Source: Candidatus Woesearchaeota archaeon (lineage in GTDB: Archaea > Nanobdellota > Nanobdellia > Woesearchaeales > GW2011-AR9). From it: a stretch of 64,000 bases of DNA. Shown here one piece after another: positions 1-64,000 of this stretch. The notes beneath the pieces were generated by a model that saw only the letters and a list, made by a program, of their open reading frames with translations, made no database searches and was not told the origin of the DNA. The translations under genes were made by a program, and so were the position numbers. Numbering within the stretch: position 1 is the first letter of the stretch; the number at the start of each line of letters is the position of its first letter. Where the stretch lies: contig JABIJM010000008.1 in the NCBI GenBank assembly GCA_018655525.1, positions 20,836 to 84,835 on the forward strand. The letters run 5' to 3'.

Positions 1-98
1 AAATCCTTTGACATTTTTAAAAACAATATCTTCCTCTTAAAATAGGTAGATTTAAATATCTTAAAAGTTTATTCTTTACATAACAAAGAGAGGTTGTA

Positions 99-1016
99 AT
101 GATGAAACGAAATCATATTTTAATTTTCCTAGTATGTGTAAGTGTTCTTTTAGTAGCATGTAGTGGAGGGAACAAAGCAGTAATAGAAAGTCCATTCATA
201 GGTGGTACAGACGGTGCAGTCGCAGTATTTGAACCAATGAGTATTGAAGAGAATGGCGTAGATACAATTTTTGATTCTGATGATTTTATTATTGAAGTTG
301 TATTGAAAAATAAAGGAGAAGAAGTGATCCCTAAAGGAAAAGCAAGTTTCAGATTATTAGGACCTCCTCAATCCGCATTCAAAAATATTCCTAGCTGGAT
401 ATTAACAAATACAGAAGATATTGATAAAGTAACAGAATTTAATTTAGAAGGTGGTGAAGAAGTAATTGCATTCACACCAAATGACGCAGCTACATATAGT
501 CCTTCTGTTACAGGGTTTCATGACATTACATTCAATCTAGAATATTCCTATGATTATAAAACACATGTCATCGTAAGTGACGTTTGTTTCAAAGGAGATA
601 TTACAGATCCAAAAGTATGTGAAGTTAAAGAAAGTAAGAATGCTGCAGTTTCTGGAGCTCCTATCACTGTAACAAGTGTTGCACAAGATACTGGAGGAAA
701 AGGAATCATCTTATTAAAGTTAGACATTTCAAATGCAGGCGATGGAGATTCAACCATTGTTGGAGAAGATTTTGATAAAGCAGGACGGTTTGATCAAATT
801 TCATATGAAATTGATGAACCTGAAAAATGGAAATGTTCCTCTGGTGGAAGAGAAGGCGAAGCACGGTTAATTGATGGTAGAGCACAAGTTATCTGTAAGC
901 TTAAAACACCTTTAACTGAAGGCGAACTTTATACCAAACCCGTAAGATTAACGCTTGATTATACGTATAAAGAATTATTGTTAAAACAATTACGTATTAA
1001 AGAATCAGCTAAATAG
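99..1016 (+). CDS. Secreted lipoprotein of unknown function
   Basis: N-terminal signal peptide with lipobox (LLVACSGG). SD-like GAGGT about 9 nt upstream of the ATG. No motif recognised. Confidence 0.5.
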   Translation: MMKRNHILIFLVCVSVLLVACSGGNKAVIESPFIGGTDGAVAVFEPMSIEENGVDTIFDSDDFIIEVVLKNKGEEVIPKGKASFRLLGPPQSAFKNIPSWILTNTEDIDKVTEFNLEGGEEVIAFTPNDAATYSPSVTGFHDITFNLEYSYDYKTHVIVSDVCFKGDITDPKVCEVKESKNAAVSGAPITVTSVAQDTGGKGIILLKLDISNAGDGDSTIVGEDFDKAGRFDQISYEIDEPEKWKCSSGGREGEARLIDGRAQVICKLKTPLTEGELYTKPVRLTLDYTYKELLLKQLRIKESAK

Positions 1017-1045
1017 ATTTTTTGTTTTTTAATTTATTTCTTTTT
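1017..1045. terminator. Oligo-T tract between convergent genes, putative archaeal terminator
   Basis: ttttttgttttttaatttatttcttttttt lies between the stop of 99..1016 (+) and the stop of rfcS (-). Confidence 0.3.
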
Positions 1046-2008
1046 TTACTTAGAACCAACTAATACAACATAAGCCAAGAAACTTTCTAATTGAATGTAT
1101 TCATCGCTTCCTTCAACCATACGGAACTCTACTTCTCCACATTTGTCAATCAATTGAACTTTCTTTTGATCATCCAGTTCTATTTGCCAAATTTCTTTTT
1201 GGATTTGACGAATAATATCCATTCCAGATAATCCATAGTTTAACATTAAGTCTAATAATTTTTTTCTAGATGTAAGAAAGTCTCCTTTTGCTGCATATGT
1301 TAAAACTTCATTAACTTCTTTTGGTTTTGCAACAGAAGCCATTGAATAGACTAATTCTGGTGTAATGGTAGTACTAATAACTGCACAGGATTGCATAATG
1401 TTTTCTAATCTTCTACAATCACCGTTTGTGATGTCATAAAGAGCTTGCTTTGAATCTTCAGAGATTTGAAGACCTTCTTGTCCAGCAATTTTTGTAATGA
1501 CTGTAAAGACGTCTTCTTTAGGTAATGGTTTGAATCTAAATACAGCACATCTACTTTGAATCGGATCAATGATTTTAGAAGAATAGTTACACGATAATAC
1601 AAATCTACATGTTTTCGTGTAGTTCTCCATGGTACGTCTAAGAGCTTGTTGTGCATCTCTTGTTAGAGCATCACTTTCATCAAGATAAATTAATTTGAAT
1701 GGAACATTTCCAATTGAACGTGTACGTGCAAAATCTTTTACTTTGACACGAATGACATCAATCCCTCGTTCATCGGATGCATTTAATTCTAATGTATTTT
1801 GTCGCCAGTTTTCACCAAATAATTGTTTTGCAATTACTAAAGATAATGTGGTTTTTCCAATACCTGCAGGTCCTGAGAATAATAAATGGGGCATGTTCCC
1901 GGATGCAACAAATGCTTGAATCTTTGAGACTATTTCTTGCTGTCCTTTTACTTCATCAAATGTTTGGGGTCTGTACTTTTCAGTCCATATTGAAGATTCC
2001 TGAATCAT
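1046..2008 (-). CDS. rfcS: Replication factor C small subunit (clamp loader)
   Basis: KYRP...Walker A GPAGIGKTT, DESD box (YLDESDALT), SRC-like motif (QSRCAVFRF). Length 320 aa is typical of archaeal RFC-S. Confidence 0.85.
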   Translation of the reverse strand: MIQESSIWTEKYRPQTFDEVKGQQEIVSKIQAFVASGNMPHLLFSGPAGIGKTTLSLVIAKQLFGENWRQNTLELNASDERGIDVIRVKVKDFARTRSIGNVPFKLIYLDESDALTRDAQQALRRTMENYTKTCRFVLSCNYSSKIIDPIQSRCAVFRFKPLPKEDVFTVITKIAGQEGLQISEDSKQALYDITNGDCRRLENIMQSCAVISTTITPELVYSMASVAKPKEVNEVLTYAAKGDFLTSRKKLLDLMLNYGLSGMDIIRQIQKEIWQIELDDQKKVQLIDKCGEVEFRMVEGSDEYIQLESFLAYVVLVGSK

Positions 2009-2048
2009 AGAATTTTATTGTTAGAACGAGTTTATAAGTTTTACCAAG

Positions 2049-2243
2049 CTAAAACACCCACAACACAAGATTGATTGCAAATTGAAGAACTTGGTCTAAA
2101 GAAACTCCAAAGAAGAATACTACGACAAATGCTGCAAGTAATGCATAAAAAAGAACTTGAACAATAACATGAAGAACTTTGCCCAATAAGGCAATAACAA
2201 TTGCTGCAAGAATAAGTCCAAAAACAGTTATAGGGTCAATCAT
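2049..2243 (-). CDS. Small hydrophobic membrane protein
   Basis: 64 aa with two predicted TM helices. No homology recognised. Confidence 0.35.
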   Translation of the reverse strand: MIDPITVFGLILAAIVIALLGKVLHVIVQVLFYALLAAFVVVFFFGVSLDQVLQFAINLVLWVF

Positions 2244-2292
2244 AAAAAGTAATAATTAAAAGAAGTTTTTAAGGATTTCTAGAAAGCAGTGT

Positions 2293-3354
2293 TTACTTCT
2301 TCATGTAAACAGTATGTGTTGGGTAAGGAATCCCAATTTTTGCTTTGTTTAATGCATTGTAAATTTTCTCAGTTGCTTCTAATTTCTTACCAAAAGCTTC
2401 ACCCCATTGGTCAACCCAAAATAATGCCTTAAATTGCAGTGCAAAGTCTCCCATTGATAAAAATATAACATCTGGAGCAGGTTCATCTAATAGGCCTTCC
2501 ATTTCGCTTAATGCTTTAAGAACAATTTTCTTTACTTTTTGTATATCTGTTCCATAATCTACACCAAATTCTACGTTTGTTCTTACTTTAGGACTTGGAC
2601 GTGTATAATTCTGAACTCTTGAATTCGCAAGATAGCCATTTGGAACATAAATGATTTCGTTATCAAAGGTAATCATTTTTGTACTTCGTAATCCAATATC
2701 ATGGATTGTACCAACATCACCTGATTCTAATTTAATTTTATCACCAACAATGTATGTTTTGTCAAGAACTAATGTGATTCCTCCAAAAATGTTTTTTAAG
2801 GCATCTTGTAATGCTAACCCTAATACAATTCCTGAAATTCCAACTCCTGCAAGATAAGGACCTATGTTAATTTCCCAAATTGCAAGAACCCACATGATTG
2901 CAATGATGACAAAAATTACACGTGCTGATTTCTGAAAGAGTGGAAGTAAAACATCATCAATGTTGGATTTTGTTTTTTGAGCAAAGGAAGTACCCCATGT
3001 CTCAAGGAATACGTCTAGCGCACGTAAAATGATGAATATGAATACGATAGCTAATAATGAATTGATTATTTGTTGAACAAACCCATTAATTCCCAAAGAG
3101 ATGGTTGCAAGTCTTAATCCATACACTAAGATTAGGTAAAATAAAGGTTTTCGTGTTCTTTCAAAAATAAGATCATCTAATTTTGTTTTTGTTTTCTTTG
3201 CAAATTTTTTGAGATATTGACCAAACAACAAAAGTAATATCTGTGCAAGAACAATTGAAAGGACAATAAGGATACCTGCTTCAAGATAAGAATTATTAAT
3301 TGTACTCCAAAGAGGTATTTTATTCAACCATGTTAACAAAATGTCTTCCATCAT
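2293..3354 (-). CDS. Mechanosensitive ion channel, MscS family
   Basis: Multi-TM N-terminus followed by the MscS beta-domain signature (IIYVPNGYLANSRVQNYT). Confidence 0.8.
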   Translation of the reverse strand: MMEDILLTWLNKIPLWSTINNSYLEAGILIVLSIVLAQILLLLFGQYLKKFAKKTKTKLDDLIFERTRKPLFYLILVYGLRLATISLGINGFVQQIINSLLAIVFIFIILRALDVFLETWGTSFAQKTKSNIDDVLLPLFQKSARVIFVIIAIMWVLAIWEINIGPYLAGVGISGIVLGLALQDALKNIFGGITLVLDKTYIVGDKIKLESGDVGTIHDIGLRSTKMITFDNEIIYVPNGYLANSRVQNYTRPSPKVRTNVEFGVDYGTDIQKVKKIVLKALSEMEGLLDEPAPDVIFLSMGDFALQFKALFWVDQWGEAFGKKLEATEKIYNALNKAKIGIPYPTHTVYMKK

Positions 3355-3359
3355 GTACT

Positions 3360-4682
3360 TTATTTACGCTTTCTTTTTTTAACTTTCGGTTTATGATTCT
3401 TTTTTTCCGCTACTTGTGCTAATTTTCCTGAAGGTTCTTCTTCCTTAACTTCTTCTTTAAAGTACCCTTGTGCTTTAAGGATAAAGATTCTAATTGAACT
3501 TAAGAGGATTGTTCCTGTAATTGTGACGAACGCAACCTTTACAATAAAATCTGCGTGAGGAATCCCTGCTGAAACTGCGAGTTGGGCAATTACTGCTGCA
3601 GCTAATCCACGTGCAAACATGGAATCAACTAGAGAACGGTTTGGAGAATCCATCTCTTTTGTTAATACACGTGATCCTAAACGTGATCCCATTAATGCAA
3701 CTGATAAAATTCCTCCAATAATTAATGCTTTTGTATCTGAAAAATCTATTAATAGTCCAATGTACACAAAGAAAAATGTTTTTAATAAAAAGGAAATTTG
3801 ATGATAAAATTCTTGTTCTGAAGGGGTTGTTACGGAAACGCCAAGTTCCCCAGATAATGCTTTCTTTCCAACATTTTGTTTTTCTGAAGCAATTCCTCTG
3901 AAAATAGAAGAAAGTTGTTTGGAGTTGTTTAACATTAAACCAAAGAATAATGTTGCGATTGCCCCATTTCCTTGAAGGAATTCTGTGATCACATATACTA
4001 GAATTAAAAATGCAACAACCATGATGTAACTATGTTTCTTGAAAACTTTTAAGATTAAAATAATCCAAATAACGCCCGCAATCACACCAACTAATCCTGC
4101 AATTGCAAATAATGAAACTAATTGTGTTGCAAGAGATTTGACTGCAAAATTTCCAATATTAATAATTTCAATCACTGTTAAAGAAAAGACAATACAAAAT
4201 ACGTCAGTTAATGCCGATTCTAGAGTTAGTAAAGAATATAATTTTGTACCCACATTCATCTCTTTTAAGATAGGAATCACAAATGAAGAAGAAACTCCTC
4301 CAAGTAAAAATCCCGTGAAAAGTGAAACTAAAAATGGGAATCCTGAAACCATCATAATGATCATTACAATAATTGTAGAGATGAGAAAGTTGAAACCTGT
4401 CAAGATTAAACTATGAGAGAATTCTTTAACTAAGGAAGAAAGATTGATGTTAAATGCACCATCAAATAATAAAAAGAGTAATGTGAATGTTGTAAAGATT
4501 GGAATTAACGCTGAGATTTGGGATAAATCTACCCATCCTAATGCATGTGGTCCTAAGACGAAACCCAAGATAATCAGGAATAAAACATCTGGAATACTGA
4601 ATTTTTTGAAAATAAATTCTGCAAAGAATCCAAAGAATAGAATAAGACTAATCCCTAAAAGCACTAAAATAACCTCTACCAT
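3360..4682 (-). CDS. Cation/proton (Na+/H+) antiporter, CPA1/NhaP-type
   Basis: 440 aa with 10-12 TM helices and a typical NhaP-like hydrophobic pattern. Lys-rich C-terminal tail. Confidence 0.7.
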   Translation of the reverse strand: MVEVILVLLGISLILFFGFFAEFIFKKFSIPDVLFLIILGFVLGPHALGWVDLSQISALIPIFTTFTLLFLLFDGAFNINLSSLVKEFSHSLILTGFNFLISTIIVMIIMMVSGFPFLVSLFTGFLLGGVSSSFVIPILKEMNVGTKLYSLLTLESALTDVFCIVFSLTVIEIINIGNFAVKSLATQLVSLFAIAGLVGVIAGVIWIILILKVFKKHSYIMVVAFLILVYVITEFLQGNGAIATLFFGLMLNNSKQLSSIFRGIASEKQNVGKKALSGELGVSVTTPSEQEFYHQISFLLKTFFFVYIGLLIDFSDTKALIIGGILSVALMGSRLGSRVLTKEMDSPNRSLVDSMFARGLAAAVIAQLAVSAGIPHADFIVKVAFVTITGTILLSSIRIFILKAQGYFKEEVKEEEPSGKLAQVAEKKNHKPKVKKRKRK

Positions 4683-4762
4683 TACTTAGAATAAATGTAT
4701 TTTTGTTTATATAAGTTTTGGTTGTTGTTAAAATAAATTAATAAGAAAAAATTATTTAAATT

Positions 4763-4984
4763 TTAAAAGGTATTGTTGCCATAACCGCCACCATAACGAT
4801 TAGCATGTTCAATACACCACCTGGCATAATCCTCCTCAAGAGCTGGAGGGGGTCGATAAGGTCGGTGTTCAGGTAATGGATCTGAGAGTTGTTGTCGATA
4901 ACGAGCTCCAGGACGCTCAACTAGTGTTAAAGTATCAATTCCACTTTCTGAAGCCCATTTCCTAGAGTTATTTTCGTCTGCCAT
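4763..4984 (-). CDS. Hypothetical protein
   Basis: 73-aa ORF with slightly elevated GC. No motif. Confidence 0.3.
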   Translation of the reverse strand: MADENNSRKWASESGIDTLTLVERPGARYRQQLSDPLPEHRPYRPPPALEEDYARWCIEHANRYGGGYGNNTF

Positions 4985-5089
4985 CTTAATTAAGCCGCAA
5001 TTACGAGATCTTTATTCAATTCTTCTTCGTTTCCTTGCATGAATTGATAATTTAAAAGATCTTGCATGTATTTGCGGTGATTCATTGGA

Positions 5090-5362
5090 TTACTCTTCTC
5101 CGTCCTCACTATGTCCTGCTGGAACAGCATTACGTGAAATGATTAAGACGTCTCCAACTGCTTTAACTAATTGATGAGGAACGATTACACCTTTCGCACT
5201 TCCTAAAACTTTACTTAAGAAAGAATTCTTTGTCGCTTTAATCTTCCATCCAGAAATTTTGTTACTTGCAACGATACTATCTTCGATATCTCCGAAATAA
5301 TCTCCTGCATCTGTAAAAACCTTTAAATCGTAAGCATCTGATACTTTTTTCATTTTTAGCAT
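5090..5362 (-). CDS. PRC-barrel domain protein
   Basis: Small acidic protein with a PRC-barrel-like pattern (SGWKIKAT..GVIVPHQLVKAVGDVLIISRN). Confidence 0.45.
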   Translation of the reverse strand: MLKMKKVSDAYDLKVFTDAGDYFGDIEDSIVASNKISGWKIKATKNSFLSKVLGSAKGVIVPHQLVKAVGDVLIISRNAVPAGHSEDGEE

Positions 5363-5434
5363 TTAAGTCCACCTCACTCGTATTTAAGCTTAAATGGGCG
5401 TAAGTTTAAATAGTTTTCTGTTCCATAGAGGGAT

Positions 5435-6121
5435 ATGAATCTCACAATCCTTGGAACATCTCATATTGCAAAACAAAGTGTTAATGAGATTAAGAATTTC
5501 ATTGAAACTCATAAACCGGATGTTGTCGCAGTAGAATTAGACCTTCAGCGAGCAGCTGCATTAATGCAAGAACAAAAGAATAAAGTTTCAATTGCAGATA
5601 TTCTTCAGATAGGATTGAAGGGATATATTTTTGTGAAGATAGGACAAATTGTGCAAGAAAAACTTGGAAAAATGGTAGGTGTTGCACCGGGTTCTGATAT
5701 GAAAACTGCAATGAATCTTGCACGAAAAGAAAAATTAGATCTTGCATTTATTGATCAACCAATTAGAATTACATTAAAGAATTTTTCAAAGAAATTAACA
5801 TGGAGAGAACGATTTAGATTCCTTGGAGAGATGATTAAAGGATTATTGTTTCCAAAAAAACAGATGAGGGATATGGGGTTAAACAATTTTGATTTATCTA
5901 AAGTTCCAGCAGAAGAAGTGATTGAGAAACTTGTCGGACAAATGAAAAAAAAGTATCCTTCTGTGTATAAAACATTAATTTCTGATCGGAATAAGTACAT
6001 GGTTCGTGCATTGGTAAAATTGATGAGGAAACATCCTGATAAGAAAATTCTTGCTGTTGTAGGAGCTGGTCATAAGAAAGGTATGGAAGCCTTGTTGTTG
6101 AAAGTGGATGTTGTAAATTAA
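5435..6121 (+). CDS. TraB/GumN family protein
   Basis: N-terminal LTILGTSHIA...PDVVAVELD and C-terminal AVVGAGH, characteristic of the TraB family. Confidence 0.7.
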   Translation: MNLTILGTSHIAKQSVNEIKNFIETHKPDVVAVELDLQRAAALMQEQKNKVSIADILQIGLKGYIFVKIGQIVQEKLGKMVGVAPGSDMKTAMNLARKEKLDLAFIDQPIRITLKNFSKKLTWRERFRFLGEMIKGLLFPKKQMRDMGLNNFDLSKVPAEEVIEKLVGQMKKKYPSVYKTLISDRNKYMVRALVKLMRKHPDKKILAVVGAGHKKGMEALLLKVDVVN

Positions 6122-6156
6122 GAATGTTTATGTAGATCATCTTTTTTAGTAAATTC

Positions 6157-6450
6157 ATGGAAAACGAAATTAAATGGAATGAAGATTTAGGCGCGTTAGT
6201 TAATGGCGCTGGTGAAAAGTTTGAAGGTACAAGAATTTCTGGCATTGTAGGGTTTAAAAGTAGTAATAGTTCAAGAGGTTCTGAGAAAGGCGCAGACGCC
6301 TCTGTAATGACAAATATGTTATACGGTGGACGAGAACGTGACGCAGTAGCATATGAAATTGTTTCTCATACTTCAAGAGATACTGCTTCTGGACAAGAAT
6401 TCTGTCAACCAGAATGGGAAGCACATATGAGTGCTATTTTCTATAGGTGA
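6157..6450 (+). CDS. Hypothetical protein (GC-richer than its surroundings)
   Basis: 97-aa ORF with no motif. Its composition is atypical for the window. Confidence 0.3.
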   Translation: MENEIKWNEDLGALVNGAGEKFEGTRISGIVGFKSSNSSRGSEKGADASVMTNMLYGGRERDAVAYEIVSHTSRDTASGQEFCQPEWEAHMSAIFYR

Positions 6451-6538
6451 ACTCTCAAAAGATGAGGTTTTTTGAAGGCCATAAATTTCTTAATTTCTTC
6501 ACATAAAGTTTCAAAACTGGCGCTTTGAACTTTCTTCG

Positions 6539-6553
6539 CAGAAAGTTTATAAA
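6539..6553 (+). promoter_or_regulatory. BRE/TATA promoter of the RNase P RNA
   Basis: agaaag followed by TTTATAAA, about 25 nt upstream of the predicted P1 helix. Confidence 0.45.
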
Positions 6554-6577
6554 TACACTCCTCTTTAGGCACTAAAG

Positions 6578-6908
6578 GTAGTGGTAGCAGAAAGCGTAGG
6601 GTTTTGAACCCAGGAAAGTCCGCCCATTGAGTATCATGGTTACCTTTGAAAGAAGGGTGGGGAAATCCCACAGCTCTGGATTAGAAACGACACGTCCTAT
6701 AAAATTGGAATGATTGGAAGTCCTAATGGCGAAATTATTTGAGAAAATAATGAGTTAACTCCTTGACGTCTTTATAGGGAACGATGAAACGGCGAATCTT
6801 AACCAATGCAAGTCAGTTTGACGCTTAGTAGAATGCTTTCATGGATCATCGCAATCTTTTAAGGTTGTTTGGGTCCAACAAAAGGTGGCTTATGCTGCCC
6901 TACCAACT
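6578..6908 (+). ncRNA. rnpB: RNase P RNA (archaeal type)
   Basis: Conserved P4 5' strand AGGAAAGUCCGCC (6612-6624) and P4 3' strand ACAAAAGGUGGCUUAU (6878-6893). The GGUGG/CCGCC pairing is compensatory. A terminal helix pairs UGGUAGCAG at 6582-6590 with CUGCC..CUACCA at 6895-6905. No long ORF on the + strand; only antisense ORFs overlap it. Confidence 0.6.
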
Positions 6909-6923
6909 TTATAATAAATAAAA

Positions 6924-7280
6924 ATGAATATATTATACCTTGATGTAGATCCCTTAAATGGGTTTGTTGGAGAACAGATGTTAGACCTAGAAGGACATAC
7001 TGCCACCATATTACAATCAAAAAAGGAACTAACGCCCGGCATAGAAAATGATTATGACGCATTAATTCTAGATGCAGAAGCATTTGGGGTTCCAGGAGAT
7101 AGATCTAAAACTACAATCAGTGAATATTTAAGTTCAATTACAAACTATCAAGGCCAAATTCATGTGGTAACAACACAGACGCAAATGTCTTTAAGAAGAG
7201 ATTTGGGTATTTTAGTAAATCGTGTGAGTGCCCATCATAAACCCTTTAAGTGGTCTAATATCACCGATAATTTGGAATAA
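6924..7280 (+). CDS. Hypothetical protein, possibly a CheY-like receiver fold
   Basis: ILYLDVD...DALILDAE spacing resembles the receiver-domain acidic pocket. Weak. Confidence 0.3.
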   Translation: MNILYLDVDPLNGFVGEQMLDLEGHTATILQSKKELTPGIENDYDALILDAEAFGVPGDRSKTTISEYLSSITNYQGQIHVVTTQTQMSLRRDLGILVNRVSAHHKPFKWSNITDNLE

Positions 7281-7321
7281 AGACAAAAATCTTATAAACT
7301 ACATCATAAAATAAGAATTCT

Positions 7322-7495
7322 ATGGCAAGAGACAATAAAATTAATATGCCTTCTGGACAAGGAGGATTAACACGATACTTTGATGAATATAGTTCAAAGA
7401 TTGAAATTTCTCCTACAGCAGTTATTGTATTAGCGGGTGTGATTATGTTTATGCTTATTATTCTACATCAAGTAGGTGGAGGCTTTTTCGGATGA
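7322..7495 (+). CDS. secG: Preprotein translocase subunit Sec61-beta (SecG, archaeal)
   Basis: Unlisted 57-aa ORF MARDNKINMPSGQGGLTRYFDEYSSKIEISPTAVIVLAGVIMFMLIILHQ. The PSG.GL.RYFDE motif plus a single C-terminal TM is diagnostic. A TATA-like ttataaa lies about 25 nt upstream, so the transcript is probably leaderless. The stop overlaps the NAC start (ATGATG). Confidence 0.75.
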   Translation: MARDNKINMPSGQGGLTRYFDEYSSKIEISPTAVIVLAGVIMFMLIILHQVGGGFFG

Positions 7496-7833
7496 TGCCT
7501 GGTATGAACCCTCGGAAGATGCAAGCAATGATGAAGCAGATGGGGATCCAACAAGTTGAGATTCCTGCAACTGAAGTTATTATTAGAACAGCCGATAAAG
7601 AAATCATTATTACAAATCCTTCTGTCCAAAAAGTAAATATGATGGGCAACCAAAATTTCCAAGTTTCTGGAAACATTACTGAACGATTATTAGATTCTAC
7701 ACCTGACATTTCTGAAGAAGATGTAAAAACTGTAATGGAACAATCAAACGTTTCTGAAGATGAAGCACGGAAAGCGATTGAAGATGCTAAAGGAGATTTA
7801 GCAGAAGCAATCATGGGCTTAATGAAAGAGTAA
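7492..7833 (+). CDS. nac: Nascent polypeptide-associated complex protein (NAC alpha)
   Basis: NAC domain (QVEIPATEVIIRTADKEIIITNPSVQ) followed by a C-terminal UBA domain (SEDEARKAIEDAKGDLAEAIMGL). Confidence 0.8.
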   Translation: MMPGMNPRKMQAMMKQMGIQQVEIPATEVIIRTADKEIIITNPSVQKVNMMGNQNFQVSGNITERLLDSTPDISEEDVKTVMEQSNVSEDEARKAIEDAKGDLAEAIMGLMKE

Positions 7834-7871
7834 CCACAACAATTTTAAACTTCATTACATTTCTACCTCTT

Positions 7872-8330
7872 ATGCACGATGCAAAAAAAAGAGCGCAACA
7901 ACATTTTGATGCTGCTCATCATTTTCTTCATAATACATATCCTTTATTGAAAGATCCAAAGTTGCTACTAGGAATCTTTTCTAACATTTCAAAATCGTTA
8001 GAAGCGTCTATGGAAGCCATCCTATTACATGGAAGGGCTAATCATTACATTCCAGCATTTGGTGATAATTTCACACATAAATGGCACGCATTCAGCAAAT
8101 ATGCTGTCCCAAAACATCACATTGCAGGAGAATTCACAACAATGGTTATGGATTTAAACAGAATAAGAGATTTACATGATAAAAGTCCAGTAGAATTTCC
8201 ACGTGGAGAGAAATTGGTAATATGTAATGAAGAGTATGACATTACAACTTTAAGTGCTAAAGAGGCACATTTGTCTTTAAATAAAGCACGAGAATTACTT
8301 GAAAAAACTGAAGAGATTCTGAAATCATAG
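7872..8330 (+). CDS. Hypothetical protein (possible HEPN-like helical domain)
   Basis: His-rich helical protein with an R-x4-H motif (RIRDLH). No other signature. Confidence 0.35.
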   Translation: MHDAKKRAQQHFDAAHHFLHNTYPLLKDPKLLLGIFSNISKSLEASMEAILLHGRANHYIPAFGDNFTHKWHAFSKYAVPKHHIAGEFTTMVMDLNRIRDLHDKSPVEFPRGEKLVICNEEYDITTLSAKEAHLSLNKARELLEKTEEILKS

Positions 8331-8388
8331 AAAGTAATAAATAGAAGTATCAGTTCTCCCTACTTCTTGGTTACAAAGAGATACACAC

Positions 8389-8868
8389 ATGGATGAAATG
8401 AATGAAATTTTACTTGAAGCACGTGACGAATTGAAGAGGTTAGAGCACATCATCTATGTTTCTTTGAAATACACAAGAACTGTAGATGTTATTACAAATG
8501 CACTTAATCGTATGGTAAGTACCTATGATTTGGTCGTTGATGCATTTTTAGAAAGAGCTCAAGAAGAAGGTCAGATTGAATCTTTACCTAAAAGTCCTGC
8601 ATTACGTGCAAGAAGATTAGCTGAAATTCGGGAAAATGACCAAGAATTATTGAAATATCTTAAATTTTATACATTTCTCAAAAATATTTTAACGTTACCA
8701 TATAGTAGAAGACAAGAATATAGAAGACATGTTACACGAATTGTACCTTTAGAGAATTCTACTGCTGAACTTTGTATTGATAATCTTACAAATGCAGAAA
8801 AATATCTTCATAAGTTTGTAACATATGCCTGGCATACACTTGTTGGAAAGCCAGAAGAAGACGATTAG
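8389..8868 (+). CDS. Hypothetical protein
   Basis: 159 aa, helical, no motif. Confidence 0.4.
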   Translation: MDEMNEILLEARDELKRLEHIIYVSLKYTRTVDVITNALNRMVSTYDLVVDAFLERAQEEGQIESLPKSPALRARRLAEIRENDQELLKYLKFYTFLKNILTLPYSRRQEYRRHVTRIVPLENSTAELCIDNLTNAEKYLHKFVTYAWHTLVGKPEEDD

Positions 8869-8936
8869 GTCCTTTCTTAAATACACCTTGAAAAACGATA
8901 AATATTAAATACTGGTTCTTTCTCTTTCAAGTTAAC

Positions 8937-9653
8937 ATGACAAAATTTATTGCAGTGGCATCCGGAAAAGGTGGGGTTGGGAAAACTACAAGTACGTTAA
9001 ATATTGGTCAAGCATTAATCAATATTGGAAAAAGAGTTGTACTTGTTGATGCAAACCTTGTAACACCAAATTTAGCATTGCAACTAGGTTTAGTAAATCC
9101 TGAGGGTACAATCAATAAGTTCTTACGAAAAGAAAAGAGTTTGAAAGATGTCACCTATTTACATGAAACAGGATTATCTGTCATTCCTGCATCTCCCTCT
9201 TATCATGAATTTCAAAAAACAAATTCTCAGAATTTAACAGAAGTGTTCGAACATTTAGATGACACAACTGATTTTGTGTTATTAGATTCTCCAAGCGGAT
9301 TAGGATATGAAGTCAGTCATGTAATCAAACATAGTGATGAAGTCTTGGTGATTGTTAACCCCCATCTTAGTTCAGTCATGGATGCATTAAAAACAATGCA
9401 GTTAGCAAAGGCTAATGACACAATGGTTGCAGGTATTGTAATGAACATGAGCCATAAAGGAAAGCACGAAATGTCTCCTTTAGAAGTTGAGCAAATCTTA
9501 GGATTACCGATTATCGCAAATATAAGACATTCTAAAAAAATGCGTAAGGCATTACATAAGCAGATGCCTGCAACGTATTTATATCCACGTTCAAAAGTAG
9601 GAAAAGAGTTTAGAAAGATTGCTGAACATTTGACTTTACATAAGAATGTTTAG
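8937..9653 (+). CDS. minD: MinD/ParA-family P-loop ATPase
   Basis: Deviant Walker A SGKGGVGKTT near the N-terminus. 238 aa, typical of archaeal MinD homologues. Confidence 0.75.
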   Translation: MTKFIAVASGKGGVGKTTSTLNIGQALINIGKRVVLVDANLVTPNLALQLGLVNPEGTINKFLRKEKSLKDVTYLHETGLSVIPASPSYHEFQKTNSQNLTEVFEHLDDTTDFVLLDSPSGLGYEVSHVIKHSDEVLVIVNPHLSSVMDALKTMQLAKANDTMVAGIVMNMSHKGKHEMSPLEVEQILGLPIIANIRHSKKMRKALHKQMPATYLYPRSKVGKEFRKIAEHLTLHKNV

Positions 9654-9721
9654 GTACATTTCAAACAAATTCTAAATGGGAAAAGTTTTAATAGTTTTCA
9701 ATAATAGTATGAACTATCAAC

Positions 9722-10213
9722 ATGGAAAAAAAGAAGCGATTAGAACTTAAAGAGAAGGGATGGACTGAACAAGAATTAAAGAAAGCTGAAAGAATCATGG
9801 AACATGATGTCCAGCAAAGTAAGTCGTTTTCTAGATTAGTATTTTGGTCTGCATTGATTGTCATTCTTTTTGCAAATCTTGCAGTTTCTTTAGTATTAAT
9901 TCCTTTTTTGATTGTGTTTAGTGCAGTAGTGCTATATTCAGTAATTGTATTGTTAGGAATTTCATTTGGGTTTCTTTATAATTTTCTTATATCTACTGTT
10001 GGAACAATGCATAAAGGACATCACCGTTGGACAAATATTTTAGTTCCTATCGTTGCAATGATTAATATTATCATTGTAGTTTTAGCTTCTAATTTCTTTA
10101 TTAGTAAATTAGAATCAAACCCTGTTACTCAAAATCCTTTTATGGCAGGCATTGTGTTTGCAATTGCATTCGTATTACCTTATATGATATTAAAATTATT
10201 TTTTAAGAAATAA
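9722..10213 (+). CDS. Membrane protein of unknown function
   Basis: Charged N-terminus followed by 4 predicted TM helices. Confidence 0.45.
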   Translation: MEKKKRLELKEKGWTEQELKKAERIMEHDVQQSKSFSRLVFWSALIVILFANLAVSLVLIPFLIVFSAVVLYSVIVLLGISFGFLYNFLISTVGTMHKGHHRWTNILVPIVAMINIIIVVLASNFFISKLESNPVTQNPFMAGIVFAIAFVLPYMILKLFFKK

Positions 10214-11800
10214 TTATTCGTCTTTGTTTCCAACTAGTTCTTCAATAACAACCGCAAATGCTGGTCTTGCAATCAATACTCCAAATGTAATACCTGCAAT
10301 CGTTGTAAGTGCAAATCCTTTCAATAAACCTGCACCCGCCCAGTATAAAGGAAGCATTCCTGAAACTGTTGTTAAGTATGCACCCATGACAATAAACATT
10401 GCATTCTTAAGACGTTTTTTCCAATTTGTTTCTTCTTGACCACGCAGGGATTCATCTGTGATTACAATGAGATGATCTACACCTGTACCCATTACAATGA
10501 TAATACCTGCGATTGCTGCAAGATCTAAATTCCATCCTACAAAGGCTGCAAATCCTAAAATTAAAATAACTTCTGAGAATAAGGTTAAAATCATTGGAAG
10601 CACAACTTTAAGTTTTCTATAACGAATGAACACAACCGTAGTTACTGATAATGCAACAAGTAATGCTACTAAAAATACATTATCAAGAAATTCTTTTCCT
10701 AAAGAAGCGGAGATTGAATCCATTTTTACCAGTTCTAATTTCACTGGAAGACTTCCTGTCAAAAGAATTGTCTGAAGACGCTTCATATTTTGTTGTGCTA
10801 CTTTAACTGCTTCTTGTTCTGTAGGTCCAACACCGGAACCAGAGATTTGAATTTGAGTGGTTTTACTTCCTTTTAGGTCCACACCTATGTTAAGAGAATC
10901 TACTTCTACATCATCTAACATTAATACTAAAGGTTCACTTAAGTAACCGTCTGGTCCGCCAACAATATCTAAATTCTGCGTTGCTGCTGCTTGTTGAGCT
11001 GCTGCATCTGGGCTAAGAGTAATTGCAAAGAAAAACCTACAACTATATCCTTCACCTGATCTAAAACATGCACCGCCTTGTCCCCCAATACCGGAACAAT
11101 CTGCACTTCTACAAACATAAGTAATATCTTTCTTTCCACCACGAAATACGGTTTGATTAGCAATATTTGCTTCAAATTTTCCTTGCTTTGATAATAATTC
11201 TTTAACTTCTTCTTCTGTCACACCAGCAATTTCTACTAAAATAAAATCTGTACCTTGCAAATCCTTTGCTGGACGTACAATAACATCACTTAACCCATAT
11301 ACATTGAGACGTTCTTGTAAACTTGCAACAGTTGTGTCAAGATCTTCTTGTGAAACTTCTTCTTGAAATTCTAAAAGAACCCGAGTTCCACCTGCAAGAT
11401 CAAGCCCTTTCTTTAAGTTTGAAGAAGGTGCATTTGAAATACGTAATTGTAATGTTGCCTTTCCATCAATAGTATCTGGAAGAAAGTTATAGGTTCCTTT
11501 TGTTGTTTCAACATGAATAATTTTAGTTGGATCTAATTTTGATTCTACTGCTGCAAAATTTTCTATTGAAGTTATTTTTTCAGAATTGATTGCAATTACT
11601 TTTTCTCTTGCTAAAGGAGGAAGTGTAGATGCAGGATTTTGTAACCCTTGCTGTGCAATACTTGCATTTTGTCCAACACTATTAATGATTACACCTTCAT
11701 TTCCGAAAATTTGAGGTTTAATCGCCATCACTGAAAATATAAGACAAATGAGTAACAAAATTACTTTCCAATGTGTGAAAATTTTTTTATAGGAACTCAT
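10214..11800 (-). CDS. secD: Protein-export membrane protein SecD
   Basis: N-terminal TM, large extracytoplasmic domain, C-terminal 5-TM bundle. Shares a 4-nt overlap with the upstream secF. Confidence 0.75.
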   Translation of the reverse strand: MSSYKKIFTHWKVILLLICLIFSVMAIKPQIFGNEGVIINSVGQNASIAQQGLQNPASTLPPLAREKVIAINSEKITSIENFAAVESKLDPTKIIHVETTKGTYNFLPDTIDGKATLQLRISNAPSSNLKKGLDLAGGTRVLLEFQEEVSQEDLDTTVASLQERLNVYGLSDVIVRPAKDLQGTDFILVEIAGVTEEEVKELLSKQGKFEANIANQTVFRGGKKDITYVCRSADCSGIGGQGGACFRSGEGYSCRFFFAITLSPDAAAQQAAATQNLDIVGGPDGYLSEPLVLMLDDVEVDSLNIGVDLKGSKTTQIQISGSGVGPTEQEAVKVAQQNMKRLQTILLTGSLPVKLELVKMDSISASLGKEFLDNVFLVALLVALSVTTVVFIRYRKLKVVLPMILTLFSEVILILGFAAFVGWNLDLAAIAGIIIVMGTGVDHLIVITDESLRGQEETNWKKRLKNAMFIVMGAYLTTVSGMLPLYWAGAGLLKGFALTTIAGITFGVLIARPAFAVVIEELVGNKDE

Positions 11801-12696
11801 TTTGATTTTTTCCCCTTTCTCTCAAGATATAATCGTAAAATCCCTGTATTTTGAAGCCATGTCATTACTAAATCCACGAGTAATCCAATAAATAAGATAA
11901 TCATAATTTGTTTGATAACTTCTGATTGTGCAAAAATCATTGCAACAAGAATTGCAGTTAACGTTGTTGCACTCATTGTTAATCCTGTTTTCATAGCACC
12001 ATAAATCCGTTCCATAACAGGTCCGTCACCTACGCGTTTTAGAACACGTGTACTTAACAAAATGTCTGTATCCACAGAATATCCAATTAACATTAGGAAT
12101 GCAGCGATTCCTGCAGTACTTAATTTAATTCCTGTAAGATTAAAGATTGCAAGTGTAACGACAATATCTGATGCTGCTGCTAAAATTACCGCTAAACTTG
12201 GTGCAATAGATTTGAAATAAAAGAATACGACAATTCCCATTAAAAGAAATGCAATTAATAATGCAGTCAATGTTTGCTTAAAGAAACTATCTCCAAGAGA
12301 TGAACCCATCGTTTCTACACTTAATGTGTTTTCTGCGATTTTAAGTTGAGATGCAATCTCTTTTCTGAAAAGATCTATTTGTGATTTTTCTTGAATATCC
12401 GAATCTATTGCAATTGTTTCAATACTTCCCGCAACCCCTAAGGTCCTAAATGTAATTTCATTTATAGAAAATTTTTGATTTAATATTTGTTCTAATGATT
12501 CTAAATCAAACGAAGGAACATAATCAAACGACACAGTTGATCCTCCTTTTAGACTAATTCCTTTATTTACGAAATCTTGTCCTGGTTGAGATGCTTGCCA
12601 TCCAATCTGACCAAGAGCTAGGATTAATAAGAGAAATGGAATTATGAGAAGTTTCTTATATTCTCGTTCGTAATACGCTTTTACCTTCTTAAGCAT
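11797..12696 (-). CDS. secF: Protein-export membrane protein SecF
   Basis: 299 aa with one N-terminal TM, a periplasmic domain and C-terminal TMs. Archaeal secF-secD gene order. Confidence 0.75.
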   Translation of the reverse strand: MLKKVKAYYEREYKKLLIIPFLLLILALGQIGWQASQPGQDFVNKGISLKGGSTVSFDYVPSFDLESLEQILNQKFSINEITFRTLGVAGSIETIAIDSDIQEKSQIDLFRKEIASQLKIAENTLSVETMGSSLGDSFFKQTLTALLIAFLLMGIVVFFYFKSIAPSLAVILAAASDIVVTLAIFNLTGIKLSTAGIAAFLMLIGYSVDTDILLSTRVLKRVGDGPVMERIYGAMKTGLTMSATTLTAILVAMIFAQSEVIKQIMIILFIGLLVDLVMTWLQNTGILRLYLERKGKKSK

Positions 12697-12744
12697 ATTC
12701 TCACCTGGGTATGAGGGGTTTATAAAATTTTTGTTATTTGAGGC

Positions 12745-15024
12745 TCATTTACGATTAAATACAACAACCAAACTTAAAATCGTTAACGTTAATACGAGAA
12801 AATAAGGGATTAATTTCTGGGTTTTCATTGAACTTGATTCATAAACAACCATGCCCGTAAGATGATTACGGGATTCTGGTGTTTCTTTGAATGAAGAAGA
12901 TTCTTGAGAAGTAGAGATTTTTTCTTCTTTAGTATTGGACAATGTTGGAAGAGATAAATTTGAAGTTTGAGATTTAGCTATTTCTTCCTTTTCTTTAATG
13001 TAAATTTCTTTAGTTAGGTCCTTTGTAGTCTTTCTTCCTTTTTTCAAGATTTTTACCTTTAGTTTGTATGCACCTGGGTTGACATCTTCATCTATTTTGA
13101 CCAAAAATTCTGTAATTTTTGCTTCTTCATCTCCTAAAGACACTTTTTTTGCAAGAGCATCACGTTCTTCATCATCACAGGAATAACATTTACTTCCCCT
13201 ATATACATAAGGCCATATCGTAAATGAATTTTTTTCATCTTCATTCAAAATTTGAACTTTCAATCGCAATATGTTTCCAGATTCAACTGAATTTGGGAGA
13301 TCAATGATGTCATATGTCAACTTTTGTTTCGTTGATGACGTTGTTTCTGTTTCAGAAGTTGTTGAAGATGTAGTTAAATTCTTTTTTGCTTCTTTAATGT
13401 AAGTTAACAAATCCTTACAGACGCCAGGATCAACGTCAGAAATAGTAAATTCTTTTTTAGAGGTTAAATTGAATGCGCTTAACACTAATTCTGCTTTTCC
13501 TGAATCTATATTTTCATGACAATTAGGGATTAGTTGAATGGGAAGTGTTAAAGGATAGTTCTTATATTTATCCATAATATTTACACGTGTTGTTTTACTC
13601 AATTTCTTACCGTCACGTTCCACCCATAATTGAACTGAGGTTTTGGTTTCGTCTCCTTTATAAATTTCAACTTTTGTTGTAAATTGTTCTCCCCATTTTA
13701 CGCGGTTATCTGAACCAACATTAATTTTGGTGATTTTAAGAGAAGAATCTGATTTATCATACAAAGGATTAATTGCAAACATTTTTGAAACATTATTATT
13801 TTGAAGGTTTTGATCATCACAGGTTAAGTTTTCAAACCAAAATTGTAATTGATAAATCCCTTCTTTTAATCTTGGTGAATACGTTTTTTTTGCACTTGTT
13901 GAGATTTTACGTTTTTTGAATGGGGTGTATGTTTTGATTTTTTTTCCGAAGAAATCTGTAACGGTTCCTGTTGCAGTGATGTTTTGTATTAATCCGGAAT
14001 CTCTTGTTGCATAAATTTGGAATGAAAAATCTTTATTTGTGAAAATTGATTTTTTAAGATTTAAATGTAATTTCCAATCACATTTGTTGTTCAATTTAAT
14101 ATTTGGATTTTTTGGAGAAGCATTTGTAAGAAAAAACCCCTCATCAAATTGACTGAAACTCATTCCTTCAACAGCACCTGCATAATTAATTGTACTTAAA
14201 AGTGTATCTCCTCTAAATAATCTTACTTCATCAAAATCTGAGTTTAAAGAAAAATCCGTGTCACCATCCCGATAGACTAATTTGTAACAATGGCTACAAA
14301 TTAAAGTATTTCCATCAACTTTATTATCGGCAATGATTAATTGATTGGAATCATCTTTATCTTTAAGAATTAAACCTTTGAGATCAATTGTTTTAAGAGC
14401 ATTATTGTAAATTTCAACCCATTCGCCATCTGGTTTATGGAGATTATCTTCTCCAAAGGGATTAGGTAAAACTTCAGAGATTTGAAGAAAAGTATATTCG
14501 GCAGAAAGGTCCCATACGCTATTTATTTCTCCGGGAGTTCCATTCAGGACCAAACTTTCTCCAAAACTTTCATCTGACCTTTTTTCTAGTGTTTTTCCTT
14601 TTTTCCATTTTGTGACATCATAAGAAATTGAATCATTGTAAGTATGATTGTAAAGTGTAATGGTTTCTTTATTTCCTAAACTATTTCCGAGAGTTTTATC
14701 ATCTATACATATCTTAAGCGCAGTTGTATTTATGTGATTATAAAGTTGAGAATCTTGATCTGTAATAATCGCATAGGACTTCGGTTGTAATATAAGCGAA
14801 CAATTGTTTATGAACCCACAACAAGTTATTTGATCAATGCTTTTTGTATCGCTGAAATTCCATTCAGTGAGGTTGACGGGACGTTCAGAGGGGTTATAAA
14901 TTTCAACCCACTCACAATATTTATCGGAACATTGTGATGAAGAAAACATAACTTCACTAATTTCAATTGATGCAACCGAGAGGGGTATAAATAATAAAAA
15001 AATTACAATCATCCATCTCTTCAT
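12745..15024 (-). CDS. Large secreted/surface protein with two lamin-tail domains (LTD) and a C-terminal TM anchor
   Basis: Signal peptide present. Two LTD signatures (CEWVEIYNPSERPVNLTEWNF and GEWVEIYNNALKTIDLKGLIL). Thr/Ser-rich linker. C-terminal hydrophobic anchor followed by basic residues. Confidence 0.6.
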   Translation of the reverse strand: MKRWMIVIFLLFIPLSVASIEISEVMFSSSQCSDKYCEWVEIYNPSERPVNLTEWNFSDTKSIDQITCCGFINNCSLILQPKSYAIITDQDSQLYNHINTTALKICIDDKTLGNSLGNKETITLYNHTYNDSISYDVTKWKKGKTLEKRSDESFGESLVLNGTPGEINSVWDLSAEYTFLQISEVLPNPFGEDNLHKPDGEWVEIYNNALKTIDLKGLILKDKDDSNQLIIADNKVDGNTLICSHCYKLVYRDGDTDFSLNSDFDEVRLFRGDTLLSTINYAGAVEGMSFSQFDEGFFLTNASPKNPNIKLNNKCDWKLHLNLKKSIFTNKDFSFQIYATRDSGLIQNITATGTVTDFFGKKIKTYTPFKKRKISTSAKKTYSPRLKEGIYQLQFWFENLTCDDQNLQNNNVSKMFAINPLYDKSDSSLKITKINVGSDNRVKWGEQFTTKVEIYKGDETKTSVQLWVERDGKKLSKTTRVNIMDKYKNYPLTLPIQLIPNCHENIDSGKAELVLSAFNLTSKKEFTISDVDPGVCKDLLTYIKEAKKNLTTSSTTSETETTSSTKQKLTYDIIDLPNSVESGNILRLKVQILNEDEKNSFTIWPYVYRGSKCYSCDDEERDALAKKVSLGDEEAKITEFLVKIDEDVNPGAYKLKVKILKKGRKTTKDLTKEIYIKEKEEIAKSQTSNLSLPTLSNTKEEKISTSQESSSFKETPESRNHLTGMVVYESSSMKTQKLIPYFLVLTLTILSLVVVFNRK

Positions 15025-15138
15025 TTTTCACATGAAATAAAAAATGTTTTAAATACATTTACGTCTTAGAACCATTGTTTTACTATTGTCAAATACTAAA
15101 CAAAGTTTAAATAGGCTCTTCTGCTTTTAAATGGAATT

Positions 15139-15615
15139 ATGGGATGGTTATTTGGCAAGAAAAAGGTACCTAAGGTTCCGTTTCCGCAAGGACGGGAAGC
15201 AAATGCATTAAAGTTTCCTTCTAGTACTCCTGCTCAAAGAATTATTGAACCACGTAGTGTTAAAGAAGCGGTTGGTGTTGGAAAAGCTCCATTACCTCCT
15301 TCAAAGCCACAACGCGAAGAAGAAACTTTAGTTCCAAGTCCTAAAGAAGTCCCAAATATGCCAACACCTATGCAACCTCACGAGATTTTTGGTGCAGAAG
15401 GCCCACTATATATTAAGATGGAAGTTTATCAAACAATTCTTGGAGAATTGGATGAATTAAAAACAGATTTCACACGTTTAAATAAATCTCACAGAATATT
15501 AGAAGAATCAGAATTCAATGAAGAACATCACTACGGAAAATTAAAAAATAACATGAAATTAATTCATGATAAATTATTACAAGCAGATAAAACCTTATTT
15601 AAGGTGCAAGAATAG
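15139..15615 (+). CDS. Hypothetical protein (Pro-rich N-terminus, helical C-terminus)
   Basis: ORF with an SD-less ATG. No motif. Confidence 0.4.
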   Translation: MGWLFGKKKVPKVPFPQGREANALKFPSSTPAQRIIEPRSVKEAVGVGKAPLPPSKPQREEETLVPSPKEVPNMPTPMQPHEIFGAEGPLYIKMEVYQTILGELDELKTDFTRLNKSHRILEESEFNEEHHYGKLKNNMKLIHDKLLQADKTLFKVQE

Positions 15616-15617
15616 AG

Positions 15618-15854
15618 GTGACTATGATGGAAAAAATGCCTGTCTTCGTAAAAGTTGACGATTATAATGATGTACTGGGATTAGTAAAAACTATTAGATC
15701 TAAGTTAGAGGATGCTAAACAAACTTTGTTAAAAATTCATGATTTGAAAAATGAAGAAGACCACCAACTAGAATTATGGCAAAATACTTTGGCTGAAGTT
15801 GAAAAAAAGGTTGATTTTGTGGATCATTCTTTAAATGAACCTCAACAATTCTAA
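15618..15854 (+). CDS. Hypothetical small protein
   Basis: 78 aa, tightly linked to its neighbours. Confidence 0.4.
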   Translation: MTMMEKMPVFVKVDDYNDVLGLVKTIRSKLEDAKQTLLKIHDLKNEEDHQLELWQNTLAEVEKKVDFVDHSLNEPQQF

Positions 15855-15859
15855 ATACT

Positions 15860-16528
15860 ATGGCAAAACGCAAGACAACACGTAAAAGAACAGTTAAAAG
15901 GAAAGCTACAAAGAAACGAAGTTCTTCAAAACGTAAAGCAACAACTACAAAAAGAACTGTAAAACGAGAATCTGGTCCTGCGTATATGGTTCAATTATCA
16001 GATCCAAAAAGTATTAGAAAAGATATTCTTGAATCTCTACGAGAAGTGATTATTTTTATGCAAGCTCATGAAAAGTTTATGCGGATCCAAGAGGAAAAAG
16101 TAACACTATTTACAAAATTAAAAAATGATGTGAAAGAATTAAATTTATTAATTGAACATAAGTTGAAAAAGCATTTGCCAAAAGGAAAATTAAAGGCAGT
16201 TTCACGATATGTGGAAAAAAGGAAAAAGCAACAAGATATGGAAAAAGTAGAAGTGGTTTCAGCAAGAGAAATGGCAAACAGTCCAAGAATGCCAGAAGTA
16301 CCGGTGAATGTTGTATCAACATTACCTAACGGTTCAATACCTCAGCCGTTACCAAATCCTTTGCCTCCAGCTGCACCTTTACCTCCTCCTCAACCAGGAC
16401 AAACGCCGGCACCTTCTCCAGTTCCAATGGCGCCACCAATGCCTAAGCCTGTTGCGCCTAAATCAGATTTAGATGATTTAGAGAATCAGTTAAAGGATAT
16501 TGAAGACCAATTACGTGGCATCCAATAG
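15860..16528 (+). CDS. Hypothetical protein with a basic N-terminus, coiled-coil and proline-rich segment
   Basis: KRK-rich N-terminus, PLPNPLPPAAPLPPPQP tract, C-terminal coiled-coil. Confidence 0.4.
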   Translation: MAKRKTTRKRTVKRKATKKRSSSKRKATTTKRTVKRESGPAYMVQLSDPKSIRKDILESLREVIIFMQAHEKFMRIQEEKVTLFTKLKNDVKELNLLIEHKLKKHLPKGKLKAVSRYVEKRKKQQDMEKVEVVSAREMANSPRMPEVPVNVVSTLPNGSIPQPLPNPLPPAAPLPPPQPGQTPAPSPVPMAPPMPKPVAPKSDLDDLENQLKDIEDQLRGIQ

Positions 16529-16603
16529 AATTATTTGTTTTTAATATTTATATTTAGAATTCTGGTAGTTATAATTAAAAAAAAAAGAAATAAAAAAAGA
16601 AAA

Positions 16604-17665
16604 TTATCTAAATCTTCCTGTAAGCCAGCCCAAGATTCTTTCTAACAGATTACTTTGTTCTTGTAACTGACCAGAAAGATCAGTACACGTTCCGCTGAGG
16701 CAAGAGTTGGTGGAACACTCATAATCATTTTGACAGGTGAGTCCAGGTGTAATTTGAGGTTGCATTGTTCCATCCCAACTACAAAATTTATTTTCGCCAT
16801 TACGAATCCGTGTACCGACCGGAAGGCACTTATCATTGTAAAAACATCCATTGTTACATTCTACATCCGTTGCAGGGTTCACAACATTTTCTGGCAAAGC
16901 AAATGGTGATTCTTCATTAACTTCTGGAATAGCAGTAATGATTTCATTTTCAATATAAGGTACAGGATAATTTGTAACATATACTGTTTCTATATTACTA
17001 CAGACGTTATCTACAATGTTTTTATTATCAGATAAACAAACTTGAAAAGTCCAAGGTCCTTCTTCTAAGTTGCCTAAGTTGTAGTAACTCCCAAAACTGA
17101 CCCAAGAATTTGCATGGTTCTGTTTTAAAACATTTCCTTGATTCCATTTAATGTTGTATTTATCAAATCTGTCTCCCAAACCATTGACATCATTCCAATC
17201 CATATTTGCAAAACCAGGTTCATTATTTGAGCCTGTTAAAACTAACAAATCACTTGATCCACTTCCTCCTGAAGGAACTGCATCTGTTGAATCTTCACCT
17301 TGAACATAGACGGTTTTTGGTTCACTACAGGTTCCAGGAAGATCTTTTCCATTTCTTGATAAACATACTTGAAATGTATGCGGACCTTCATCTAATCCAC
17401 CTAAATTATAATAGCTACCAAAACTAACCCATGAATTTAAACATTGGTTATCCAAGTGCTCACGCGATAAATCTGCGCCTTTGTTATATTTAATATGATA
17501 TTTGTCGGAATCTGTTCCGAAACTATCTGCATCATTCCATTCAAGGTTCGCGAAACCTTCTTCGTTACTTGTAACGGTTAAGTCTACTGCTGTTTGTGCA
17601 TATACTGGCACAAGCACAGCTGCGAACATGATGGTAAGTACAAATAAAACTTTTAATATTTTCAT
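16604..17665 (-). CDS. Secreted Cys-rich protein with two tandem repeats of about 110 aa
   Basis: Signal peptide (MKILKVLFVLTIMFAAVLVPVYA). The repeated block GFAN.{1}WND...KY.IK.N.G...SWVSFGSYYNLG.L.EGP.TFQVCLS occurs twice. Cys-rich C-terminal region. The probable start is the internal ATG at 17665. Confidence 0.5.
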   Translation of the reverse strand: MKILKVLFVLTIMFAAVLVPVYAQTAVDLTVTSNEEGFANLEWNDADSFGTDSDKYHIKYNKGADLSREHLDNQCLNSWVSFGSYYNLGGLDEGPHTFQVCLSRNGKDLPGTCSEPKTVYVQGEDSTDAVPSGGSGSSDLLVLTGSNNEPGFANMDWNDVNGLGDRFDKYNIKWNQGNVLKQNHANSWVSFGSYYNLGNLEEGPWTFQVCLSDNKNIVDNVCSNIETVYVTNYPVPYIENEIITAIPEVNEESPFALPENVVNPATDVECNNGCFYNDKCLPVGTRIRNGENKFCSWDGTMQPQITPGLTCQNDYECSTNSCLSGTCTDLSGQLQEQSNLLERILGWLTGRFR

Positions 17666-17797
17666 TGTGTATGACCTCGTGTGTTTCATATCTGTATAAT
17701 TGTAAAACAAATATATATTACTTGGGTGGACATGATGTTTGAAAGAAGTTAAAATTAAGGCCCATTTTGATTAAGAAGGAACAAAATATGCCCAAAA

Positions 17798-18724
17798 TCA
17801 CTTTTTGCCTAAAAAGAAGTCCGTTAATGTGATTGTCACCATTTTTCCATGTTTTTCTATTAAAATGATGTTTTTACGTTCAAGTTTTTGAAGTACTCTT
17901 GATAAGCTTGTTCGAGGTATTTTTGTCGAATGACGAATCTTTGACTGTGAGGTTTTATTCTTATTTTCTAATAAAAAGAGGACTATTTTTTTCTCTTTTT
18001 CTGAAAGAGTTTTTAATATTGTATTGCTATTATTGTTGGAGGTGTTTTCTCCAGTAGTAGAAGGTATTGGAATTTTTCTTTTTCGTTTCTTTAAGTAAAA
18101 TCCAATGATCACTAAACTTATAATTACAATAACATACGGCCAAACTAAAGGACCATTCCCTAAAGATTCATTGAGTATTACCTTTACTTCAGTAGGTTTA
18201 CCTTTTTTAATCTCAAATTCAGTTCTTCCTGCAAGACCCCCATCGTTTGCAATAAGTGTACATTTTCCTTCTGGGAAATTTGGAATTGCAAAGAACCCAG
18301 TCTTATCTGCTTGGGTTGGAAAAGAAATATCTTTTGCAGTATAACAAGAGAATTGAAGTTCAGCTTCAGACACTAAATTTCCTTGTTCATCTAAAACAGT
18401 TCCTTGAACATAGCCAATGGGAAAAATAAGGAATTGTTCTTTAAAGGAGGATTTAAATGTGACAATTTTTTTTCCAAAATAATCTGGTGTAGGTGTGGAA
18501 GGATCATCTACAATTGCTTCAAAATGATATGTCCCATCTGGAATTGTTAAATGATATGTGTTCGAATCCAGAACTGCTTTATTCACATTTTCTTCATATT
18601 GTAAAGTCATAATATGTTTAGAGAGATCTTCAAAAGAAGGTGTTTGAAATTCAAATTCTACGTTAGCATAGGTTAAAGGCAGCAACAATAAAATTAAGAG
18701 TAAATAGAGCTTCTTCATAGACAT
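17798..18724 (-). CDS. Single-pass membrane protein: extracellular beta-rich domain + TM + cytoplasmic winged-HTH
   Basis: Signal peptide, extracellular domain, TM helix (PYVIVIISLVIIGFYL) followed by KKRKRK, then a C-terminal wHTH (LSEKEKKIVLFLLENKNKTSQSKIRHSTKIPRTSLSRVLQKLERKNII). Confidence 0.5.
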   Translation of the reverse strand: MSMKKLYLLLILLLLPLTYANVEFEFQTPSFEDLSKHIMTLQYEENVNKAVLDSNTYHLTIPDGTYHFEAIVDDPSTPTPDYFGKKIVTFKSSFKEQFLIFPIGYVQGTVLDEQGNLVSEAELQFSCYTAKDISFPTQADKTGFFAIPNFPEGKCTLIANDGGLAGRTEFEIKKGKPTEVKVILNESLGNGPLVWPYVIVIISLVIIGFYLKKRKRKIPIPSTTGENTSNNNSNTILKTLSEKEKKIVLFLLENKNKTSQSKIRHSTKIPRTSLSRVLQKLERKNIILIEKHGKMVTITLTDFFLGKK

Positions 18725-18792
18725 TAGAAAAGTATTGGCGTATATAAATATTGGGGAGACTTCAATTATTAAAAAGAAAAAAAAGAAAAAAA

Positions 18793-19344
18793 TTATTTTT
18801 TAGTTGCTTCTCTATAATAATTTGCCCATAAGTAACTTTGACTCCAAGAAATTGCTGGAATTGTTACAACCATGGTAATTATAGGTATTGATGCAATAAG
18901 CCAAATTAAAACAACAACTAAGGATTTTAAGAATGTGATTATCCACTCTCCAAAGTTATTAAACACAACTTTACTTGCATCAACGACATTTAAACCATCA
19001 CCAATTTTCTTTGTTACTGCAATTTGTGCAACTAATACTGGTGCAATTAATATGTAGTACACATTTCCTACCCATCCGAGTAAAGGGATTAGTGCAATAA
19101 TAAAAACTGCTATTTGTAGCACAAGCATTACAACAATTAAGAAAAAACCTTCTTTAAATAAGCCGGTAAATGGTCTAATTGCAGGCAACTCTTTATCTTT
19201 TCCTTTTATGATTTCTTCGTAAACACGTAAACCATAACCGCTAGCGACTAACCAACCCCATACAGGGACTAGAATCCACCAATAGTTAAACAAACGTGCG
19301 AAGTTCGCAAAAGGATACTTTAGAGCTTCTTTTATACTTGCCAT
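18793..19344 (-). CDS. Membrane protein of unknown function
   Basis: 183 aa with 4-5 predicted TM helices. Confidence 0.45.
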   Translation of the reverse strand: MASIKEALKYPFANFARLFNYWWILVPVWGWLVASGYGLRVYEEIIKGKDKELPAIRPFTGLFKEGFFLIVVMLVLQIAVFIIALIPLLGWVGNVYYILIAPVLVAQIAVTKKIGDGLNVVDASKVVFNNFGEWIITFLKSLVVVLIWLIASIPIITMVVTIPAISWSQSYLWANYYREATKK

Positions 19345-19431
19345 ACTTGTAATGTCGAGTTTAGAGTATATAAATATTTGGTTGGGTATATGTAAAGAAA
19401 AATATATAAACCATTAAATAAATAAAAATGA

Positions 19432-20085
19432 ATGTCAATTTTAAGTTTTACAAAGAAAACAGTTCTTGAAGAATTAAGAAGAGAAGGAAAAGGGATGGCA
19501 ATTTATGCCATATGCATTGCTGCTCAATGTATGGATCTTTATAATTCAACAAGATATTTAGAACATAGAAAAATCGCAGAAGAAGTAACCTCTCCTGAAA
19601 AAAAAGAAGTTGTTGTAGCTAGGAAAAAGTTATTTAAAATTTCTAACGAAATTTTTGAATTAGATTTAAATTTAAAAAAAGAAGTCATTCCAATTTTGAC
19701 AATTGAAGAAAAAATAAGAAAAAATCCTAAAATCAATGATGTTGCAAAAATAAAACTATTAAAAATAACTTTAGAAACAGTTAAAGAGATTGAAGCAAAA
19801 TCAAATGACATTGAAAAGAGATTACTTTCTTTAGAAAAAGACATTGATAAAAAAACGTTTGATTGGAAATTATTATCGTCGATGGTAGACCACCATAGAG
19901 GTATTATAACCAACATTATTCTTCTTAAAGGAAAAATTGAAAGAAGAATTAAATTTATTGAACGAAAACAAGCCCTTTCTAAAATGAATAATACCTTAAA
20001 ACCACTCCATTCAACACATAAATCAAAAAAAATTATTCAAAAGGCAAGAGCAATCCATATGAAAAACCACGCCAGACGAACATAG
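19432..20085 (+). CDS. Hypothetical coiled-coil protein
   Basis: Lys/Glu-rich helical ORF. Confidence 0.4.
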   Translation: MSILSFTKKTVLEELRREGKGMAIYAICIAAQCMDLYNSTRYLEHRKIAEEVTSPEKKEVVVARKKLFKISNEIFELDLNLKKEVIPILTIEEKIRKNPKINDVAKIKLLKITLETVKEIEAKSNDIEKRLLSLEKDIDKKTFDWKLLSSMVDHHRGIITNIILLKGKIERRIKFIERKQALSKMNNTLKPLHSTHKSKKIIQKARAIHMKNHARRT

Positions 20086-20116
20086 TTTTTTAAATCATTG
20101 TTTCTTTTATGATAAT

Positions 20117-21451
20117 ATGCCAATTGAAATTTGTACAATCGGAGGGTTCTCCAAAACTGAAGGAAATTCTGTTGCAATTAAAGTTGATGACGAAGTTGTT
20201 CTATTAGATATGGGTCTTTCTATGGAGAATTACATTAAACATCAAGAAGATCGTGAAGATGTTAGAGCCGAGAAAACATATAAAGAGTTAATTAAAGTTG
20301 AAGCCGTTCCTAATTATAGTCATATCAAAGATTGGATGGACAAAGTAGTTGTAATTGCACCTTCACATGGGCATTTAGATCATGTTGGTGCTATCCCTTT
20401 TGCTGCTTCATTGTTTCCAAAAGCGACAGTTGTATCCACGCCTTACACAATTGAAATTTTAAGAGCAATTTTGAAAGATGAACGGATTAATTTGCCAAAT
20501 GAAATTGTTTCTATTAAATTAAATGGAACTTACAAAGTTTCAGATAAAATCACATTAGAATTTGTAGAGATGACACATTCTATCCCACATACTGCAACAA
20601 TTGTGGTTCATACACCATATGGGAAGATTGCATATGCGAATGATTTCAAGTTAGATCATACACCCGTAATTGGAAAACCGCCTAATATGGATCGGTTAAA
20701 GGCAATTGGAAAGGAAGGTGTTGATGTTATGTTCATGGATTGTTTGTACGCAGATACACATATCCATACACCTTCAGAAAAAGTCGCGAAACAATTATTG
20801 CAAGATGTGATGCTTGGTACAGAATCACAAGGAAAGGCAATGATTGTGACAACATTCTCTTCACAGATATCACGATTAAAAAGTATTATTGAAATGGGCA
20901 AGAAGTTAAATAGGAAAATTGTATTTTTAGGAAGATCTCTTAATAAATATGTTACAGCTGCTGAAAAAATTAATTTGGTAAAATTTACACAAGATGTGAA
21001 AATGTATAGTAGAAGACATGAAGTTGAGAAAATTCTTCGTAAGATTCAAAAGGAAGGACCTGACAAATATTTGATTGTATGTACAGGCCATCAAGGTGAA
21101 CCTAGAGCTATATTGTCTCGGATAGTAAAAGGAGAGCTAGATTACAAATTGAAGGATGGAGATATTGTTATATTTTCTTGTAGAGTTATTCCGGTTGAAA
21201 CAAATATTAGACATAGAGCAAAGTTAGATTCTGATTTGAAGAAGAAAGGTGTACGTATCTTTAAAGATGTACATGTTTCTGGTCACGGTGCTTTAGAAGA
21301 TCATAGAGATCTGTTAGAATGCGTGAGACCTAAATTGTTTATGCCAATCCATGCAGAGCCTGCAAAGGCAAGAATGTTGATAGATTTTGCGAAGCCGCTT
21401 GGTTTTAAAGGGAAAGGTATGATTGATGGCGGAAGGTTTGTTGTTAAATAA
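20117..21451 (+). CDS. rnj: RNase J-like beta-CASP ribonuclease (metallo-beta-lactamase fold)
   Basis: MBL motif SHGHLDHVGAIP. 444 aa with beta-CASP architecture, typical of archaeal RNase J. Confidence 0.75.
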   Translation: MPIEICTIGGFSKTEGNSVAIKVDDEVVLLDMGLSMENYIKHQEDREDVRAEKTYKELIKVEAVPNYSHIKDWMDKVVVIAPSHGHLDHVGAIPFAASLFPKATVVSTPYTIEILRAILKDERINLPNEIVSIKLNGTYKVSDKITLEFVEMTHSIPHTATIVVHTPYGKIAYANDFKLDHTPVIGKPPNMDRLKAIGKEGVDVMFMDCLYADTHIHTPSEKVAKQLLQDVMLGTESQGKAMIVTTFSSQISRLKSIIEMGKKLNRKIVFLGRSLNKYVTAAEKINLVKFTQDVKMYSRRHEVEKILRKIQKEGPDKYLIVCTGHQGEPRAILSRIVKGELDYKLKDGDIVIFSCRVIPVETNIRHRAKLDSDLKKKGVRIFKDVHVSGHGALEDHRDLLECVRPKLFMPIHAEPAKARMLIDFAKPLGFKGKGMIDGGRFVVK

Positions 21452-21509
21452 CTGTTAATACTTCTTCATAACAACAAATTTTATAAAGCACAAATTCTCG
21501 TACAATAAT

Positions 21510-22259
21510 ATGAAATTAGTCTTAGCAGAACCAAAATATTTTAAGGATAGTATTAGTATTGTCTCAGAATTAGTTAGTGAAGCTAAATTTAAGGCGACAA
21601 AGAATGGATTAAAGCTGGTAGCAATGGATCCTGCAAATGTGGCTATGGTTAATTTTGAACTTCTAAGCAGTTGTTTTACTGAATATGAAGTAAGTGGGGA
21701 AGAAGAGGAAGTTGCAATTAATCTTGCAAATTTGAAGCAAATTTTACGTAGAACCAAGGGAGATGATATTTTATCCCTTGAAACAACTGAAGATAACAAA
21801 TTAAAAATTGAAATGAAGAGTAACACAACACGTTCATTTTCTATTCCAACATTAGAAATTGATGATAAGGAACAAAAAGTTCCAGATTTATCATTTCCTG
21901 TTGTTGTTGAAATGGATTCTACTACATTAACTGAAGCAGTAGAAGATGTAAGTGTTGTTGCAGAATCTGTAACATTCTTAGGAAGTAAGGAATTATTATG
22001 TGTGAAGGCTGAGGGAGATTTATCTAAAGCGTTTATTGAAATTAAGAATAATGAAACTACTTCCATTAAGGCTGAAACAGATGATAAGTATAAAGCAAAA
22101 TATTCTTTAGAATATTTGAAGAAAATGATTTCTGGCAGTAAATTATCTGCAAAAACAACATTACATTTCAACACCGATTATCCAATGAAACTTGAGTATA
22201 AAGTAACTGATAGAGTTTTATTGAGTTTTATTCTTGCACCTAGAGTAGATAATGATTAG
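21510..22259 (+). CDS. pcn: DNA polymerase sliding clamp PCNA
   Basis: 249 aa. The N-terminal FKAT..GL.L.AMDP..VAMV and overall pattern match archaeal PCNA. Confidence 0.85.
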   Translation: MKLVLAEPKYFKDSISIVSELVSEAKFKATKNGLKLVAMDPANVAMVNFELLSSCFTEYEVSGEEEEVAINLANLKQILRRTKGDDILSLETTEDNKLKIEMKSNTTRSFSIPTLEIDDKEQKVPDLSFPVVVEMDSTTLTEAVEDVSVVAESVTFLGSKELLCVKAEGDLSKAFIEIKNNETTSIKAETDDKYKAKYSLEYLKKMISGSKLSAKTTLHFNTDYPMKLEYKVTDRVLLSFILAPRVDND

Positions 22260-22266
22260 TTTTTAG

Positions 22267-22941
22267 TTAAAAACGTATGAGACCTTCATAATTTTCTAGT
22301 TCTTTAAATGCTTGGGAACTCGTTGCTGGATTTTTTAAATTAGCACTTAATGAATAAATCTGAGATGCATGTTCCATCGAATTATCAATTCCCATTCCTT
22401 GGATAATATTTACTAACTTATTTTGATCAATGTCCTGTGTTGCGAATATCATACTAACGTCATAGAAATCTTTTTCTCTAAGAGATCTAATAATTTTTGA
22501 TAATAATAGAAATTCTGTTGATGGAATTACAACCGGTAAATTGGTTCTTTCCCAATTAATTTCTTGTATATAGTTTCTCTTAATTGACTTAGTTGGGATT
22601 TCACCAAAATGTAAAGCATAATACATTGAAGCCCTTTCATCATTGGCATTACTTGAACCTACAGAAGTATTATAAATACTTAAATGTTCTTCATCTACAC
22701 AAATAACATCAATATCTTCATGTTCTCTTTCGCTTCCTGTAAGTAATTCTACTGCCCATCCACCTGCTAACAAATATTTAAGATCGCCATTTTCAGACCT
22801 TTGTGGAAATTTATTAAGCATTTGTGCTAAATTATCTGCAGTGCCTTCTAACCCAGCAAAAGCTCTGGCAAATATTTCGTTTATACTTATAGGGCGCATT
22901 TGCATTCTCATGCCCATGCCCATACCCATTGATTGCATCAT
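22267..22941 (-). CDS. Pol-beta superfamily nucleotidyltransferase-domain protein
   Basis: NTase signature LLAGGWAVELLTGSEREHEDIDV (GG x11 DID). Unusual Met/Gly-rich N-terminus (MMQSMGMGMGMRMQMRP). Confidence 0.5.
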   Translation of the reverse strand: MMQSMGMGMGMRMQMRPISINEIFARAFAGLEGTADNLAQMLNKFPQRSENGDLKYLLAGGWAVELLTGSEREHEDIDVICVDEEHLSIYNTSVGSSNANDERASMYYALHFGEIPTKSIKRNYIQEINWERTNLPVVIPSTEFLLLSKIIRSLREKDFYDVSMIFATQDIDQNKLVNIIQGMGIDNSMEHASQIYSLSANLKNPATSSQAFKELENYEGLIRF

Positions 22942-23003
22942 TTAAACCTAGAATTAATCTTTTTTTATAAAGATGACCCTTAGAAGTAGTTACAGAGGGA
23001 CAT

Positions 23004-23768
23004 TCAATCCCGCAACCTATACCCAATCCTAAACAAATACACACACAGCCATCCAAACACTACAACCAAAACAAACACTAATAAAACAGAATACCAGATA
23101 TTTATATCTGATGTTCCTAGGAATCCATATCTGAATCCGTCTACCATATAGAGAATTGGATTGAATTTTGCAATATTTTGCCAGAAGGGAGGTAGCATCT
23201 TAATACTAAAGAACACCCCACCAAGATATGTGAAGGGTGTAATAATGAAGGTTGCAAAGACGTTCATTTTGTCAAAAGATGTTGCCCATAATGCGGTTGC
23301 AATTCCTGCAAAGGCAAAGATGGTTGAAACCATGACTATGAAATAGATTAATACAAAAATATTTACCACTGTAATATTTGCGAAGATGAATGAAATGATC
23401 AGTATCCCGATACCTACTAAAACTCCACGTAACACTGCAGCCATTGTTAATGCAGATATGATCTGCCAATAACTTAATGGTGAAATGAGGATTTCTTGAA
23501 TGTTTTTCTGAAATTTAGATATGAATAAACTAGAAGAGGTATTCATGTATGCTGACATGATGACACCCATCATTAATAATCCAGGAATAATGAATTCTAT
23601 ATACCCAACACCGCCCATATCATTAATTTTATTACCTAAAGAATAGCCGAAGACTAATATAAAAAGAGTTGAGGTAATTATGGGAGGAATGATTGTTTGT
23701 TGCCACACCCTCATAAATCTAGATGTTTCTCGTTGTGCAAGTGTCCACATACCTGTATTACTTCCCAT
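23004..23768 (-). CDS. ABC-2 type transporter permease
   Basis: 254 aa with 6 TM helices. Overlaps the upstream ATPase gene by 11 nt. Confidence 0.7.
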   Translation of the reverse strand: MGSNTGMWTLAQRETSRFMRVWQQTIIPPIITSTLFILVFGYSLGNKINDMGGVGYIEFIIPGLLMMGVIMSAYMNTSSSLFISKFQKNIQEILISPLSYWQIISALTMAAVLRGVLVGIGILIISFIFANITVVNIFVLIYFIVMVSTIFAFAGIATALWATSFDKMNVFATFIITPFTYLGGVFFSIKMLPPFWQNIAKFNPILYMVDGFRYGFLGTSDINIWYSVLLVFVLVVVFGWLCVYLFRIGYRLRD

Positions 23769-24660
23769 TTGTTAGATGTATAAAAATGTCCTCCAATTTA
23801 TTTTTGTTTGTTTCCATTTTTTCTATGGGTAATCCATTGATGTCTGCTAAGACTTGTTCCCATTTGTCTTTTTTAGGATCTAATGCTATTGTCATTGTTT
23901 TTCCTTGTATTGTAACATTATATTTTTTTAAGTTTGAAGGAAGTTTAATTTCTTCTTTCAAGGTTAAACATAATCGTTCTCCTTCAAGTAAGCTTAATAA
24001 ATTCTTTTTAGAATCTAAGGTAACAATTTCTCCGTGGTTAATGATTGCAATACGTTCACATAATTCTTCTGCTTCTTCTAAATAATGTGTAGTTAACAAG
24101 ATTGTAACACCTGATTTGTTTAATTTACGAATAAACTTCCAAATTGATTTTCGTGTTTCAACATCAACACCTGCAGTTGGTTCATCTAAGATGAGAATTT
24201 TAGGTTGATGGATTAATGCACGTGCGATCATGAGTTTTCGTTTCATACCGCCAGAAAGTGTGATGGCCTTCATATCTTTCTTTTCCCAAAGATGTAGTTC
24301 TTTGAGAACTTTTTCAATACGTTCCTTCCTAATATCTGAAGGAATGCCAAAATATCCAGATGCGAAATACAAAATATTATAGACTTTTTCAAATTGATCA
24401 AAATTAAATTCTTGTGGCACTAATCCTATTAATGCTCTAGCTTCTTTGTAATCTTCAACAACATCTTTTCCAAATAACCTAACATCTCCTGACGTTTTAT
24501 TTGCAAGTCCTGTAAGAATATGAATCGTTGTTGTTTTACCTGCACCATTAGGTCCAAGTAATCCGAAGAATTCTCCTTTCTGAATTGAGAATGTAATCCC
24601 TTTAACTGCTTCTGTTTTTGGATAAATCTTTTTTAGATCTTTAATTGTTACTGCTTCCAC
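23758..24660 (-). CDS. ABC transporter ATP-binding protein
   Basis: Walker A GPNGAGKTT, ABC signature LSGGMKRKL, Walker B ILILDEPT. Confidence 0.85.
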   Translation of the reverse strand: MEAVTIKDLKKIYPKTEAVKGITFSIQKGEFFGLLGPNGAGKTTTIHILTGLANKTSGDVRLFGKDVVEDYKEARALIGLVPQEFNFDQFEKVYNILYFASGYFGIPSDIRKERIEKVLKELHLWEKKDMKAITLSGGMKRKLMIARALIHQPKILILDEPTAGVDVETRKSIWKFIRKLNKSGVTILLTTHYLEEAEELCERIAIINHGEIVTLDSKKNLLSLLEGERLCLTLKEEIKLPSNLKKYNVTIQGKTMTIALDPKKDKWEQVLADINGLPIEKMETNKNKLEDIFIHLTNGK

Positions 24661-24773
24661 AAGAAATAAATTTTATGGAGAGGTTATAAAGTTTGTGGAT
24701 GAATCGGTTTGCTATTATTAATTCTATAAGAATAAAATTAAATCACAACACTTTTATACGTTTAATAATTTAA

Positions 24774-25292
24774 ATGGATATGAATTATTTTAAAACAATT
24801 AAAGAAGCTCTTCAAACAGTATATTATTCTAAGAAGTATTATGCCATTTCTCTTATTGCAGGAATCATTATTTTTTCACTGAATGCAGTTATTAGAAATT
24901 ATAAATTATTATTAGATCAATTTTCGTTTACGTTGTTATATCATTTAGTATTAGGAACATTTACATCATTCGCAACAAGTATGTGGATTTCGCTTCTATT
25001 CGTTGCAGTCCTTACAGGAATCATTGTATCCTTCACGGTATTCTTAATCGGACGTCAGATTAGTTCTTCTGGTGTTTCTACTAGTATCTCTAGTATCTTA
25101 ATTGCAATTGTTGCACCTGCATGTCCATCTTGTGCTGTGGGGTTATTTGGAATTGTTGGTTTAGGCGGAGTTATGGCGTATCTTCCATTTAGAGGTGAAG
25201 AATTAGGTCCTTTGGCTGTATTATTGATTGCAGTTTCTTTAGGATATCTTTCTAAGAAGGTTGTTACAAATACGTGTGAGATTAAACGTTAA
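24774..25292 (+). CDS. Membrane protein with a Cys-containing TM segment (ACPSCAVG)
   Basis: 172 aa, 4 predicted TM helices. Confidence 0.4.
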   Translation: MDMNYFKTIKEALQTVYYSKKYYAISLIAGIIIFSLNAVIRNYKLLLDQFSFTLLYHLVLGTFTSFATSMWISLLFVAVLTGIIVSFTVFLIGRQISSSGVSTSISSILIAIVAPACPSCAVGLFGIVGLGGVMAYLPFRGEELGPLAVLLIAVSLGYLSKKVVTNTCEIKR

Positions 25293-25331
25293 CTTTGTAA
25301 AGTTGACAATTTAAGAAACACATTTTCCTTA

Positions 25332-25934
25332 TTATATTAAGAATAAGTTATTTATTCCAGTTAATATCATATCTATACCCATCGCACCAATAAAGAATCC
25401 ATTAAGCCTCAATAGAACTCCCATGTTCTTATCAAAAGCTATTTTAATTCTTTTTGTATCCATCATTTTTCTGAGTTTTATTAAAAACATCAGCAATAAA
25501 AAATTTACAAGAAATATTATGATAAGGGTTGTTGTGCCTAAAAAATATGACATTTCTTGAGATAATAATATACTTAATGATATTGTTCCTGCACCAACCA
25601 TAAAAGGTAAAGCTATTTCTGAAGCGAGATTATCAAGATCTTCTTTCATCATTATCAAAGCTTCTTGTCCTTTTACTATAAACAAATAAGAAAAAGAAAA
25701 TAGGACAATCCCACCAAAAATACGAAAAGATTCAACATTTATTTGGAAGATATTCTGAAATACAAAATTTCCAAAATAAAAGAATATTAAGCAAACAACA
25801 AAAGAAATAAGTGTGGCTTTTGCTATGACTTTCAAGAAATCTTTGTGATTTAAATCTTTTCTTATAGGTTCTAAATAAAGAAATAAAGCAAAGGGATTTA
25901 TCATAACTAAAAATGCAATGATTGTGGTCAACAT
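25332..25934 (-). CDS. MarC/UPF0056 family integral membrane protein
   Basis: 200 aa with 6 TM helices. N-terminal INPF motif, typical of the MarC family. Confidence 0.6.
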   Translation of the reverse strand: MLTTIIAFLVMINPFALFLYLEPIRKDLNHKDFLKVIAKATLISFVVCLIFFYFGNFVFQNIFQINVESFRIFGGIVLFSFSYLFIVKGQEALIMMKEDLDNLASEIALPFMVGAGTISLSILLSQEMSYFLGTTTLIIIFLVNFLLLMFLIKLRKMMDTKRIKIAFDKNMGVLLRLNGFFIGAMGIDMILTGINNLFLI

Positions 25935-26020
25935 AAATTATTAAAATAAACTGAATACTTTTAAAGATATTGATTTTGAATCATCTAATAAAAGCAATAG
26001 ATGAGTTTTTATAAAAAAAA

Positions 26021-26365
26021 TCAACCCTTAAACCCAGATTTCTCTGCAAGTTGTTGCGTTGTAAAGACACCAGTTACTTTTGTTCCATCTGCAAATTGCC
26101 ATGTTGGATAAGAAGTGATTCCTTCTTGAATACAGGTTGGTGTTTGGGCCTTTCCATCAGGAGTAGAACATTCTACATAATTGATTTTCTTAAAACTTTT
26201 TCCGAGAATTGCTTTTTGTTGGTTGCACGCAGAGCACCAAAATGCACCGTACATCAATACACCTTCTTTTGTAAGGTGTTCAGCAAGAGCATCATTCTTT
26301 CCCGTACATCCTGATAATACAAGTAAAGAGATGATTCCAATAATTAATAGTATTTTTTTCATCAT
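26021..26365 (-). CDS. Thioredoxin-like lipoprotein (extracytoplasmic thiol:disulfide oxidoreductase)
   Basis: Lipobox LSGCTG. YGAFWCSAC CxxC motif and SYPTW motif, as in VKOR-associated Trx-like domains. Confidence 0.6.
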   Translation of the reverse strand: MMKKILLIIGIISLLVLSGCTGKNDALAEHLTKEGVLMYGAFWCSACNQQKAILGKSFKKINYVECSTPDGKAQTPTCIQEGITSYPTWQFADGTKVTGVFTTQQLAEKSGFKG

Positions 26366-26376
26366 AGTATTTTCCT

Positions 26377-28554
26377 CTATAACTTTTTTCTTTTTAATAA
26401 TAGTGAATTTGTAATCACACTTACGCTACTTGCAGCCATTGCGCCGCCTGCTAGCATAGGATTTAGTAACCATCCGGTCCATACATATAAAACTCCTGCA
26501 GCAACAGGAATGCCTAAAGTATTGTAGAACAATGCCCAAAACATGTTTTGTCTAATTTTAGCCATCGTCAATTTACTTAATTTTATTGCTTTTGGAACGT
26601 CTAATAAGCTGTCTTTCATTAAAACAATGTCTCCTGTTTCCATTGCGACATCTGTACCTGAACCCATGGCAATACCTATGTCTGCTTGTGCTAATGCTGG
26701 TGCGTCATTGATCCCATCGCCAACCATTGCTACTTTACCTTTTTGTTGTAGTTTTTTAACGTAATTTGCTTTATCTTCTGGAAGAACTTCTGCAAACACA
26801 TTCTTTATTCCTGCTTTTTTTGCGATGGCATGTGCTGTTCGTTCATTGTCGCCGGTGATCATATATGTTTCAATGTCAAGTTCTTGTAGCATCTTAATTG
26901 CGGTAGGAGAATCTGCTTTAATCTCATCTGCAACTGCAATTATTCCTAAAAGACTCGTTCCTTGTGAAAGAACCATGGTTGTTTTTCCTTCTTGCTCTAA
27001 TGAAGTTATTTTAGAGTTAAGAGGAGTTAAGTCTACATTCTTTTCTTTCATTAATTTGGGATTTCCTAAATAATATTTTTTACTTCCAATCTTTGCTTCT
27101 ACGCCTTTTCCGACAATTGCTTTGAATCCCGTAATGTTTTTCCAGGAAACTTTTTTAGATTTTGCTTCTTCCACAATTGCTTCTGCAAGAGGATGTTCGG
27201 AATTCTTTTCGATACTTCCAGCAATTTGTAATACGTCTGATTCTTTGATTCCTTTTGCAACTACGACATCAGTTACTTCGGGTTTTCCTTTTGTAATTGT
27301 TCCAGTTTTATCGAATATAACATATTTTAATTTATGAGCTGTTTCTAATGCATCTCCACCTTTAATTAAAATTCCTTGTTTCGCTCCTAACCCTGTTCCT
27401 ACCATGATGGCAGTTGGTGTTGCTAGTCCTAAAGCACACGGACATGCAATGACAAGAACTGCAACTGCAGCAATTAATGCAAATCCTACAGCTGCACCTA
27501 CAACAAGGTTCCAAATAAGGAAAGTTGCTACGGCTATTAAAATTACAATTGGCACAAAATAGGAAGAGATTTGATCTGCAAACCTTTGAATTGGCGCTTT
27601 CTTTGTTTGTGCTTCTTCAATGAGTTTTACAATACGTGAAAGGGTTGTTTCTGATCCTACATGTGTTGCTTTGAATGTGAAACTTCCGGTTTTGTTTATA
27701 GTTGATCCGATTACATTATCTCCTTTCTTTTTTTCTGTAGGGATACTTTCACCTGTGACCATACTTTCATCAATCGCAGAATGGCCTTTTACAATCATCC
27801 CATCAACAGGAATTTTTTCGCCTGGTTTTACAATTACAAGATCTCCTTTGACAACAGTATCAATAGGAATTTTGATTTCTTTTCCATCTCTAATAACAAG
27901 TGCTGTTTTTGCACCCAATTTCATGAGTTTACTAATTGCTTCTGACGTTTTGCCTTTTGCAATCGCTTCAAGATATTTTCCTAGAATTACAAGCGTGATT
28001 AATACAGCAGATGCTTCAAAATATTGGTGGCCTTGTGCTCCAAGTAAAACAACATACACAGAATAAAAATACGCTGCACTTGTACCCATTGCAATTAATG
28101 TATCCATATTAGAAGTTTTATTCTTTAATGCTGCCCAAGCACCTACATAGAATTGTTTTCCCACATAGAACTGAATTGGTGTTGCTAAAGCCCACATGAT
28201 ATAATCTTGAAATGGAATAGGGTTTTTCATGAAAAACATGCCTAAAATAAGAGAAGGGATTGCAAGAATTGCACTAAAGAGGACTTTATTTTTGAGATTA
28301 TTCAATTCTTTTTTACTTTTTTCTTTTTCCTGTGCTAGGTCTTTTACAAAGTGACCTTCATAACCTTTATCTTTAATAATTTGTAATAATCCTTCTTCTG
28401 AAATGTTCTTTGAATTGAAATCAATTGCTGCTTTTTCTGTTGCAAAATTAACTGTAGCTTGTGAAACTGCTTCATGTTTCTCCAAAGCTTTTGAGATAAT
28501 TTTGGTACAACTAGCACAATGCATGCCGGTTATTTTAATTGTTGTTTTCGCCAT
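26377..28554 (-). CDS. copA: Copper-translocating P1B-type ATPase
   Basis: N-terminal HMA domain (GMHCASC), TM CPC motif (ACPCALG), DKTGTIT phosphorylation site, GDGINDAP hinge. Confidence 0.85.
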
Positions 28555-28564
28555 ATTTATTTCC

Positions 28565-28951
28565 TCATTTTGAATTTTTCACCATCTTGGAACATTCTTT
28601 GCATCCTGTTTTATGTTCAAATGCATCTCTTAGGATACACCAACAGAAATTTGGTGATAATTGGAAGTATTTTTCCCTTCCTTTTTTTTCTGAATTTACA
28701 ATCCCTAAGGAATGTAATAATTTTAATTGGTGAGATATTGCAGATAAGGTTACATTATCCACGCTTTTGTGAATCTGAGTTACGTTTTTTGGGCCGTCCA
28801 TGATGCTTACCAGCATCTTTAACCTCGTTTCATCTGCTAAACTTGAAAATAAATGTAATGCTTTATTATAATCTCTCTTCACGATAGTTGAATAGTTGCT
28901 CAAGTATTTAAATGTATTGGTGATTTTTAATAATTTTGAGCTGCGACCCAA
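28565..28951 (-). CDS. ArsR/SmtB-family metalloregulatory transcription factor
   Basis: wHTH ([17 protein letters not shown]) with a C-terminal Cys cluster (CWC...C..C). The upstream gene overlaps its 5' end by 25 nt. Confidence 0.65.
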
Positions 28952-29256
28952 CGATCCATTAATATTAACATAGTATCTTCCAATAAAGTGATTCTTGCCT
29001 CATAAGTTCCTTTTGGAGTAATGCCAAATGAAGATTCCATCAGTTCTATTTTTTTTATTGTATCTTTAATTTCTTGATCCGGAAACCATTTTGGATCCAT
29101 TCCAATTTCCAATAATTGGGAATCTGAAGATAAGGCTTTCATTTGTAAAGTATGTGCATAAAGGAGATTTACTCTAAAACTTGTATCTTCATCAATGTTA
29201 TTTGAAGAACATGCTGTAAACATTAATAAAATAAAAATAAAAAATACTTTTTTCAT
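28927..29256 (-). CDS. Lipoprotein of unknown function
   Basis: Lipobox FTACSS. 109 aa. Confidence 0.4.
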   Translation of the reverse strand: MKKVFFIFILLMFTACSSNNIDEDTSFRVNLLYAHTLQMKALSSDSQLLEIGMDPKWFPDQEIKDTIKKIELMESSFGITPKGTYEARITLLEDTMLILMDRWVAAQNY

Positions 29257-29262
29257 TTTAAA

Positions 29263-30687
29263 TTACTGAGGGCCACCACAACCACAACCACCACTTGCAC
29301 CACAACTGCTTGCAGGTGGTAGATCAATTGCATTTAAAGCGCCAGTAATTTCATTTTGGTCAACAGTATCTTGAACAATAAATGCCCCTGGAATCATACC
29401 CATCCAACAACTCCATGAGATTGTACCGGTTTCAGTTGGCGTAAATTCAATGGTTTGAGTCCCTGGTTTGATTGGAAAGTTTAACCCATATTTAGGCACA
29501 CTAATAGCATTATTACATCCATTAATTTCTTTTCCTTCAATAACCCATTTTACTGGAATGCCTTTTTGTAGTACAAATTTATCTGGACTCCACCCGTACC
29601 TATTAACTTCCATATTTATGATTTGGTAGCCGTCTTTCAGCTCAATAGCATTTCCTGAATTTGAGTTACTATCTCCAAGAACGTTAAATCCCGCGGTTAA
29701 TGAATTGTAATCATATCCTGTTCCAGTTAATGTAAGACCGCGATTCACCATAATTAATCCTAAAAAGATTACAATGATTGCAGATGCTTTCAAAATTTTA
29801 TGTGTTGCTTTCCCACTTAAAAAACTTGTAAGGTAACCAAAGCCAAGTAATACAGGCAAAGTTCCTAAGCCAAAAATGAAAAGGAGTTTAGCTCCTTCAA
29901 ACATGCTTCCAGTTCCTGCTGCCATAATATAAATGGCTTGCAATGGTCCGCATGCAATCATTAATCCATTAAGTAATCCTATTACTAATGGGCTGTTTTT
30001 ATGAGCTCGTGCTTCTTTACTTGTAAAACGATTGATAAATTTCGGAAATCTAAATCGTATTTTTCTAAGTGCAGGAAAAATATTTAACATTTTTAGTCCG
30101 AATAATACAAGGAATGCTCCCGCAATAATTCCTGCGAGACCACGCATCATTGGTGTAAATGCAAAGATGCTTCCAACCAATCCAAAAAGCGCACCAATTA
30201 TTGTATATGAAAGCGTTTTTCCAATTGCATACGATAAATGGAGATAATGTGGTTTCTTTCCTTCTTTTGCACCTTTCGTGGTGTAAGATACAACAAATCC
30301 ACCACACATACTAATACAATGGAATCCGGTCAATAATCCTACTACAAAGAGAAGTCCGTAACCCATGTTTTGACTAATCGTTGGAAGGTTGATTGAATCA
30401 ACATATTGTAAAATGAAATATCCTAGGACAAGAATTCCAATAATTGCAAATGTCCACCCAACATAAGATTTTTTGTTTGAAGAAGTATCACAAATATATC
30501 CTTTTTTCTCAATGATATTTTTGATTTTTGCAAAACTTGTTTTCTCTTCATCAAAATCTACGGTTGATTTCTCAGTTGTGTAATCAACATGGAAGGAATT
30601 GATTCCTTGCAATTTATGAACTTGACGAGAGATGATTTTCTCACAACTTTCGCAAGTCATGCCTTTTGTAGTGAAGGTTTTTTTCAT
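29263..30687 (-). CDS. HMA domain – DsbD-like multi-TM – cupredoxin-like domain fusion protein (putative heavy-metal handling)
   Basis: N-terminal HMA (GMTCESC). TM core with paired Cys (HCISMCGG, ACGPLQ). C-terminal soluble beta domain with SWSCWMGM and a terminal CGASGGCGCGG. Confidence 0.55.
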   Translation of the reverse strand: MKKTFTTKGMTCESCEKIISRQVHKLQGINSFHVDYTTEKSTVDFDEEKTSFAKIKNIIEKKGYICDTSSNKKSYVGWTFAIIGILVLGYFILQYVDSINLPTISQNMGYGLLFVVGLLTGFHCISMCGGFVVSYTTKGAKEGKKPHYLHLSYAIGKTLSYTIIGALFGLVGSIFAFTPMMRGLAGIIAGAFLVLFGLKMLNIFPALRKIRFRFPKFINRFTSKEARAHKNSPLVIGLLNGLMIACGPLQAIYIMAAGTGSMFEGAKLLFIFGLGTLPVLLGFGYLTSFLSGKATHKILKASAIIVIFLGLIMVNRGLTLTGTGYDYNSLTAGFNVLGDSNSNSGNAIELKDGYQIINMEVNRYGWSPDKFVLQKGIPVKWVIEGKEINGCNNAISVPKYGLNFPIKPGTQTIEFTPTETGTISWSCWMGMIPGAFIVQDTVDQNEITGALNAIDLPPASSCGASGGCGCGGPQ

Positions 30688-30902
30688 TCTACTTGATAAT
30701 CTCCTTCTGCTTTAATCGTTTCTTTAATTTTTTCCAAAGATGTTTTGGATTCATCAAATTCTACTTCAGCTGTACCTAAATCATAATTAACATCTACCTT
30801 TACGTTAATATCTTCTAATGCATCTTCAAGAAGCATTTTGCAACTTTTGCAATGCATCCCTTTAATTTTTAATGTTTGTTTCATCTTATCCCTCTTACGC
30901 AA
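30684..30902 (-). CDS. copZ: Copper chaperone CopZ (HMA domain)
   Basis: 72 aa with the GMHCKSC metal-binding motif. Confidence 0.7.
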   Translation of the reverse strand: MRKRDKMKQTLKIKGMHCKSCKMLLEDALEDINVKVDVNYDLGTAEVEFDESKTSLEKIKETIKAEGDYQVE

Positions 30903-31323
30903 ATCTATGCGCGCCTGCTGTTAACTCTGCTTTTTTAATGATAACATTTTTGTTATCTAAGGTGTGGCTCAAATATGATGGCCAACATCCATATCCTTTA
31001 TTTTTTGTCCCGAGTCCATCAATACTAAAAACTCGGCCACAATTATTACATTTAATATCATCTCCTTGTTGCATATAACCTTTAGATCCTCCACAAACAT
31101 CACAAGCATCAAATGCCGTTCTTATTGATCCGTCGGTTCCTTTTACTACAAAATAGGTTACAGTAGTACCAGAAGTATCATAATCAAATTTCTGAACTTT
31201 ATCTGTGATACCATTTAATGGTATTTTAAATGATTTGTCATCTTCAGAGATTTGGATGTCTCCTGAAGAACATCCTGCAATTAATAATGTAAGTAAAATC
31301 ATTCCAATAATATATTTTTTCAT
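30895..31323 (-). CDS. Cys-rich lipoprotein (putative metal-binding, C..C..C..C zinc-ribbon-like)
   Basis: Lipobox IAGCSS. FDACDVCGGS...CNNCGRVF. Confidence 0.45.
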   Translation of the reverse strand: MKKYIIGMILLTLLIAGCSSGDIQISEDDKSFKIPLNGITDKVQKFDYDTSGTTVTYFVVKGTDGSIRTAFDACDVCGGSKGYMQQGDDIKCNNCGRVFSIDGLGTKNKGYGCWPSYLSHTLDNKNVIIKKAELTAGAHRFA

Positions 31324-31389
31324 ATTTCATGCCTCCTGATGAAGAAATAGTGGGTGAAACGCTTTATAAAAGAAGATGTGAAACTAGTT

Positions 31390-31857
31390 TCACTTTAGAA
31401 TAATAATGTTGGTCATGCCACGCCTTTTACGTTCAATAAGCCCTTTTCCTTCTAATTTATCTAAAACCCTGGACACTTTTACTTTACTTTGTTTTGTTTC
31501 TTTAATAAGATCACTTTGGTACACCGAACCATTTTCTCTAAGTACAATATTCATGATTATTCTTTCTGCTTCATCCAAGTTTTCTAAATTTGGTTGGTTA
31601 GAGAGTTTAGGTTTCTCTAAATTTTTTGACCCATCTTTAAGGAAAAAGGAAACTACGCCTCCAAGAACTACTAAAAGAGCAACTAACCCATAACTAATTT
31701 GTTTCTGAGTATCTAATGTTACTTGCATTGGGCAAGATACGCCATGTGTACAAGACATGCTCACAATTGTTTCTAATGCATTGTTAAAAGACATAACTAG
31801 GAAGAAGATAAGTACAGCGATTCCGATTACAAGGAATCCTACATGTTTATTTTTCAT
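31390..31857 (-). CDS. Membrane-anchored winged-HTH transcription regulator with a Cys pair in the extracytoplasmic segment
   Basis: TM helix at the N-terminus. CTHGVSCP. Second TM helix. C-terminal MarR-like wHTH (VSRVLDKLEGKGLIERKRRG). Confidence 0.5.
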   Translation of the reverse strand: MKNKHVGFLVIGIAVLIFFLVMSFNNALETIVSMSCTHGVSCPMQVTLDTQKQISYGLVALLVVLGGVVSFFLKDGSKNLEKPKLSNQPNLENLDEAERIIMNIVLRENGSVYQSDLIKETKQSKVKVSRVLDKLEGKGLIERKRRGMTNIIILK

Positions 31858-32875
31858 TGTGGTTGTGAATGTTTTTTCGCATTCTTTTGAGATATATTTC
31901 TAATTTCTTTTTAATATCTTCCTTTAATTTTGATTCAAAAGATAATTTTTCAATTCCATGATTCCAATCTATTTCTGGAATCCGAGTAAGTGAACCTACA
32001 AAATTTCTATTTGCAAGAGTTGCTTGATTTTCAATTCCTTGCGCTATCTCTGTTCCAAATAATTTTAATGCTTTAAATTTTGAAATGGAATTTGAACCTG
32101 CTTTTAATAATAAAGGAATTCTTTCTAAACGGTCCTCCCAGATTCCACATTGGATATCTAATGTAGGAAATTCTATTCGTAATTTTGCAATCCACCAAGC
32201 TTGTTGTTCTTCGCTTGGAATTTCTGCATTTTCAAAAGGTGTGCCTTTTTGTGGGATTAAACCATAAACATGAATTTTATGGATATCATATGTTGTAATA
32301 AACTCAGCTAATAAAGAAAAATCGGATTTTACTTCACCCATTCCTACAATAAAAGTCATTGCTCGTTGTAAATCAAATTCTTTAGAATTTTCAAACATCA
32401 TTTCATATGGTTTCAAAGGTTTAGAAGGACAAACTTGTTTATGTAAAATAGGATTTATTGTTTCTGTTGAACCAACAACACCTTTAATGTATGGTAAATA
32501 TCGTTGTAATAATAATTTAGATATTGGCCCTATTGAAAGCCAAATTTTTTCATTTGTGATTTCATAAATTGATTTTAAAAGAGATTCTAATTCGTCTGGT
32601 TTCAATGCACCAATGCCACCTGTAAAGAACCCTATGTCCCATCCAAGATGTTTACATAGAATAAATTCTGCTAAGATAGATGAGTTACTTCGTTTTGTTT
32701 CTTGGACTACTTTTTCTAAAGGTTGTGTGCTCATGTAACAAAATGTACAATCTCCAATCATGCATCCCCAACTAAAGAATACTGCTCGTTCAAAGGTTAC
32801 AGAGTTGTTGAAATTTTCTGTATAAATCTTTTGAGCTTGTTCTATTAGTTGTGGTGTTTCACTGAAATCTTCCAT
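31847..32875 (-). CDS. Radical SAM-like enzyme (non-canonical Cx4Cx2C cluster motif)
   Basis: FFSWGCMIGDCTFCYM near the N-terminus, followed by a TIM-barrel-like pattern. Confidence 0.45.
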   Translation of the reverse strand: MEDFSETPQLIEQAQKIYTENFNNSVTFERAVFFSWGCMIGDCTFCYMSTQPLEKVVQETKRSNSSILAEFILCKHLGWDIGFFTGGIGALKPDELESLLKSIYEITNEKIWLSIGPISKLLLQRYLPYIKGVVGSTETINPILHKQVCPSKPLKPYEMMFENSKEFDLQRAMTFIVGMGEVKSDFSLLAEFITTYDIHKIHVYGLIPQKGTPFENAEIPSEEQQAWWIAKLRIEFPTLDIQCGIWEDRLERIPLLLKAGSNSISKFKALKLFGTEIAQGIENQATLANRNFVGSLTRIPEIDWNHGIEKLSFESKLKEDIKKKLEIYLKRMRKNIHNHNEK

Positions 32876-32949
32876 ATGCTTCTTTTCTTTGGGTTACTTT
32901 ATAATATTTATGAGAAATTTATATAAATAACAACTAATACATAAACAAT

Positions 32950-33366
32950 ATGAAAGTAATAAGCGCATGTTTAGCTGGCATTGAATGCCGATATGATGGA
33001 AAAGGTAAGCCTAATTCTAAAATCATTGAGTTAGTTAAAGAAGGAAAAGCCATTCTTGTTTGTCCAGAACAATTAGGAGGATTGTCAACCCCAAGAACTC
33101 CTGCAGAACAGAAAGGAGACAAAGTTTTAACTACAAAAGGAGAGGACATCACTAAAGAATTTGAAAAAGGTGCAGAAGAAGCCTTGAAAATTGCAAAAAT
33201 GGCTGGGTGTTCAAAAGCAATCTTAAAGGCAAAATCCCCTTCTTGTGGATATGGAATGGTTTATGATGGAAGTTTCACAGGAACTTTAAAAGAAGGTAAT
33301 GGTGTTTTCGCTGAGCTTCTTAAAAAGAATGGATTTAAGATAATTACTGAAGAAGATTTAGTATGA
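32950..33366 (+). CDS. DUF523 family protein (TudS-like, 2-thiouracil desulfidase family)
   Basis: MKVISACLAGIECRYDG...ILVCPEQLGG, a conserved DUF523 Cys pattern. Confidence 0.6.
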   Translation: MKVISACLAGIECRYDGKGKPNSKIIELVKEGKAILVCPEQLGGLSTPRTPAEQKGDKVLTTKGEDITKEFEKGAEEALKIAKMAGCSKAILKAKSPSCGYGMVYDGSFTGTLKEGNGVFAELLKKNGFKIITEEDLV

Positions 33367-33412
33367 GATTTCTATAATACAATTTAAAAAGAACACCTCA
33401 AATATCACTTTT

Positions 33413-34669
33413 ATGAACAAATCAATAGAAATCATGGCACCTGCTGGATCGTACGAATCACTTATGGCTGCAATCAATGCTGGTGCGAACTCTGTGTACT
33501 TTGGGATTGAGCAGTTGAATATGCGAGCGAGAGCTGCAAATAACTTTACAACAGAAGATTTGAAGAAAATTGTAAAGATTTGTAAGGAACATAATGTGAA
33601 AACATACCTTACCTTGAATACAATTATGTATGATCACGATATTACGTTAATGAAGAAAATTTGTGATACAGCAAAGGAAGAAGGTGTAACTGCTGCGATT
33701 TGTAGTGATGTTGCTGCGATGTCCTATGCAAAAGAAATTGGCCTAGAAGTTCATATCTCTACACAAGCAAATGTCAGTAATTTTGAAACTGTGAAATTTT
33801 ATGCGCAATTTGCGGATGTTATCGTATTGGCACGAGAACTAACATTCAAACAAGTTAAACGAATAACAGAAAATATTGAAAAAGAACAAGTTAAAGGACC
33901 TTCAGGAAATTTAGTGGAGATTGAATTATTTATTCATGGAGCCTTGTGTGTCGCTGTTTCTGGAAAATGCTATATGTCTCTTGCAACGTACAATTCTTCC
34001 GCAAATAGAGGAGCATGTTTACAAAATTGTAGAAGGTCTTACAAAGTTATTGATGAAGAAACTGGCGATGAATTAGTTATTGATAATAAATATATTATGT
34101 CTCCTAAAGATCTTTGTACGATTGGATTTATTGATAAGATTCTAGATTCTGGTGTAAAGGTATTAAAGATTGAAGGAAGAGGACGTGCGCCGGATTATGT
34201 TCATACAACTGTAGGATGTTACAGAGAAGCTGTTGATTCTTATAAAGAAGGAACGTATACAGAAGAAAAAATTAATGTATGGACTAAAAGATTAGAGACG
34301 GTGTTTAACAGAGGTTTCTGGCATGGTGGTTATTATTTAGGAAAACAACTTGGTGAATGGAGTGGCATTTATGGTTCTAAAACAACAAAAGAAAAAAAAT
34401 ATCTTGGATTAGCAAAAAATTATTTTATGAAACCTAAGATTGCCGAATTTCAGTTAGAAGCTTTTGAAGTAAAAGTTGGAGATGAAATCTTAATTACAGG
34501 TCCTACCACTGGTGTAATTCAAATGAATATTGAATCTTTATTCAAAGATGAGAAAAAGGTAGATTCTGCTGTAAAAGGAGATGAAATTACGTTTCCAGTT
34601 TCTGAGAAAGTACGACCAAATGATAAATTATTTTTAATTGTGGATGTGAAAAATGACAAACCTAATTGA
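33413..34669 (+). CDS. Peptidase U32 family protein (RlhA/TrhP-like RNA hydroxylation family)
   Basis: N-terminal IEIMAPAGSYESLMAAINAGANSVYFG signature of the U32 family. 418 aa. Confidence 0.8.
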   Translation: MNKSIEIMAPAGSYESLMAAINAGANSVYFGIEQLNMRARAANNFTTEDLKKIVKICKEHNVKTYLTLNTIMYDHDITLMKKICDTAKEEGVTAAICSDVAAMSYAKEIGLEVHISTQANVSNFETVKFYAQFADVIVLARELTFKQVKRITENIEKEQVKGPSGNLVEIELFIHGALCVAVSGKCYMSLATYNSSANRGACLQNCRRSYKVIDEETGDELVIDNKYIMSPKDLCTIGFIDKILDSGVKVLKIEGRGRAPDYVHTTVGCYREAVDSYKEGTYTEEKINVWTKRLETVFNRGFWHGGYYLGKQLGEWSGIYGSKTTKEKKYLGLAKNYFMKPKIAEFQLEAFEVKVGDEILITGPTTGVIQMNIESLFKDEKKVDSAVKGDEITFPVSEKVRPNDKLFLIVDVKNDKPN

Positions 34670-34898
34670 ATTACGGAAAGAAATTGATGCAATTAATGAA
34701 CAATTAATGAGTTTGTTAGAAAAACGTATTGAAATTACAAAAAGAGTTATGAGTTTTAAGGATAAAGAAGGTATTGAGAGATATGACAAAATACGAGAAC
34801 AAGAAATTGTTGGGAAGCTATGCAATAATCATAATTTAGATAAAACATTTATTGAAAAAATAATGAAATTAATTTTTGAGGAAGCAAAAAATGCCTAA
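34653..34898 (+). CDS. Chorismate mutase (AroQ class)
   Basis: 81 aa. LRKEIDAINEQLMSLLEKRIEITKRV...RE.EIV matches the AroQ helix-1 pattern. Overlaps the U32 gene by 17 nt. Confidence 0.6.
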   Translation: MTNLIELRKEIDAINEQLMSLLEKRIEITKRVMSFKDKEGIERYDKIREQEIVGKLCNNHNLDKTFIEKIMKLIFEEAKNA

Positions 34899-35115
34899 AA
34901 TTGCGCATTACCGAGAAAAATGTATTGGATGTAATTCTTGTGTGGAGCAGGCACCAGATAGATGGAAAATTTCTGAAGCTGATGGAAAATCTATATTAAT
35001 TGGATCAAAAAAGAAAGGTGAAGTTTTTGTAACTGAGATCCGTATGGATGAATTAGAAGCAAATGAACGTGCTGCAAGAGATTGTCCTGTAAGGATTATT
35101 AAAATTCTAAAATGA
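34876..35115 (+). CDS. Ferredoxin (single [4Fe-4S]/[3Fe-4S] type)
   Basis: CIGCNSC...CP cluster-binding pattern. 79 aa. Overlaps the chorismate mutase gene by 23 nt. Confidence 0.6.
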   Translation: MRKQKMPKIAHYREKCIGCNSCVEQAPDRWKISEADGKSILIGSKKKGEVFVTEIRMDELEANERAARDCPVRIIKILK

Positions 35116-35639
35116 ACCCAAATAGATTCAAAAATCTTGTGGAGATTTGTCATAGAGAATGGTTAAGTAAATCTGTAGGAATTCCTTCTTCACATAAGTA
35201 TGGTGTAGATCTTCTAAGTGATGAAATTGGTATTGAACTTAAATCCAGATTACGAAGAAGAAATAAAAAAAATGAAGTTCTACAAGGAAACAGTCGCTTT
35301 GCAGTTCACGAATACCAAGTTCCAGGATTTCCAGAAGAACATCCTAATGTTGATTTATATTGGGCATTTCTTTTTTATGACCTTGGCATGTCTGTTGATG
35401 ATGTTCCTCCTTACTACACTCCTAGAGAAATTGAACCACATATCTCTGGAAGAGAAGCATGGTTTTTCAATTGGGAGTGGATTGATTCATTCCCTGTAAG
35501 TTATCCTAAAACTGGCCCTTATAGATATGTTGGGATAAAAGATTTTCCTGAACCTTCTCTTTGTGAGACATTAAAAGTTAATGAAGGAAGAATTTATTTT
35601 AATCCAGAATCAAATTTAAGAAAAAAATTAAAAATTTAA
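35112..35639 (+). CDS. Hypothetical protein (possible PD-(D/E)xK-like motif D..x..ELK)
   Basis: 175 aa. Overlaps the ferredoxin stop. No firm motif. Confidence 0.4.
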   Translation: MNPNRFKNLVEICHREWLSKSVGIPSSHKYGVDLLSDEIGIELKSRLRRRNKKNEVLQGNSRFAVHEYQVPGFPEEHPNVDLYWAFLFYDLGMSVDDVPPYYTPREIEPHISGREAWFFNWEWIDSFPVSYPKTGPYRYVGIKDFPEPSLCETLKVNEGRIYFNPESNLRKKLKI

Positions 35640-35644
35640 AAAAA

Positions 35645-36133
35645 TTATTCTACAATAATCTTTCCTTTCATACTGCCATGGCCTTCGCCACAAAATACAT
35701 TGCAAGAAAATGTATGAGTTCCAAGGGTATTCGCTACGAATTCTACGGTTTTTGTTTCACCTGGATTGAATTTAACATCAACATCAAATTCCTTTAATGA
35801 AATGCCGTGTGTAACATCTTCACTTGTAATTGTTAATTTAACGTTATCTCCTTTCTTTACTTTGATTTCTGAAGGGATAAATTCCCATTTCTTTGCAACC
35901 ATTGAAATTTCAACTACATTATAGTCCTCCGGCGGAATTAAAGGTTCTTCCATTTCATTTACTTCTTCTACAACCGTTTCTTTAGTATCTTCGTTTCCTT
36001 CTGTTGGCATTTCCGTTGTTGTGGGCTCTTCTGGCATTTCATAATCTGGAAAAGATGTTTCTTGACAACCTGAAATAACAAAAGAAAGAACCATAATAAT
36101 TCCAATTAAAATTACATTTATTTTTTTCATCAT
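35645..36133 (-). CDS. CuA-type cupredoxin lipoprotein (cytochrome oxidase subunit II-like domain)
   Basis: Lipobox ISGCQ. CuA ligand pattern H...C.VFCGEGH..M (VTHGISL ... FSCNVFCGEGHGSMKG). Confidence 0.6.
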   Translation of the reverse strand: MMKKINVILIGIIMVLSFVISGCQETSFPDYEMPEEPTTTEMPTEGNEDTKETVVEEVNEMEEPLIPPEDYNVVEISMVAKKWEFIPSEIKVKKGDNVKLTITSEDVTHGISLKEFDVDVKFNPGETKTVEFVANTLGTHTFSCNVFCGEGHGSMKGKIIVE

Positions 36134-36194
36134 ATCTACCTCTAATCAATATATGAAAAAAAGAATTATATAAATCTTATGAAGTTTGTAAAAA

Positions 36195-36830
36195 TTAACA
36201 ATGAACTCCCTTTTCAATTCTTCCAGAAGTCAAATCAACTGTAAATAATCCTTCATTTTCTTGGGAACAAAGAAATTCTTTGCTACCTTCATTATTTTTA
36301 ATTGTTTCATAATAAGTATGTTTCATAAATCCGATTTTTTTCTCTGATTTCGCACATTTTTGGAACTTTAATTCTGAAAGGATATACATCTCATAAGTTC
36401 CATGGTGCGCTTTGTCTTGTCCAATTTTATTTAAGCAAGTCAATTCGTCTCTAAAATTAGAATCTTCATCTGATGCTGCAAGTTGTACAGCAAATGATGA
36501 ATCTGAAAGTAACCTATAAGGAGGTTTTTGTTCATACATTTTTGTGATTTCTTCAATAAAATTTATTTCGTCTGCAATTTCCCCGGCTATTGCCTTTACA
36601 CCTAATTTTGTTTCTAATGTTAATAATGTTGGTTGCTCTAAATAGACATATGTTTGAAATGAGTTTGGATAAAGATTTTGTAAATTTTCAGAATAATCTT
36701 GTGTTTGAATAGAAATTGCTGCGCCGGTTAAATTTTCAACACCATCTAGTGTTAGAAATAAAGATACAACGAGAAATGCAATAACTAAAATACTATAAAA
36801 CTTTAATTTTTCAACATCTTGCTTTCCCAT
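36195..36830 (-). CDS. Membrane-anchored hypothetical protein
   Basis: N-terminal TM anchor. 211 aa. Confidence 0.4.
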   Translation of the reverse strand: MGKQDVEKLKFYSILVIAFLVVSLFLTLDGVENLTGAAISIQTQDYSENLQNLYPNSFQTYVYLEQPTLLTLETKLGVKAIAGEIADEINFIEEITKMYEQKPPYRLLSDSSFAVQLAASDEDSNFRDELTCLNKIGQDKAHHGTYEMYILSELKFQKCAKSEKKIGFMKHTYYETIKNNEGSKEFLCSQENEGLFTVDLTSGRIEKGVHC

Positions 36831-36864
36831 CTTAAGAAAAAAGAAGTTTTGTGCATTTATAAAT

Positions 36865-37260
36865 TTATCCTAATACCTTATTTCTAATAATAGAACTTTT
36901 ATGTTGATGTGTTTTGTATGGTTGTCCACGTAATACGGGTAAATTAAATTTTTCTTTTAATAATTTTTCAATTGGAGGATGATCATATCCTAAAAAAATG
37001 ATGTCTGGTTTTTTTTCTTCAATAATTTTAAAATGATCTTCTTGATTTCCTAAAACCGCTTCATCTACTATTTTTAAACTTGAGATTAGTTGTAACCGTT
37101 CATGTTCGCAGAATGCAATGTCTTTTTGTTCTTGTTTTTTAGTGGAATCTCTGGCTAAAACAACAATCAGATAATCGCCATGATTTTTTGCTTGTGTAAA
37201 ATAATCTAAATGGCCAATATGTAATAAATCAAATGTTCCAAAACATATTACTTTTTTCAT
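36865..37260 (-). CDS. ribL: Cytidylyltransferase-fold nucleotidyltransferase, archaeal FAD synthetase RibL-like
   Basis: GTFDLLHIGH (HxGH). Collinear with M. jannaschii RibL (VLARD, FLGYDH, LRGQPYK). Overlaps the downstream gene by 4 nt. Confidence 0.6.
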   Translation of the reverse strand: MKKVICFGTFDLLHIGHLDYFTQAKNHGDYLIVVLARDSTKKQEQKDIAFCEHERLQLISSLKIVDEAVLGNQEDHFKIIEEKKPDIIFLGYDHPPIEKLLKEKFNLPVLRGQPYKTHQHKSSIIRNKVLG

Positions 37261-39305
37261 TTGTCTGTTAATTTAGCTTTATGAATTATTAATCTTCCGG
37301 AACAAGATGAATCCATCACAATCTCTGTGTCTAAAAGTTCTATCTTTTTATTGAATAATGGACAATCCAACACAAGAGATTCAAATTCTCCGCCTTCACC
37401 ATTTACCATAATTCCTTTTATATTGTTTAATTTATGTAATGTGTCTTCAGTTACAATTTGATTTAACCAAGAATCATCAAATCCGTCTGCAGCTACTGCA
37501 GACAAGACAAATGTAAATTTCTGTTGTAATAGTTCTTTCATTTCTTGTGCTGGGTCCTTGTGCCATAATGGAGAAAATATTTTTAATCCCAATTTGTCAC
37601 AAATTTTTTCTATACGGTCTCGTTGGTATGTTGAAAATACTGCGCCGGAAACCACACCTTCAATTTTGTATGTGTCTTTCGCATTCTGTAATGCTAACTC
37701 TAAATCTTGAAGTTCTGTTTCTTTTTCCCCTTCTGTTTCTTGCTCTATTAAAGATAAATTCATTGCTTCTGCTTGTAATTCAACCATATTGACAGATGCT
37801 GTTTGAAACATATAAGAATCTGGATTTTTTGATTTCATAGTAATTAAACATGTTAAATCATAATTCTGTCGTTTCATAATATGTGCTGAGTAACATGAAT
37901 CTTTACCAGAGCTGAATAAGACGCCTAATTTGACATTATGTGAAGGATAAAATTGTTTCAAGTATTCGGATTTTGATTTTTGTTCTTGTTTTGCAAGTTT
38001 CCCTAATGCAAAATCAAATTTGCTTCCATATTGTGCAGCTGTTTTCTTTCTGAATGCAAATTCTTTAGAAATTCCTTTGGATTGTGCAATGTCACGAAGT
38101 ATGAATTTTGCCGTTTCTTCTTTGATTTTATGTTCTTCTGGAATTTTAAGAGAAAATTTTGCTAAATTTCTATCTAAGAATGGTAAACGTAATTCCATAT
38201 TTTGATCCATTGTGATTACATCATCTCTGTATAAATCGCGTTCATACATTTTTAATAAGCCTGAAACACATTCTTGATTGATGTTTGCAGATTTTTTATG
38301 ACGATCATATCCTGCAAAAATTTCTTCAGAACCAAGACCAGAGAAGATTACCTTACATCCATCTTCTTTTGCAAGTTCACATGCAAGATAGAAAGTTAAC
38401 GCAACACCTACTTTCACAACGTTAGAATCTTCAATTAAAGGAACGATTTTTTCTAAGTAAGGTTTGATTTCTTCAATGGTTACTTTTTTAATCTTTAATT
38501 TTAAACCTAATTCTTTTGCAACTGCTTGTGCTGCAACGAGATCTGAAGGATCTTTATTTTCCGTATCTAAAACTGCCGTGTAACAAGTGAAATCGTAGTT
38601 ATTGTCCTTAAAATGTTTTGCAAGGAACGTTGAATCAATACCTCCAGAGAATAATAAGCCAAATTTTTGGTTTGGAATTCGTTTTTCAATTGCTTCGCTA
38701 AGTAATGTTTCTGTTTGTTGTTTTAATTCTTCATAAGATTCTTGATGTTCAGGGAAGTATGTTACAAATGTCCTATTCTTGAAAGATATTTCTTTTGTTT
38801 CTATGTTATATGAAAGAATACTTCGAGGATTTAATTCTTGTATGTCAATATAACCGAGTTTTTCCAATACTTTCTTTTCTGATGCAAATGCAAATTGATC
38901 TCTATTATGAATGAACCACAAAGGTTTTACACCAAATAAATCTCGTGCCAAAATTACAATGTCATCTTTGATGTATGCAAATGCAAATACGCCATCTAAT
39001 TCTTCTATATGATGATTTTGATCTAAGAATTTTAATACAAGTTCTGCATCATTTTGCGCATTGAGATTATATTTTTGTGATAATTCTTTCCAATTATAAA
39101 TTTCGCAGTTTGCAGTAAGGATTCCTCCTTCTTGTAACGGTTGTGGCACATGATTGACAACTGCGTGTAAAGTATGTCCAATGACTCCTTCTTTAAGTTC
39201 TAAGATTTTAGAAGCATCTTTTCCCCTATTTTTAAGAATAGCTAACGCTGTTTCTACTTGTTGTTTAGCCTGTTCATGATGAAATATTCCTATGATGCCA
39301 CACAT
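37257..39305 (-). CDS. Asparagine synthetase-like glutamine amidotransferase fused to a C-terminal Dph6/MJ0570-like PP-loop ATPase domain
   Basis: N-terminal Ntn Cys (MCGIIGI), AsnB PP-loop SGGIDS, then a second PP-loop SSGKDSCYSAHIM...EGVVSGAVFSTYQRDRIEKICDKLGLKIFSPLW...GEGGEFESLVLDCPLF, typical of diphthine-ammonia ligase-family proteins. Confidence 0.7.
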   Translation of the reverse strand: MCGIIGIFHHEQAKQQVETALAILKNRGKDASKILELKEGVIGHTLHAVVNHVPQPLQEGGILTANCEIYNWKELSQKYNLNAQNDAELVLKFLDQNHHIEELDGVFAFAYIKDDIVILARDLFGVKPLWFIHNRDQFAFASEKKVLEKLGYIDIQELNPRSILSYNIETKEISFKNRTFVTYFPEHQESYEELKQQTETLLSEAIEKRIPNQKFGLLFSGGIDSTFLAKHFKDNNYDFTCYTAVLDTENKDPSDLVAAQAVAKELGLKLKIKKVTIEEIKPYLEKIVPLIEDSNVVKVGVALTFYLACELAKEDGCKVIFSGLGSEEIFAGYDRHKKSANINQECVSGLLKMYERDLYRDDVITMDQNMELRLPFLDRNLAKFSLKIPEEHKIKEETAKFILRDIAQSKGISKEFAFRKKTAAQYGSKFDFALGKLAKQEQKSKSEYLKQFYPSHNVKLGVLFSSGKDSCYSAHIMKRQNYDLTCLITMKSKNPDSYMFQTASVNMVELQAEAMNLSLIEQETEGEKETELQDLELALQNAKDTYKIEGVVSGAVFSTYQRDRIEKICDKLGLKIFSPLWHKDPAQEMKELLQQKFTFVLSAVAADGFDDSWLNQIVTEDTLHKLNNIKGIMVNGEGGEFESLVLDCPLFNKKIELLDTEIVMDSSCSGRLIIHKAKLTDK

Positions 39306-39393
39306 AGGTGACTATTTGGAGGGATTTTTTATAAAGATATAGACAAAAACAGTTCATTTTTGTGTTGTAGAGAATCTAAGTGTTTATTAAATT

Positions 39394-39936
39394 GTGAACG
39401 TCAATAATATTATGGTTGAAGATCAATTATCCTTATTAGATTACAAGCCGCCAGTGCAAGGACAATTATTTGATCATAGAAATCTTCCCACAGAAGTTTC
39501 GGATAAACCTCCATGGAGATTAGGGTCATTTGAAGGAAGAATAGAAGTGTATGCTGTTGAAGATTATTATACTGAATTATGTAGGAAGGAATTAGATAGA
39601 ACTAAGCGATTTCTTTTAGGAAACAAGGTTGAAGAATCACATGCACCACTTACCCATCAACCTTTATATCTAGACGAACGTGTATATGGATTACGCTTTA
39701 TTGGATCTGGCGAAGCAAAGAATTACAAAACTACAAGATCTTTAGCACAGGCATTGAAAAAATTTAATTTCTTGAAAGATGGAATCAGATGGAGGCATCC
39801 TTATGGTAAAGACACATTGTTAGAAGAATCCCGTGGTCAAATTGTTGCAAAATGGACCCCTAGAAAAGATCATGTTAGAGTTAAATGTTATCTTACGATT
39901 GATGAAATTTTGGAGATTGAAGGTTTTCTAATCTAA
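39394..39936 (+). CDS. Hypothetical protein
   Basis: 180 aa, no motif. Confidence 0.4.
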   Translation: MNVNNIMVEDQLSLLDYKPPVQGQLFDHRNLPTEVSDKPPWRLGSFEGRIEVYAVEDYYTELCRKELDRTKRFLLGNKVEESHAPLTHQPLYLDERVYGLRFIGSGEAKNYKTTRSLAQALKKFNFLKDGIRWRHPYGKDTLLEESRGQIVAKWTPRKDHVRVKCYLTIDEILEIEGFLI

Positions 39937-41028
39937 ATGTAATTCTACGATATCTCCGTCTTTTAATTTATGTACTAACCTGCTAAACCTTTGTCCTGGG
40001 TGTTTCGCGGATTTTCCCCAGACACGTGCAAACCGAAATCGTTTTACAAAATCTTTATGTGTTTTCAAACAAACATCTTTCAACGAGGATTTAGTTTGAA
40101 GAATCATTGGCTCATTCATATCTGCTTCTTTACGAGGTTCTTTCATATAAATACGCATGAAATCTAGTTTGTCAAAAATCATATCTTTAAGTTCATCAAT
40201 TCCAACATTATTATGTGCTGAGAGCACAAGGTCTGCACCAATTTGTTTTTTTACTTTCCTGATTTGTGCGGCTGTTGCCATATCTCCTTTTGTTAGACAA
40301 ATAATAGCGGGAACATATTTTTTATTACTTTCAATACAATCAATAAATTGGTCCATGTTTATGGGACTTCTAATTAAGACATCTGCGTTTACAATTTTAA
40401 ATTCACGCATGATATCTTTAATTGTAGCATTATCAATTTCTGTTTTCACAGTTCTTCCAATTTGAATACCTCCAGTTCCTTTCTTTTTGATATAGACTTC
40501 TGGCTTTCTTTGATTTAAACGAATGTTTGCTTCTCTTACTTCTCTAATGATTGCAGGGTAATGTTCTGGTGTTGTAACATCAACAACAATTAAAACTAAA
40601 TCTGCGTTTTGAATTACAGTAAGTACTTCTCTTCCACGTCCTTTTCCAGAAGCTGCACCACTTACAATTCCTGGAACATCTAAAATTTGAATTTTTGCTT
40701 GTTTATAATTTAACATTCCAGGTACAACTGAAAGAGTTGTGAAGGCATATGCACCAACTTCAGATTCTGCACCCGTGATGACATTTAATAGGGTTGATTT
40801 TCCTGCTGAAGGAAATCCTAAAAGAAGAACGGTTCCATCTCCACTTTTTCTTACAGTGTAACCATAAGATGAAGATCCAGTTTTCTTAGAAGTACGTTGA
40901 TCTTGCTTTCCTTTAAGCATAGCGATCTTTGCTTTAAGTTTACCAATGTGACCTTGTGTAGCTTTATTGTACTTGGTCTTTTTGATTTCGTCCTCTATAT
41001 CTTTGATTTGTTTCTTATAATCAACCAT
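39928..41028 (-). CDS. DRG-family (Obg-like) GTPase with a C-terminal TGS domain
   Basis: G1 GFPSAGKST, G3 DVPG, G4 TKGD. C-terminal TGS-like region. Confidence 0.8.
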   Translation of the reverse strand: MVDYKKQIKDIEDEIKKTKYNKATQGHIGKLKAKIAMLKGKQDQRTSKKTGSSSYGYTVRKSGDGTVLLLGFPSAGKSTLLNVITGAESEVGAYAFTTLSVVPGMLNYKQAKIQILDVPGIVSGAASGKGRGREVLTVIQNADLVLIVVDVTTPEHYPAIIREVREANIRLNQRKPEVYIKKKGTGGIQIGRTVKTEIDNATIKDIMREFKIVNADVLIRSPINMDQFIDCIESNKKYVPAIICLTKGDMATAAQIRKVKKQIGADLVLSAHNNVGIDELKDMIFDKLDFMRIYMKEPRKEADMNEPMILQTKSSLKDVCLKTHKDFVKRFRFARVWGKSAKHPGQRFSRLVHKLKDGDIVELHLD

Positions 41029-41134
41029 TAGAAGGGAAATAGATTGAGTTGTTTTTAATGGTTTCTTTATATTTGGAGATTATGCCTACATTTACGTAAT
41101 CTTTATATATACAAATCTAGCTTAAACCTATTGG

Positions 41135-41665
41135 ATGGTAGAATTTTTCAGTACAATCGGGACCTATTTTAACAAGATTCTTGTAGGTATTGTGATCCTT
41201 CTTGTAGGTTTTGGAATTGGAATTCTGGTTAAGAAAATTTTAGATCGTGTTTTAAAAGAAGTTGAATTAAATAGAATTATGGGAAAAGTTGGTTTAACCC
41301 ATAACTTAGAATCTATCTTAAGTAATATTATAGCTTACTTAGTATATCTGTTCACAATCGTATTTTTCTTACAACATTTAGGAATTGGATCTTATGTATT
41401 ACTTATCATTGTAGGTGCGGTGTTGATGTTAATCATTTTAACATTTCTTGTAGGTATGAAAGATGTGATCCCAAACTTCATTGGATGGTTATACATTCAA
41501 AAGAAAGGAAAAATGAAGGAAGGACATCATGTAAATATTAGAGAAATTGGTGGACGTGTTGAAAGAATTGGATTCATGGAAACTGAGATTAAAACAGAAC
41601 GTGGAGATATCCTTTATGTTCCAAATGCATTATTTATGAAAAGTAAATTTCGTGTTAAGAATTAA
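41135..41665 (+). CDS. Small MscS-like mechanosensitive channel protein
   Basis: 3 TM helices followed by a beta-domain (KTERGDILYVPNALFM). Confidence 0.55.
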   Translation: MVEFFSTIGTYFNKILVGIVILLVGFGIGILVKKILDRVLKEVELNRIMGKVGLTHNLESILSNIIAYLVYLFTIVFFLQHLGIGSYVLLIIVGAVLMLIILTFLVGMKDVIPNFIGWLYIQKKGKMKEGHHVNIREIGGRVERIGFMETEIKTERGDILYVPNALFMKSKFRVKN

Positions 41666-41904
41666 TTCTTTGCACTTTCTAATAAACTAACAATATCCCA
41701 CACTTGGGTTCTTAGATAAGAAGAGATTTCATTGGAGTTTAATTCTTCAAGTTCCATTAAAGCTTTTGAAATCGCCATTTCTTCTTGGCTGTTTAGAAGG
41801 GTAATTACTTTGTTTGCTTTTTCTTTGATACGTTTGCTTGCATCATCATCTTCTTGTAACATTTCAAGGGATCCAAGAGCTTCTTGGAGAAGTTCATTGT
41901 TCAT
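41662..41904 (-). CDS. Hypothetical small acidic helical protein
   Basis: 80 aa. Co-directional with and overlapping prefoldin beta. Confidence 0.4.
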   Translation of the reverse strand: MNNELLQEALGSLEMLQEDDDASKRIKEKANKVITLLNSQEEMAISKALMELEELNSNEISSYLRTQVWDIVSLLESAKN

Positions 41905-42223
41905 TTTTCTTTTCCTCTTGAAGTTCCTTTACAACTTCTTGCTGAAGTTCTTCCATGCTATGTTTGAAGCTTTCTTCTTGTTTTAGAAGACTTTTTAATC
42001 GTACATCTGCAACTTCCTTTTGATCTTGTAAATCTTTTTGTAATTGTTCTTTAGAAGATGCAACCATAATTTTACCAACTATTTTGTATGCTTGTTCAGT
42101 TGTAGAAATTTCTTGTAATGCGGATTGTAATTCCACTAATTGAGATTCAACTTGTTGTTTTTGTAAAGTAATATTTTGCAGATTTTGCTGCATAGACTGT
42201 AATTGTTGAATTTTCTGACTCAT
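41894..42223 (-). CDS. pfdB: Prefoldin beta subunit
   Basis: About 110 aa with two coiled-coil arms flanking a central beta hairpin (AYKIVGKIMVAS). Confidence 0.65.
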   Translation of the reverse strand: MSQKIQQLQSMQQNLQNITLQKQQVESQLVELQSALQEISTTEQAYKIVGKIMVASSKEQLQKDLQDQKEVADVRLKSLLKQEESFKHSMEELQQEVVKELQEEKKNEQ

Positions 42224-42236
42224 TGTAGAAATCCTC

Positions 42237-42371
42237 TTACCGTGCTTTTACTTTCGCAACAGTTCTTCTATCTTTGTAAAGAATCTTACCACCACAATAG
42301 GGGCATCGTACTTTTGTACGTGTATATTCATCGTCAACTTTTTTTCCGCAATCAAAACAAAGATAATACAT
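42237..42371 (-). CDS. rpoP: DNA-directed RNA polymerase subunit P (RpoP/Rpb12-like zinc ribbon)
   Basis: Unlisted 44-aa ORF MYYLCFDCGKKVDDEYTRTKVRCPYCGGKILYKDRRTVAKVKAR. C..C...C..C ribbon. Conserved position next to L37ae. Confidence 0.65.
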   Translation of the reverse strand: MYYLCFDCGKKVDDEYTRTKVRCPYCGGKILYKDRRTVAKVKAR

Positions 42372-42383
42372 TTTTAGATACCT

Positions 42384-42581
42384 CTAAAGCGTATACGCTT
42401 TACCTGCGAATTTTGCTTCGCATTTTGCACATTGCCAGATTCCTATTGCAACTCGTCTTACGTCAAGTTTATTACAATATGGGCATTTGTGTTTTTTTCG
42501 TTGTTCGGTTTCGATCATATCGAATTTCTTTTTTGTTCTACGACCATATCGTGGTCCAAATCTTTTAGTTGATCCTGTCAT
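42384..42581 (-). CDS. rpl37ae: 50S ribosomal protein L37Ae (eL43)
   Basis: TKRFGPRYGRRTKK...CPYC...GIWQCAKC...FAGKAY, diagnostic of this protein. Confidence 0.85.
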   Translation of the reverse strand: MTGSTKRFGPRYGRRTKKKFDMIETEQRKKHKCPYCNKLDVRRVAIGIWQCAKCEAKFAGKAYTL

Positions 42582-42603
42582 TTTTTCTTTCCTAAATTAT
42601 AAA

Positions 42604-42708
42604 GTGGGGCTACCCGGATTCGAACCGGGGTTCAGCGGCCCCAAACCGCTAGTGATAGATTACTCAAATAGGAGTTTTACTCTTATTCTCCAAGCTACAC
42701 TATAGCCC
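42604..42708 (-). tRNA. tRNA-Pro (anticodon UGG) containing a roughly 30-nt non-canonical intron in the D-arm
   Basis: Acceptor GGGGCUA/UAGCCCC plus discriminator A. T-arm CCCGG-UUCGAAU-CCGGG. Anticodon arm AGCGG-UUUGGGG-CCGCU (U33, UGG, G37). The 105-nt gene has the extra sequence between the D-loop (AGCUUGGAGA) and the 3' D-stem (UCAC). CCA is not encoded. Confidence 0.6.
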
Positions 42709-42783
42709 CAATAAGCTGTTTATAAAGGTTTTGCTTATTTTTGATTTATTGTGAACCTTTTTAAAAACCTTGTGGTTTTTTAG

Positions 42784-43854
42784 TTAGATTCTAAGGAGGG
42801 GCAATTCTTTGGGTGCAGTAGTCAAAATCTTGGTTTTTCCTTTAAAAACGAGCGTATCTTCAATTCGCATCCCAAATTTGTTCTTAAAATAAATGCCAGG
42901 CTCTATTGTAAACACATGATTCTGGTTAATAATGTGTTCTTTAAACTTTGGGTCTTCATGAACTTCTACACCAATCCCATGACCAAGAGAATGAACAAAA
43001 TATTTATTGTATTTTCCAAGTTTAGATCTTGCCGTTTTATCTAAATGCATGAATTTTTGTTTATCTTTAATTTCTTCAATTGCTGCTAATTGAGAATTTA
43101 AGAGGAGGTTGTAAAATTCTTTCTCTTCTTTTGAAGGTTTTCCTAAATACACCATCCTCGTCATATCTGCATTGTAATTCTTGTAACAAGCACCAAAATC
43201 AAGTACCATGAATCCTTTTCTTAGTTTTTGATTTGATGTAACATGATGAGGAATTGCTCCATTCTTTGAAGTTGCCGCAATAGTAGGGAATGCAATTTCG
43301 CATCCTTTATCTTTCATGTATTTTTCTAAGAAGAATGCAACATCTTGTTCCGTCTTACATTTGAAGTTGTTAATTAATTCATTGAACGCTTCTGATGTTA
43401 TTTTACATGCTTTCGCAATCTTTTTAGTTTCTTCAGGCGTTTTCTGAGATCGTAGAAGTTTAAGTTGATTTGACACATCAACAAATTTAGCTTTAGGATA
43501 TATTTTCTGTAACTTTTCTTGATAATGTACAGAAAGAAGCTCTTTGTTAATCCCAATAGTTTTGATTTTGTTGTTAGATAATTTTTTCTCCCATCCTGTT
43601 GTAAAATAGTTTGTTGCGATATTCTTTATCCTAGGTTTCGCATCTAATTTCGTGACAAGAAACTCTGCTTCTTTTGGTTTGATGATTAGAAATGCATGTG
43701 ATGGTTTTGTTTGTGTGAAATATGTGATGTTTGGATCAGGAGATGTTAAAAATGTTAAGTTAATGTTTTGTTTTGTGAGATATTTTTGAAATTCTGAAAG
43801 TTTCATGAGATTATGATTCTTTGTCGGGTTAAAAAGGTTGTGTTCTAAATCCAT
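42784..43854 (-). CDS. Xaa-Pro aminopeptidase / M24 family metallopeptidase
   Basis: M24 pita-bread motifs (HSLGHGIGVEVHE, IEPGIY, RIED). Confidence 0.8.
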   Translation of the reverse strand: MDLEHNLFNPTKNHNLMKLSEFQKYLTKQNINLTFLTSPDPNITYFTQTKPSHAFLIIKPKEAEFLVTKLDAKPRIKNIATNYFTTGWEKKLSNNKIKTIGINKELLSVHYQEKLQKIYPKAKFVDVSNQLKLLRSQKTPEETKKIAKACKITSEAFNELINNFKCKTEQDVAFFLEKYMKDKGCEIAFPTIAATSKNGAIPHHVTSNQKLRKGFMVLDFGACYKNYNADMTRMVYLGKPSKEEKEFYNLLLNSQLAAIEEIKDKQKFMHLDKTARSKLGKYNKYFVHSLGHGIGVEVHEDPKFKEHIINQNHVFTIEPGIYFKNKFGMRIEDTLVFKGKTKILTTAPKELPLLRI

Positions 43855-44371
43855 AAAACATATAAGCGATATTTTGTCAAATATTTCTATGTCAGATGAA
43901 GATTATGTAAGAGTGTATCAATTGCAAACCGGGAGAGGAGATATCAAAACAATTCTAACAACCATTGATAATGTTTATGTGAATAATGATAAAATGGCCT
44001 TAGTTCAATGGAAAAGCGATAAAGGAACTAATACGATAATAGAGGGAAAGGTGGATGCAAATCTTCATTCTGAAGGTATGAGAGTTCTTGAAGCAAGGAT
44101 TATTCCTAGTGATGGATGTATTGCTTTACCTCCAAAGTATGTTCCTCCTCATTCTACTGTTTTTGGAGTCAATGTTATTTCAAGAATGGAATATGATTCT
44201 ATAGTTGAAAGACTTGAAGACGACAAAAATGAATTTTCTCGTGAAAGGACCGCAGTTCAAGAAAGGATGGATGTAGAATTGCGAGGTGTAAGAGTGAGAT
44301 ATAGGTCTCAATTTGATGCAATCCCTAAACCTGATTCTATTGAAGAGCGGGTTGCTAAATATGTTCTCTGA
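43838..44371 (+). CDS. Hypothetical protein
   Basis: 177 aa, no motif. Confidence 0.4.
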   Translation: MCSKSIKHISDILSNISMSDEDYVRVYQLQTGRGDIKTILTTIDNVYVNNDKMALVQWKSDKGTNTIIEGKVDANLHSEGMRVLEARIIPSDGCIALPPKYVPPHSTVFGVNVISRMEYDSIVERLEDDKNEFSRERTAVQERMDVELRGVRVRYRSQFDAIPKPDSIEERVAKYVL

Positions 44372-44462
44372 ATGTATGAAGACAATTATTAATTGTAAAT
44401 TTTTCTTTACACAACCCTTATAAACACTAAAATTATACTTCTATAAAGAAAAAGGGGACTAA

Positions 44463-45665
44463 ATGAGAGAAATTACGCTTAAAAACGGGCTTAAAGTATT
44501 GTACGAACAAAAAGAGAGGAATGCAGTTGTTGTTCAAATCATGATTAAGACAGGTAGTAATCATGAAGCTAAAGATGAACGAGGGATTTCACATTTTTTA
44601 GAACATATTCTTTTTGAAGGAACGGTTAAACGTCCTACCAACCAAGAGATTTCAAATGAAATTGAAAGTATTGGAGGAGATTTTAATGCATACACAACTA
44701 ATGAAAGGACGTGTTTTTACATTAAGGTTTTGAATAAACATTTTCATAAAGCAACAGATATCCTAGCAGATATTATGTTACATTCGTTGTTCAAAGAAGA
44801 ACATATCGCAAAAGAAAAAAATATTGTGTTAAAAGAAATTGATATGGTGAATGATGAACCAAGTTATTACCAATGGCTTTTATTACAAAGCAATATTTTC
44901 AAAAATCACCCTGCAAGGCATCCTACATACGGTGATCGTAAAATCATTAAAAATCTTACAAGAAAAAAAATAATGAGTTATTTTCATAAACATTATGTTG
45001 CAGGAAACATGGTGATTTCTGTTGTGGGAAATGTGAAAGATTGGAAAGAAAAAGTTCAAGTTTTTTCAAATATTCCAAAAGGAAGTGCTAAATCCTTACC
45101 TAAAGGAAGGGAACCAGTTGCAAAACGTAATGAAGTCTTCAAAAAGAAAAAGAAGACGATTAACACTTATACCCTTATTGGATTTAAAACGGTTCCTAGA
45201 ACTCATAAAGATAGTTATGCATTAGAAGTTATGAATGGTATTCTTGGGAGAGGACAATCAGGGAGAATGTTTACAGAGATTCGTGGGAAGAGAGCATTGG
45301 CTTATGATGTTGGAACTCAACATATTTCTGAAGCAGGATTTGGATATTTTGCAGTGTATGCAACGATTGACCGAAAAAATGTCCCATTAGTAAAAAAATT
45401 AGCATTAGAAGAAATCAAAAAGATTAAGGATATTACACCTAAAGATTTGAAGGAATCTAAAGACTTTGTTGAAGGGAATTATTTGCTTTCTATGGAAGAC
45501 GTACAAAAGGTTGCAGATCAATTATTATTCTGGAATCAAATTAGTAATGCGCAAGGTATGAAGAATTTTGTAAAAGAAATCAAAAAAGTTACACTTAATG
45601 ATGTAAAACGTGTTGCAGAAAAATACTTTAAACATTACACCATGGCAATTGTTGAAGGAAAGTGA
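44463..45665 (+). CDS. M16 family (insulinase-like) zinc peptidase
   Basis: Inverted zincin motif HFLEHILFEG (HxxEH) near the N-terminus. Confidence 0.75.
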   Translation: MREITLKNGLKVLYEQKERNAVVVQIMIKTGSNHEAKDERGISHFLEHILFEGTVKRPTNQEISNEIESIGGDFNAYTTNERTCFYIKVLNKHFHKATDILADIMLHSLFKEEHIAKEKNIVLKEIDMVNDEPSYYQWLLLQSNIFKNHPARHPTYGDRKIIKNLTRKKIMSYFHKHYVAGNMVISVVGNVKDWKEKVQVFSNIPKGSAKSLPKGREPVAKRNEVFKKKKKTINTYTLIGFKTVPRTHKDSYALEVMNGILGRGQSGRMFTEIRGKRALAYDVGTQHISEAGFGYFAVYATIDRKNVPLVKKLALEEIKKIKDITPKDLKESKDFVEGNYLLSMEDVQKVADQLLFWNQISNAQGMKNFVKEIKKVTLNDVKRVAEKYFKHYTMAIVEGK

Positions 45666-46739
45666 TTATCTCGTAACTTCAAAACTTTGCACTTTTTCTA
45701 ATAGTTTCTTAGGAGATCCTTTAGAAAAATGTTCACGTGTGGGTTCTAGAAGTTTGTTGATTGCAGCTGCCACTCCTGTTTTAAGATCAATAGATTTTAA
45801 TTTTCCTGAAGAAAATGCTTTTTCTAACTCTTCGTATGATTTGAAAGAAAGGTTTCCACCATATTTCTCTGGACGTTCTATTTTGATTTCGTTCATTAAT
45901 TCAAAAATGATATATTTTGCATATTCTAATACAGGATTGTCTTCAATCACACCATCTACGCAATGAGCTTTTCTGAATTTTTTTTCTACAACAGGTTCTG
46001 TGTCTGTCATAAAAATTGCAGTGTCTGGTTTTGATTTAGACATCTTCATTGCAATTTTTCTATCGACACCTTCTAGTTCAGATTGATTAAATTGTAATCC
46101 AAGTAACATATGGTGATGGATTGCAATAGGTTTTGGTTTTCCGATTTTTGGAAAAATGTCCCGTGCAAGCATGTTGACTTTTCTTTGATCTAATCCTAAT
46201 TGTGCAATATCTGCTTCTAAGTGAATAATATCTGCAGCTTGCATTAAAGGATACATTATTTGAGAGGATTTAGATTTTTTTCCTTCTTCACGACCCATGA
46301 TTTGAGAACATCGTAGAACTCTTGTTACGGTAGAAGACATTGCTAATTGCATTACTGTTTTCCAGTAATCTGGATTTTTTTTATAAAATTCTGATGCCCA
46401 TACGAATTCTACATTTTTCAAATCCATGCCACAAGATTTCCATACTTCAATTGCATATTTTCCCGTTGTTTGAATTTTATCTAAATCTCCACCCAACTTA
46501 CTATTTAGCATTGCAAAATAATCTGCAACAAGAATTTTAAATTTAACGCCAGCTTTTGTTAATTTGTTAATGTTAATTGCACGTAATAATCCTTGCGCAA
46601 TGTGAATTTGCCCTGAGGGTTCAAAACCATCATACGCAATTGGATTTTTTTTTGATTCAAGAAGTGTAATAAGATCTTCTTCTGTAATGATTTCTTCTCC
46701 TACTTCTTTTATTAATTTGAGTTTGTCAGCTGTTTTCAT
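45666..46739 (-). CDS. tyrS: Tyrosyl-tRNA synthetase (archaeal type)
   Basis: Class I HIGH-like IHIAQ preceded by GFEPSGQ. KMSKS present. The C-terminal region (ERPEKYGGNLSFKSYEELEKAF) closely mirrors archaeal TyrRS. Confidence 0.8.
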   Translation of the reverse strand: MKTADKLKLIKEVGEEIITEEDLITLLESKKNPIAYDGFEPSGQIHIAQGLLRAININKLTKAGVKFKILVADYFAMLNSKLGGDLDKIQTTGKYAIEVWKSCGMDLKNVEFVWASEFYKKNPDYWKTVMQLAMSSTVTRVLRCSQIMGREEGKKSKSSQIMYPLMQAADIIHLEADIAQLGLDQRKVNMLARDIFPKIGKPKPIAIHHHMLLGLQFNQSELEGVDRKIAMKMSKSKPDTAIFMTDTEPVVEKKFRKAHCVDGVIEDNPVLEYAKYIIFELMNEIKIERPEKYGGNLSFKSYEELEKAFSSGKLKSIDLKTGVAAAINKLLEPTREHFSKGSPKKLLEKVQSFEVTR

Positions 46740-46811
46740 AGGTTTTAGTAATAGTATTTAGTATAAATAGTTAATGGTTAATTTTAAATACATTAAGGTA
46801 TTAAGACAGGT

Positions 46812-47654
46812 ATGAATAAATTAATTGGAATTCTTGTAATCTTGATGTTTGCATTATCTTTAGGCGTATTCGCAAAAGGAGATTTAGTGATCACAACAGG
46901 AAATTCTGAAGTATTGCCTCAAGATGGTTTTGAGCAAGATGTATTTATTCCGTTCACAATTACTAATGTTGGAGATAAAGATGTTACATCAAGATTCGGT
47001 GTAGGGATTCAAAAAGATAACGAGCAAATTGGTGTAGGATATCCTTTGTACACTTACACAGGTGAAGTAAAAACAGAAGGTGAAGTGTTTAAGTACACAC
47101 AAGGCGTTCCGATTATTGATGCCAAAGGAAAAGAATATTTTCAAAAAGCAGTGAATAATGAGATCTCTCAAAAAGGAGTCTATGTTTCAACCGCACCAAC
47201 TATTACATTAAAACCAAATGAAAGTCTTGCATTTACTGAAAATGATAGAGATTTCTTTAATATATTTTCAGTTGCAAAAGAAGGCAACCATACTTTCACA
47301 TATATTGTAGATGCAGAGAATGAAGTTGATGAAGAAGATGAATCAAATAATGAAGTTACAGTTACATTAGATGTAAAGGCACCAAATGTTATCAAAGGTC
47401 CAAATACAGAATTTAAATTATCTGAAAAACAATATTGGTTTTTCTTTAGGAATTTAGGAGATTGTGTAACCATGAATACTCCAAAAGAAACCAAAATCTG
47501 TTTGAAAAGTGAGGGATTATTTACTGCAAAGCTTACAATCAATAATGAGGAATTAACCTTATTCCATATCTTAAATGTCTTTAGTTTTGATAAGAAAATC
47601 GGAAACCTTGAATTAAGTGTAAGTGAAGATGGATTCTTTCTTAGCTATTCTTAG
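46812..47654 (+). CDS. Secreted protein of unknown function
   Basis: Signal peptide present. Beta-rich region. Confidence 0.45.
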   Translation: MNKLIGILVILMFALSLGVFAKGDLVITTGNSEVLPQDGFEQDVFIPFTITNVGDKDVTSRFGVGIQKDNEQIGVGYPLYTYTGEVKTEGEVFKYTQGVPIIDAKGKEYFQKAVNNEISQKGVYVSTAPTITLKPNESLAFTENDRDFFNIFSVAKEGNHTFTYIVDAENEVDEEDESNNEVTVTLDVKAPNVIKGPNTEFKLSEKQYWFFFRNLGDCVTMNTPKETKICLKSEGLFTAKLTINNEELTLFHILNVFSFDKKIGNLELSVSEDGFFLSYS

Positions 47655-47692
47655 ACAAAATGTTTATATTATGGAGATGTTTTAGAATCTAA

Positions 47693-48319
47693 ATGGTTAA
47701 AGCTATACTATTTGATTTTTGGGGAACATTAGTGGAGAATGGCGTTCATTCACCTATTAAACAAGTTAAAAATATTCTTAATATTAGGTTGCCTTTCTCA
47801 GAATATGTCATCCGTATGGAAAAAGCAATGATGACTCAAGAATTTTCTTCCTTAAAAGATGCATTTATTGCAGTAGGAAAAGAATTTAATATTGAATGTC
47901 CTGATTTTATCTTGGATGAATTAGTTGGAATGTGGAACAAATCATGGATGTTGGCAGAGCCCTATGAAGAAACAGTTCAAGTTTTAGAAGATTTACAGAA
48001 AAAGTATAAATTAGTACTGATTTCAAATACCGATAATTTTTCTGTGATGAAAGTTATTGAGAAATATAATTTAGATCAATATTTTGAAAAGGCTTCCTTA
48101 TCTTGTAAAACTGGAATGTTAAAGACGAATCCTGAATGTTTACGGGGCATTGTAGAGAGTTTAAATCTTCAGATAGAGGATTGCGTTATGGTAGGAGATA
48201 GTCTCCAGAGCGACATAAAAGCAGCTGAATTAGTAGGAATGAAATCAATCCTTGTTGATAGAAGAAATTCGCGAGATTATTCTCCTAAAGTGCGAGATTT
48301 GAGAGACATGGAACTATGA
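47693..48319 (+). CDS. HAD-superfamily hydrolase
   Basis: Motif I ILFDFWGTL. Motif IV GDS..D. Confidence 0.65.
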   Translation: MVKAILFDFWGTLVENGVHSPIKQVKNILNIRLPFSEYVIRMEKAMMTQEFSSLKDAFIAVGKEFNIECPDFILDELVGMWNKSWMLAEPYEETVQVLEDLQKKYKLVLISNTDNFSVMKVIEKYNLDQYFEKASLSCKTGMLKTNPECLRGIVESLNLQIEDCVMVGDSLQSDIKAAELVGMKSILVDRRNSRDYSPKVRDLRDMEL

Positions 48320-49197
48320 AGATTACATTTTTAGGAACTGGGTGTATGCAACCTACGGTAAAAAGGAATCATTCTTCTATTTTATTATCCCATAATAGGG
48401 AGAATTTATTATTTGATTGTGGAGAAGGTACACAACGTCAAATGCGATTCGCAAAAGTAAAACCAGCACGTATTACAAAAATTTTTATTTCACATTGGCA
48501 TGGAGATCATTGTTTTGGTATTCCTGGTTTAATGAGTGCAATGGGTGCAGATAATTTTGAAGGTACATTAGAAATTTATGGTCCAAAGGGAAGTAAAACA
48601 TATCTTAAACATATGTTGAAAGGTTTTGCACGTAAAGATATGATCACATATAAGATTAAAGAAGTAAGTAAAGGGACCATTGTAAATGCTGATAATTTTA
48701 TCATTGAAGCTCATCAGTTAAAACATTCTGTTTCTTGTGTGGGATATTCCTTTAAAGAAAAAGACAAGTTGCGTATTGATGTAAAGAAAGCAACGAAATT
48801 AGGATTGAAAGGAGAGATTCTTGGAAGGTTACAAAAAGGAAAAAATGTAACTTTAAAAGGTAAGAAAATTATGTTTAAAGATGTTACATATAAAGTAAAA
48901 GGTAAAAAAATAAGTTACATTGCTGACACTGTCAAATGTCTTGGTGCAAGAAAATTAGCTAAGGATTGTGATTTATTAATTTCAGAAGCGACCCATTGTG
49001 ATGATGTTGTAAAAAGAAAATATATGCATCTGACCGTTCGTGAAGCATGTGAAATTGCGAAGGCCGGAAAGGCGAAGAGATTAGTTCTAACCCATATTAG
49101 TCAACGATATAAAGATTCTAAAGCCGTATTGAAGGAAGCAAAGAAGTATTTTAAGAAAGTTCAAGTTGCTGAAGATTTTCTAGAAATAAAAATTTAA
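48316..49197 (+). CDS. rnz: Ribonuclease Z (tRNA 3' processing endonuclease)
   Basis: MKITFLGTG start. MBL motif SHWHGDHCFG. About 290 aa, the short-form RNase Z. Confidence 0.8.
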   Translation: MKITFLGTGCMQPTVKRNHSSILLSHNRENLLFDCGEGTQRQMRFAKVKPARITKIFISHWHGDHCFGIPGLMSAMGADNFEGTLEIYGPKGSKTYLKHMLKGFARKDMITYKIKEVSKGTIVNADNFIIEAHQLKHSVSCVGYSFKEKDKLRIDVKKATKLGLKGEILGRLQKGKNVTLKGKKIMFKDVTYKVKGKKISYIADTVKCLGARKLAKDCDLLISEATHCDDVVKRKYMHLTVREACEIAKAGKAKRLVLTHISQRYKDSKAVLKEAKKYFKKVQVAEDFLEIKI

Positions 49198-49215
49198 AAA
49201 AGAAAAAGAAAAAAA

Positions 49216-51099
49216 TTACTGGAATCCTCCAGTTGATTGTGCTGATTCTGCGGCAGATGCTGCTTGACTCCCCATAGATCCAATTGTAGAAACACTACTT
49301 AAACTTCCTGGATCAATTGCCCCACCATTTGGAGATGTTGCCGAAGTGAAAAAGTTTAATTGAACATTTTCAAGACTTTTTCCATCTGGAAGACCACATC
49401 CCTTTGCACTTTTAACTAGTTCATCTTGTTCACATCCTGAACCCTCTCCTGTTCCAAACAAATTATTACTAATTGCCCCAAACTGAGCTAAAGAACATGT
49501 AATTGCTGAATTTGCTTTAGGTGCACATGCTGGGTTTGATGCTGGTGCTTGAATCTCTGCATTAGGGTCACCGATAGAATCGGCTTTCGGAGGCACTTTA
49601 TCAAGTTCTACGTCTTGAGTGTCTCCACTTGGTTCTTTAACCTTTACATCTTTTTCTTCAGACTTTGGTTCTCCACTTACTGGCTTCGGATCACCTTGTT
49701 TTACTTTTTTATCCGATTGAATTACTTGTCCTTGAGGATTAGTTACTGTTTCTTTAACAGTTGTTGTTTGTAAAGTTTGTTTATCTCCCGCATTATTAGT
49801 AAATGTTTCAAAATCTACTTTAACATCATAACTATAGCTATAGCCATCTTCATTAGTAAATCCATATCCTCCTTCATAAGAGGTTCCAGAGATTTTACCC
49901 CAACCTTTAGCATTCATTTTTTGTTCTGTTGACTTTCCAACTTGAACTCCACCACCTTGCATCTTCGCTAAATCAAATCCGGTACAAGTGTCACCATCTA
50001 ATCCGGCAGTTGCACTTGTTTTATCTCCGGCCTGTCCAGGAGTTGTATCGTAACCATCTCCACCTGAAACCGTGTCACCACCTGCTTTATCTGCACCTTT
50101 TACTGGATTTACAGAAGTTGATTTACCAACACAAGGCTCCCCATCAAGTGTTAGAGATTCCTTAATTTGAGAAAAACTTTGTCCGCCCTCCGCAGGTTGC
50201 CCACCTGGACTTCCAAAAGCATCTTCTTTTTCAATTAACCCTTTTTCAAAAGATTCAATTAAAGAATCAAAACCCGTTCCAAAATTTTGAACATTTCCTT
50301 CTTTAAAACTATACTCCTGCGTTAAATCAAATTTTACATTAAGCAACTTTTGAACATTTTCAAAAACTAAATGATCCACTAAATTTTGTGCTTTTTCTTT
50401 CGTATTTATCCCAAAATACATTGTGTTAAACATTTCTTCCGGATTATTTACATTTATTTCTTTATTTGGAAAAGTATGTTTAAACCTTACCAAGTCACTC
50501 GCAATAATTAAACTATGTTTAAGAGTTTCATCAAACATTAATTTTGTCATTCCCAATTCTATTCCATAAGTTAATGATAAATCGTATCCTTCTACTTTAG
50601 GACAATACATCCAATCAACTCCTTGCTTGCCACCAGATAAATAACAAGGATATCCTCCAGTTTTCATTAATCCCCATGGTTTACCTGTACTTCCTGCTTC
50701 TGTACACCCTTCTTGAATTGTATATTTACCGTCGTTTGTTAAGTAAGCCCAATTATTTATTGCAATACCATAAGTTGAAGGGTTACCTTGCCTATCTAAA
50801 TCACAATATTTCCAATCAACACCTTCTTTTCCACCACTTTTATAGCATGAGAATCCGCCTTCCATCATTTTTGCCCAAGGTTTACCTACGCTACCCGCTT
50901 CCGTACAACTTGTTTCGATAGAATACGTTTTATCATTTTTCAAATATGCCCAATTTCCTGTTTCATATTGAACTACTGGAGCAACGTCAACTGCTCCTCT
51001 TCCTCCACGGACTGCCTCCCCAGCAATGTTATCTCCACATCCTGCAAGAACAAAACTTAATGCAATTAAACTAATTATAATTAATAAATATTTTTTCAT
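49216..51099 (-). CDS. Secreted lipoprotein with duplicated Cys-containing modules of about 100 aa and a Gly/Thr/Asp-rich low-complexity region
   Basis: Lipobox LAGCG. Two homologous modules (NWAYLKNDKTYSIETSCTEAGSVGKPW...GVDWKYC and NWAYLTNDGKYTIQEGCTEAGSTGKPW...GVDWMYC). Confidence 0.5.
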   Translation of the reverse strand: MKKYLLIIISLIALSFVLAGCGDNIAGEAVRGGRGAVDVAPVVQYETGNWAYLKNDKTYSIETSCTEAGSVGKPWAKMMEGGFSCYKSGGKEGVDWKYCDLDRQGNPSTYGIAINNWAYLTNDGKYTIQEGCTEAGSTGKPWGLMKTGGYPCYLSGGKQGVDWMYCPKVEGYDLSLTYGIELGMTKLMFDETLKHSLIIASDLVRFKHTFPNKEINVNNPEEMFNTMYFGINTKEKAQNLVDHLVFENVQKLLNVKFDLTQEYSFKEGNVQNFGTGFDSLIESFEKGLIEKEDAFGSPGGQPAEGGQSFSQIKESLTLDGEPCVGKSTSVNPVKGADKAGGDTVSGGDGYDTTPGQAGDKTSATAGLDGDTCTGFDLAKMQGGGVQVGKSTEQKMNAKGWGKISGTSYEGGYGFTNEDGYSYSYDVKVDFETFTNNAGDKQTLQTTTVKETVTNPQGQVIQSDKKVKQGDPKPVSGEPKSEEKDVKVKEPSGDTQDVELDKVPPKADSIGDPNAEIQAPASNPACAPKANSAITCSLAQFGAISNNLFGTGEGSGCEQDELVKSAKGCGLPDGKSLENVQLNFFTSATSPNGGAIDPGSLSSVSTIGSMGSQAASAAESAQSTGGFQ

Positions 51100-51242
51100 C
51101 TATAAACACCTCGCGTTAGTGAGGTAAAAAAACACGAATAATATTTTGATTACCTCGTTTTTAATGTGATTTGGAAAGTAAAAAGAGTATAAAAAGATAT
51201 CCCTCTACAAAAACTTAAATACTTTCTAATTTTACAAAATAT

Positions 51243-51668
51243 ATGATTAATAAAAAAGCTAAAGGATCAAAAGGTGAACGGGATTTAGTAAAATTCTTTA
51301 ATGAAAATGAATGGTCTTGCATTAGGATTGCAGGTTCTGGGTCATCTAAATATCCTGCGCCGGATATTCTTGCAGGAAACGCAATAAGAAGAGTTGCAGT
51401 TGAGTGTAAGGTTACAAAAGACCATAAAAAATATTTTCCAAACGATGAAATTGAGCAATTGAGGACGTTTTCGCAGAAATTTGGAGCTGAATCATGGGTT
51501 GCAGTCAAATTTGGAAGTAATGAGTGGTATTTTCTCATGCTTGAAGATCTTATAGATACGGGAAAATCTTGGTCCATTAGCTTAGATATCGCAAAAAGAA
51601 GGGGCCTTACCAAAGAAGAACTACTTGGGAAGGGTAATGTAAACGAAACATTTAAAAGGGCCGAGTAA
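51243..51668 (+). CDS. hjc: Holliday junction resolvase Hjc
   Basis: KGSKGERDLVKFF...IRIAGSGSS...PDILAG...VECK. The archaeal Hjc catalytic motifs are collinear. Confidence 0.8.
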   Translation: MINKKAKGSKGERDLVKFFNENEWSCIRIAGSGSSKYPAPDILAGNAIRRVAVECKVTKDHKKYFPNDEIEQLRTFSQKFGAESWVAVKFGSNEWYFLMLEDLIDTGKSWSISLDIAKRRGLTKEELLGKGNVNETFKRAE

Positions 51669-51694
51669 CGTAATTCTAATTCACCCAACCTAAA

Positions 51695-52591
51695 ATGCGC
51701 CTAACTCCAAAAAAAATAGAAGAAATTCTCGTTCAGATTATTGGTTCAGAAGGTTTACCTCTTATTCAAAACTTGATTGGGCAAGAAAATGTGTCAGAAT
51801 TTGACCTTGCTACAAAAATTAAGTATGATATTAAGGTTGTAAGAAGGTTATTATACACATTATATAATCATAATTTAGTTGCATTTACAAGGAAAAAGGA
51901 TAAACAGAAGGGATGGTATATTTATTATTGGACTTTGCTTCCAAATAGCATCAGATATAGTTATTTTAAACGTAAAAAAGAACTTCTCGAGAGGTTAAAG
52001 GAACGATTAATTGAAGAACAACAAGAATTATTTTTTGTGTGTCCAAATGATTGTGTACGTTTGAATTTTGATCAATCCATGGATTTTGAATTTCATTGTC
52101 CAGAATGTGGAGAATTGATTAATCAAGATAATGGAAAAGAACGTATTCTTATGCTTGAAAAGAAAATTAAAAACCTTACAAAAGAAGTTGAAACATTAAT
52201 TGAACAGCGTAGTGCTAAACGGAAATTGGTGAAGGAAAGAGCAAGAAAAGCTGAAGAAAAAGCAAAACTAGCTGCACGGAAGAAAGAAGTAAAGAAACCG
52301 GTTAAGAAGAAGGTTGTGAAGAAGAAAGTTGCTGCTAAGAAGAAAACTGCAACTAAAAAAATTCCTGTAAAGAAAAAATCTGATAAAAAGAAGGCTACGG
52401 TTAAGAAAAAAGAAGTTGTCAAGAAGAAGAAAGTTGCAACACGGAAAAAAGCAGCTAGTAAAAAGCCTGTAAAAAAGGTTAGTACTAAAAAGAAAGTAGT
52501 GAAGAAAAAAGTTCCTGCAAAAAAATCAAGTTCTAAAAAAGTAATTAAAAAAACTGTAAAGAAAAAAGTTGCTAAAAAAGCAAAAAAATAA
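51695..52591 (+). CDS. tfe: Transcription factor E (TFE-alpha) with a lysine-rich C-terminal tail of about 125 aa
   Basis: N-terminal wH (VVRRLLYTLYNHNLV...GWYIYYW). Zn-ribbon CPNDC...CPECG. Then KKPVKKKVVKKKVAAKKK... repeats. Confidence 0.7.
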   Translation: MRLTPKKIEEILVQIIGSEGLPLIQNLIGQENVSEFDLATKIKYDIKVVRRLLYTLYNHNLVAFTRKKDKQKGWYIYYWTLLPNSIRYSYFKRKKELLERLKERLIEEQQELFFVCPNDCVRLNFDQSMDFEFHCPECGELINQDNGKERILMLEKKIKNLTKEVETLIEQRSAKRKLVKERARKAEEKAKLAARKKEVKKPVKKKVVKKKVAAKKKTATKKIPVKKKSDKKKATVKKKEVVKKKKVATRKKAASKKPVKKVSTKKKVVKKKVPAKKSSSKKVIKKTVKKKVAKKAKK

Positions 52592-52825
52592 TTAACGTTT
52601 TTTTCGTTTTGTTGTTTTCTTACGTGAAGGAGATCTTTTTCTTGTAATCATTCTCTCAATTACTTTCTCTTCTTTCAAAACACGTGATGTCATTCTTTGG
52701 ATATTTTGTTCCATAGATGCAACTCTTCGTTCTAACATGATTAATACACGTAATGAATATACAATTGCTGCTAAGGTTCCAATAATAACTGCGAGTATTA
52801 CTTCTTCCAATCCTAAACCTGTCAT
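52592..52825 (-). CDS. Small membrane protein with a basic C-terminus
   Basis: 77 aa. One TM helix, then an RKR-rich tail. Confidence 0.35.
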   Translation of the reverse strand: MTGLGLEEVILAVIIGTLAAIVYSLRVLIMLERRVASMEQNIQRMTSRVLKEEKVIERMITRKRSPSRKKTTKRKKR

Positions 52826-52926
52826 TTTTTATGTACCTCTTTTAAATGTGTGTTTATAAACAAATGTTTGAGGTATATAAAAGTTTTGTAAAAGTTTATA
52901 AAAGAATGAACGAAATTATACTTACA

Positions 52927-53340
52927 ATGGATGATTATGAAGCAATGTTGAAAAAGGCACAGGAAGAATTGCCAGAGATTACGCATGGTGAATCTAGGTT
53001 TACAATTGATAACGTAAAGGGACATCTTGAAGGAAATAAAACAGTAATCATCAATATTAAACAAATTGCAAAGAGTTTAGATAGAGATCCAGAACATCTT
53101 CTAAAATATTTATTACGTGAATTAGCAGCGCCTGGAAGATTTGTACGAGATCGTGTAATTTTTGGTACAAAGGTCTCAGCAAAAAAAATTAATAAGAAAA
53201 TTGCAAAGTATGCAAGTGAATTCGTATTCTGTAGCGAGTGTAGTAAACCTGAAACAAAAATTGAAGAAGGTAAAGCAGGAGTTATGTATCTTAAATGTCA
53301 GGCATGTGGTGTTAAGAAACCTGTTAAAACGGTACGATGA
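52927..53340 (+). CDS. eif2b: Translation initiation factor 2 beta subunit (aIF2-beta)
   Basis: MDDYEAMLKKAQEELPE start. C-terminal zinc ribbon CSEC...C..C. The listed ORF starts earlier at 52846; I prefer the internal ATG. Confidence 0.75.
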   Translation: MDDYEAMLKKAQEELPEITHGESRFTIDNVKGHLEGNKTVIINIKQIAKSLDRDPEHLLKYLLRELAAPGRFVRDRVIFGTKVSAKKINKKIAKYASEFVFCSECSKPETKIEEGKAGVMYLKCQACGVKKPVKTVR

Positions 53341-53627
53341 TTGTATCGCAAAAACAAGGCCCTCATGGGATTCTTCTTGTTGTAACTGATTCTGATCTGA
53401 TTGGAAAAAAATTTGAAGAGGAACGTGTTCAATTAGATTTAATGCAAGATTTCTATAAAGGTGATGAAATGAACAAAGAAGAAGTTAAAATTCTATTGCA
53501 AAGAAGTAGACATGCTCATTTTACCGGAAAAGAATCTGTTGCGGTTGGAGTTGAATTAGATTTAATAAATCCCGAAAGAATTCTTTATGTTGAAGGTGTT
53601 CCACACGCTGAAGTTATATTGGAATGA
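53337..53627 (+). CDS. Conserved archaeal hypothetical protein (DUF424-like)
   Basis: 96 aa. Overlaps the aIF2-beta stop. Confidence 0.45.
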   Translation: MIVSQKQGPHGILLVVTDSDLIGKKFEEERVQLDLMQDFYKGDEMNKEEVKILLQRSRHAHFTGKESVAVGVELDLINPERILYVEGVPHAEVILE

Positions 53628-56600
53628 TTACGCAATAAAATCTCCTAATCCAACTTGTTTATCTTTATCTTTTCCAAATAATGTATCTACATTAAATTTT
53701 AACATTTCTATTGTTTCTTTTAAGAATGGTGAAAAATCATAATTTTCACATAATGTAAGGGAAGGTCCCAAATATTTAACAACAGATCCTTGAGAAATTG
53801 TAAATATTAATTTTCCGCGGCATTCAGAACATTTGCCTGATAATGGTGGCCTTCTATATTTTGCATTGCATCCTACACATCTAAATTTCTGCATTGAATA
53901 TTTTCTGAAATTTCCTTTAATATCTTTAAGAAAATGTTTTTGAATAACTAATTTTGCAACATCATCCATATCTACTGCACGTACCATTTTTGCAATTTCC
54001 ATTTGTCCAATCAATTTATCTGCCATTGTAGGGAGAGTTTTATATGCACTACATTGTACGCCTTTATTGAAATTGTCAACATGATGTGTAAAACCAAAAT
54101 TTTCAAATTGTGTATTTTTATCTAATCTGTCTGCAAGTTGTTCAATTTTTTTTCCATCTACTTTTACTTCCCAAGGATTTTTCATTTCTAACGCAGCTTC
54201 ATAAAATTCAAGAGGATATTTCCATACGATATCCATCCCATGTACTTGGTCGTCAACTTCTGTAGGGTTTAATGTTGAAGTTAATACTAATGGTGCATCC
54301 ATTGTTTTCGCTCCTCTTCTTTCTGGAAGAAATTGTCGTGAAAAATTTAATAGTGAATCCATTAAGAGCATGATACATGCTTCGTCTCCATCACAATCAC
54401 GCCTTAGACCTGCATGATACATAGGATGTGTAATCATCCCCTGAGTTTCAGAATACCCAATAATTCTTCCTACTAATCCTGCTGAAATGTGTGGAGCAAG
54501 ACCGATCATTAAATGGCCAACGAGATCTTCTGGTTTTTTTACATTGTAAAAAGGTTCCATGTGATAAAATTTTACAAGTAATTCATCTACAAAATTGCAA
54601 ACTCGCATTAATACCTTAGGTCCTGATTCTTGTAAAGATTCAAATCCTGGGATGATAACATCCTGAGGTTTCATTTCTATTAATTGATTATCATCTACTA
54701 ACTCTTTTCCATGCATATCTTCATGATATCCTATTTCCCTTAACTTTTCAACTGAAGTGTTAATTTCTTTAGGTTTAAAATGAGTAAGAGGTAATTCCGT
54801 TGCATCTAATCTAGTTGTACCATCTTTGTTTACATAGACTCCATGTTTTGCTCTTAAAATTCCTTTAGAGAGATGTTCCACCAAATGATGTTTGTTCGAA
54901 GTTCCACGAATACCTTTAATTAAATCTGGATGTAATTTTTCTCCTAAGCGTTCTTTTGCTTTATTAAAATAATATTTAATATCTAATTCTTGTGTTTTGT
55001 ATTGCATTCCATCACCATGCCTACAGGATTTTTCGGTTAAATCACCACAAAAACGACAATAATAATTTTGAGAACATTCTTTACCACATTCTTCACAAGA
55101 AGGGTAAACCATTTCTTTTTTACATTCTTCACAATAAAATAATGGAAAAGAACTTGTGATTTTTTTATTGAGTAGTGCAGATTGAAAACTTCGTAAACGT
55201 TCACCTTCGTCTCCTACAGGAAACATTACCTGGGGCGATCCTTTCAAATGACGCATTTTTGCTTTTTCTGGCCGACCCATACGTGCACCAATAAAAGTAC
55301 CTGCCTTATCCCGTAAGGTAAATGAGTTTGATTCATTAAGAATGTCTAATGCTGTTTTTTCTTCATGAGATTCTAAGTTTATATTTTGTAAATCTTGTTG
55401 GGATGAAATATTAAGAGAAAATGCGAGTGATTTTGCATCTTCTAATTCTATCACAACATTCTCTTTACTAATGATTTTATGAGGTAACCCTATATGGTCT
55501 AAAATTAATTTTCCTTTTTGATGTGATTCTTTATCTTTGTAAAATGGAAGAATTATTTTTTGAATGCCTTCTGATGTTTTTTTGATTTTTCCTTCTTTAA
55601 TCCATTGTATTAATAATACTAAATCTTCACTTGAAATTAGTTTCCAATAAAAGGTATAATCTGGATGTAAAGGGATTTGTAATTCTTTTATCAGTAAAAT
55701 AGATTCTTCAAAACTTGGTTGTTTGAATAATGGTTCTGAAATTAATTCTTTTATTCTTGAATCAGGAATTGTAGTTTTCTTTTCTTTTAAAGATTTTTCA
55801 ACTTCTAGTACCCACCATTCAGGACAATATCCTCCTGGAACAAGAGCATGACCATTTTCTGAAAAATCTCCATAATTAAAAAGAATATCTCCGAGAAATA
55901 ATATCTCTTCAATTTGTTTGAGATGTGTTTGAGCTTCTTCTTCAGTTTTTAAGTACATAACTGTGCCATCTTCTAACCTTACAATTGGACCTTCAATAGT
56001 ATCACAAACTGTAATAGTACATGCTTTTCCTGGACGCTCTACTTTTAGTTGGGTTCCTATTGCAATAAATTTTTGTAAAACGACCATCGTTGCGGGGTGT
56101 AACGCAGATGCAGAGAATCCTGTTGTCCTTCCTCTTCCATATCGCAATCGGAATCCACCTTCTGCAAGAGGATGTGTTAAAATAGGTCTACCAGCCACTA
56201 AATCCATAATGAAAGTATTATTTGCTTCAACTACTTTTTCTCCAGATTTTTTGCCGTCATCCTTTTTCTTAGATCCTGCATGAATTCTTTTTTTAATTTC
56301 AAGAAATTCTTCCATCCAATCCCATTCTAAATCAAAACTTTTTCCCCATTTGCCAAGACGTTTCCATAATTTAGGAGCTTTTTGAGATAATCCTTCTGCT
56401 AATACTAATGCAACTCCTCCTCGGATCATATTTGTTGGGATTCTATCTAAATCTTTATTATTAGAAACTTCAAATCTTTCTGTAGGGTCTCCATCAACCT
56501 CTACAGGCAAATGTTCTAGCATAAATTTTAATTCTTCATCTGAAGGTTTATATTGTAAGTTTGTAACTCGATCATTATAATCATTAACTTCAGTCATATA

Positions 56601-57176
56601 TCTATTAATTTCTTTTTCACTTGGATCCCAAGGAGAATAACCCATTTTAACACGAACATAATCTGATAAAATTACAGAAGTTGAAGAAGCCGTTCCCCCT
56701 GCTGCACGAATTGGGCCGGCATACTGCAATGCAAAATATTCCTTGCCATCTCTCCGTTTTTTGATTTCTAATCCTATAAACCCTTCCAAAGGAGCTGATA
56801 CAATCCCTAAAGTTAAATATGCAAAACCTACACGGATGCCAACTTCCATTGCTTCCTTTTTTTCATCGAATTTACAAAATTGTTCTTTTGCAACTTCTTC
56901 TGCAATTTTAAAACCTACACGCCAATCAAGCATCCCATATTCTTTTTCTAACTCAATGATCCTTTCTGGAATTCCAGTATTTTGGATTTGTGGAGACATT
57001 ACTGAAATTAATCCTACTACACGTTCAGCCATGTTCTTAGCAATTGGAATGGGAACTTCTTTTTCTGGATCTAATCCTTTTGCCCGTGCAACTTTTGCAA
57101 TGTCATAACTACGTGTAACTTCATCATTAATACGTTTAAAGTACGCATGTATTTTTGGAGATGCAACTATTGCCAT
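53628..57176 (-). CDS. polC: DNA polymerase II (PolD) large subunit DP2
   Basis: 1182 aa. Cys clusters (CEECKKEM...CEECGKEC..CRFCG) and overall collinearity with archaeal DP2. No intein-sized insertion. Confidence 0.9.
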   Translation of the reverse strand: MAIVASPKIHAYFKRINDEVTRSYDIAKVARAKGLDPEKEVPIPIAKNMAERVVGLISVMSPQIQNTGIPERIIELEKEYGMLDWRVGFKIAEEVAKEQFCKFDEKKEAMEVGIRVGFAYLTLGIVSAPLEGFIGLEIKKRRDGKEYFALQYAGPIRAAGGTASSTSVILSDYVRVKMGYSPWDPSEKEINRYMTEVNDYNDRVTNLQYKPSDEELKFMLEHLPVEVDGDPTERFEVSNNKDLDRIPTNMIRGGVALVLAEGLSQKAPKLWKRLGKWGKSFDLEWDWMEEFLEIKKRIHAGSKKKDDGKKSGEKVVEANNTFIMDLVAGRPILTHPLAEGGFRLRYGRGRTTGFSASALHPATMVVLQKFIAIGTQLKVERPGKACTITVCDTIEGPIVRLEDGTVMYLKTEEEAQTHLKQIEEILFLGDILFNYGDFSENGHALVPGGYCPEWWVLEVEKSLKEKKTTIPDSRIKELISEPLFKQPSFEESILLIKELQIPLHPDYTFYWKLISSEDLVLLIQWIKEGKIKKTSEGIQKIILPFYKDKESHQKGKLILDHIGLPHKIISKENVVIELEDAKSLAFSLNISSQQDLQNINLESHEEKTALDILNESNSFTLRDKAGTFIGARMGRPEKAKMRHLKGSPQVMFPVGDEGERLRSFQSALLNKKITSSFPLFYCEECKKEMVYPSCEECGKECSQNYYCRFCGDLTEKSCRHGDGMQYKTQELDIKYYFNKAKERLGEKLHPDLIKGIRGTSNKHHLVEHLSKGILRAKHGVYVNKDGTTRLDATELPLTHFKPKEINTSVEKLREIGYHEDMHGKELVDDNQLIEMKPQDVIIPGFESLQESGPKVLMRVCNFVDELLVKFYHMEPFYNVKKPEDLVGHLMIGLAPHISAGLVGRIIGYSETQGMITHPMYHAGLRRDCDGDEACIMLLMDSLLNFSRQFLPERRGAKTMDAPLVLTSTLNPTEVDDQVHGMDIVWKYPLEFYEAALEMKNPWEVKVDGKKIEQLADRLDKNTQFENFGFTHHVDNFNKGVQCSAYKTLPTMADKLIGQMEIAKMVRAVDMDDVAKLVIQKHFLKDIKGNFRKYSMQKFRCVGCNAKYRRPPLSGKCSECRGKLIFTISQGSVVKYLGPSLTLCENYDFSPFLKETIEMLKFNVDTLFGKDKDKQVGLGDFIA

Positions 57177-57177
57177 A

Positions 57178-58869
57178 TTAAAATCGTAAAACTTTAACCT
57201 CCCTTGTTTTGAGATTTACTACTGGAACTCGTCCGGGTTCTGGTTCATGACCTAATTTTTCTTGGAAGGAGGTCATACTTTGCCAACAACTTCCACTAAT
57301 CATTGTAATTCCTTTATAATTAGCAACAGAAGAATAATGGATATGTCCGGTAATTAAAAAATCTGGTACTTTTTTAATCAGTAAAGGATCTTCTTTATGG
57401 CCTGGATAATAAGGAGTTGATGTAAATGATGGAGCCATATGCCTTCGTTTAAGAAGGAATTTCATTATTAAGTCAGCTCTTTTATATCCTCCTCCATTTC
57501 GTATTGATTCTACATTTGCAACATAATAATCAAAACTATATCCATGATACATTTGAACATTAAATCCTTCAAAATCCTTTGTTTTTCCAATATTAATCAA
57601 TGCAGGATTTGTCACTAATTCTACATTTGGCAGTTCAAATAATCCTGGAACAAATTGTTGATAAAGTACAGGTTGAGGTTCAGCTAAATGTACAAGATCA
57701 TGGTTGCCTGGACAGATTATAATAGGAATGTGTGAAGGAATTCCTTTGATTAATTCTACAAATTTTTGATATTGTCCTTCAATTGTGGTGATAAATAATT
57801 CTTCTTCATGTCCAGGATAAATTCCAACACCATCTACTACATCTCCTGCAATGAAAATGTATTTTAAGTTACGTGCAATGTTTCGTTGTGCTTCGTTCCC
57901 TACATTTCCATTCGTCCATTCTATAAATTTTTTAAATGGTTCTTCTAAAAAATATTTTGAACCAACATGAATATCTGATAAAAAAATAACATGTTCTTCT
58001 TCTGGTCCTTTTTTCATAACATTAGTTGAAGGAATGTCAGGCCAGACTACATTTTCTGCAAAAATAATTTTATCACCCGTTACTCCTGAAATTCCAACTA
58101 CCTCGTCATAAACAAGGTCTTTACCATCTAAAAAAAGATCTTTTTTATTTTTTGAAATAAGAACTTTAATTTTTCCAGTGAAGTCTTCTAACGTCAACAT
58201 CAAATTTCCATTCTTTGTTTCACCAATTTCTTCGACAATCCCGATGATAGAAACATTTTCTCGTTCTTTTTTTTCAAGAACTCTACTTATAGAAAGCATA
58301 TTTTTTAATTCTTGTCTATTTCTGAGTATGTTTTCTAAAAACTTAAATCGCGATGTAAAGAAATGAGTGAAATCTGCAACTGTAAATTTGTGAGGTTTAT
58401 TTTCATAAGAAATTATAATTGTAACTGCTGAAGAGGGCTGAACAATATTTTGTGGTGACAATTCTAATTCTAAATGTTCTTTTTCTTTAAGTTCTTCAGG
58501 AGTGCCTAGATTTGTTTTTTGTGTATCTTCTAATTCAACTTCTAAACTACTGACATCTTGGTTACTTTTATGTTGAGGGACATCAATTGAAAGAGTTGAT
58601 GTTTTGAAACTCTGTAATTGAGATTGGTAAATGTCGTCATTTCTATCTTTTTCAGAATTTACACGCATTTCATCTACTTCATGCCAATCAACAAGTGAAG
58701 ATTCTTGTTTGATGACATCTACATAATCATCATTAAGTACTATTAAATCAGATTCTGTTTCTAATTTTTGACGTAAATTTTTGTCAAGGCCTTTTTGAAG
58801 TAGTTCTTCATTTAGTAAGATCCCTTTTTCGAACATTTCTTCTATTAATTTTTCACGGCTCGTTGTCAT
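57178..58869 (-). CDS. polB: DNA polymerase II (PolD) small subunit DP1
   Basis: C-terminal calcineurin-like phosphoesterase motifs (GDVVDGVG, GNHD, GHIH). N-terminal OB region. Confidence 0.85.
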   Translation of the reverse strand: MTTSREKLIEEMFEKGILLNEELLQKGLDKNLRQKLETESDLIVLNDDYVDVIKQESSLVDWHEVDEMRVNSEKDRNDDIYQSQLQSFKTSTLSIDVPQHKSNQDVSSLEVELEDTQKTNLGTPEELKEKEHLELELSPQNIVQPSSAVTIIISYENKPHKFTVADFTHFFTSRFKFLENILRNRQELKNMLSISRVLEKKERENVSIIGIVEEIGETKNGNLMLTLEDFTGKIKVLISKNKKDLFLDGKDLVYDEVVGISGVTGDKIIFAENVVWPDIPSTNVMKKGPEEEHVIFLSDIHVGSKYFLEEPFKKFIEWTNGNVGNEAQRNIARNLKYIFIAGDVVDGVGIYPGHEEELFITTIEGQYQKFVELIKGIPSHIPIIICPGNHDLVHLAEPQPVLYQQFVPGLFELPNVELVTNPALINIGKTKDFEGFNVQMYHGYSFDYYVANVESIRNGGGYKRADLIMKFLLKRRHMAPSFTSTPYYPGHKEDPLLIKKVPDFLITGHIHYSSVANYKGITMISGSCWQSMTSFQEKLGHEPEPGRVPVVNLKTREVKVLRF

Positions 58870-60065
58870 AGTTGTAATTCTTTTTCTAACATTTCTTTAA
58901 GTTTGATGATAATTCCTTCTTCTAATGAAAGATTGATTTCTCGAGTTCTCCCATAGCGTCCTTTAGAAATAATTTTTGCATTGATAATTCCAAGCATATC
59001 CAATTCTGCCAAAATATCTGAAACACGGCGTTGTGTTAAGATATTAAGATTAGATTTTTTACATAATGTCCCATAAATTTCATAAATTTCTCCTGTAAAA
59101 AATTGACGTTTCTGAGGACTAATCAACATGATTGCAAATAATACTAATTTAAACTGGCGTGGCTGATTCATTGCAGCGCTAATAAGTTTGTCAGATTCTA
59201 CTTTTCTTTCTGCAGCATCTAAATGTGTAATTTCAACTTGTCGTGAACCACTTCTCTCTGCTATTTCTCCTGCAACACGTAATAAATCTATTGCTCTTCT
59301 TACATCTCCATGTTCACGGGCTGCATAAGCTGAACATTTTTCAATTACACCTGTTTGAACAGTACCATCATTAAATGCAGAATTTGAACGGTTTCGTAAA
59401 ATTTCTTGAATTTGTAGAGCATTGTAAGGTGGAAAAATGATGTCTTCTTCCGAAAGACTACTTTTCACACGTGGATCTAAATTTTCTGCGAATATTAAAT
59501 TGTTAGAAATTCCAATTAAACAAATTTGTGAGTTTTTTAATTCTGCATTAATTCTCGTTAAATTGTAAAGAACTTCATCACCAATTTTTTTTGTTAATTG
59601 ATCTATCTCATCAAGAATAAGAAGAATAACTTGTTTTTCTTGGTCTAATAATTTGTAAAAGATATTATAAATTTCATCTGTTGGTAAACCTGTGGAAGGA
59701 ACATCCCTTCCAAAACTCTTGATTAATTGTGAAATTAGTCTATATTCTGTATCTGCTACACGTTTTAATTTACAATTTACATAGATTGGTTTTAACGCAA
59801 TGTTATTTTTAACTGCAATCTCCTTCATAGAATTCACAATACTTTTCATTGAAAGAGTTTTTCCAGTACCTGTTTTTCCATAAATAAACAAATTAGAAGG
59901 TTTTTCATTTCTAAGGGCAGGTGCTAGAATGTTTGCTGCTTCACTCATTTGTTCTTCTCGATAAATAACATTCTCTGGCATATAAGAAGATAGTAAAACA
60001 TTCTTATCTCTAAAAAAAGAATCCTGTTTAAGGTAATTTTCAAAAAAGTTATTGATTCCAGACAT
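58866..60065 (-). CDS. cdc6: Orc1/Cdc6 replication initiator
   Basis: AAA+ Walker A GKTGTGKT, Walker B LILDEID, C-terminal winged helix. The start codon directly abuts an ORB element. Confidence 0.85.
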   Translation of the reverse strand: MSGINNFFENYLKQDSFFRDKNVLLSSYMPENVIYREEQMSEAANILAPALRNEKPSNLFIYGKTGTGKTLSMKSIVNSMKEIAVKNNIALKPIYVNCKLKRVADTEYRLISQLIKSFGRDVPSTGLPTDEIYNIFYKLLDQEKQVILLILDEIDQLTKKIGDEVLYNLTRINAELKNSQICLIGISNNLIFAENLDPRVKSSLSEEDIIFPPYNALQIQEILRNRSNSAFNDGTVQTGVIEKCSAYAAREHGDVRRAIDLLRVAGEIAERSGSRQVEITHLDAAERKVESDKLISAAMNQPRQFKLVLFAIMLISPQKRQFFTGEIYEIYGTLCKKSNLNILTQRRVSDILAELDMLGIINAKIISKGRYGRTREINLSLEEGIIIKLKEMLEKELQL

Positions 60066-60066
60066 A

Positions 60067-60089
60067 GTGACCCCCCTATTTCCTATGGA
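60067..60089 (-). promoter_or_regulatory. ORB element 1 (origin recognition box)
   Basis: The minus strand reads TCCATAGGAAATAGGGGGGTCAC, matching the archaeal ORB pattern of a TCCAnnGGAAA dyad plus a G-string. Confidence 0.6.
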
Positions 60090-60471
60090 AAAATGTTTTT
60101 TGGTGAAAATGATCGTGCAACAAGAGTGTGTTGTGCAATCAGATCTTTGTTCGTTGTTGTTTGATTATGTTAAATTTCAATGTTAAATGTAGTTTTGAAC
60201 CACTCTTTCCCATAACCTACATTTCTGATGGAAACAATCCTATAAATAGTTATCGTTAGTAGGATTGGATGGTAACAGAATCTAGTATTAAGTATACTGT
60301 GAAGGAACATGTAGAGTGGAATTCATATTATTAAGTTTAAATCAAAGCAAAATAAATCAATTTAAGGGAGGTAAGATCATTTGTAAGGTAATTAAACAAT
60401 TTTAAGAATAAATTATATTATAAGGAAATTAAGAAGAGTTTAGATAATGTTACTCTTATTACACATATCCT

Positions 60472-60730
60472 TTATTATTATTATTATTATTTAGATATAA
60501 ATTTATTATATATATATAAGATAAATAAAAACATTGATTGGAATAACCTTTGAAATCTTCTTTAAAACTTAGAAAATTAAAATGAACTTTTTCACTTTAA
60601 AATCAATCAAAAAAAACAAAATCTTCAAAAACTTTTGTCGTCGTTAATTTATTATTATCTATATTGAAAATATATTATATATATATATATATAGTTATAT
60701 AATAATAATAATAATAATAAGAAGAAGAGA
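60472..60730. repeat. Cluster of simple-sequence repeats inside the origin region: (TTA)n, (AT)n, (AAT)n
   Basis: ttattattattattattatt at about 60472-60491, atatatatata at about 60508-60518, (at)8 at about 60677-60692, (aat)7 at about 60700-60720. Confidence 0.6.
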
Positions 60731-60928
60731 ATGAGTTAAGTGAATAAAATAAATGATGTTTAGGTTTACTTTCTTTTGAATTTAAGTTTAATGGTTATTT
60801 CTATTTGAAGTTAAGTGGGTATCTCTCTTAACTCAAATCATTTTTGATATTTCATTTGTTTTACTCATAACGAATGTGTTAAGCGCAATTCCTTTCTCTT
60901 TGAAACATAATTCTACTTAAAATAATTC

Positions 60929-60953
60929 TCCATGAGAAACGGTGGTCTGTGAC
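60929..60953 (+). promoter_or_regulatory. Degenerate ORB-like element 3
   Basis: TCCATGAGAAACGGTGGTCTGTGAC. Confidence 0.4.
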
Positions 60954-61079
60954 CTTTTATTACATTTAATCCATATTATTTTTGATTAACATATGGATTA
61001 TAATTGTTTAGGTATGTTTTATTTTAATAGATATCTTTTTTATCTTTTTTATACTTATTTTTTTCTGAATTATTAAATC

Positions 61080-61102
61080 TCCATAGGAAATGAAGGGGTC
61101 AC
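61080..61102 (+). promoter_or_regulatory. ORB element 2
   Basis: TCCATAGGAAATGAAGGGGTCAC. An inverted copy of ORB1 with 20 of 23 nt identical. Confidence 0.6.
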
Positions 61103-61306
61103 ACTCATATGGCATGTTCATTTAACATTAATGTTCATATTACAAAATATAGTTTTGTGAATGTTTAAAAATTAAGTGTGTTAACTGCAATGCCCTTTAT
61201 TAGAGGAGAATAAGGGGGAATTACATTTATTTAATTATTTAATGTAGTTCATTTTAGGTTAAACTCAAATCCGAAGTTTTAAATACCTTTATCTTATTGG
61301 AATTGT

Positions 61307-62143
61307 ATGGTTTTAGAAGCATTATTCAATCCCTTTACTATAAAAAAGAAACCTTGGCAGATGTTTACTGCAGGATTTCTTTATTCTATAATTGCATTAG
61401 CGATGTCTTATGTTGTTTTTACAGAAATTGCAGGGATCTTAATGATTTTTCTTATTGTTATTGCAACTTTACCTATTTTGTATTCTACAATTAAAGGTGA
61501 AGAAGAATTAGATTTAGAAATTAAGAAGGAATCTGTTCTTTTAAAGGAACATACAAAAGTTCTTGTCTTTCTTATGTTCTTATTTTTAGGGATAACAACT
61601 GCGTTCGTATTATCCTATGTATTCTTACCAAGTGCAATGGTTGATTCTGTGTTTTCTTTACAACAAAATGCAATCAACTCGGTGAATGTCAATATTAATG
61701 CTGAAGTCACGGGTAATATTACTAAAATAGACCTTTTCAGTAGAATTTTTGTAAATAATCTTAAAGTATTATTTTTCTGTTTAATTTTTTCATTACTTTA
61801 TGGAACTGGTGCTATTTTTATACTAACGTGGAATGCTTCTGTGATTGCAACCGCCATAGGAAATCTTGTAAAAATTAAAGCTGCCGAGAGTATAGGTGGG
61901 ATAACTTCTTATTTTAGTGTTGCAATTTTTAGTTTTATGCGTTATATGACTCATGGGGTCTTTGAAATTGTAGCATATTTTGTTGCGGGGTTGGCAGGTG
62001 GAATCATTTCTATAGCTTTAATTAAACATAATATGGAAGAAAGAAGTGTTTTAGTTGATGCATTGGATTTAGTATTGATAAGTTTAGGATTAATTATTGT
62101 CGCTGGTGTGATTGAAGTTTATGTTACACCTTTGTTTTTTTAA
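61307..62143 (+). CDS. Polytopic membrane protein (SpoIIM/DUF95-like)
   Basis: 278 aa with 6-7 TM helices. Confidence 0.45.
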   Translation: MVLEALFNPFTIKKKPWQMFTAGFLYSIIALAMSYVVFTEIAGILMIFLIVIATLPILYSTIKGEEELDLEIKKESVLLKEHTKVLVFLMFLFLGITTAFVLSYVFLPSAMVDSVFSLQQNAINSVNVNINAEVTGNITKIDLFSRIFVNNLKVLFFCLIFSLLYGTGAIFILTWNASVIATAIGNLVKIKAAESIGGITSYFSVAIFSFMRYMTHGVFEIVAYFVAGLAGGIISIALIKHNMEERSVLVDALDLVLISLGLIIVAGVIEVYVTPLFF

Positions 62144-62862
62144 AGAACTTTAACTCTTCCAGGTTGGTTTTGAAAGATGTCCCCTGATTCCATCATTTTT
62201 TCAATTAGTTGTTCGGTATCATCTAATATGGATTGTTCAATGATTTCTTCAATTAAGACTCCTTCTCCTTGATCTAATTTTTTAATTAATTGTGTGATTT
62301 TTTCTATAGGGAGAAGTTTTTCTTGTTCTTTTGTTTCTTCAGATATTTCTTCTATAATTGGCTTTTCAATTGTTTCTACAATTTTTTCTTCAACAATTGA
62401 AGGAGATATTTCTTCTTTTTTTACATCTAATTCAACCATACCTTGTAATTCTAACATACGAACTTTTAACCATGCTGCACTTGTAGCTTTCATGATTTCT
62501 GGAGATATATATTTTTCATTATTATACATCCGTACTTTACCAATTATGACTACAAAGTCTCCCACTTTAACTTGTTTTAGATATGCTAATTCTTCAAATG
62601 AACGGGCTACCATTTGTCCGGTTTGATCTTCAATTAACATATTTGTAATTGAACCAACTTTTTCTTTTTGAATAATAATTCCAATGAGGTTTACACGGAA
62701 CACTTTCCCATGGTGGAGAGTTTGAATATGGTGAGGGAGTTCAGGATCTGTATTTACAAATGTACTATGATTAATTTCTTGGATAGTTGTTTTAATTGCA
62801 GTTTGCCGTACGTATTTATTTTTTTCATCCTTTATTTGTGGTGTAGTTTGTTCCATTATCAT
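62140..62862 (-). CDS. OB-fold nucleic-acid-binding protein with a C-terminal winged helix (RPA32-like ssDNA-binding protein candidate)
   Basis: OB-fold pattern (VNLIGIIIQKEKVG...VKVGDFVVIIGKVRMYNNEKYISPE). Acidic linker. C-terminal wH-like helix bundle. Sits between oriC and mcm. Confidence 0.45.
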   Translation of the reverse strand: MIMEQTTPQIKDEKNKYVRQTAIKTTIQEINHSTFVNTDPELPHHIQTLHHGKVFRVNLIGIIIQKEKVGSITNMLIEDQTGQMVARSFEELAYLKQVKVGDFVVIIGKVRMYNNEKYISPEIMKATSAAWLKVRMLELQGMVELDVKKEEISPSIVEEKIVETIEKPIIEEISEETKEQEKLLPIEKITQLIKKLDQGEGVLIEEIIEQSILDDTEQLIEKMMESGDIFQNQPGRVKVL

Positions 62863-64000
62863 AACCTCTGGATAAATCCTCGTTTAGGTTCAAAAATATC
62901 TCCTGTTCGTCGTAATTTTTCTAACGTTGCTTCTACTTTTTCTTTAGGAATATTTTTTTCTTGTGCAGCTTCAATGATATTTTCAACTGGAATTATTTTA
63001 GAATTTAATTGTGATTCCATTTCTGCAATGATTTCTTTGATTGTACTAATTCCACTTCGTTGAGTTGCAGTGATTCTACTACTTAATCTATCAATATCAA
63101 TTTTTCCTGTTTCAGAATCTTTCGCAATTTGATCTAAACAATAACTTACAAGTTCAATTCCTTTTTGAGCATCCTTTTTTGTGACTAATTTTGCAAATCG
63201 TAATTTTGCAGATGCTTCTGCAAGACGTACAAGAGCTTCTAATTGCCTTGCAGTGATAGGGATACTTTTTACGCCTCCTTCGTCCCCTCCTGAATTTCGC
63301 ATGGTGATATAATAATCTTTAATTTCCGCAATGGCTTCATCAGTCATTTTAGGATTCATATTTTTACGAATGTATATGAAATATTTTCTTAAAATGTCTG
63401 TATCTAATTTTGCAATTACTTTATCTGGATCTTTGTGCAAACTTAAAATGAAACTAGCGGTTGCTTCATCTTTTTCCTTACTAGGCATATCCTTTACAGG
63501 AAAAATTAAATCAAAACGTGAAATTAATGCTGGAGGAAGATTAATTTGGTTTGCAACTAAATCATAAGGGTCGAATCTTCCAAATTTAGGGTTTGCTGCT
63601 GCAATTACGGAGGTTTCACATCTCAATGTTGCTTGGATGTTTGCTTTGGAAATAGAAACTGTTTGTTGCTCTAGCGCTTCATGTAATGCAGAACGGTCTT
63701 CTTTAGTCATTTTGTCCATCTCATCAATAATTGCAAACCCTTTATTTGCAAGGACTAAAGTTCCTGCTTCTAAACTCCATCCACCTAGAAATTCATCTTT
63801 AACTACAGAGGCTGTTAATCCTGCTGCACTTGCTCCTTTACCGCTTGTAAATCTTGATTTTGGCGCGACTGCGGTGATTCTTTTTAGTAATTGGGATTTT
63901 CCAGAACCAGGATCTCCTATTAGAAGAATGTGCATGTCACCTCTTGTGATCACGCCGTCTGGACGAACTTTTCTTGAGCCTCCAGCAAGTTGTAGGACTA
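62859..64000 (-). CDS. mcm: MCM replicative helicase (C-terminal about 380 aa, N-terminus beyond the window)
   Basis: AAA+ Walker A GDPGSGKS, Walker B IDEMDKM, arginine finger SRFDLIF, C-terminal wH. The reading frame stays open to the window edge; the listed M at 63953 is a GTG within the ORF. Confidence 0.85.
   Translation of the reverse strand, partial: VLQLAGGSRKVRPDGVITRGDMHILLIGDPGSGKSQLLKRITAVAPKSRFTSGKGASAAGLTASVVKDEFLGGWSLEAGTLVLANKGFAIIDEMDKMTKEDRSALHEALEQQTVSISKANIQATLRCETSVIAAANPKFGRFDPYDLVANQINLPPALISRFDLIFPVKDMPSKEKDEATASFILSLHKDPDKVIAKLDTDILRKYFIYIRKNMNPKMTDEAIAEIKDYYITMRNSGGDEGGVKSIPITARQLEALVRLAEASAKLRFAKLVTKKDAQKGIELVSYCLDQIAKDSETGKIDIDRLSSRITATQRSGISTIKEIIAEMESQLNSKIIPVENIIEAAQEKNIPKEKVEATLEKLRRTGDIFEPKRGFIQRL

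Follow-up and report, generated by a model that had tools for sequence, protein, structure and literature searches.

A Woesearchaeota cop operon encoding a candidate Cu(I)-relay fusion protein and a putative membrane-tethered regulator

A gene cluster in a Ca. Woesearchaeota (DPANN) genome raises two questions: whether it is a horizontally acquired island or an operon typical of its lineage, and what is passed across the membrane by its central protein, in which an HMA domain, a DsbD-like membrane core and a cupredoxin-like domain are fused. The cluster was analyzed within a 64,000-nucleotide stretch of DNA, referred to here as the window. Eight ORFs (g1 to g8) lie within 26021-31857, all on the minus strand and closely spaced or overlapping in an operon-like arrangement. 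The ORFs listed in an earlier sequence-only reading were present and co-directional where that reading had placed them, and its count of nine genes was corrected to eight, the ninth co-directional gene being a radical-SAM gene (31847-32875) that overlaps the start of g8 and lies beyond the range noted. The eight genes are as follows.

26021..26365, minus strand: g1, lipoprotein with homology to the Trx-like domain that partners bacterial VKOR (3KP8/3KP9 by phmmer, E 1.2e-19)
26377..28554, minus strand: g2, CopA, Cu(I)-exporting ATPase of the P1B-1 type that begins with an HMA domain (TIGR01511, 665 bits, cut-off 397)
28565..28951, minus strand: g3, ArsR/SmtB metalloregulator (NF033788, 56.8 bits, cut-off 55; Pfam HTH_5)
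28927..29256, minus strand: g4, putative lipoprotein of 109 aa, an ORFan outside the conserved cluster
29263..30687, minus strand: g5, fusion protein of 474 aa (HMA, 7-TM DsbD_2 core, CupA-like cupredoxin, Cys/Gly tail)
30684..30902, minus strand: g6, CopZ-type HMA copper chaperone with MxCxxC (Pfam HMA, 48.6 bits; NCBIfam CopZ models)
30895..31323, minus strand: g7, FtrD-like (DUF2318) lipoprotein (Pfam PF10080, 93.1 bits)
31390..31857, minus strand: g8, putative membrane-tethered one-component regulator (Pfam DUF7343, 44.7 bits; MarR_2, 31.5 bits)

The assignment to copper homeostasis was upheld by the P1B-1 Cu(I) signatures of CopA, namely CPC (C371-P-C373), N-x6-YN-x4-P and M-x2-SS-x5-N, together with CopZ and the ArsR/SmtB regulator, which carries a C-terminal CxC...CxxC (C103, C105, C117, C120). 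In public gene calls g3 is shorter, at 105 aa (28565-28882), as is g6, at 66 aa (30684-30884); g6 and the start of g5 share 4 nt. The "Trx-like lipoprotein" g1 proved to be specifically of the VKOR-partner type, with the active site WCSAC and the lipobox LSGC, and the "Cys-rich lipoprotein" g7 was refined to an FtrD-like/DUF2318 protein with CxxC...CxxC (C74, C77, C92, C95), the lipobox IAGC and a signal/TM segment at residues 5-23. No Pfam, NCBIfam or PDB match was found for g4, for which a set of 5.8 billion proteins yielded itself and one 83 % relative only, and g4 is absent from all 85 of the related loci on which the neighbourhood counts are based.

The order copZ-fusion-copA is kept in most of these loci; copA adjoins the fusion gene in 64 and copZ lies upstream of it in 52, a g7-type gene adjoins it in 24, a g8-type gene heads the cluster in 35, and an ArsR-type gene (g3) occurs in only 8. 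The GC content, GC3 and codon usage of the cluster are indistinguishable from those of the rest of the window, and the core genes RNase J-PCNA and CTP-transferase-Asn synthase bracket it in several Woesearchaeota. The sequence-only reading had itself proposed composition and synteny as the measure of its island of horizontal acquisition, and that island fails because the composition is window-like and the flanking core genes recur in relatives. A recent heavy-metal resistance island, possibly for a non-copper metal (Hg, Ag, Cd), is very improbable. Flanking genes do vary between relatives, with no radical-SAM or MarC matches in the 85 loci, the 46-53 % identity between archaeal and bacterial g5 homologues suggests inter-domain transfer at some point, and the HMA domains match MerP/MerTP NCBIfam models weakly; against this, the region showed no integrase and no tRNA or repeat boundary, CopA carries the complete P1B-1 signature for Cu(I)/Ag(I), the outer domain of g5 retains the CupA ligands for Cu(I), and merA and merB are missing. 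The region is taken as a vertically inherited cop operon typical of the Woesearchaeota lineage, which forms one part of the joint explanation given below.

The fusion encoded by g5, which the sequence-only reading regarded as unusual, has more than 5,227 homologues of the same architecture and is standard in Woesearchaeota/DPANN; homologues occur in at least 566 species genomes, mostly of DPANN archaea, plus methanotrophic bacteria. Some variants have three HMA domains in tandem, others two CupA-like domains in tandem, and further variants carry 2-3 tandem domain copies. The parts of g5 are as follows.

30496..30678, minus strand: domain 1, predicted cytoplasmic HMA, aa 4-64 (Pfam HMA, 55.9 bits)
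29728..30465, minus strand: domain 2, one extra TM helix and a 6-TM DsbD_2 core, aa 75-320 (Pfam DsbD_2, 163 bits)
29362..29649, minus strand: domain 3, CupA-type cupredoxin, predicted extracytoplasmic, aa 347-442 (AlphaFold core pLDDT about 90)
29266..29310, minus strand: Cys/Gly-rich C-terminal tail, SCGASGGCGCGGPQ, disordered (pLDDT below 50)

The HMA and DsbD_2 domains expected from the sequence-only reading were thus both confirmed by Pfam, and its cupredoxin domain stood as a fold, by structure prediction, fold search and profile search, and fell short in Pfam, where Cupredoxin_1 scored 19.2 bits, below the gathering score of 27. Seven TM helices were indicated by hydropathy and AlphaFold, with loop charges that follow the positive-inside rule. 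In alphaproteobacterial homologues a LysM (peptidoglycan-binding) domain follows the cupredoxin domain and replaces the Cys/Gly tail, an arrangement that supports an outside position of the cupredoxin domain, and the lipoprotein signals on the partner proteins of the cluster fit this orientation. On hydropathy, charge bias and the LysM-tailed homologues, the HMA domain is predicted to be cytoplasmic and the cupredoxin domain extracytoplasmic, with Cys inside TM helices, as had been proposed. The C-terminus, given earlier as CGASGGCGCGG, is in fact the tail listed above, of which C462, C468 and C470 are conserved in DPANN homologues.

On fold and profile matches, domain 3 is homologous to the pneumococcal Cu(I) chaperone CupA. 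The best Foldseek matches were CupA 4F2E (E 7.9e-11, TM-score 0.90, 32 % identity) and CopA-MBD 4F2F, and a profile search against PDB sequences matched CupA with the ligands aligned (E 2.6e-17). The whole CupA set (Cys…Cys-x-Met-x-Met) is kept as C391 and C427-x-M429-x-M431, all invariant. The domain is not a blue-copper site, and the redox-type "Cu site" of the sequence-only reading is not established, the residues being those of a CupA-type Cu(I) thiolate/thioether site that lacks His ligands (site chemistry from PMC5646241, PMC7558416). A review restricts CupA to a few streptococci; the CupA-like domain family found here comprises 3,241 clusters at 50 % identity.

The fused HMA domain matches the CopZ structures 6FF2 and 2QIF (TM-score 0.94), and its C12-x-x-C15 is invariant among homologues. 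The membrane core consists of two 3-helix halves with one Cys-bearing helix each: TM2 carries an invariant H123-C124-x-x-M127-C128-G-G, TM5 an invariant C246-G-P at a helix break, and H150 is also invariant; every proposed ligand of g5 is unchanged from DPANN archaea to Proteobacteria. AlphaFold confidence for the core was 55-75, and no solved-structure relative of it was found, including CcdA/DsbD, even by profile.

What such a core carries may be read in two ways. The thiol/electron relay, in which the DsbD_2 core would carry reducing equivalents outward and re-reduce the CupA-like Cys pair and the Cys-rich tail, so that the outer domain would either serve as a cupric reductase outside the cytoplasm or trap Cu(I) on thiols kept reduced, is a serious rival and is considered rather unlikely. 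It draws on the Pfam DsbD_TM match of the core (37.7 bits, above cut-off), on the Cys helix in each half, as in CcdA/DsbD, and on the reduction of Cu(II) to Cu(I) by CupA in vitro via C74/C111, for which a re-reductant is needed (PMC5646241). The clusters of relatives contain genes for VKOR (9/85), DsbA-like (16/85) and Trx-like (12/85) proteins, and g1 is a VKOR-partner Trx, although the window itself encodes neither a VKOR nor a DsbA homologue; these neighbours and the DsbD_TM match suit a thiol/electron relay just as well as a metal relay. However, VKOR/Trx pairs are oxidising and not acceptors of reductant, the soluble domains fused to g5 have metal-chaperone and not thioredoxin folds, the lack of detectable similarity to solved CcdA/DsbD counts against the relay of electrons, invariant His123 and Met127 and a third core Cys would be superfluous for a dithiol/disulfide relay, and variants with three HMA domains suit metal handling and not electron donation.

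The "thiol-relay" core of the sequence-only reading is not established, and a metal relay is favoured because of the invariant His/Met beside the core Cys and the chaperone-type domains on both faces. The tandem-domain variants show a modularity like that of metal transporters. The DsbD_2 superfamily includes true permeases of thiophilic substrates such as ArsG (PMC9144182), and the full-length but weak match of the core to ArsG-family permeases in an NCBIfam-type model search thus supports a Cu(I) relay. On these features the fusion would most likely carry Cu(I) through the membrane, from one of its chaperone domains to the other. The proposed relay is ATP-independent and works by ligand exchange: Cu(I) from CopZ or the fused HMA domain would move to a thiolate/imidazole/thioether site in the membrane core and on to the outer CupA-like site and Cys-rich tail, where it would be buffered or handed to the Cys4 FtrD-like lipoprotein (g7), while the VKOR-type Trx lipoprotein (g1) would maintain exposed thiols and disulfides. 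Net movement would be outward under copper stress, parallel to CopA.

The opposite direction is suggested by the distribution of the family, since among bacteria the nearest homologues cluster in alpha- and gammaproteobacterial methane oxidisers with a demand for copper, with Ca. Methanoperedens also represented, and this link could point to copper acquisition and not detoxification. The outer CupA-like domain would then capture, and perhaps reduce, environmental copper and pass it inward to HMA/CopZ for cuproproteins of the cell, or Cu(I) would be supplied to extracytoplasmic clients, e.g. a CuA-type lipoprotein; such a role is judged quite unlikely. In its favour, the fusion gene is unlinked to copA in alphaproteobacterial methanotroph loci, and a CuA-motif cupredoxin lipoprotein is encoded 4 kb away (window 35645-36133). 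Methylocella, however, is without the copper enzyme pMMO, which weakens the argument from copper demand, and in DPANN and gammaproteobacterial loci the fusion gene typically lies between copZ and copA under one promoter, where co-induction of importer and exporter would be futile. CsoR derepresses its targets at high copper. HMA-DsbD_2 and DUF2318 proteins of gut Firmicutes belong to the copper-responsive CsoR regulon (PMC4938975), which also argues against import.

The remaining question is how the operon is controlled. The g8 protein starts with two TM helices (about aa 6-31 and 54-72) in a positive-inside pattern and ends in a winged helix (DUF7343/MarR, aa 95-154); 936 homologues were found, and an identical protein is annotated in a Ca. 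Woesearchaeota archaeon. Its outer loop motif, reported earlier as "CxxxxC", is C36-x5-C42 (SCTHGVSCPM), of which C36-x-H38-G39-x-x-C42-P43-M44 is invariant in 41 homologues. A candidate target lies directly behind the gene.

31354..31393, minus strand: candidate operator/promoter (from reading of the sequence)

The palindrome GTGAAAC-TA-GTTTCAC (31393-31378) overlaps the g8 stop codon and is followed by a TATA-like TTTATAAA (31370-31363), a third half-site GTTTCAC (31360-31354), GGAGG (31336-31332) and the g7 ATG (31323), so that TGAAAC-N2-GTTTCA and the third half-site bracket a TATA box before the cop genes. This is the sole site at up to 2 mismatches in the window. In 27 of the 85 loci the site occurs once, ahead of the first cop gene, against 1-7 matches in total per shuffled set, and the anchored consensus is TGAAACTAGTTTCAc-N8-cTTATAAg-N2-tGTTTCA. 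The operator occurs in 23 of the 35 loci with the winged-helix gene and in 4 of the 50 without it (Fisher p = 2.8e-8), the other 12 of the 35 having no operator at up to 2 mismatches; across the 85 loci no association with ArsR was found (p = 0.70). From this co-occurrence and the position of the site we infer that g8 binds the operator. The suggestion that the two-TM HTH protein senses metal or redox state outside the cell is plausible given the invariant loop, and g8 probably senses copper there. It would sit on the operator as a repressor, and Cu(I) binding or copper-driven oxidation of the loop would cause release or an oligomeric change. Responding through an outer loop, the operon would therefore answer to copper outside the cytoplasm, with the cytoplasmic ArsR (g3) as a second, internal input in this lineage. 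The joint explanation, a vertically inherited cop operon with the fusion as a Cu(I) relay and a tethered repressor that senses outer copper, is regarded as being about as probable as its negation.

Among known systems, the thiol-disulfide transporters DsbD/CcdA/ScsB share the membrane superfamily (DsbD_TM above threshold, DsbD_2 best) and the two 3-helix halves with a Cys-bearing helix in each, and ScsB has a link to copper tolerance; they have one Cys per half in place of the H-C-x-x-M-C and C-G-P of g5, which has no fused thioredoxin fold and carries metal-chaperone domains on both faces. The COG2836 "heavy metal transport/detoxification" proteins of the Firmicutes CsoR regulon (PMC4938975) combine HMA with DsbD_2 (+/- DUF2318) and, like g5, are linked to DUF2318/FtrD-like proteins and copA in copper regulons, with predicted roles only in both cases. 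They carry DUF2318 instead of a CupA-like domain and are under cytoplasmic CsoR control, whereas the g5 locus has DUF2318 as a lipoprotein of its own and, as regulator, a predicted membrane-tethered winged-helix protein. Mercury uptake by MerT/MerP and MerTP moves a soft metal by thiol exchange from HMA to Cys in TM helices to the other side, as proposed for g5, but with another membrane fold and a periplasmic HMA on the opposite side; the g5 locus has no MerA, and the similarity is confined to the HMA domain.

The fold of domain 3 is shared with the CupA/CopA domain of S. pneumoniae (4F2E, 2MRY, 4F2F), and all ligands of the binuclear Cu(I) site (S1 Cys/Cys, S2 Cys/Met/Met; C...CxMxM) are kept. 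CupA itself is small, is anchored in the membrane by its N-terminus and acts at the cytoplasmic side, where it supplies the CupA-like domain of CopA; the g5 domain instead comes after a 7-TM protein, with a predicted outward orientation and a Cys/Gly tail, and the CopA of the g5 locus carries an HMA domain of the ordinary kind. FtrABCD iron uptake likewise places a Cupredoxin_1-type domain and a PF10080 Cys4 domain on the outer face, and FtrB (8VUK) is a structural neighbour of the g5 cupredoxin domain (TM-score 0.80), but the g5 locus has no FTR1 permease or P19 protein, its cupredoxin has the CupA ligand set, and g7 is the small Cys4 domain alone, as a lipoprotein, without the membrane/ferredoxin part of FtrD. 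For g8, ArnR/ArnR1 of Sulfolobus acidocaldarius are a documented archaeal precedent for a membrane-tethered winged helix (PMC12107092) and share with the bacterial ToxR/CadC-type regulators a winged-helix DNA-binding domain anchored by TM helices. ArnR regulates motility; its wHTH lies at the N-terminus, its TM helices lie at the C-terminus, and it has a HAMP-like region, whereas in g8 two TM helices come first and enclose a 22-residue C-H-C-M loop, followed by a C-terminal wHTH of the DUF7343 family, with the cop promoter as putative target.

The copper-handling genes lie at positions 26021-31857 of the window, whose composition is low in GC (about 32 %). Reading of the open reading frames (ORFs) gave eight minus-strand genes, designated g1 to g8, which overlap or are separated by gaps of 6-66 nt. 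A sequence-only reading of this stretch had described it largely correctly, with the gene count (nine) and the spacing of the loop motif in the helix-turn-helix protein slightly wrong. The genes are listed in order of transcription, followed by an RNA gene of the window.

g8, minus strand, two-TM winged-helix (wHTH) protein (Pfam DUF7343/MarR)
g7, minus strand, FtrD-like/DUF2318 lipoprotein with CxxC...CxxC (PF10080, 93.1 bits against a cut-off of 26.3)
g6, minus strand, CopZ
g5, 29263-30687, minus strand, 474-aa fusion protein
g4, 28927-29256, minus strand, 109-aa lipoprotein, ORFan
g3, minus strand, ArsR/SmtB regulator with a C-terminal Cys cluster (NF033788, 56.8 bits against 55)
g2, minus strand, CopA (TIGR01511, 665 bits against a cut-off of 397)
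g1, minus strand, Trx-like lipoprotein homologous to the Trx-like partner domain of bacterial VKOR
6578-6903, plus strand, archaeal RNase P RNA (Rfam RF00373, 141.7 bits), which identifies the window as archaeal

CopA, read from its translation, contains the complete P1B-1 Cu(I)/Ag(I) signature (CPC in TM6, N-x6-YN-x4-P in TM7 and M-x2-SS-x5-N in TM8), and the metal-binding domain at its N-terminus is of the HMA type. The ligand cluster of g3, C103-x-C105...C117-x-x-C120, lies at the C-terminus and has a putative metal-sensing role. Signals of lipoprotein type are present in g1, g4 and g7. The g1 protein matched 3KP8 (E 1.2e-19) with its WCSAC aligned to WCPHC, and no VKOR or DsbA homologue to pair with it was found in the whole 64-kb window. 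A 172-aa multi-TM protein at 24774-25292 (plus strand) has an APACPSC motif within a predicted TM helix, matches no Pfam or NCBIfam family and is conserved beside the MarC-family gene in the two other contigs of the source organism; a role as membrane thiol oxidoreductase is conceivable, as g1 has no VKOR partner here. The lipoprotein g4 was set aside as a functional partner, being an ORFan present only in the source organism and one close relative (a search of 5.8 billion proteins returned itself and one other at 83 %). Its 25-nt overlap with the long-form ArsR ORF disappears because public gene calls begin ArsR later (28565-28882). Upstream, a radical-SAM gene at 31847-32875 (minus strand; PRK06267-like, 273 bits, under the cut-off of 305) overlaps the g8 start codon by 11 nt, and linkage of such a gene to the cop cluster was found in none of 85 related loci.

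Neighbouring genes were counted by tblastn of the window proteins against these 85 fetched loci of relatives (E up to 1e-5, coverage of at least 50 %), and the counts are lower bounds. The fusion gene adjoins copA in 64 loci and copZ in 52, which, together with the full P1B-1 signature of CopA and the presence of CopZ, supports the copper cluster proposed from the sequence. It adjoins a TM-wHTH gene in 35 loci, an FtrD-like gene in 24, a DsbA-like gene in 16, a Trx-like gene in 12, a VKOR gene in nine, an ArsR gene in eight and g4 in none (0/85). Co-direction is near-universal in the related loci, with the fusion gene positioned between copZ and copA. Several relatives among the Woesearchaeota (loci L001, L004-L008, L020, L035 and L063) have a VKOR gene between copZ and the fusion gene, and a DsbA-like gene between the FtrD-like gene and copZ. 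The presence of genes for such disulfide-forming enzymes inside cop operons links copper handling to extracytoplasmic thiol chemistry, a connection that to our knowledge is so far unexplored in archaea.

The sequence-only reading had called the cluster an island, naming conserved core synteny in relatives as what would speak against this, and such synteny was found. In the relatives L001 and L004 the cluster is flanked by RNase J-PCNA and by CTP-transferase-Asn synthase/diphthamide synthase, and the same core genes bracket the cluster here, farther off and with the cluster inverted. Composition was alike in the cluster and the rest of the window, with GC of 0.339 versus 0.325 (p = 0.13), GC3 of 0.248 versus 0.213 (p = 0.08) and a codon-usage distance of p = 0.45, and no tRNA genes were found in the window. 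Horizontal acquisition is thus not supported by GC, GC3, codon usage, the tRNA search or the comparison of flanks, and for its lineage this cop operon is an ordinary one.

The g5 fusion protein contains an HMA domain (aa 4-64, 55.9 bits) and a DsbD_2 domain (PF13386, aa 113-311, 163 bits), the latter a better match than DsbD_TM (PF02683, 37.7 bits against a cut-off of 27.1). Both assignments of the sequence-only reading were thereby confirmed; its Cupredoxin_1 domain scored only 19.2 bits, below the gathering score of 27, and the cupredoxin fold was recovered by model search. Hydropathy gave seven TM segments, the same seven helices appeared in the full-length AlphaFold model (TM5 being broken at A245-C246-G247-P248), and the loops carry 14, 0, 5, 1, 9, 0 and 1 Lys and Arg residues ahead of the C-terminal domain, consistent with an N-in/C-out arrangement. 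In Methylocystis parvus and Methylocapsa acidiphila an HMA-DsbD_2-Cupredoxin_1 homologue terminates in LysM. LysM is a peptidoglycan-binding domain, and this end of the bacterial homologues is therefore extracytoplasmic. On these three grounds (TM count, loop charges and bacterial LysM tail) the HMA domain is predicted to lie on the cytoplasmic side and the C-terminal domain outside, as had been proposed. Three Cys residues lie inside TM helices, C124 and C128 in TM2 (core helix 1) and C246 in TM5 (core helix 4, at the helix break), so that the arrangement named as contradicting the proposal, both domains on one side and no Cys in the membrane, was not found.

An AlphaFold model based on 26 homologues gave the C-terminal part a confident all-beta core (pLDDT about 90), modelled as an eight-stranded cupredoxin-like beta-barrel. 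The best PDB match by Foldseek was Streptococcus pneumoniae CupA (4F2E; E 7.9e-11, target TM-score 0.90, 32 % identity), and the other top match, 4F2F, is from pneumococcal CopA and represents its CupA-like metal-binding domain. Both ranked above B. anthracis Cupredoxin_1, CuA domains, nitrous-oxide reductase and nitrosocyanin. A profile of the domain searched against PDB sequences with hmmsearch also retrieved CupA (E 2.6e-17, 66 bits) and 4F2F (E 1.6e-9). In the alignment C391 corresponds to the first CupA Cys (C74) and C427-W-M429-G-M431 to the CupA C-G-M-N-M (C111, M113, M115), residues which in CupA provide the Cu(I) ligands at S1 (Cys/Cys) and at S2 (Cys/Met/Met), the Cys pair being capable of Cu(II) reduction in vitro (PMC5646241, PMC7558416). 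Because of the CupA fold, the profile match and the aligned ligands, the C-terminal domain is read, from model and alignment, as a Cu(I) thiolate/thioether chaperone module and not as a blue-copper electron carrier. The domain was rejected as a blue-copper or electron-transfer site because it lacks the His ligands usual there and best matches CupA, not plastocyanin or azurin types; the redox-type Cu site of the sequence-only reading was accordingly not established.

The candidate ligands of g5 are all invariant in 54 DPANN sequences and in seven more distant or bacterial relatives. They comprise C12/C15 in the HMA domain, H123-C124-x-x-M127-C128-G-G, H150 and C246-G-P in the membrane core, and C391 and C427/M429/M431 in the CupA-like domain. 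Conservation of the tail, rich in Cys and Gly (C462, C468, C470), is confined to DPANN, the alphaproteobacterial proteins having LysM instead. Domain number varies, with three tandem N-terminal HMA domains in the homologue P0097, two CupA-like domains in the homologue P0030 and two to three CupA-like copies in many family representatives. Searches with the membrane core against PDB sequences (phmmer and profile) returned nothing at E up to 10, so its Cys residues could not be aligned to CcdA or DsbD, and a fold search with the full-length model mostly reflected the soluble domains and was uninformative for the core. A match to the ArsG NCBIfam was weak (24 bits) but extended across the whole core; ArsG-family relatives are efflux permeases for thiophilic organoarsenicals (PMC9144182).

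The analysis establishes the parts of the cluster, their conservation, their topology as predicted and their linkage to copZ and copA. In the mechanism we propose, Cu(I) would leave the HMA domain or CopZ by ligand exchange into an intramembrane His/Cys/Met site of g5 and would then reach the outer CupA-like site and the tail, so that g5 would export copper in parallel with CopA, with g7 and g1 serving the outer face. The main rival holds that the core of g5 carries reducing equivalents and re-reduces the outer Cys pair, which would make the protein an extracytoplasmic cupric reductase; it fits the DsbD ancestry of the core, the unexplained re-reduction step of CupA and the VKOR, DsbA and Trx genes of relatives, but explains neither the invariant His and Met nor the multi-HMA variants, and the thioredoxin folds it calls for are absent. 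This is the thiol relay of the sequence-only reading; it was not established and, like the redox-type Cu site, is judged less probable than a relay of Cu(I).

The fusion, which had been considered unusual, belongs to a large family, with more than 5,227 homologous proteins at E up to 1e-5 and at least 566 species-representative genomes encoding one. The best 120 of these proteins all have about 96 % query coverage and 53-70 % identity, come from Woesearchaeota or Nanoarchaeota and are named 'sulfite exporter TauE/SafE family protein' or 'heavy metal transporter'. The best 80 of the genomes are for the most part DPANN (Woese-, Nano-, Aenigm-, Micr-, Undin- and Altiarchaeota), and also take in Ca. 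Methanoperedens and bacteria with full-length homologues at 46-59 % identity, the bacteria being Methylocystis, Methylocapsa, Methylocella, Methylotetracoccus, Methylothermaceae, Methylohalobius, one deltaproteobacterium and one Chloroflexia MAG. Among the matches listed, the closest full-length homologues outside DPANN cluster in methane oxidisers, drawn from three lineages unrelated to one another, namely alphaproteobacterial methanotrophs, gammaproteobacterial methanotrophs and Ca. Methanoperedens (loci L055-L057, L064, L066, L067, L072, L077, L079, L081 and L082; L036 and L054). The alphaproteobacterial copies have the LysM end and do not adjoin copA, and the gene of Methylocapsa acidiphila adjoins a CusA/CusB-like RND pair. 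The fusion gene is likely to have crossed between Archaea and Bacteria in the distant past, since archaeal and proteobacterial copies share about 50 % identity. Clustered at 50 % identity, the CupA-like domain family falls into 3,241 groups, or 1,641 when E is limited to 1e-10, and its short proteins, some 120-330 aa long, seem to consist of one CupA-like domain alone or of several in tandem; a recent review places CupA in a few streptococcal species only (PMC7558416).

The occurrence in methane oxidisers suggests a second rival, in which g5 imports or supplies copper. A gene 4 kb from the cluster (35645-36133, minus strand) encodes a stand-alone 162-aa lipoprotein with a Pfam Cupredoxin_1 match, a weak COX2 match and the CuA-type motif H...C-x3-C-G-x2-H-x2-M; by its sequence it may be an extracytoplasmic copper protein, hence a possible client of the cop cluster, and it too favours import or supply. 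Co-transcription of g5 with copA speaks against this rival. Oxygen respiration is not expected of the source organism.

The first gene of the cluster, g8, has 936 homologues, is identical to a protein annotated in the Ca. Woesearchaeota MAG GCA_018650605.1, and combines a DNA-binding domain and TM segments within one polypeptide. Its inter-TM segment contains C36-x-H38-G39-x-x-C42-P43-M44, invariant in 41 aligned members. Both the N-terminus (MKNKH) and the linker after TM2 are basic and the wHTH needs to reach DNA, so that the loop is predicted to face outward. A candidate operator lies ahead of g7.

31393-31378, minus strand, perfect palindrome GTGAAAC-TA-GTTTCAC, overlapping the g8 stop codon
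31370-31363, minus strand, TTTATAAA, eight nt beyond the palindrome
31360-31354, minus strand, third half-site GTTTCAC, followed by GGAGG and the g7 start codon

This operator-type site occurs once in the window. Allowing up to 2 mismatches, exactly one site was found in 27 of the 85 loci, against 1-7 matches in total per shuffled set, and in these loci it is always upstream of the first cop gene, mostly 35-250 bp away. The consensus anchored on the palindrome is TGAAACTAGTTTCAc-N8-cTTATAAg-N2-tGTTTCA. The site was present in 23 of the 35 loci with the wHTH gene and in 4 of the 50 without it (Fisher p = 2.8e-8), and in many loci it starts 3-30 bp past the wHTH stop codon. The wHTH protein and the operator are paired on the basis of this co-occurrence and of the position of the conserved site. 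Half-sites flanking a TATA box have the geometry of archaeal repression, and we infer that g8 may act as a repressor. The invariant outer loop and an operator that tracks the gene make it plausible that g8 is an external sensor, as the sequence-only reading had supposed. The Pfam scan of the cluster revealed no CsoR gene, the conserved operator being linked instead to the wHTH gene. ArsR was rejected as binder of the palindrome, the site and the ArsR gene being unassociated (p = 0.70). A sigma-70 promoter and terminator scan returned fewer sites than shuffled sequence and was disregarded, the bacterial model being unsuited to an archaeon.

Copper handling in archaea, above all in DPANN, is almost unstudied, and copper passage across the cytoplasmic membrane by means other than P-type ATPases is poorly understood in prokaryotes at large. 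The g5 family is very abundant and uncharacterised, its ligand set and two-faced domains suggest a Cu(I) relay, and it is found also in copper-dependent methanotrophs. There is evidence that the CupA fold, deemed a streptococcal curiosity, occurs widely and is used outside the cell. For the small membrane-anchored DUF7343 regulators, on which no paper was found, a candidate sensor loop and a candidate operator are both defined, and the family could serve as an archaeal model of extracytoplasmic metal sensing without a two-component system. A broader proposal, which we regard as rather doubtful, is that the HMA/DsbD_2/CupA-like proteins are Cu(I) translocases of a new, ATP-independent class, bearing one chaperone domain on either membrane face and common to DPANN and methane oxidisers of three unrelated lineages, and that their regulator in DPANN is the first transcription factor of archaea that is tethered to the membrane, senses metal outside the cytoplasm (through the C-x-H-G-x-x-C-P-M loop) and directly occludes its target TATA box. 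Two components of the cluster are uncharacterised and widely conserved, and for each a probable mode of action can now be formulated with precision. The finding leaves the general view of cop operons as it was and is therefore instructive, not revolutionary.

Among known systems, a precedent for membrane-bound archaeal transcription factors is provided by ArnR/ArnR1 (PMC12107092). ArnR has an N-terminal wHTH, a sensing/HAMP region and C-terminal TM helices, whereas g8 has the reverse domain order and no HAMP, and ArnR and ArnR1 have no link to metal (PMC12107092). True FtrD includes a membrane/ferredoxin portion that g7 lacks. The core of g5 belongs by profile to the DsbD TM family and has the essential Cys residues of DsbD/CcdA in the first and fourth core helices (C124/C128 and C246), but is atypical in its additional invariant Cys, His and Met, and has no detectable similarity to structurally solved members. 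DsbD and CcdA have thioredoxin-fold donor and acceptor domains or partners, whereas the domains fused in g5 are HMA and cupredoxin, and the sole Trx-like gene of the cluster (g1) is of the oxidising VKOR-partner type. The HMA and DsbD_2 architecture of g5 is that of COG2836-type proteins, likewise linked to DUF2318 and copA (PMC4938975). HMA-DsbD_2 and DUF2318 proteins occur in the copper-responsive CsoR regulon of gut Firmicutes (PMC4938975), there under a CsoR operator, whereas the g5 cluster has a different conserved operator. This CsoR meta-regulon paper was the only relevant one retrieved, no functional study having been found in searches for COG2836, DUF2318 with cupredoxin, or methanotroph HMA/cupredoxin/LysM proteins. 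With CupA the C-terminal domain of g5 shares its fold, sequence homology and the ligands of the binuclear site. CupA is cytoplasmic, has a single N-terminal TM anchor and delivers to a cupredoxin-type metal-binding domain of CopA; in g5, by contrast, the domain follows seven TM helices and is predicted to lie outside, and the local CopA has a metal-binding domain of the HMA type.

Follow-up and report, generated by a model that had tools for sequence, protein, structure and literature searches.

A conserved U32-chorismate mutase-ferredoxin operon in DPANN archaea, a candidate system for prephenate-dependent RNA hydroxylation

The 64-kb stretch of DNA analyzed here (the window), from a member of Candidatus Woesearchaeota (DPANN), holds a conserved three-gene unit encoding a U32-family [4Fe-4S] enzyme, a minimal AroQ-class chorismate mutase-like protein (CM) and a single-cluster ferredoxin (Fd). 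We think it probable that this U32-CM-Fd operon carries out an O2-independent, prephenate-dependent RNA hydroxylation, most likely of tRNA U34, with the ferredoxin as its dedicated partner. The observations behind this reading are the identities, motifs and fold of the proteins, the conservation of their gene order, and a linkage of related bacterial genes to trhO.

Results

A three-gene unit conserved in DPANN archaea

The genes for the U32 enzyme (33413-34669, + strand; 418 aa; PF01136), the CM (34653-34898, + strand; 81 aa; PF01817) and the ferredoxin (34891-35115, + strand; 74 aa; PF13459/PF13370, with a CxxCxxC...CP motif) lie downstream of a gene for a DUF523/TudS-like (2-thiouracil desulfurase) protein (32950-33366, + strand; PF04463, E 8e-47). 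The original prediction had described these as a four-gene cluster, and all four reading frames are present on the + strand where it had placed them. The 17-nt overlap that it gave for the U32 and CM genes is exact, whereas its 23-nt overlap between the CM and ferredoxin genes holds only with an upstream TTG start (34876) and shrinks to 8 nt with the ATG at 34891. The latter start is the one taken in the NCBI record for the ferredoxin (MBT3836075.1, 74 aa), and every homologue begins "MPKI...".

The U32-CM-Fd order was seen in eight distinct DPANN contexts, and because their flanks are all unrelated (among them DNA ligase, DEAD helicase/L15e, radical SAM/PCNA and DUF523) the layout is not due to chance. 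Overlaps between the triad genes are mostly 4-29 nt. The predicted coupling of a U32 protein, a CM and an electron carrier is thus upheld as a conserved, translationally coupled unit with the CM between the U32 protein and the ferredoxin, and the functional unit is most likely a three-gene operon with its own promoter. On reading the sequence, a TATA-like box (ATTTAAAAA; 33382-33390, + strand) is seen 22-31 nt 5' of the U32 ATG, and a similar TTTAAA-type box is found at the same spacing to U32 in six of the seven triad loci with DNA, including locus L081, where DUF523 is also upstream. Since the genome is 68% A+T, we regard this box as a weak candidate for the archaeal promoter of the triad.

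The genes on either side fall outside the unit. DUF523 had been counted as a member, a claim that we abandon: among 165 loci it adjoins U32 just twice, in the window and in the most closely related locus, L081, and the promoter-like box stands between the two genes. Downstream, a 175-aa ORF (35112-35639, + strand) overlaps the ferredoxin stop by 4 nt. It has no match in Pfam, NCBIfam or PADLOC and no homologue in any of the 165 loci, forms a singleton cluster in a collection of 15 billion proteins, and bears no homology to the unknown ORFs found after the ferredoxin in loci L082 and L084. We therefore rejected it as a fourth component; it is probably co-transcribed with the triad while lying outside the conserved module. 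A single radical SAM partner was also considered and rejected, as the PRK06267-like and Fer4_12-type radical SAM neighbors are mutually unrelated.

A U32 subfamily distinct from TrhP, RlhA and UbiU/UbiV

The U32 protein matches PF01136 with 226.3 bits (GA 22.4; E 4e-67) and contains a CX6CX15CX3C motif (C179/C186/C202/C206), which is the [4Fe-4S] ligand motif of U32 proteins (PMC11574389) and has identical spacing in all 162 full-length family members. Its architecture consists of a TIM-barrel catalytic domain followed by a C-terminal beta-barrel (U32_C), with the match to PF16325 being weak. In an AF2 model, whose Fe-S loop is of low confidence, the N-terminal domain finds 5D88 (the MK0906 TIM barrel) as its top Foldseek match (E 2.5e-7), and residues 326-411 superpose on 4HE5/4HE6 at 1.0-1.2 Å. 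Only the fold search succeeded here; querying PDB sequences with the U32 protein gave no match at E <= 0.01. Within DPANN, sequence identity is 70-80%; it is about 60% with Bacteroidota proteins that carry the annotation "collagenase/PrtC", and in the tree the group forms a separate clade, set apart from TrhP by a long branch. Judged by sequence, the U32 protein belongs to a distinct U32+U32_C subfamily common to DPANN archaea, CPR bacteria and Bacteroidota, which is presumably Kimura's PepU32#4.

Equivalog cut-offs, identities of 25-33% and the tree together rule out orthology with TrhP, RlhA, UbiU or UbiV. TrhP (E. coli YegQ, acting on tRNA U34) is also an Fe-S protein with the U32+U32_C architecture, and its BLAST alignment spans the full length; by analogy, the window protein may share its proposed reaction and its dependence on prephenate. 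The two are nevertheless only 25% identical, and the window protein scores 184.3 bits against a TrhP equivalog cut-off of 534 (NF011996). TrhP orthologues have been reported in bacteria only, and no adjoining ferredoxin or CM has been described for TrhP, none being annotated beside trhP in E. coli K-12. RlhA (E. coli YdcP, which makes 23S ho5C2501) is the best pairwise match among the E. coli paralogues, at 33% identity over the catalytic domain. Its Cys residues are conserved, it depends genetically on prephenate, and it is defined by a DUF3656 domain C-terminal to U32 (PMC5727448); whereas RlhA is 653 aa long with DUF3656, the 418-aa window protein has no DUF3656 match and carries U32_C instead. 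UbiU and UbiV share the CX6CX15CX3C [4Fe-4S] motif, but the UbiU-UbiV(-UbiT) system of anaerobic ubiquinone hydroxylation employs two U32 paralogues and an SCP2 lipid carrier on a prenylphenol, in contrast to the one U32 protein with a beta-barrel, the ferredoxin and the CM found here. Identity to UbiU is 28% (168 bits against an equivalog cut-off of 440), and similarity to UbiV is not significant (49.5 against 275 bits). The U32 protein is thus not close to RlhA and TrhP, the enzymes that the original prediction had pointed to, although the Fe-S motif and a redox and tRNA context are retained.

The phylogeny had been proposed as a check on the original prediction, with a placement among proteases counting against it. 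The U32 protein does cluster with a subfamily annotated as "PrtC collagenase", yet its Fe-S motif is invariant. This raises the question of whether it is a genuine collagenase-like peptidase with unrelated housekeeping genes as neighbors. Its nearest bacterial relatives, at about 60% identity, include Porphyromonas proteins so named (the P. catoniae "collagenase") as well as Parabacteroides proteins; P. gingivalis PrtC is described as sharing its U32+U32_C architecture, and a recombinant Veillonella PrtC homologue cut collagen in an assay (PMC12768972). However, a peptidase would not account for the four-cysteine motif in 162 of 162 members, the dedicated ferredoxin, the trhO linkage or the insertion of a CM. 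In addition, no hydrophobic signal peptide is seen on reading the U32 N-terminus (MNKSIEIMAPAGSYESL...), collagen is an implausible substrate for a marine DPANN archaeon, and U32 proteins have no known protease mechanism according to Kimura et al. We consider a peptidase extremely unlikely, and the ferredoxin, trhO and CM context favors a redox hydroxylase over a secreted PrtC-type protease.

The ferredoxin as a candidate redox partner

The ferredoxin scores above GA for both PF13459 (Fer4_15; 46.1 bits, E 8e-12) and PF13370 (Fer4_13; 35.3 bits), and resembles the mono-cluster ferredoxins 1DWL, 1IQZ and 1F2G. Its CxxCxxC...CP motif is found in 102 of 103 homologues. A ferredoxin gene lies directly 3' of U32, within 150 nt, in 80 loci, and nine further loci have a CM between the two. 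In a reciprocal test that used the ferredoxin profile alone, all four ferredoxins directly follow U32, and all other neighbors differ. The U32-Fd pair is far commoner than the triad, being found in DPANN, CPR and many Bacteroidota. Many DPANN and CPR U32-Fd loci, such as L082 and L003, contain no CM, which is therefore either dispensable or encoded elsewhere. We propose that the U32 enzyme has the 74-aa ferredoxin as its dedicated redox partner, most plausibly as an electron acceptor, though it could instead serve as an electron donor. The ferredoxin YfhL and ho5U are reportedly the subject of work published by Lauhon in 2019.

Linkage to trhO and the candidate substrate

In 24 of 27 Bacteroidota loci (Flavobacteriia-type), trhO lies directly upstream of U32 on the same strand, with a gap of -31 to +18 nt (trhO was called with NF001133, at 267 bits against a cut-off of 170). 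Its product is an O2-dependent tRNA U34 hydroxylase that stands beside TrhP in the known dual ho5U pathway, and the trhO-U32-Fd operons therefore suggest tRNA U34 as the substrate of the U32 enzyme. The RNA substrate that had been predicted gains independent support from these operons. The linkage occurs in a single bacterial lineage only and may represent one ancestral arrangement, and for the DPANN enzymes tRNA U34 would be a substrate extrapolated from bacterial orthologues that are about 60% identical. Probes for CmoA and CmoB found no match in any locus.

The enzyme may instead hydroxylate a target other than U34, such as a conserved rRNA cytidine (compare RlhA and C2501), some other RNA, a nucleotide or a small aromatic metabolite. 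Its catalytic domain is slightly nearer to RlhA (33% over 276 aa) than to TrhP (25%), identities of 70-80% within DPANN would fit any universally conserved target, for example the peptidyl-transferase center, and we know of no description of xo5U34 in archaeal tRNA. For the uncharacterized U32 subfamilies, Sakai et al. admit "RNA or other biomolecules" as targets. Set against this, DUF3656, the domain that defines RlhA, is lacking, TrhP shares the architecture and aligns over the full length, and the operonic linkage to trhO points specifically to U34. A quinone substrate fits poorly with the single U32 gene detected per locus by HMM screen, as UbiU and UbiV are a pair of paralogues, and quinone substrates are unlikely in DPANN. 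Altogether, a target other than U34 seems rather unlikely, and tRNA U34 is the substrate that we favor.

A shortened chorismate mutase-like protein beside the U32 enzyme

The CM matches PF01817 with 62.8 bits (GA 27; E 3.5e-17) but falls under every NCBIfam equivalog cut-off (for TIGR01791, 55.7 against 66.95). Residues R8/R25/K36/D45/R48/E49 correspond to R11'/R28/K39/D48/R51/E52 of EcCM; R25, K36, D45 and E49 do not vary among the seven triad CMs, and Arg11' is kept in six of them, being lost in locus L087. The protein is shortened in helix 3 and has no equivalent of the catalytic Gln88, a helix-3 position (Gln or Glu) that touches the transition-state ether oxygen: the alignment to 1ECM places A78 at Ser84, so that Gln88 would be residue 82, one past the 81-aa C-terminus. 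More generally, the U32-linked CMs lack the glutamine of an S-[K/R]-x-x-Q motif that aro-operon copies keep, and in five of them the chain stops a single residue before it.

The closest solved sequences are the fused AroQ domains 5GMU, 3NVT, 5J6F and 2D8D. The PDB matches 2QBV and 5MPV are the 90-aa AroQ of M. tuberculosis (Rv0948c), an enzyme with little activity by itself that its partner, DAHP synthase, activates. A small AroQ is likewise joined to a partner enzyme in Bacillus, Listeria and Thermus, where it is fused to DAHP synthase. In those cases the partner is the first shikimate enzyme, whereas the presumed partner here consumes prephenate and the CM has no Gln88 equivalent.

These features leave some room for a mini-AroQ that is not a working CM, being instead a degenerate AroQ-fold subunit that binds prephenate or chorismate or delivers it, active only in complex with U32, or devoted to another step such as assisting prephenate fragmentation. 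The systematic absence of the glutamine, the lack of Arg11' in L087, the scores below equivalog cut-offs and the reported absence of a chorismate supply from most DPANN MAGs all speak for such a protein. On the other hand, five or six of seven canonical active-site residues are kept even though the triad CMs are only 21-52% identical to the window CM, which argues for selection on a site of chorismate/prephenate type, and low activity may suffice for sub-stoichiometric use of a cofactor. We regard a non-working CM as doubtful and favor a CM that makes prephenate.

The genomic setting of the CM was also considered. No aro or prephenate-using gene was found in the 64-kb window or in 145 kb around eight triad loci (seven distinct triads) with probes for DHQ synthase, two EPSP synthases, chorismate synthase, DHQase II, shikimate dehydrogenase and prephenate dehydrogenase. 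The nearest CM relatives that are not U32-linked, which are more distant proteins of 95-100 aa, sit in ordinary aro operons and have EPSP synthase, chorismate synthase, DHQ synthase and prephenate dehydrogenase as neighbors. This fits the suggestion, made at the outset, that prephenate is produced here for the U32 enzyme rather than for aromatic amino acids. In the U32 tree the triads are confined to one DPANN sub-clade, and we propose that a CM was inserted into an older U32-Fd pair in one DPANN lineage.

A single insertion would also be compatible with a CM that serves residual aromatic amino-acid metabolism and stands between U32 and Fd as a historical accident kept by descent; some DPANN do encode a CM with prephenate dehydratase or dehydrogenase (PMC10266531). 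Such an accident is highly improbable, however, as the triad has been kept, with overlapping genes, while all flanks turned over, U32 diverged to about 70% identity and the CMs to 21-52%. It also sits badly with the empty aro surroundings and with the loss of Gln88 in the U32-linked CMs, unlike the aro-operon CMs. We therefore retain the view that the CM supplies prephenate to the U32 enzyme. Nothing encoded here makes chorismate, and the shikimate pathway is reportedly missing in most DPANN MAGs (PMC10936187). The lack of an evident chorismate source counts against our preferred reading, and the self-contained character that had been predicted for the module is only a possibility.

Discussion

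The hydroxylase activity, RNA substrate, direction of electron flow, CM activity and chorismate source that we infer for the U32-CM-Fd operon would fit together as follows. The U32 [4Fe-4S] enzyme would hydroxylate without O2 and draw the oxygen atom from prephenate, which is the O donor for UbiU/UbiV and is genetically required for TrhP and RlhA (PMC10990095, PMC5727448, PMC6599085). The target would be a pyrimidine C5 in RNA, specifically that of the tRNA wobble U34, to give ho5U. The ferredoxin would most plausibly take two electrons from the base before hydroxylation, and hydroxide from prephenate decarboxylation would then quench the base cation. The mini-AroQ would convert chorismate to prephenate beside the U32 enzyme, in a DPANN lineage that probably has no aromatic pathway of its own.

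The U32 "oxidases" are the sole enzymes known to use an organic O donor, prephenate, and no in vitro assay exists for them. UbiU/UbiV is the only system in which prephenate has been proven as the donor, and it needs an external electron acceptor; none has been named (PMC10990095), and no partner had been reported in the literature to mid-2026. The conserved U32-ferredoxin pair is thus a concrete candidate for the missing acceptor, and a natural three-gene operon that includes the proposed prephenate-making step offers a minimal system for reconstitution. The trhO-U32-Fd operons also provide a testable substrate hypothesis for a large uncharacterized subfamily that is still annotated as "PrtC collagenase" and so used in clinical metagenomics. 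Moreover, the U32-Fd system reaches CPR bacteria and the Archaea, where trhP orthologues are reported absent.

A more speculative possibility, which we advance only tentatively, would join these elements: as ultra-small symbionts, DPANN and CPR may share a bacterial-type ho5U34 system with Bacteroidota by horizontal transfer. In one Woesearchaeota lineage, an AroQ that lacks Gln88 would work only when bound to U32, making prephenate from host-scavenged chorismate and channeling it as the oxygen-atom donor, with the ferredoxin as obligate electron acceptor. If this were true, an organism without a shikimate pathway would import a shikimate-pathway intermediate solely for RNA modification, and xo5U-type modification would exist in Archaea.

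The U32 gene is paired with a ferredoxin gene

The four ORFs on which the original prediction was built are all real, and each has a strong family match: DUF523/2-thiouracil desulfurase (32950-33366, +; E = 8e-47), Peptidase_U32 (33413-34669, +; E = 4e-67), a CM_2-type AroQ chorismate mutase (34653-34898, +; E = 3.5e-17) and a single-cluster Fer4_15 ferredoxin (34891-35115, +; E = 8e-12). The U32 and mutase genes overlap by exactly 17 nt, as claimed. The mutase and ferredoxin genes do overlap too, but the 23 nt given for them holds only with an upstream TTG start (34876); the ATG at 34891, used by homologues and by NCBI's own 74-aa record, leaves 8 nt.

We collected 165 loci encoding U32 relatives (80 species-representative genomes, 80 metagenomes and five exact-protein look-ups) and screened them with iterated HMMs. 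A ferredoxin gene lies at most 150 nt 3' of U32 in 80 loci, follows an intervening chorismate mutase gene in another nine, and stands elsewhere within 5 kb in a further eight; 11 contigs end too soon to judge, and the three loci L082, L083 and L086 were scored as lacking the ferredoxin through an overlap filter, gene calls showing it in all three. A ferredoxin-profile search returned >5000 relatives, and in all four that we picked for their long contigs alone (Fulvitalea, Limibacter, Marinigracilibium and one DPANN contig) the ferredoxin gene was directly 3' of a U32 gene while every other neighbor differed. The two genes are therefore a dedicated pair, a partnership in which we place high confidence.

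At one DPANN locus (L093 7323-7885, on an 867-kb contig) a toxin-antitoxin-like insertion, judged by eye to be an RHH-type antitoxin with a PemK/MazF-like toxin, separates the two genes. Two Patescibacteria/Magasanikiibacteriota MAGs (L004 and L010) carry a U32-ferredoxin pair that shares 63-68% identity with its archaeal counterpart; their sequences branch with the DPANN clade, indicating either that the pair has crossed domains between ultra-small organisms or that these MAGs are mis-binned. The labels Methanosarcinales (L002), Gammaproteobacteria (L006) and Dehalococcoidia (sequence P0007) look like mis-binned DPANN contigs.

A chorismate mutase joins the pair in DPANN archaea

The predicted coupling of all three genes recurs well beyond the window. 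The order U32-mutase-ferredoxin is found there, at L081, L084/L085, L097/L169, L090, L087 and L001/L096, and on a JGI contig, making eight distinct contexts after duplicates are merged, with unrelated flanks (DNA ligase; DEAD helicase and L15e; radical SAM and PCNA; or DUF523). The genes mostly overlap or abut, by 17, 8, 4, 4, 11, -32 and 8 nt for U32 and the mutase. Of the seven triad loci with DNA, six have a TTTAAA-type box 22-31 nt 5' of the U32 start, and in two of these six DUF523 is upstream of U32. This suggests that the triad may have its own promoter, with the box as a candidate element; the evidence is weak because it was read by eye from an AT-rich genome (G+C of the window, ~32%).

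DUF523, proposed as part of the module, adjoins U32 at just two of the 165 loci, the window and L081, the window's closest relative, and we consider it a passenger. The same is true of a 175-aa ORF 3' of the ferredoxin (35112-35639, +), which has no homologue anywhere in the 165 loci and is a singleton in protein-collection clustering. It overlaps the stop codon of the ferredoxin gene (ATGA) and matches no family, and by eye its 'VDLLSDEIGIELKS' resembles a PD-(D/E)xK nuclease motif.

The closest solved sequences to the mutase are AroQ domains attached to DAHP synthases (Bacillus, Listeria, Geobacillus, Thermus). Seven triad mutases, 21-52% identical to the window copy, share invariant equivalents of E. 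coli chorismate mutase Arg28, Lys39, Asp48 and Glu52, and six of the seven have that of Arg11'. The canonical AroQ helix 3 terminates in S-[K/R]-x-x-Q (Ser84...Gln88); the U32-linked copies retain the S/N/A-K part, but at the Gln position have P, K or F, or stop one residue earlier, as do five, the window's included, that end in '...EEAKNA'. Because Gln88 is missing, the mini-AroQ may have weak activity or need activation by its partner. That it is non-catalytic or depends on a partner, a reading that overlaps our main model, is a minor though real possibility: the missing glutamine points toward it, whereas the conserved remainder of the active site speaks for a chorismate/prephenate-type site.

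A profile search with this mutase yielded only about 40 relatives. Those of 74-82 aa that we looked up are in triads; more distant relatives of 95-100 aa belong to typical aro operons, alongside EPSP synthase, chorismate synthase, DHQ synthase, DHQase and prephenate dehydrogenase. Probed with these aro-operon proteins, neither the 64-kb window nor 145 kb around triads yielded an aro gene, in keeping with the original proposal that prephenate is not made here for aromatic amino acids. We think it likely that the mutase feeds U32. An ordinary metabolic mutase that lies here by accident is an explanation that the recurrent triads leave very improbable. As to chorismate supply, a survey of DPANN MAGs found the majority without a shikimate pathway (PMC10936187).

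The U32 protein belongs to a separate subfamily

The NCBIfam models that score best on the window U32 are those of TrhP (184 bits against a cut-off of 534) and UbiU (168 against 440); it falls below both cut-offs and so is an equivalog of neither. In pairwise comparison with E. coli proteins, its match to RlhA (33% identity) is confined to the catalytic domain; identity is 28% to UbiU and 25% to TrhP over the full length, and UbiV shows no significant similarity. Among closer relatives, identity is 70-80% across Woese-, Pace- and Nanoarchaeota, 63-68% with two CPR bacteria and 57-62% with Bacteroidota, among them Porphyromonas, Parabacteroides and many Flavobacteriia. In a neighbor-joining tree without support values, these DPANN, CPR and Bacteroidota sequences form one tight family on a long branch away from TrhP, RlhA and UbiU. 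In the same tree, mutase-bearing loci fall in one DPANN sub-clade, within which the mutase was apparently lost at least once (L082), and the Bacteroidales branch has no adjacent ferredoxin.

A CX6CX15CX3C motif is present in 162 of 162 full-length family members. The AF2 model (mean pLDDT 75.8, poor only around the Fe-S loop) has an N-terminal domain matching the U32 domain of MK0906 (5D88) and a C-terminal beta-barrel that superposes on the C-terminal domain of a Geobacillus U32 protein (4HE5/4HE6) at 1.0-1.2 A and more weakly resembles EF-Tu. This architecture, U32 plus beta-barrel, is that of TrhP and differs from that of RlhA with its DUF3656 domain. Both domains are also found in P. gingivalis PrtC, and the Porphyromonas orthologue is named 'collagenase', so that the window protein very probably belongs to the PrtC-type subfamily, putatively the PepU32#4 of Kimura. 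Activity has been reported for PrtC homologues, as expected if the window U32 were a true collagenase; this reading is contradicted by the Fe-S motif and by the redox and tRNA context, and is most improbable. We consider it quite probable that the protein is a hydroxylase rather than a protease.

Gene neighborhoods point to tRNA

Among all genes within 4 kb of U32, a recurrent Bacteroidota neighbor of ~350 aa is TrhO (NCBIfam, 267 bits, cut-off 170), the O2-dependent tRNA uridine(34) hydroxylase; in 24 of 27 loci its gene ends -31 to +18 nt from the U32 start on the same strand. An RNA-modification role, as originally envisaged, thus gains support from these operonic orthologues. Two partly redundant routes to ho5U34 are known, through TrhO and through TrhP (PMC6599085), and a trhO-U32-ferredoxin operon is therefore what would be expected if in those bacteria the subfamily provided the anaerobic one. 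Sakai et al. made a similar kind of prediction for two other uncharacterised U32 subfamilies, not the PrtC-type one, and reported trhP orthologues in bacteria only. No CmoA or CmoB gene was found at any collected locus. For DPANN we regard tRNA U34 as the target only tentatively, at somewhat under even chances; a different substrate, such as the rRNA hydroxylated by RlhA, is less probable still, the trhO operons pointing to tRNA.

Other genes also recur near U32. In Flavobacteriia-type genomes, U32-ferredoxin is regularly followed, in the same orientation, by RicT/YaaT (NF041131, 258 bits), a PSP1-domain, Fe-S-containing regulator of RNA processing; 35 Bacteroidota loci show this, L147 (7968-9503) among them. 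A BioB-like radical SAM protein (PRK06267 'hypothetical protein', 273 bits, just below the 305-bit cut-off) is encoded near U32 in six DPANN loci: the window (31847-32875, -), L081 2472-3542, L087 4761-5978, where it overlaps the U32 start, L003 8278-9345, L090 1519-2601 and L001 34-591. This recurrence could reflect a functional link or mere shared synteny. An unrelated radical SAM gene (Fer4_12 + Radical_SAM, ~376 aa, without equivalog) is divergent and upstream of U32 in two DPANN contexts, L175 1076-2206 (-) and the JGI 3300072015 contig of sequence P0135. The window triad also lies in a metal-handling neighborhood (26021-31857 and 35645-36133) with a P-type heavy-metal ATPase with an HMA domain (26377-28554), two more HMA-domain proteins (29263-30687 and 30684-30902), an FtrD-like Fe-S protein (30895-31323), a membrane-anchored MarR/TrmB-type regulator (31390-31857) and a cupredoxin (35645-36133); a similar ATPase is near U32 in five DPANN loci.

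Other features of the window

The window is archaeal by its content: genes for RFC, PCNA, PolD, Cdc6, MCM and aIF2-beta were read from translations, and an archaeal RNase P RNA lies at 6578-6903 (+) (RF00373, 141.7 bits). ARAGORN detected no tRNA genes across the 64 kb. A gene-free stretch of 1.2 kb (60066-61306, 26% G+C) adjoins cdc6/orc1 (58866-60065). In it two 23-nt G-string elements in inverted orientation, GTGACCCCCCTATTTCCTATGGA and TCCATAGGAAATGAAGGGGTCAC (60067-60089 and 61080-61102), flank (TTA)n/(TA)n tracts (60472-60726); the stretch resembles a replication origin of archaeal type, with ORB-like boxes and an unwinding element.

Discussion

Prephenate is the oxygen donor of UbiU/V (PMC10990095; PMC11574389), and RlhA and TrhP have a genetic requirement for it. 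In the chemistry proposed for U32 enzymes, the substrate ring first loses two electrons, prephenate decarboxylation then supplies the hydroxide that quenches the cation, leaving phenylpyruvate, and the [4Fe-4S] cluster passes electrons to a 'yet unidentified electron acceptor' (PMC10990095; PMC11574389); reviews and literature to mid-2026 still do not name the redox partner. We propose that in this subfamily the partner is the 74-aa mono-cluster ferredoxin, that the mini-AroQ would provide prephenate at the U32 enzyme, and that the most likely target is tRNA U34. Taken whole, this picture is in our judgment somewhat favored.

The individual genes were already deposited under correct family-level names; in the literature we found no paper describing a U32-ferredoxin pair, a trhO-U32-ferredoxin operon, a chorismate mutase embedded in a U32 operon or a U32 hydroxylase system in DPANN. 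With these candidate partners, two open questions about U32 hydroxylases, their redox partner and their reconstitution in vitro, become direct experiments.

Follow-up and report, generated by a model that had tools for sequence, protein, structure and literature searches.

The window analysed here is a 64-kb stretch of contig JABIJM010000008.1 from a Candidatus Woesearchaeota archaeon MAG (DPANN; GCA_018655525.1), and it holds a gene whose product joins three enzyme modules in a single chain. Reading from N to C terminus, these are a glutaminase of the Ntn-Cys type (G), a PP-loop synthetase of the AsnB type (A) and a full Dph6 domain (D), covalently joined via a short conserved linker (Table 1). 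This three-module architecture, proposed in the initial annotation, is borne out by a Pfam scan, with matches to GATase_7 (residues 54–148, 64.9 bits), Asn_synthase (residues 199–341 and a second stretch, 140.8 bits) and Diphthami_syn_2 (PF01902; residues 459–677, profile positions 2–217 of 219, 193.6 bits), and every motif quoted in that annotation is present in the fusion: MCGI at the N terminus, SGGIDS in A, and SSGKDS and EGGEFE in D. Because the identical protein recurs on 16 or more contigs recovered from independent samples, and full-length relatives form more than 120 clusters (57–100% identity), the fusion is not an artefact; it belongs to a family that is large and conserved among DPANN archaea and also present in some Methanosarcinales/ANME. 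The AF2 prediction of the fusion has a pLDDT of 88.6 and a pTM of 0.86, and the latter value suggests that the placement of D is fixed relative to G-A, against which it would be rigidly arranged.

Table 1. Features of the fusion gene and its flanks (window coordinates)
Feature	Position	Strand	Remark
Downstream CTP_transf_like gene, 131 aa	36865..37260	(-)	ATG overlaps the TGA of the fusion (4-nt ATGA)
G-A-D fusion gene	37257..39305	(-)	682 aa, ATG to TGA; GenBank name 'diphthine--ammonia ligase'
D module, residues 456-682	37260..37940	(-)	complete Dph6 (diphthine-ammonia ligase) domain
EGGEFE motif of D, residues 637-642	37380..37397	(-)	equivalent to PF0828 E183/E186/E188
PP-loop of D, SSGKDS, residues 465-470	37896..37913	(-)	motif
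A module, residues 191-455	37941..38735	(-)	AsnB-type PP-loop synthetase domain, short form
Residues 355-373 (ERDLYRDDVITMDQNMELR)	38187..38243	(-)	equivalent of the ASNS G/A interface and tunnel region
Leu324 codon	38334..38336	(-)	aligned with E. coli AsnB Glu348 / human ASNS Glu-364
Residues 297-300 (VKVG)	38406..38417	(-)	aligned with human ASNS T336-T-V-R339
PP-loop of A, SGGIDS, residues 220-225	38631..38648	(-)	motif
G module, residues 1-190	38736..39305	(-)	class-II (Ntn) glutamine amidotransferase fold
Cys2 codon, N-terminal nucleophile	39300..39302	(-)	kept in 119/120 family members
TATA-box-like element TTTATAAAAAA	39325..39335	(-)	~25 nt upstream of the ATG

Most archaea and eukaryotes share diphthamide, a modification of EF-2 that diphtheria toxin targets, and the source of ammonia for the last step of its synthesis is still debated. 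The C-terminal PP-loop domain of the fusion scores 240.7 bits against the NCBIfam model TIGR03679 (Dph6_archaeal), above the equivalog cut-off of 197.3, over profile positions 2–217 of 218, and matches archaeal Dph6 end to end (PF0828, PDB 3RJZ/3RK1; PH1257, PDB 2D13; 37–41% identity), superposing on PF0828/PH1257 in Foldseek with a TM-score of 0.94 and an rmsd of 1.3–1.6 Å. All nine residues that discriminate Dph6 from the DUF71-B12 subgroup, in PF0828 S44, Y45, E78, Y103, Q104, A149, E183, E186 and E188 (PMC3541065), recur in the fusion as S497, Y498, E531, Y560, Q561, A606, E637, E640 and E642, where they are invariant or at least 90% conserved, and every G-A-D and A-D protein conserves SSGKDS and EGGEFE. 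By these signatures D is a true Dph6, as first annotated, and probably a catalytically active one. The expectation that no separate canonical Dph6 would accompany the fusion also held in the complete genomes that carry it, those of Methanohalophilus mahii and Methanosalsum zhilinae, each of which has no DUF71 homologue besides the fusion; within the 64-kb window there is no second Dph6 copy, nor are there AsnB, AsnRS, GatCAB, Dph2, Dph5 or EF-2 genes beside the fusion. Archaeal Dph6 is usually a stand-alone protein of ~230 aa, whereas D is preceded by AsnB-like modules, and where yeast Dph6 has RidA-like domains at its C terminus (PMC3541065), the extra modules of the fusion are N-terminal and AsnB-like instead.

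The G-A-D architecture is not new. An AsnB–DUF71 (Dph6) fusion was reported in 2012 from Methanohalophilus, Methanosalsum and Ca. Nanosalinarum (de Crécy-Lagard et al., Biol Direct 7:32, PMC3541065), and the same paper already proposed the ammonia-donor idea for it, taking the fusion to hint that some archaea draw the ammonia from glutamine. The initial annotation's description of the architecture as uncharacterised therefore needs narrowing to biochemistry: the literature searched yielded no biochemical study of the fusion, and a CATH ATP-PPase preprint does not cover G-A-D. The 2012 fusions (M. mahii, M. zhilinae and Ca. Nanosalinarum) share their module order (GAT-II, Asn_synthase PP-loop, DUF71/Dph6) and family with the window protein. 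However, the window protein, from the Woesearchaeota (DPANN), has an intact-looking G, whereas in the M. mahii protein G is vestigial and its Cys nucleophile absent, and the active-site residues of G and A, which lay outside the analysis of the 2012 paper, are covered here.

Across both domains G-A superposes on the AsnB/ASNS structures 1CT9 and 6GQ3 with TM-scores of 0.76–0.79 (Foldseek), and it is AsnB-like in fold and domain packing. It has in common with AsnB and human ASNS the Ntn Cys, the Asn/Glu/Asp glutaminase site, the PP-loop, the ATP-site Lys, the Asp/Arg pair and the interface Glu/Arg pair, but differs from them at a small set of positions in each domain. In G, which retains the glutaminase-site residues Cys2, Asn66, Glu68 and Asp86, the glutamine-binding Arg of AsnB (E. 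coli 49, human 48) is replaced by Leu46 and the oxyanion Gly75 by Cys67, both in 120 of 120 family members. The domain is highly conserved and under strong purifying selection in DPANN proteins, and this conservation argues for a glutaminase activity that would operate without the canonical carboxylate-binding Arg.

The changes in A fall on the aspartate site. While its ATP site is intact in every architecture (PP-loop, S322/G323, D357/R360 and K421, the last being the ATP-site Lys of E. coli 449 and human 466), the aspartate-site residues Glu-364, Thr-336 and Arg-339 (human numbering) are replaced by Leu324, Val297 and Gly300. Within the close family position 324 is always Leu, and none of the 150 nearest representatives has Glu there. 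In the human enzyme the E364A and E364Q mutants are inactive and T336I is nearly dead (human ASNS paper); Glu-364 is the equivalent of E. coli Glu-348. A also lacks ~100 C-terminal residues of AsnB, ending ~30 residues past Lys421, and the scores against TIGR01536 (251.3 bits against 267.1) and NF006949 (211.2 bits against 499) both fall short of the cut-off. Rather than clustering with ordinary AsnB paralogs, the N-terminal part of the fusion groups apart, in a clade distinct from canonical AsnB. The domain tree is a neighbour-joining one built without support values. By its residue pattern A is not a canonical asparagine synthetase, and asparagine is probably not its product. We also considered A as a decaying pseudo-domain and rejected this, A being conserved at least as strongly as D.

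The constraint on A depends on G. Residues E355, Y359, D362, M366, E371 and R373 of A are conserved only together with an intact G, and E371/R373 correspond to human Glu-414/Arg-416, the interface pair of AsnB; this 'ER' pair is found in 135 of 135 intact-G proteins, 5 of 23 with a degenerate G and 9 of 40 in which G is absent or cut off. Among highly conserved columns, 8 of 41 in A relax without G as against 1 of 48 in D, where the change is conservative. This comparison is blind to a tunnel whose walls consist of backbone atoms or of hydrophobic residues that vary, and an ammonia path from G through A to D could therefore exist unseen by it. On this evidence G appears to be coupled to A rather than to D.

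G is degenerate in several lineages and absent from A-D and A-only relatives, whose gene starts are clean and some of which (A-only) occupy the synteny block of the window gene. The A-D link, with A always N-terminal to D, persists through the decay of G in several phyla and several architectures, and no G-D protein without A was seen among them. G is dispensable. These calls rest on genomic loci with stop-bounded ORFs, because several representatives that looked like stand-alone G-A proteins proved to be truncated fusions: P0121 ends at the start of the Dph6 PP-loop, and P0128 ends in adapter-derived sequence. Apparent extra fusion partners were likewise set aside, that of P0132 as an SMC_N read-through or chimera and those of other long representatives as start-codon extensions or insertions.

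The reading we favour, with a probability of roughly 0.55, is that the chain contains two ATP-dependent PP-loop amidoligases, with G serving A and D acting as the organism's Dph6. D would adenylate the diphthine carboxylate on elongation factor 2 and then amidate it to give diphthamide. G would free ammonia, which an AsnB-type internal tunnel may carry to the adjacent A site, and A would adenylate and amidate a carboxylate other than aspartate. A, often D-fused, would thus be the stable unit and G an optional ammonia supplier that has been repeatedly lost or inactivated, domains without it presumably using free ammonia. Conservation and architecture together suggest that the attached glutaminase serves the asparagine-synthetase-like part and not the diphthamide enzyme. 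Departures of this kind have parallels in the AsnB family: beta-lactam and carbapenam synthetases, which act in lactam-ring formation in bacterial secondary metabolism, have a non-Glu residue at the 348 position, a non-functional G domain and substrates that are not aspartate. They are among the fold matches to G-A (PDB 1JGT, 1Q15), at only 15–18% identity, and are without a Dph6 fusion. A looser analogy is the NAD synthetase family, PP-loop amidoligases whose glutaminase domain is reportedly optional and lineage-specific, with free ammonia as the alternative (PMC3376133); the glutaminase fold there is nitrilase-like and the substrate a different one, and the likeness goes no further than analogy.

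The initial annotation had instead proposed that the glutaminase could feed Dph6, in which case the protein would be a glutamine-dependent diphthamide synthetase, with ammonia from G reaching D and with A as a conduit, an allosteric ATP sensor or a sharer of the ammonia. Dph6 does require ammonia, and eukaryotic Dph6 has other candidate ammonia-generating domains (PMC3541065); the covalent linkage through a short conserved linker, the predicted rigidity of D and the purifying selection on G in DPANN proteins are all in keeping with such a transfer, and the less polar acceptor pocket of A (E to L, T to V, R to G) could lengthen a hydrophobic tunnel. Against it, the conservation of D is independent of G whereas the interface of A is not, the M. 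mahii fusion is the sole Dph6 of its genome despite its vestigial G, and A-D fusions without G as well as A-only proteins share the same signature. Moreover, a full ATP/adenylation site, as found in A of all forms, is needless for a conduit, and a direct G-D pairing was not seen. We do not favour this proposal, since D is conserved regardless of G, which A-D proteins lack and which M. mahii keeps only as a vestige, and we regard it as rather unlikely for the family, although channelling from G to Dph6 may occur in DPANN proteins in which G is intact. These comparisons also suggest that the 2012 clue to a glutamine donor was over-read, because the glutaminase is matched to A, is vestigial in M. 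mahii, one of the cultured methanogens cited there, and is absent from A-D and A-only proteins.

It is less probable still that G-A functions as an asparagine synthetase, if one with an unusual active site, to which Dph6 became joined for no mechanistic reason beyond joint expression or the compaction of reduced DPANN genomes. In sequence and fold G-A does match AsnB/ASNS best, its TIGR01536 score is barely under the cut-off, and nanohaloarchaeal genome papers list an 'AsnB', which may be this fusion, among the few amino-acid biosynthesis genes present. Nevertheless, residues essential in ASNS are invariantly different, the glutamine-binding Arg is gone, the clade stands apart from canonical AsnB, and the A-D link outlasts G in several architectures and phyla, which a chance fusion does not predict. 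Least plausible of all is a non-catalytic A that assists Dph6 as an ATP-binding scaffold or in dimerisation or EF-2 docking, with G a relic being lost: the degenerate G of several lineages, the AsnB-family precedent for a dead G in the beta-lactam and carbapenam synthetases, and the invariably N-terminal, rigidly packed position predicted for A would fit, but all architectures conserve the PP-loop, Lys421 and the Mg/ATP residues, even the A-only proteins, which have no D to assist, and the DPANN G is highly conserved and co-varies with the interface of A.

If G serves A, interest shifts to the AsnB-like domain itself, which is highly conserved, ATP-competent by sequence and unlikely to synthesise asparagine, and which is kept in archaeal genomes that are among the most reduced and is fused repeatedly to Dph6; naming its substrate would define a new enzyme activity. 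Database labels for the family vary between 'diphthine--ammonia ligase' and 'asparagine synthase', and because of these mixed labels metabolic reconstructions of DPANN archaea may falsely credit the fusion with asparagine biosynthesis. More tentatively, A could be an unrecognised ATP-dependent amidoligase whose substrate is a second carboxylate in the translation machinery, or G could send its ammonia via a repurposed A pocket into Dph6. Candidate targets of A would be EF-2 itself or another protein- or RNA-borne carboxyl group, amidated with ammonia from G where G is present. In the first case the G-A-D, A-D and A-only proteins would point to a new modification pathway, linked genetically to diphthamide synthesis, and in the second the DPANN proteins would be glutamine-dependent diphthamide synthetases with an exceptionally long tunnel.

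The gene neighbourhood of the fusion supplies no recurrent family that would anchor a role for A. Its initially annotated translational coupling to a RibL-like gene stands as far as the 4-nt overlap is concerned; the best solved relative of the downstream gene is 3GLV, an archaeal small nucleotidyltransferase, which fits the name 'RibL-like' without proving it. This adjacency of fusion and nucleotidyltransferase is restricted to close relatives (loci L004–L006) and one A-only gene (L041). Families for dph2, dph5 and EF-2 do not recur among the neighbours of family loci; the recurring neighbours belong to a related Woesearchaeota synteny block, with a DRG-type GTPase, prefoldin, UPF0147 and an MscS-like gene. 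Upstream of the window gene, the position of the TATA-box-like element suggests that the fusion may be expressed from a leaderless transcript.

The fusion gene is real and conserved, and is a further member of a family first reported in 2012. Its product carries the three modules proposed in the initial annotation, with all of the quoted motifs: an Ntn-Cys (GAT-II) glutaminase (G, residues 1-190), an AsnB-type PP-loop synthetase domain (A, 191-455) and a C-terminal Dph6 domain (D, 456-682). Besides the Pfam matches tabulated here, TIGR03679, the NCBIfam equivalog for archaeal Dph6, scores 240.7 bits (cut-off 197.3), and the asparagine-synthase models TIGR01536 and NF006949 stay under threshold (251.3 vs 267.1 and 211.2 vs 499). 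The overlap noticed earlier, of the fusion stop codon with the ATG of a 131-aa CTP_transf_like nucleotidyltransferase gene (ATGA), is present, and a TTTATAAAAAA box lies ~25 nt 5' of the fusion start codon. The surrounding gene set is archaeal (PolD, Cdc6/Orc1, MCM, TBP, TFIIE, PCNA, Hjc). An assembly artefact as source of the fusion is ruled out by the identical protein on at least 16 contigs of independent samples (GCA_018672075.1 among them) and by full-length relatives in >120 clusters at 57-100% identity; the named clusters are Woesearchaeota/Nanoarchaeota MAGs, the majority labelled 'diphthine--ammonia ligase'. The architecture, which the initial annotation did not know to have been characterised, was already on record from Methanohalophilus mahii, Methanosalsum zhilinae and Ca. 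Nanosalinarum. The authors who reported it (De Crécy-Lagard et al., Biol Direct 7:32, 2012; PMC3541065) proposed the GAT-II domain as ammonia source for both PP-loop domains, and one of their reviewers raised the questions of which of these uses the ammonia and what role the asparagine-synthetase-like one plays. Our literature search found no biochemical study of the fusion after 2012.

Features of the fusion protein and of the window (nucleotide positions unless residues are indicated)
Feature	Position	Strand	Remarks
Fusion gene	37257..39305	-	682 aa
GATase_7	residues 54-148		Pfam
Asn_synthase	residues 199-341 and a second stretch		Pfam
Diphthami_syn_2	residues 459-677		Pfam, full-length, 193.6 bits
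Metal-handling cluster	~26.4-32 kb		HMA, DsbD, HTH_5 regulator, P-type ATPase
Cupredoxin/COX2-like protein	35645-36133	-	162 aa
ORF 3' of nucleotidyltransferase gene	36195-36830	-	211 aa, no Pfam match
ORF between fusion and DRG-type GTPase genes	39394-39936	+	180 aa, no Pfam match
DRG-type GTPase	39928-41028	-	MMR_HSR1 + TGS
cdc6/orc1	58866..60065	-
AT-rich gap	60066-61306		1.2 kb, GC about 0.26; probable replication origin
Inverted pair TCCATAGGAAATGAAGGGGTCAC	60067-60089 and 61080-61102		23 nt
(TTA)n/(TA)n-rich core	60472-60726

D is best read as a genuine Dph6, which would serve as the organism's diphthine-ammonia ligase. It aligns over its whole length with PF0828 and PH1257, its model superposes on their crystal structures with a TM of 0.94, and the Dph6-specific residues listed in 2012 (S44, Y45, E78, Y103, Q104, A149, E183, E186, E188; PMC3541065) are all invariant or nearly so across the fusion family. 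Since the complete M. mahii and M. zhilinae genomes hold one DUF71 homologue each (Supplementary Table S1; PMC3541065), the fusion is the only Dph6 there; a search of the 64-kb window for a further Dph6 or AsnB-like sequence found none.

For A, the alignments best support an AsnB-like protein that is not a canonical asparagine synthetase, and for G-A a divergent AsnB-family amidotransferase whose acceptor would be other than aspartate. Aligned to 1CT9 and 6GQ3, and interpreted through a study of human ASNS (PMC6748925), A keeps the PP-loop, the ATP-site lysine (K421, human Lys-466), the Asp/Arg pair D357/R360 and the interface Glu/Arg pair E371/R373 (human Glu-414/Arg-416), but has Leu324 at the position of human Glu-364 (E. 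coli Glu348), Val297 at that of Thr-336 and Gly300 at that of Arg-339. Human E364A and E364Q are inactive and ammonium does not rescue them, while Thr-336 is conserved across all kingdoms and T336I is almost without activity (PMC6748925). G likewise differs from AsnB/ASNS, with Leu46 at the glutamine-contacting Arg-48/49 position and Cys67 at that of Gly75. Across 120 family members these substitutions are invariant, and the conservation of A equals or exceeds that of D in the family alignment. Residues 1-455, used as query in an exhaustive search, returned 599 representatives at E<1e-30; Glu at position 324 was absent from the best 150, and canonical HxRL/NGE glutaminase motifs appeared only among the more distant ones. 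Gene neighbourhoods at the loci examined held no clue to A's substrate. This AsnB-like module is conserved in very small genomes and tied to Dph6, and some records probably misname it asparagine synthase. More ordinary archaeal AsnB-like proteins from Methanobacteriaceae, Thermococcus, Nitrososphaera and ANME-1 (loci L031-L034 and L047-L053, representatives P0230-P0267) carry SGQGADE, and thus Gln where human E364Q is inactive; these 'asparagine synthases' may likewise be unconventional.

Our scan of GTDB species genomes gave 80 loci, in which family HMMs distinguish G-A-D (26 loci), A-D lacking a glutaminase (L035, L037, L040, L043), A alone, ~300 aa (L036, L039, L041, L044, L045, L050, L054), and G-A (L020). 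G-A-D hosts include Woesearchaeota, Nanoarchaeota, Iainarchaeota, Altiarchaeota and Nanosalina (a complete genome among them), as well as Methanolobus, Methanohalophilus, other Methanosarcinales, a Halobacteriota MAG and Methanospirareceae. The G-less genes are stop-bounded ORFs with clean ATG starts and no assembly gaps, flanks of up to ±10 kb hold no GAT-coding sequence, and the ATP-site residues of A and catalytic residues of D are intact in all architectures. The A-only genes of L041, L050 and L039 share the window gene's synteny block (prefoldin, UPF0147, MscS-like gene, DRG-type GTPase), and in L041 a CTP_transf_like gene precedes. In a rough neighbour-joining tree without support values, G-less forms fall in one sublineage with A and A-D intermingled. 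A-only proteins (for example L041:9860-10720, L044:4507-5397 and L050:1120-2019) have a common N-terminal extension of ~50 residues, in which the motif 'L(I/V)xExEW..I..L' recurs; the extension may be a remnant of the G/A linker. Some public records can imitate 'stand-alone' or novel architectures: P0128 has at its end 'CLLYTSPSPRDLSTSRMPSSA', apparently translated sequencing adapter, P0121 is a fusion cut off just within the Dph6 PP-loop, and P0132, an SMC_N ATPase head joined to a G-A-D protein, is probably a read-through or chimera.

In several lineages G has decayed. The 649-aa M. mahii protein (P0274), encoded on a 2.01-Mb chromosome, begins MEINGKSNT…, lacks the Cys nucleophile and matches the GAT profile over no more than the final ~75 positions. 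In M. levihalophilus the Cys is replaced by Thr; elsewhere it is Ser, His or Gln, or G has internal deletions or a 'CDES' signature, examples being found in a MAG of Methanophagales and one of Halobacteriota. G looks intact in Methanosalsum natronophilum and the DPANN proteins. The best-supported reading takes A, frequently joined to D, as the unit that stays stable in evolution, with G as an optional addition.

Where G persists, it would supply ammonia to A through an AsnB-type tunnel. Where the G site is intact, E371/R373 is 'ER' in 135/135 proteins; the counts are 5/23 where G is degenerate and 9/40 where it is missing or truncated. Comparing 63 thinned G-intact with 23 G-less or dead proteins (plus 7 A-only for A columns), we find 8/41 highly conserved A columns relaxed without a working G, six of which fall within 355-373, corresponding to the interface/tunnel region of ASNS. 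Together with the superposition of the modelled G-A unit on whole AsnB (TM 0.76-0.79), these patterns suggest that G is matched to A as in AsnB. The initial annotation proposed that G could channel ammonia to Dph6, which may hold for DPANN proteins but finds no comparative support: among 48 highly conserved D columns, only one is relaxed, conservatively (R562→K), and no sequence trace of G-D dependence was seen, in a comparison blind to tunnels whose walls are backbone atoms or variable residues. Genomes whose sole Dph6 is the fusion, such as that of M. mahii, do not require such a route, and it leaves A-D and A-only proteins unexplained. Chance joining of an ordinary asparagine synthetase to Dph6 is unlikely, given the active-site replacements and the repeated linkage of A with D. 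The confident AF2 model (pLDDT 88.6, pTM 0.86), with D one third of the chain, suggests a fixed A-D arrangement; the linker is short and shows conservation.

A DRG-type GTPase lies a few genes from a G-A-D or A-only gene at 9/40 loci (seen in the window and in L004-L006, L016, L017, L039, L041 and L050), including Nanosalina, distant from Woesearchaeota; the adjacency could reflect inherited synteny or a translation link. The small ORF beside it has positional equivalents in a 174-aa gene called on the other contigs and a 184-aa ORF in L005. ARAGORN found no tRNA genes across the window (1-64000). The AT-rich gap separates cdc6/orc1 from a SpoIIM-like gene, with PolD genes adjoining, and its inverted pair encloses the repeat-rich core, an arrangement that resembles archaeal ORB elements flanking a DNA-unwinding element and points to a probable replication origin.
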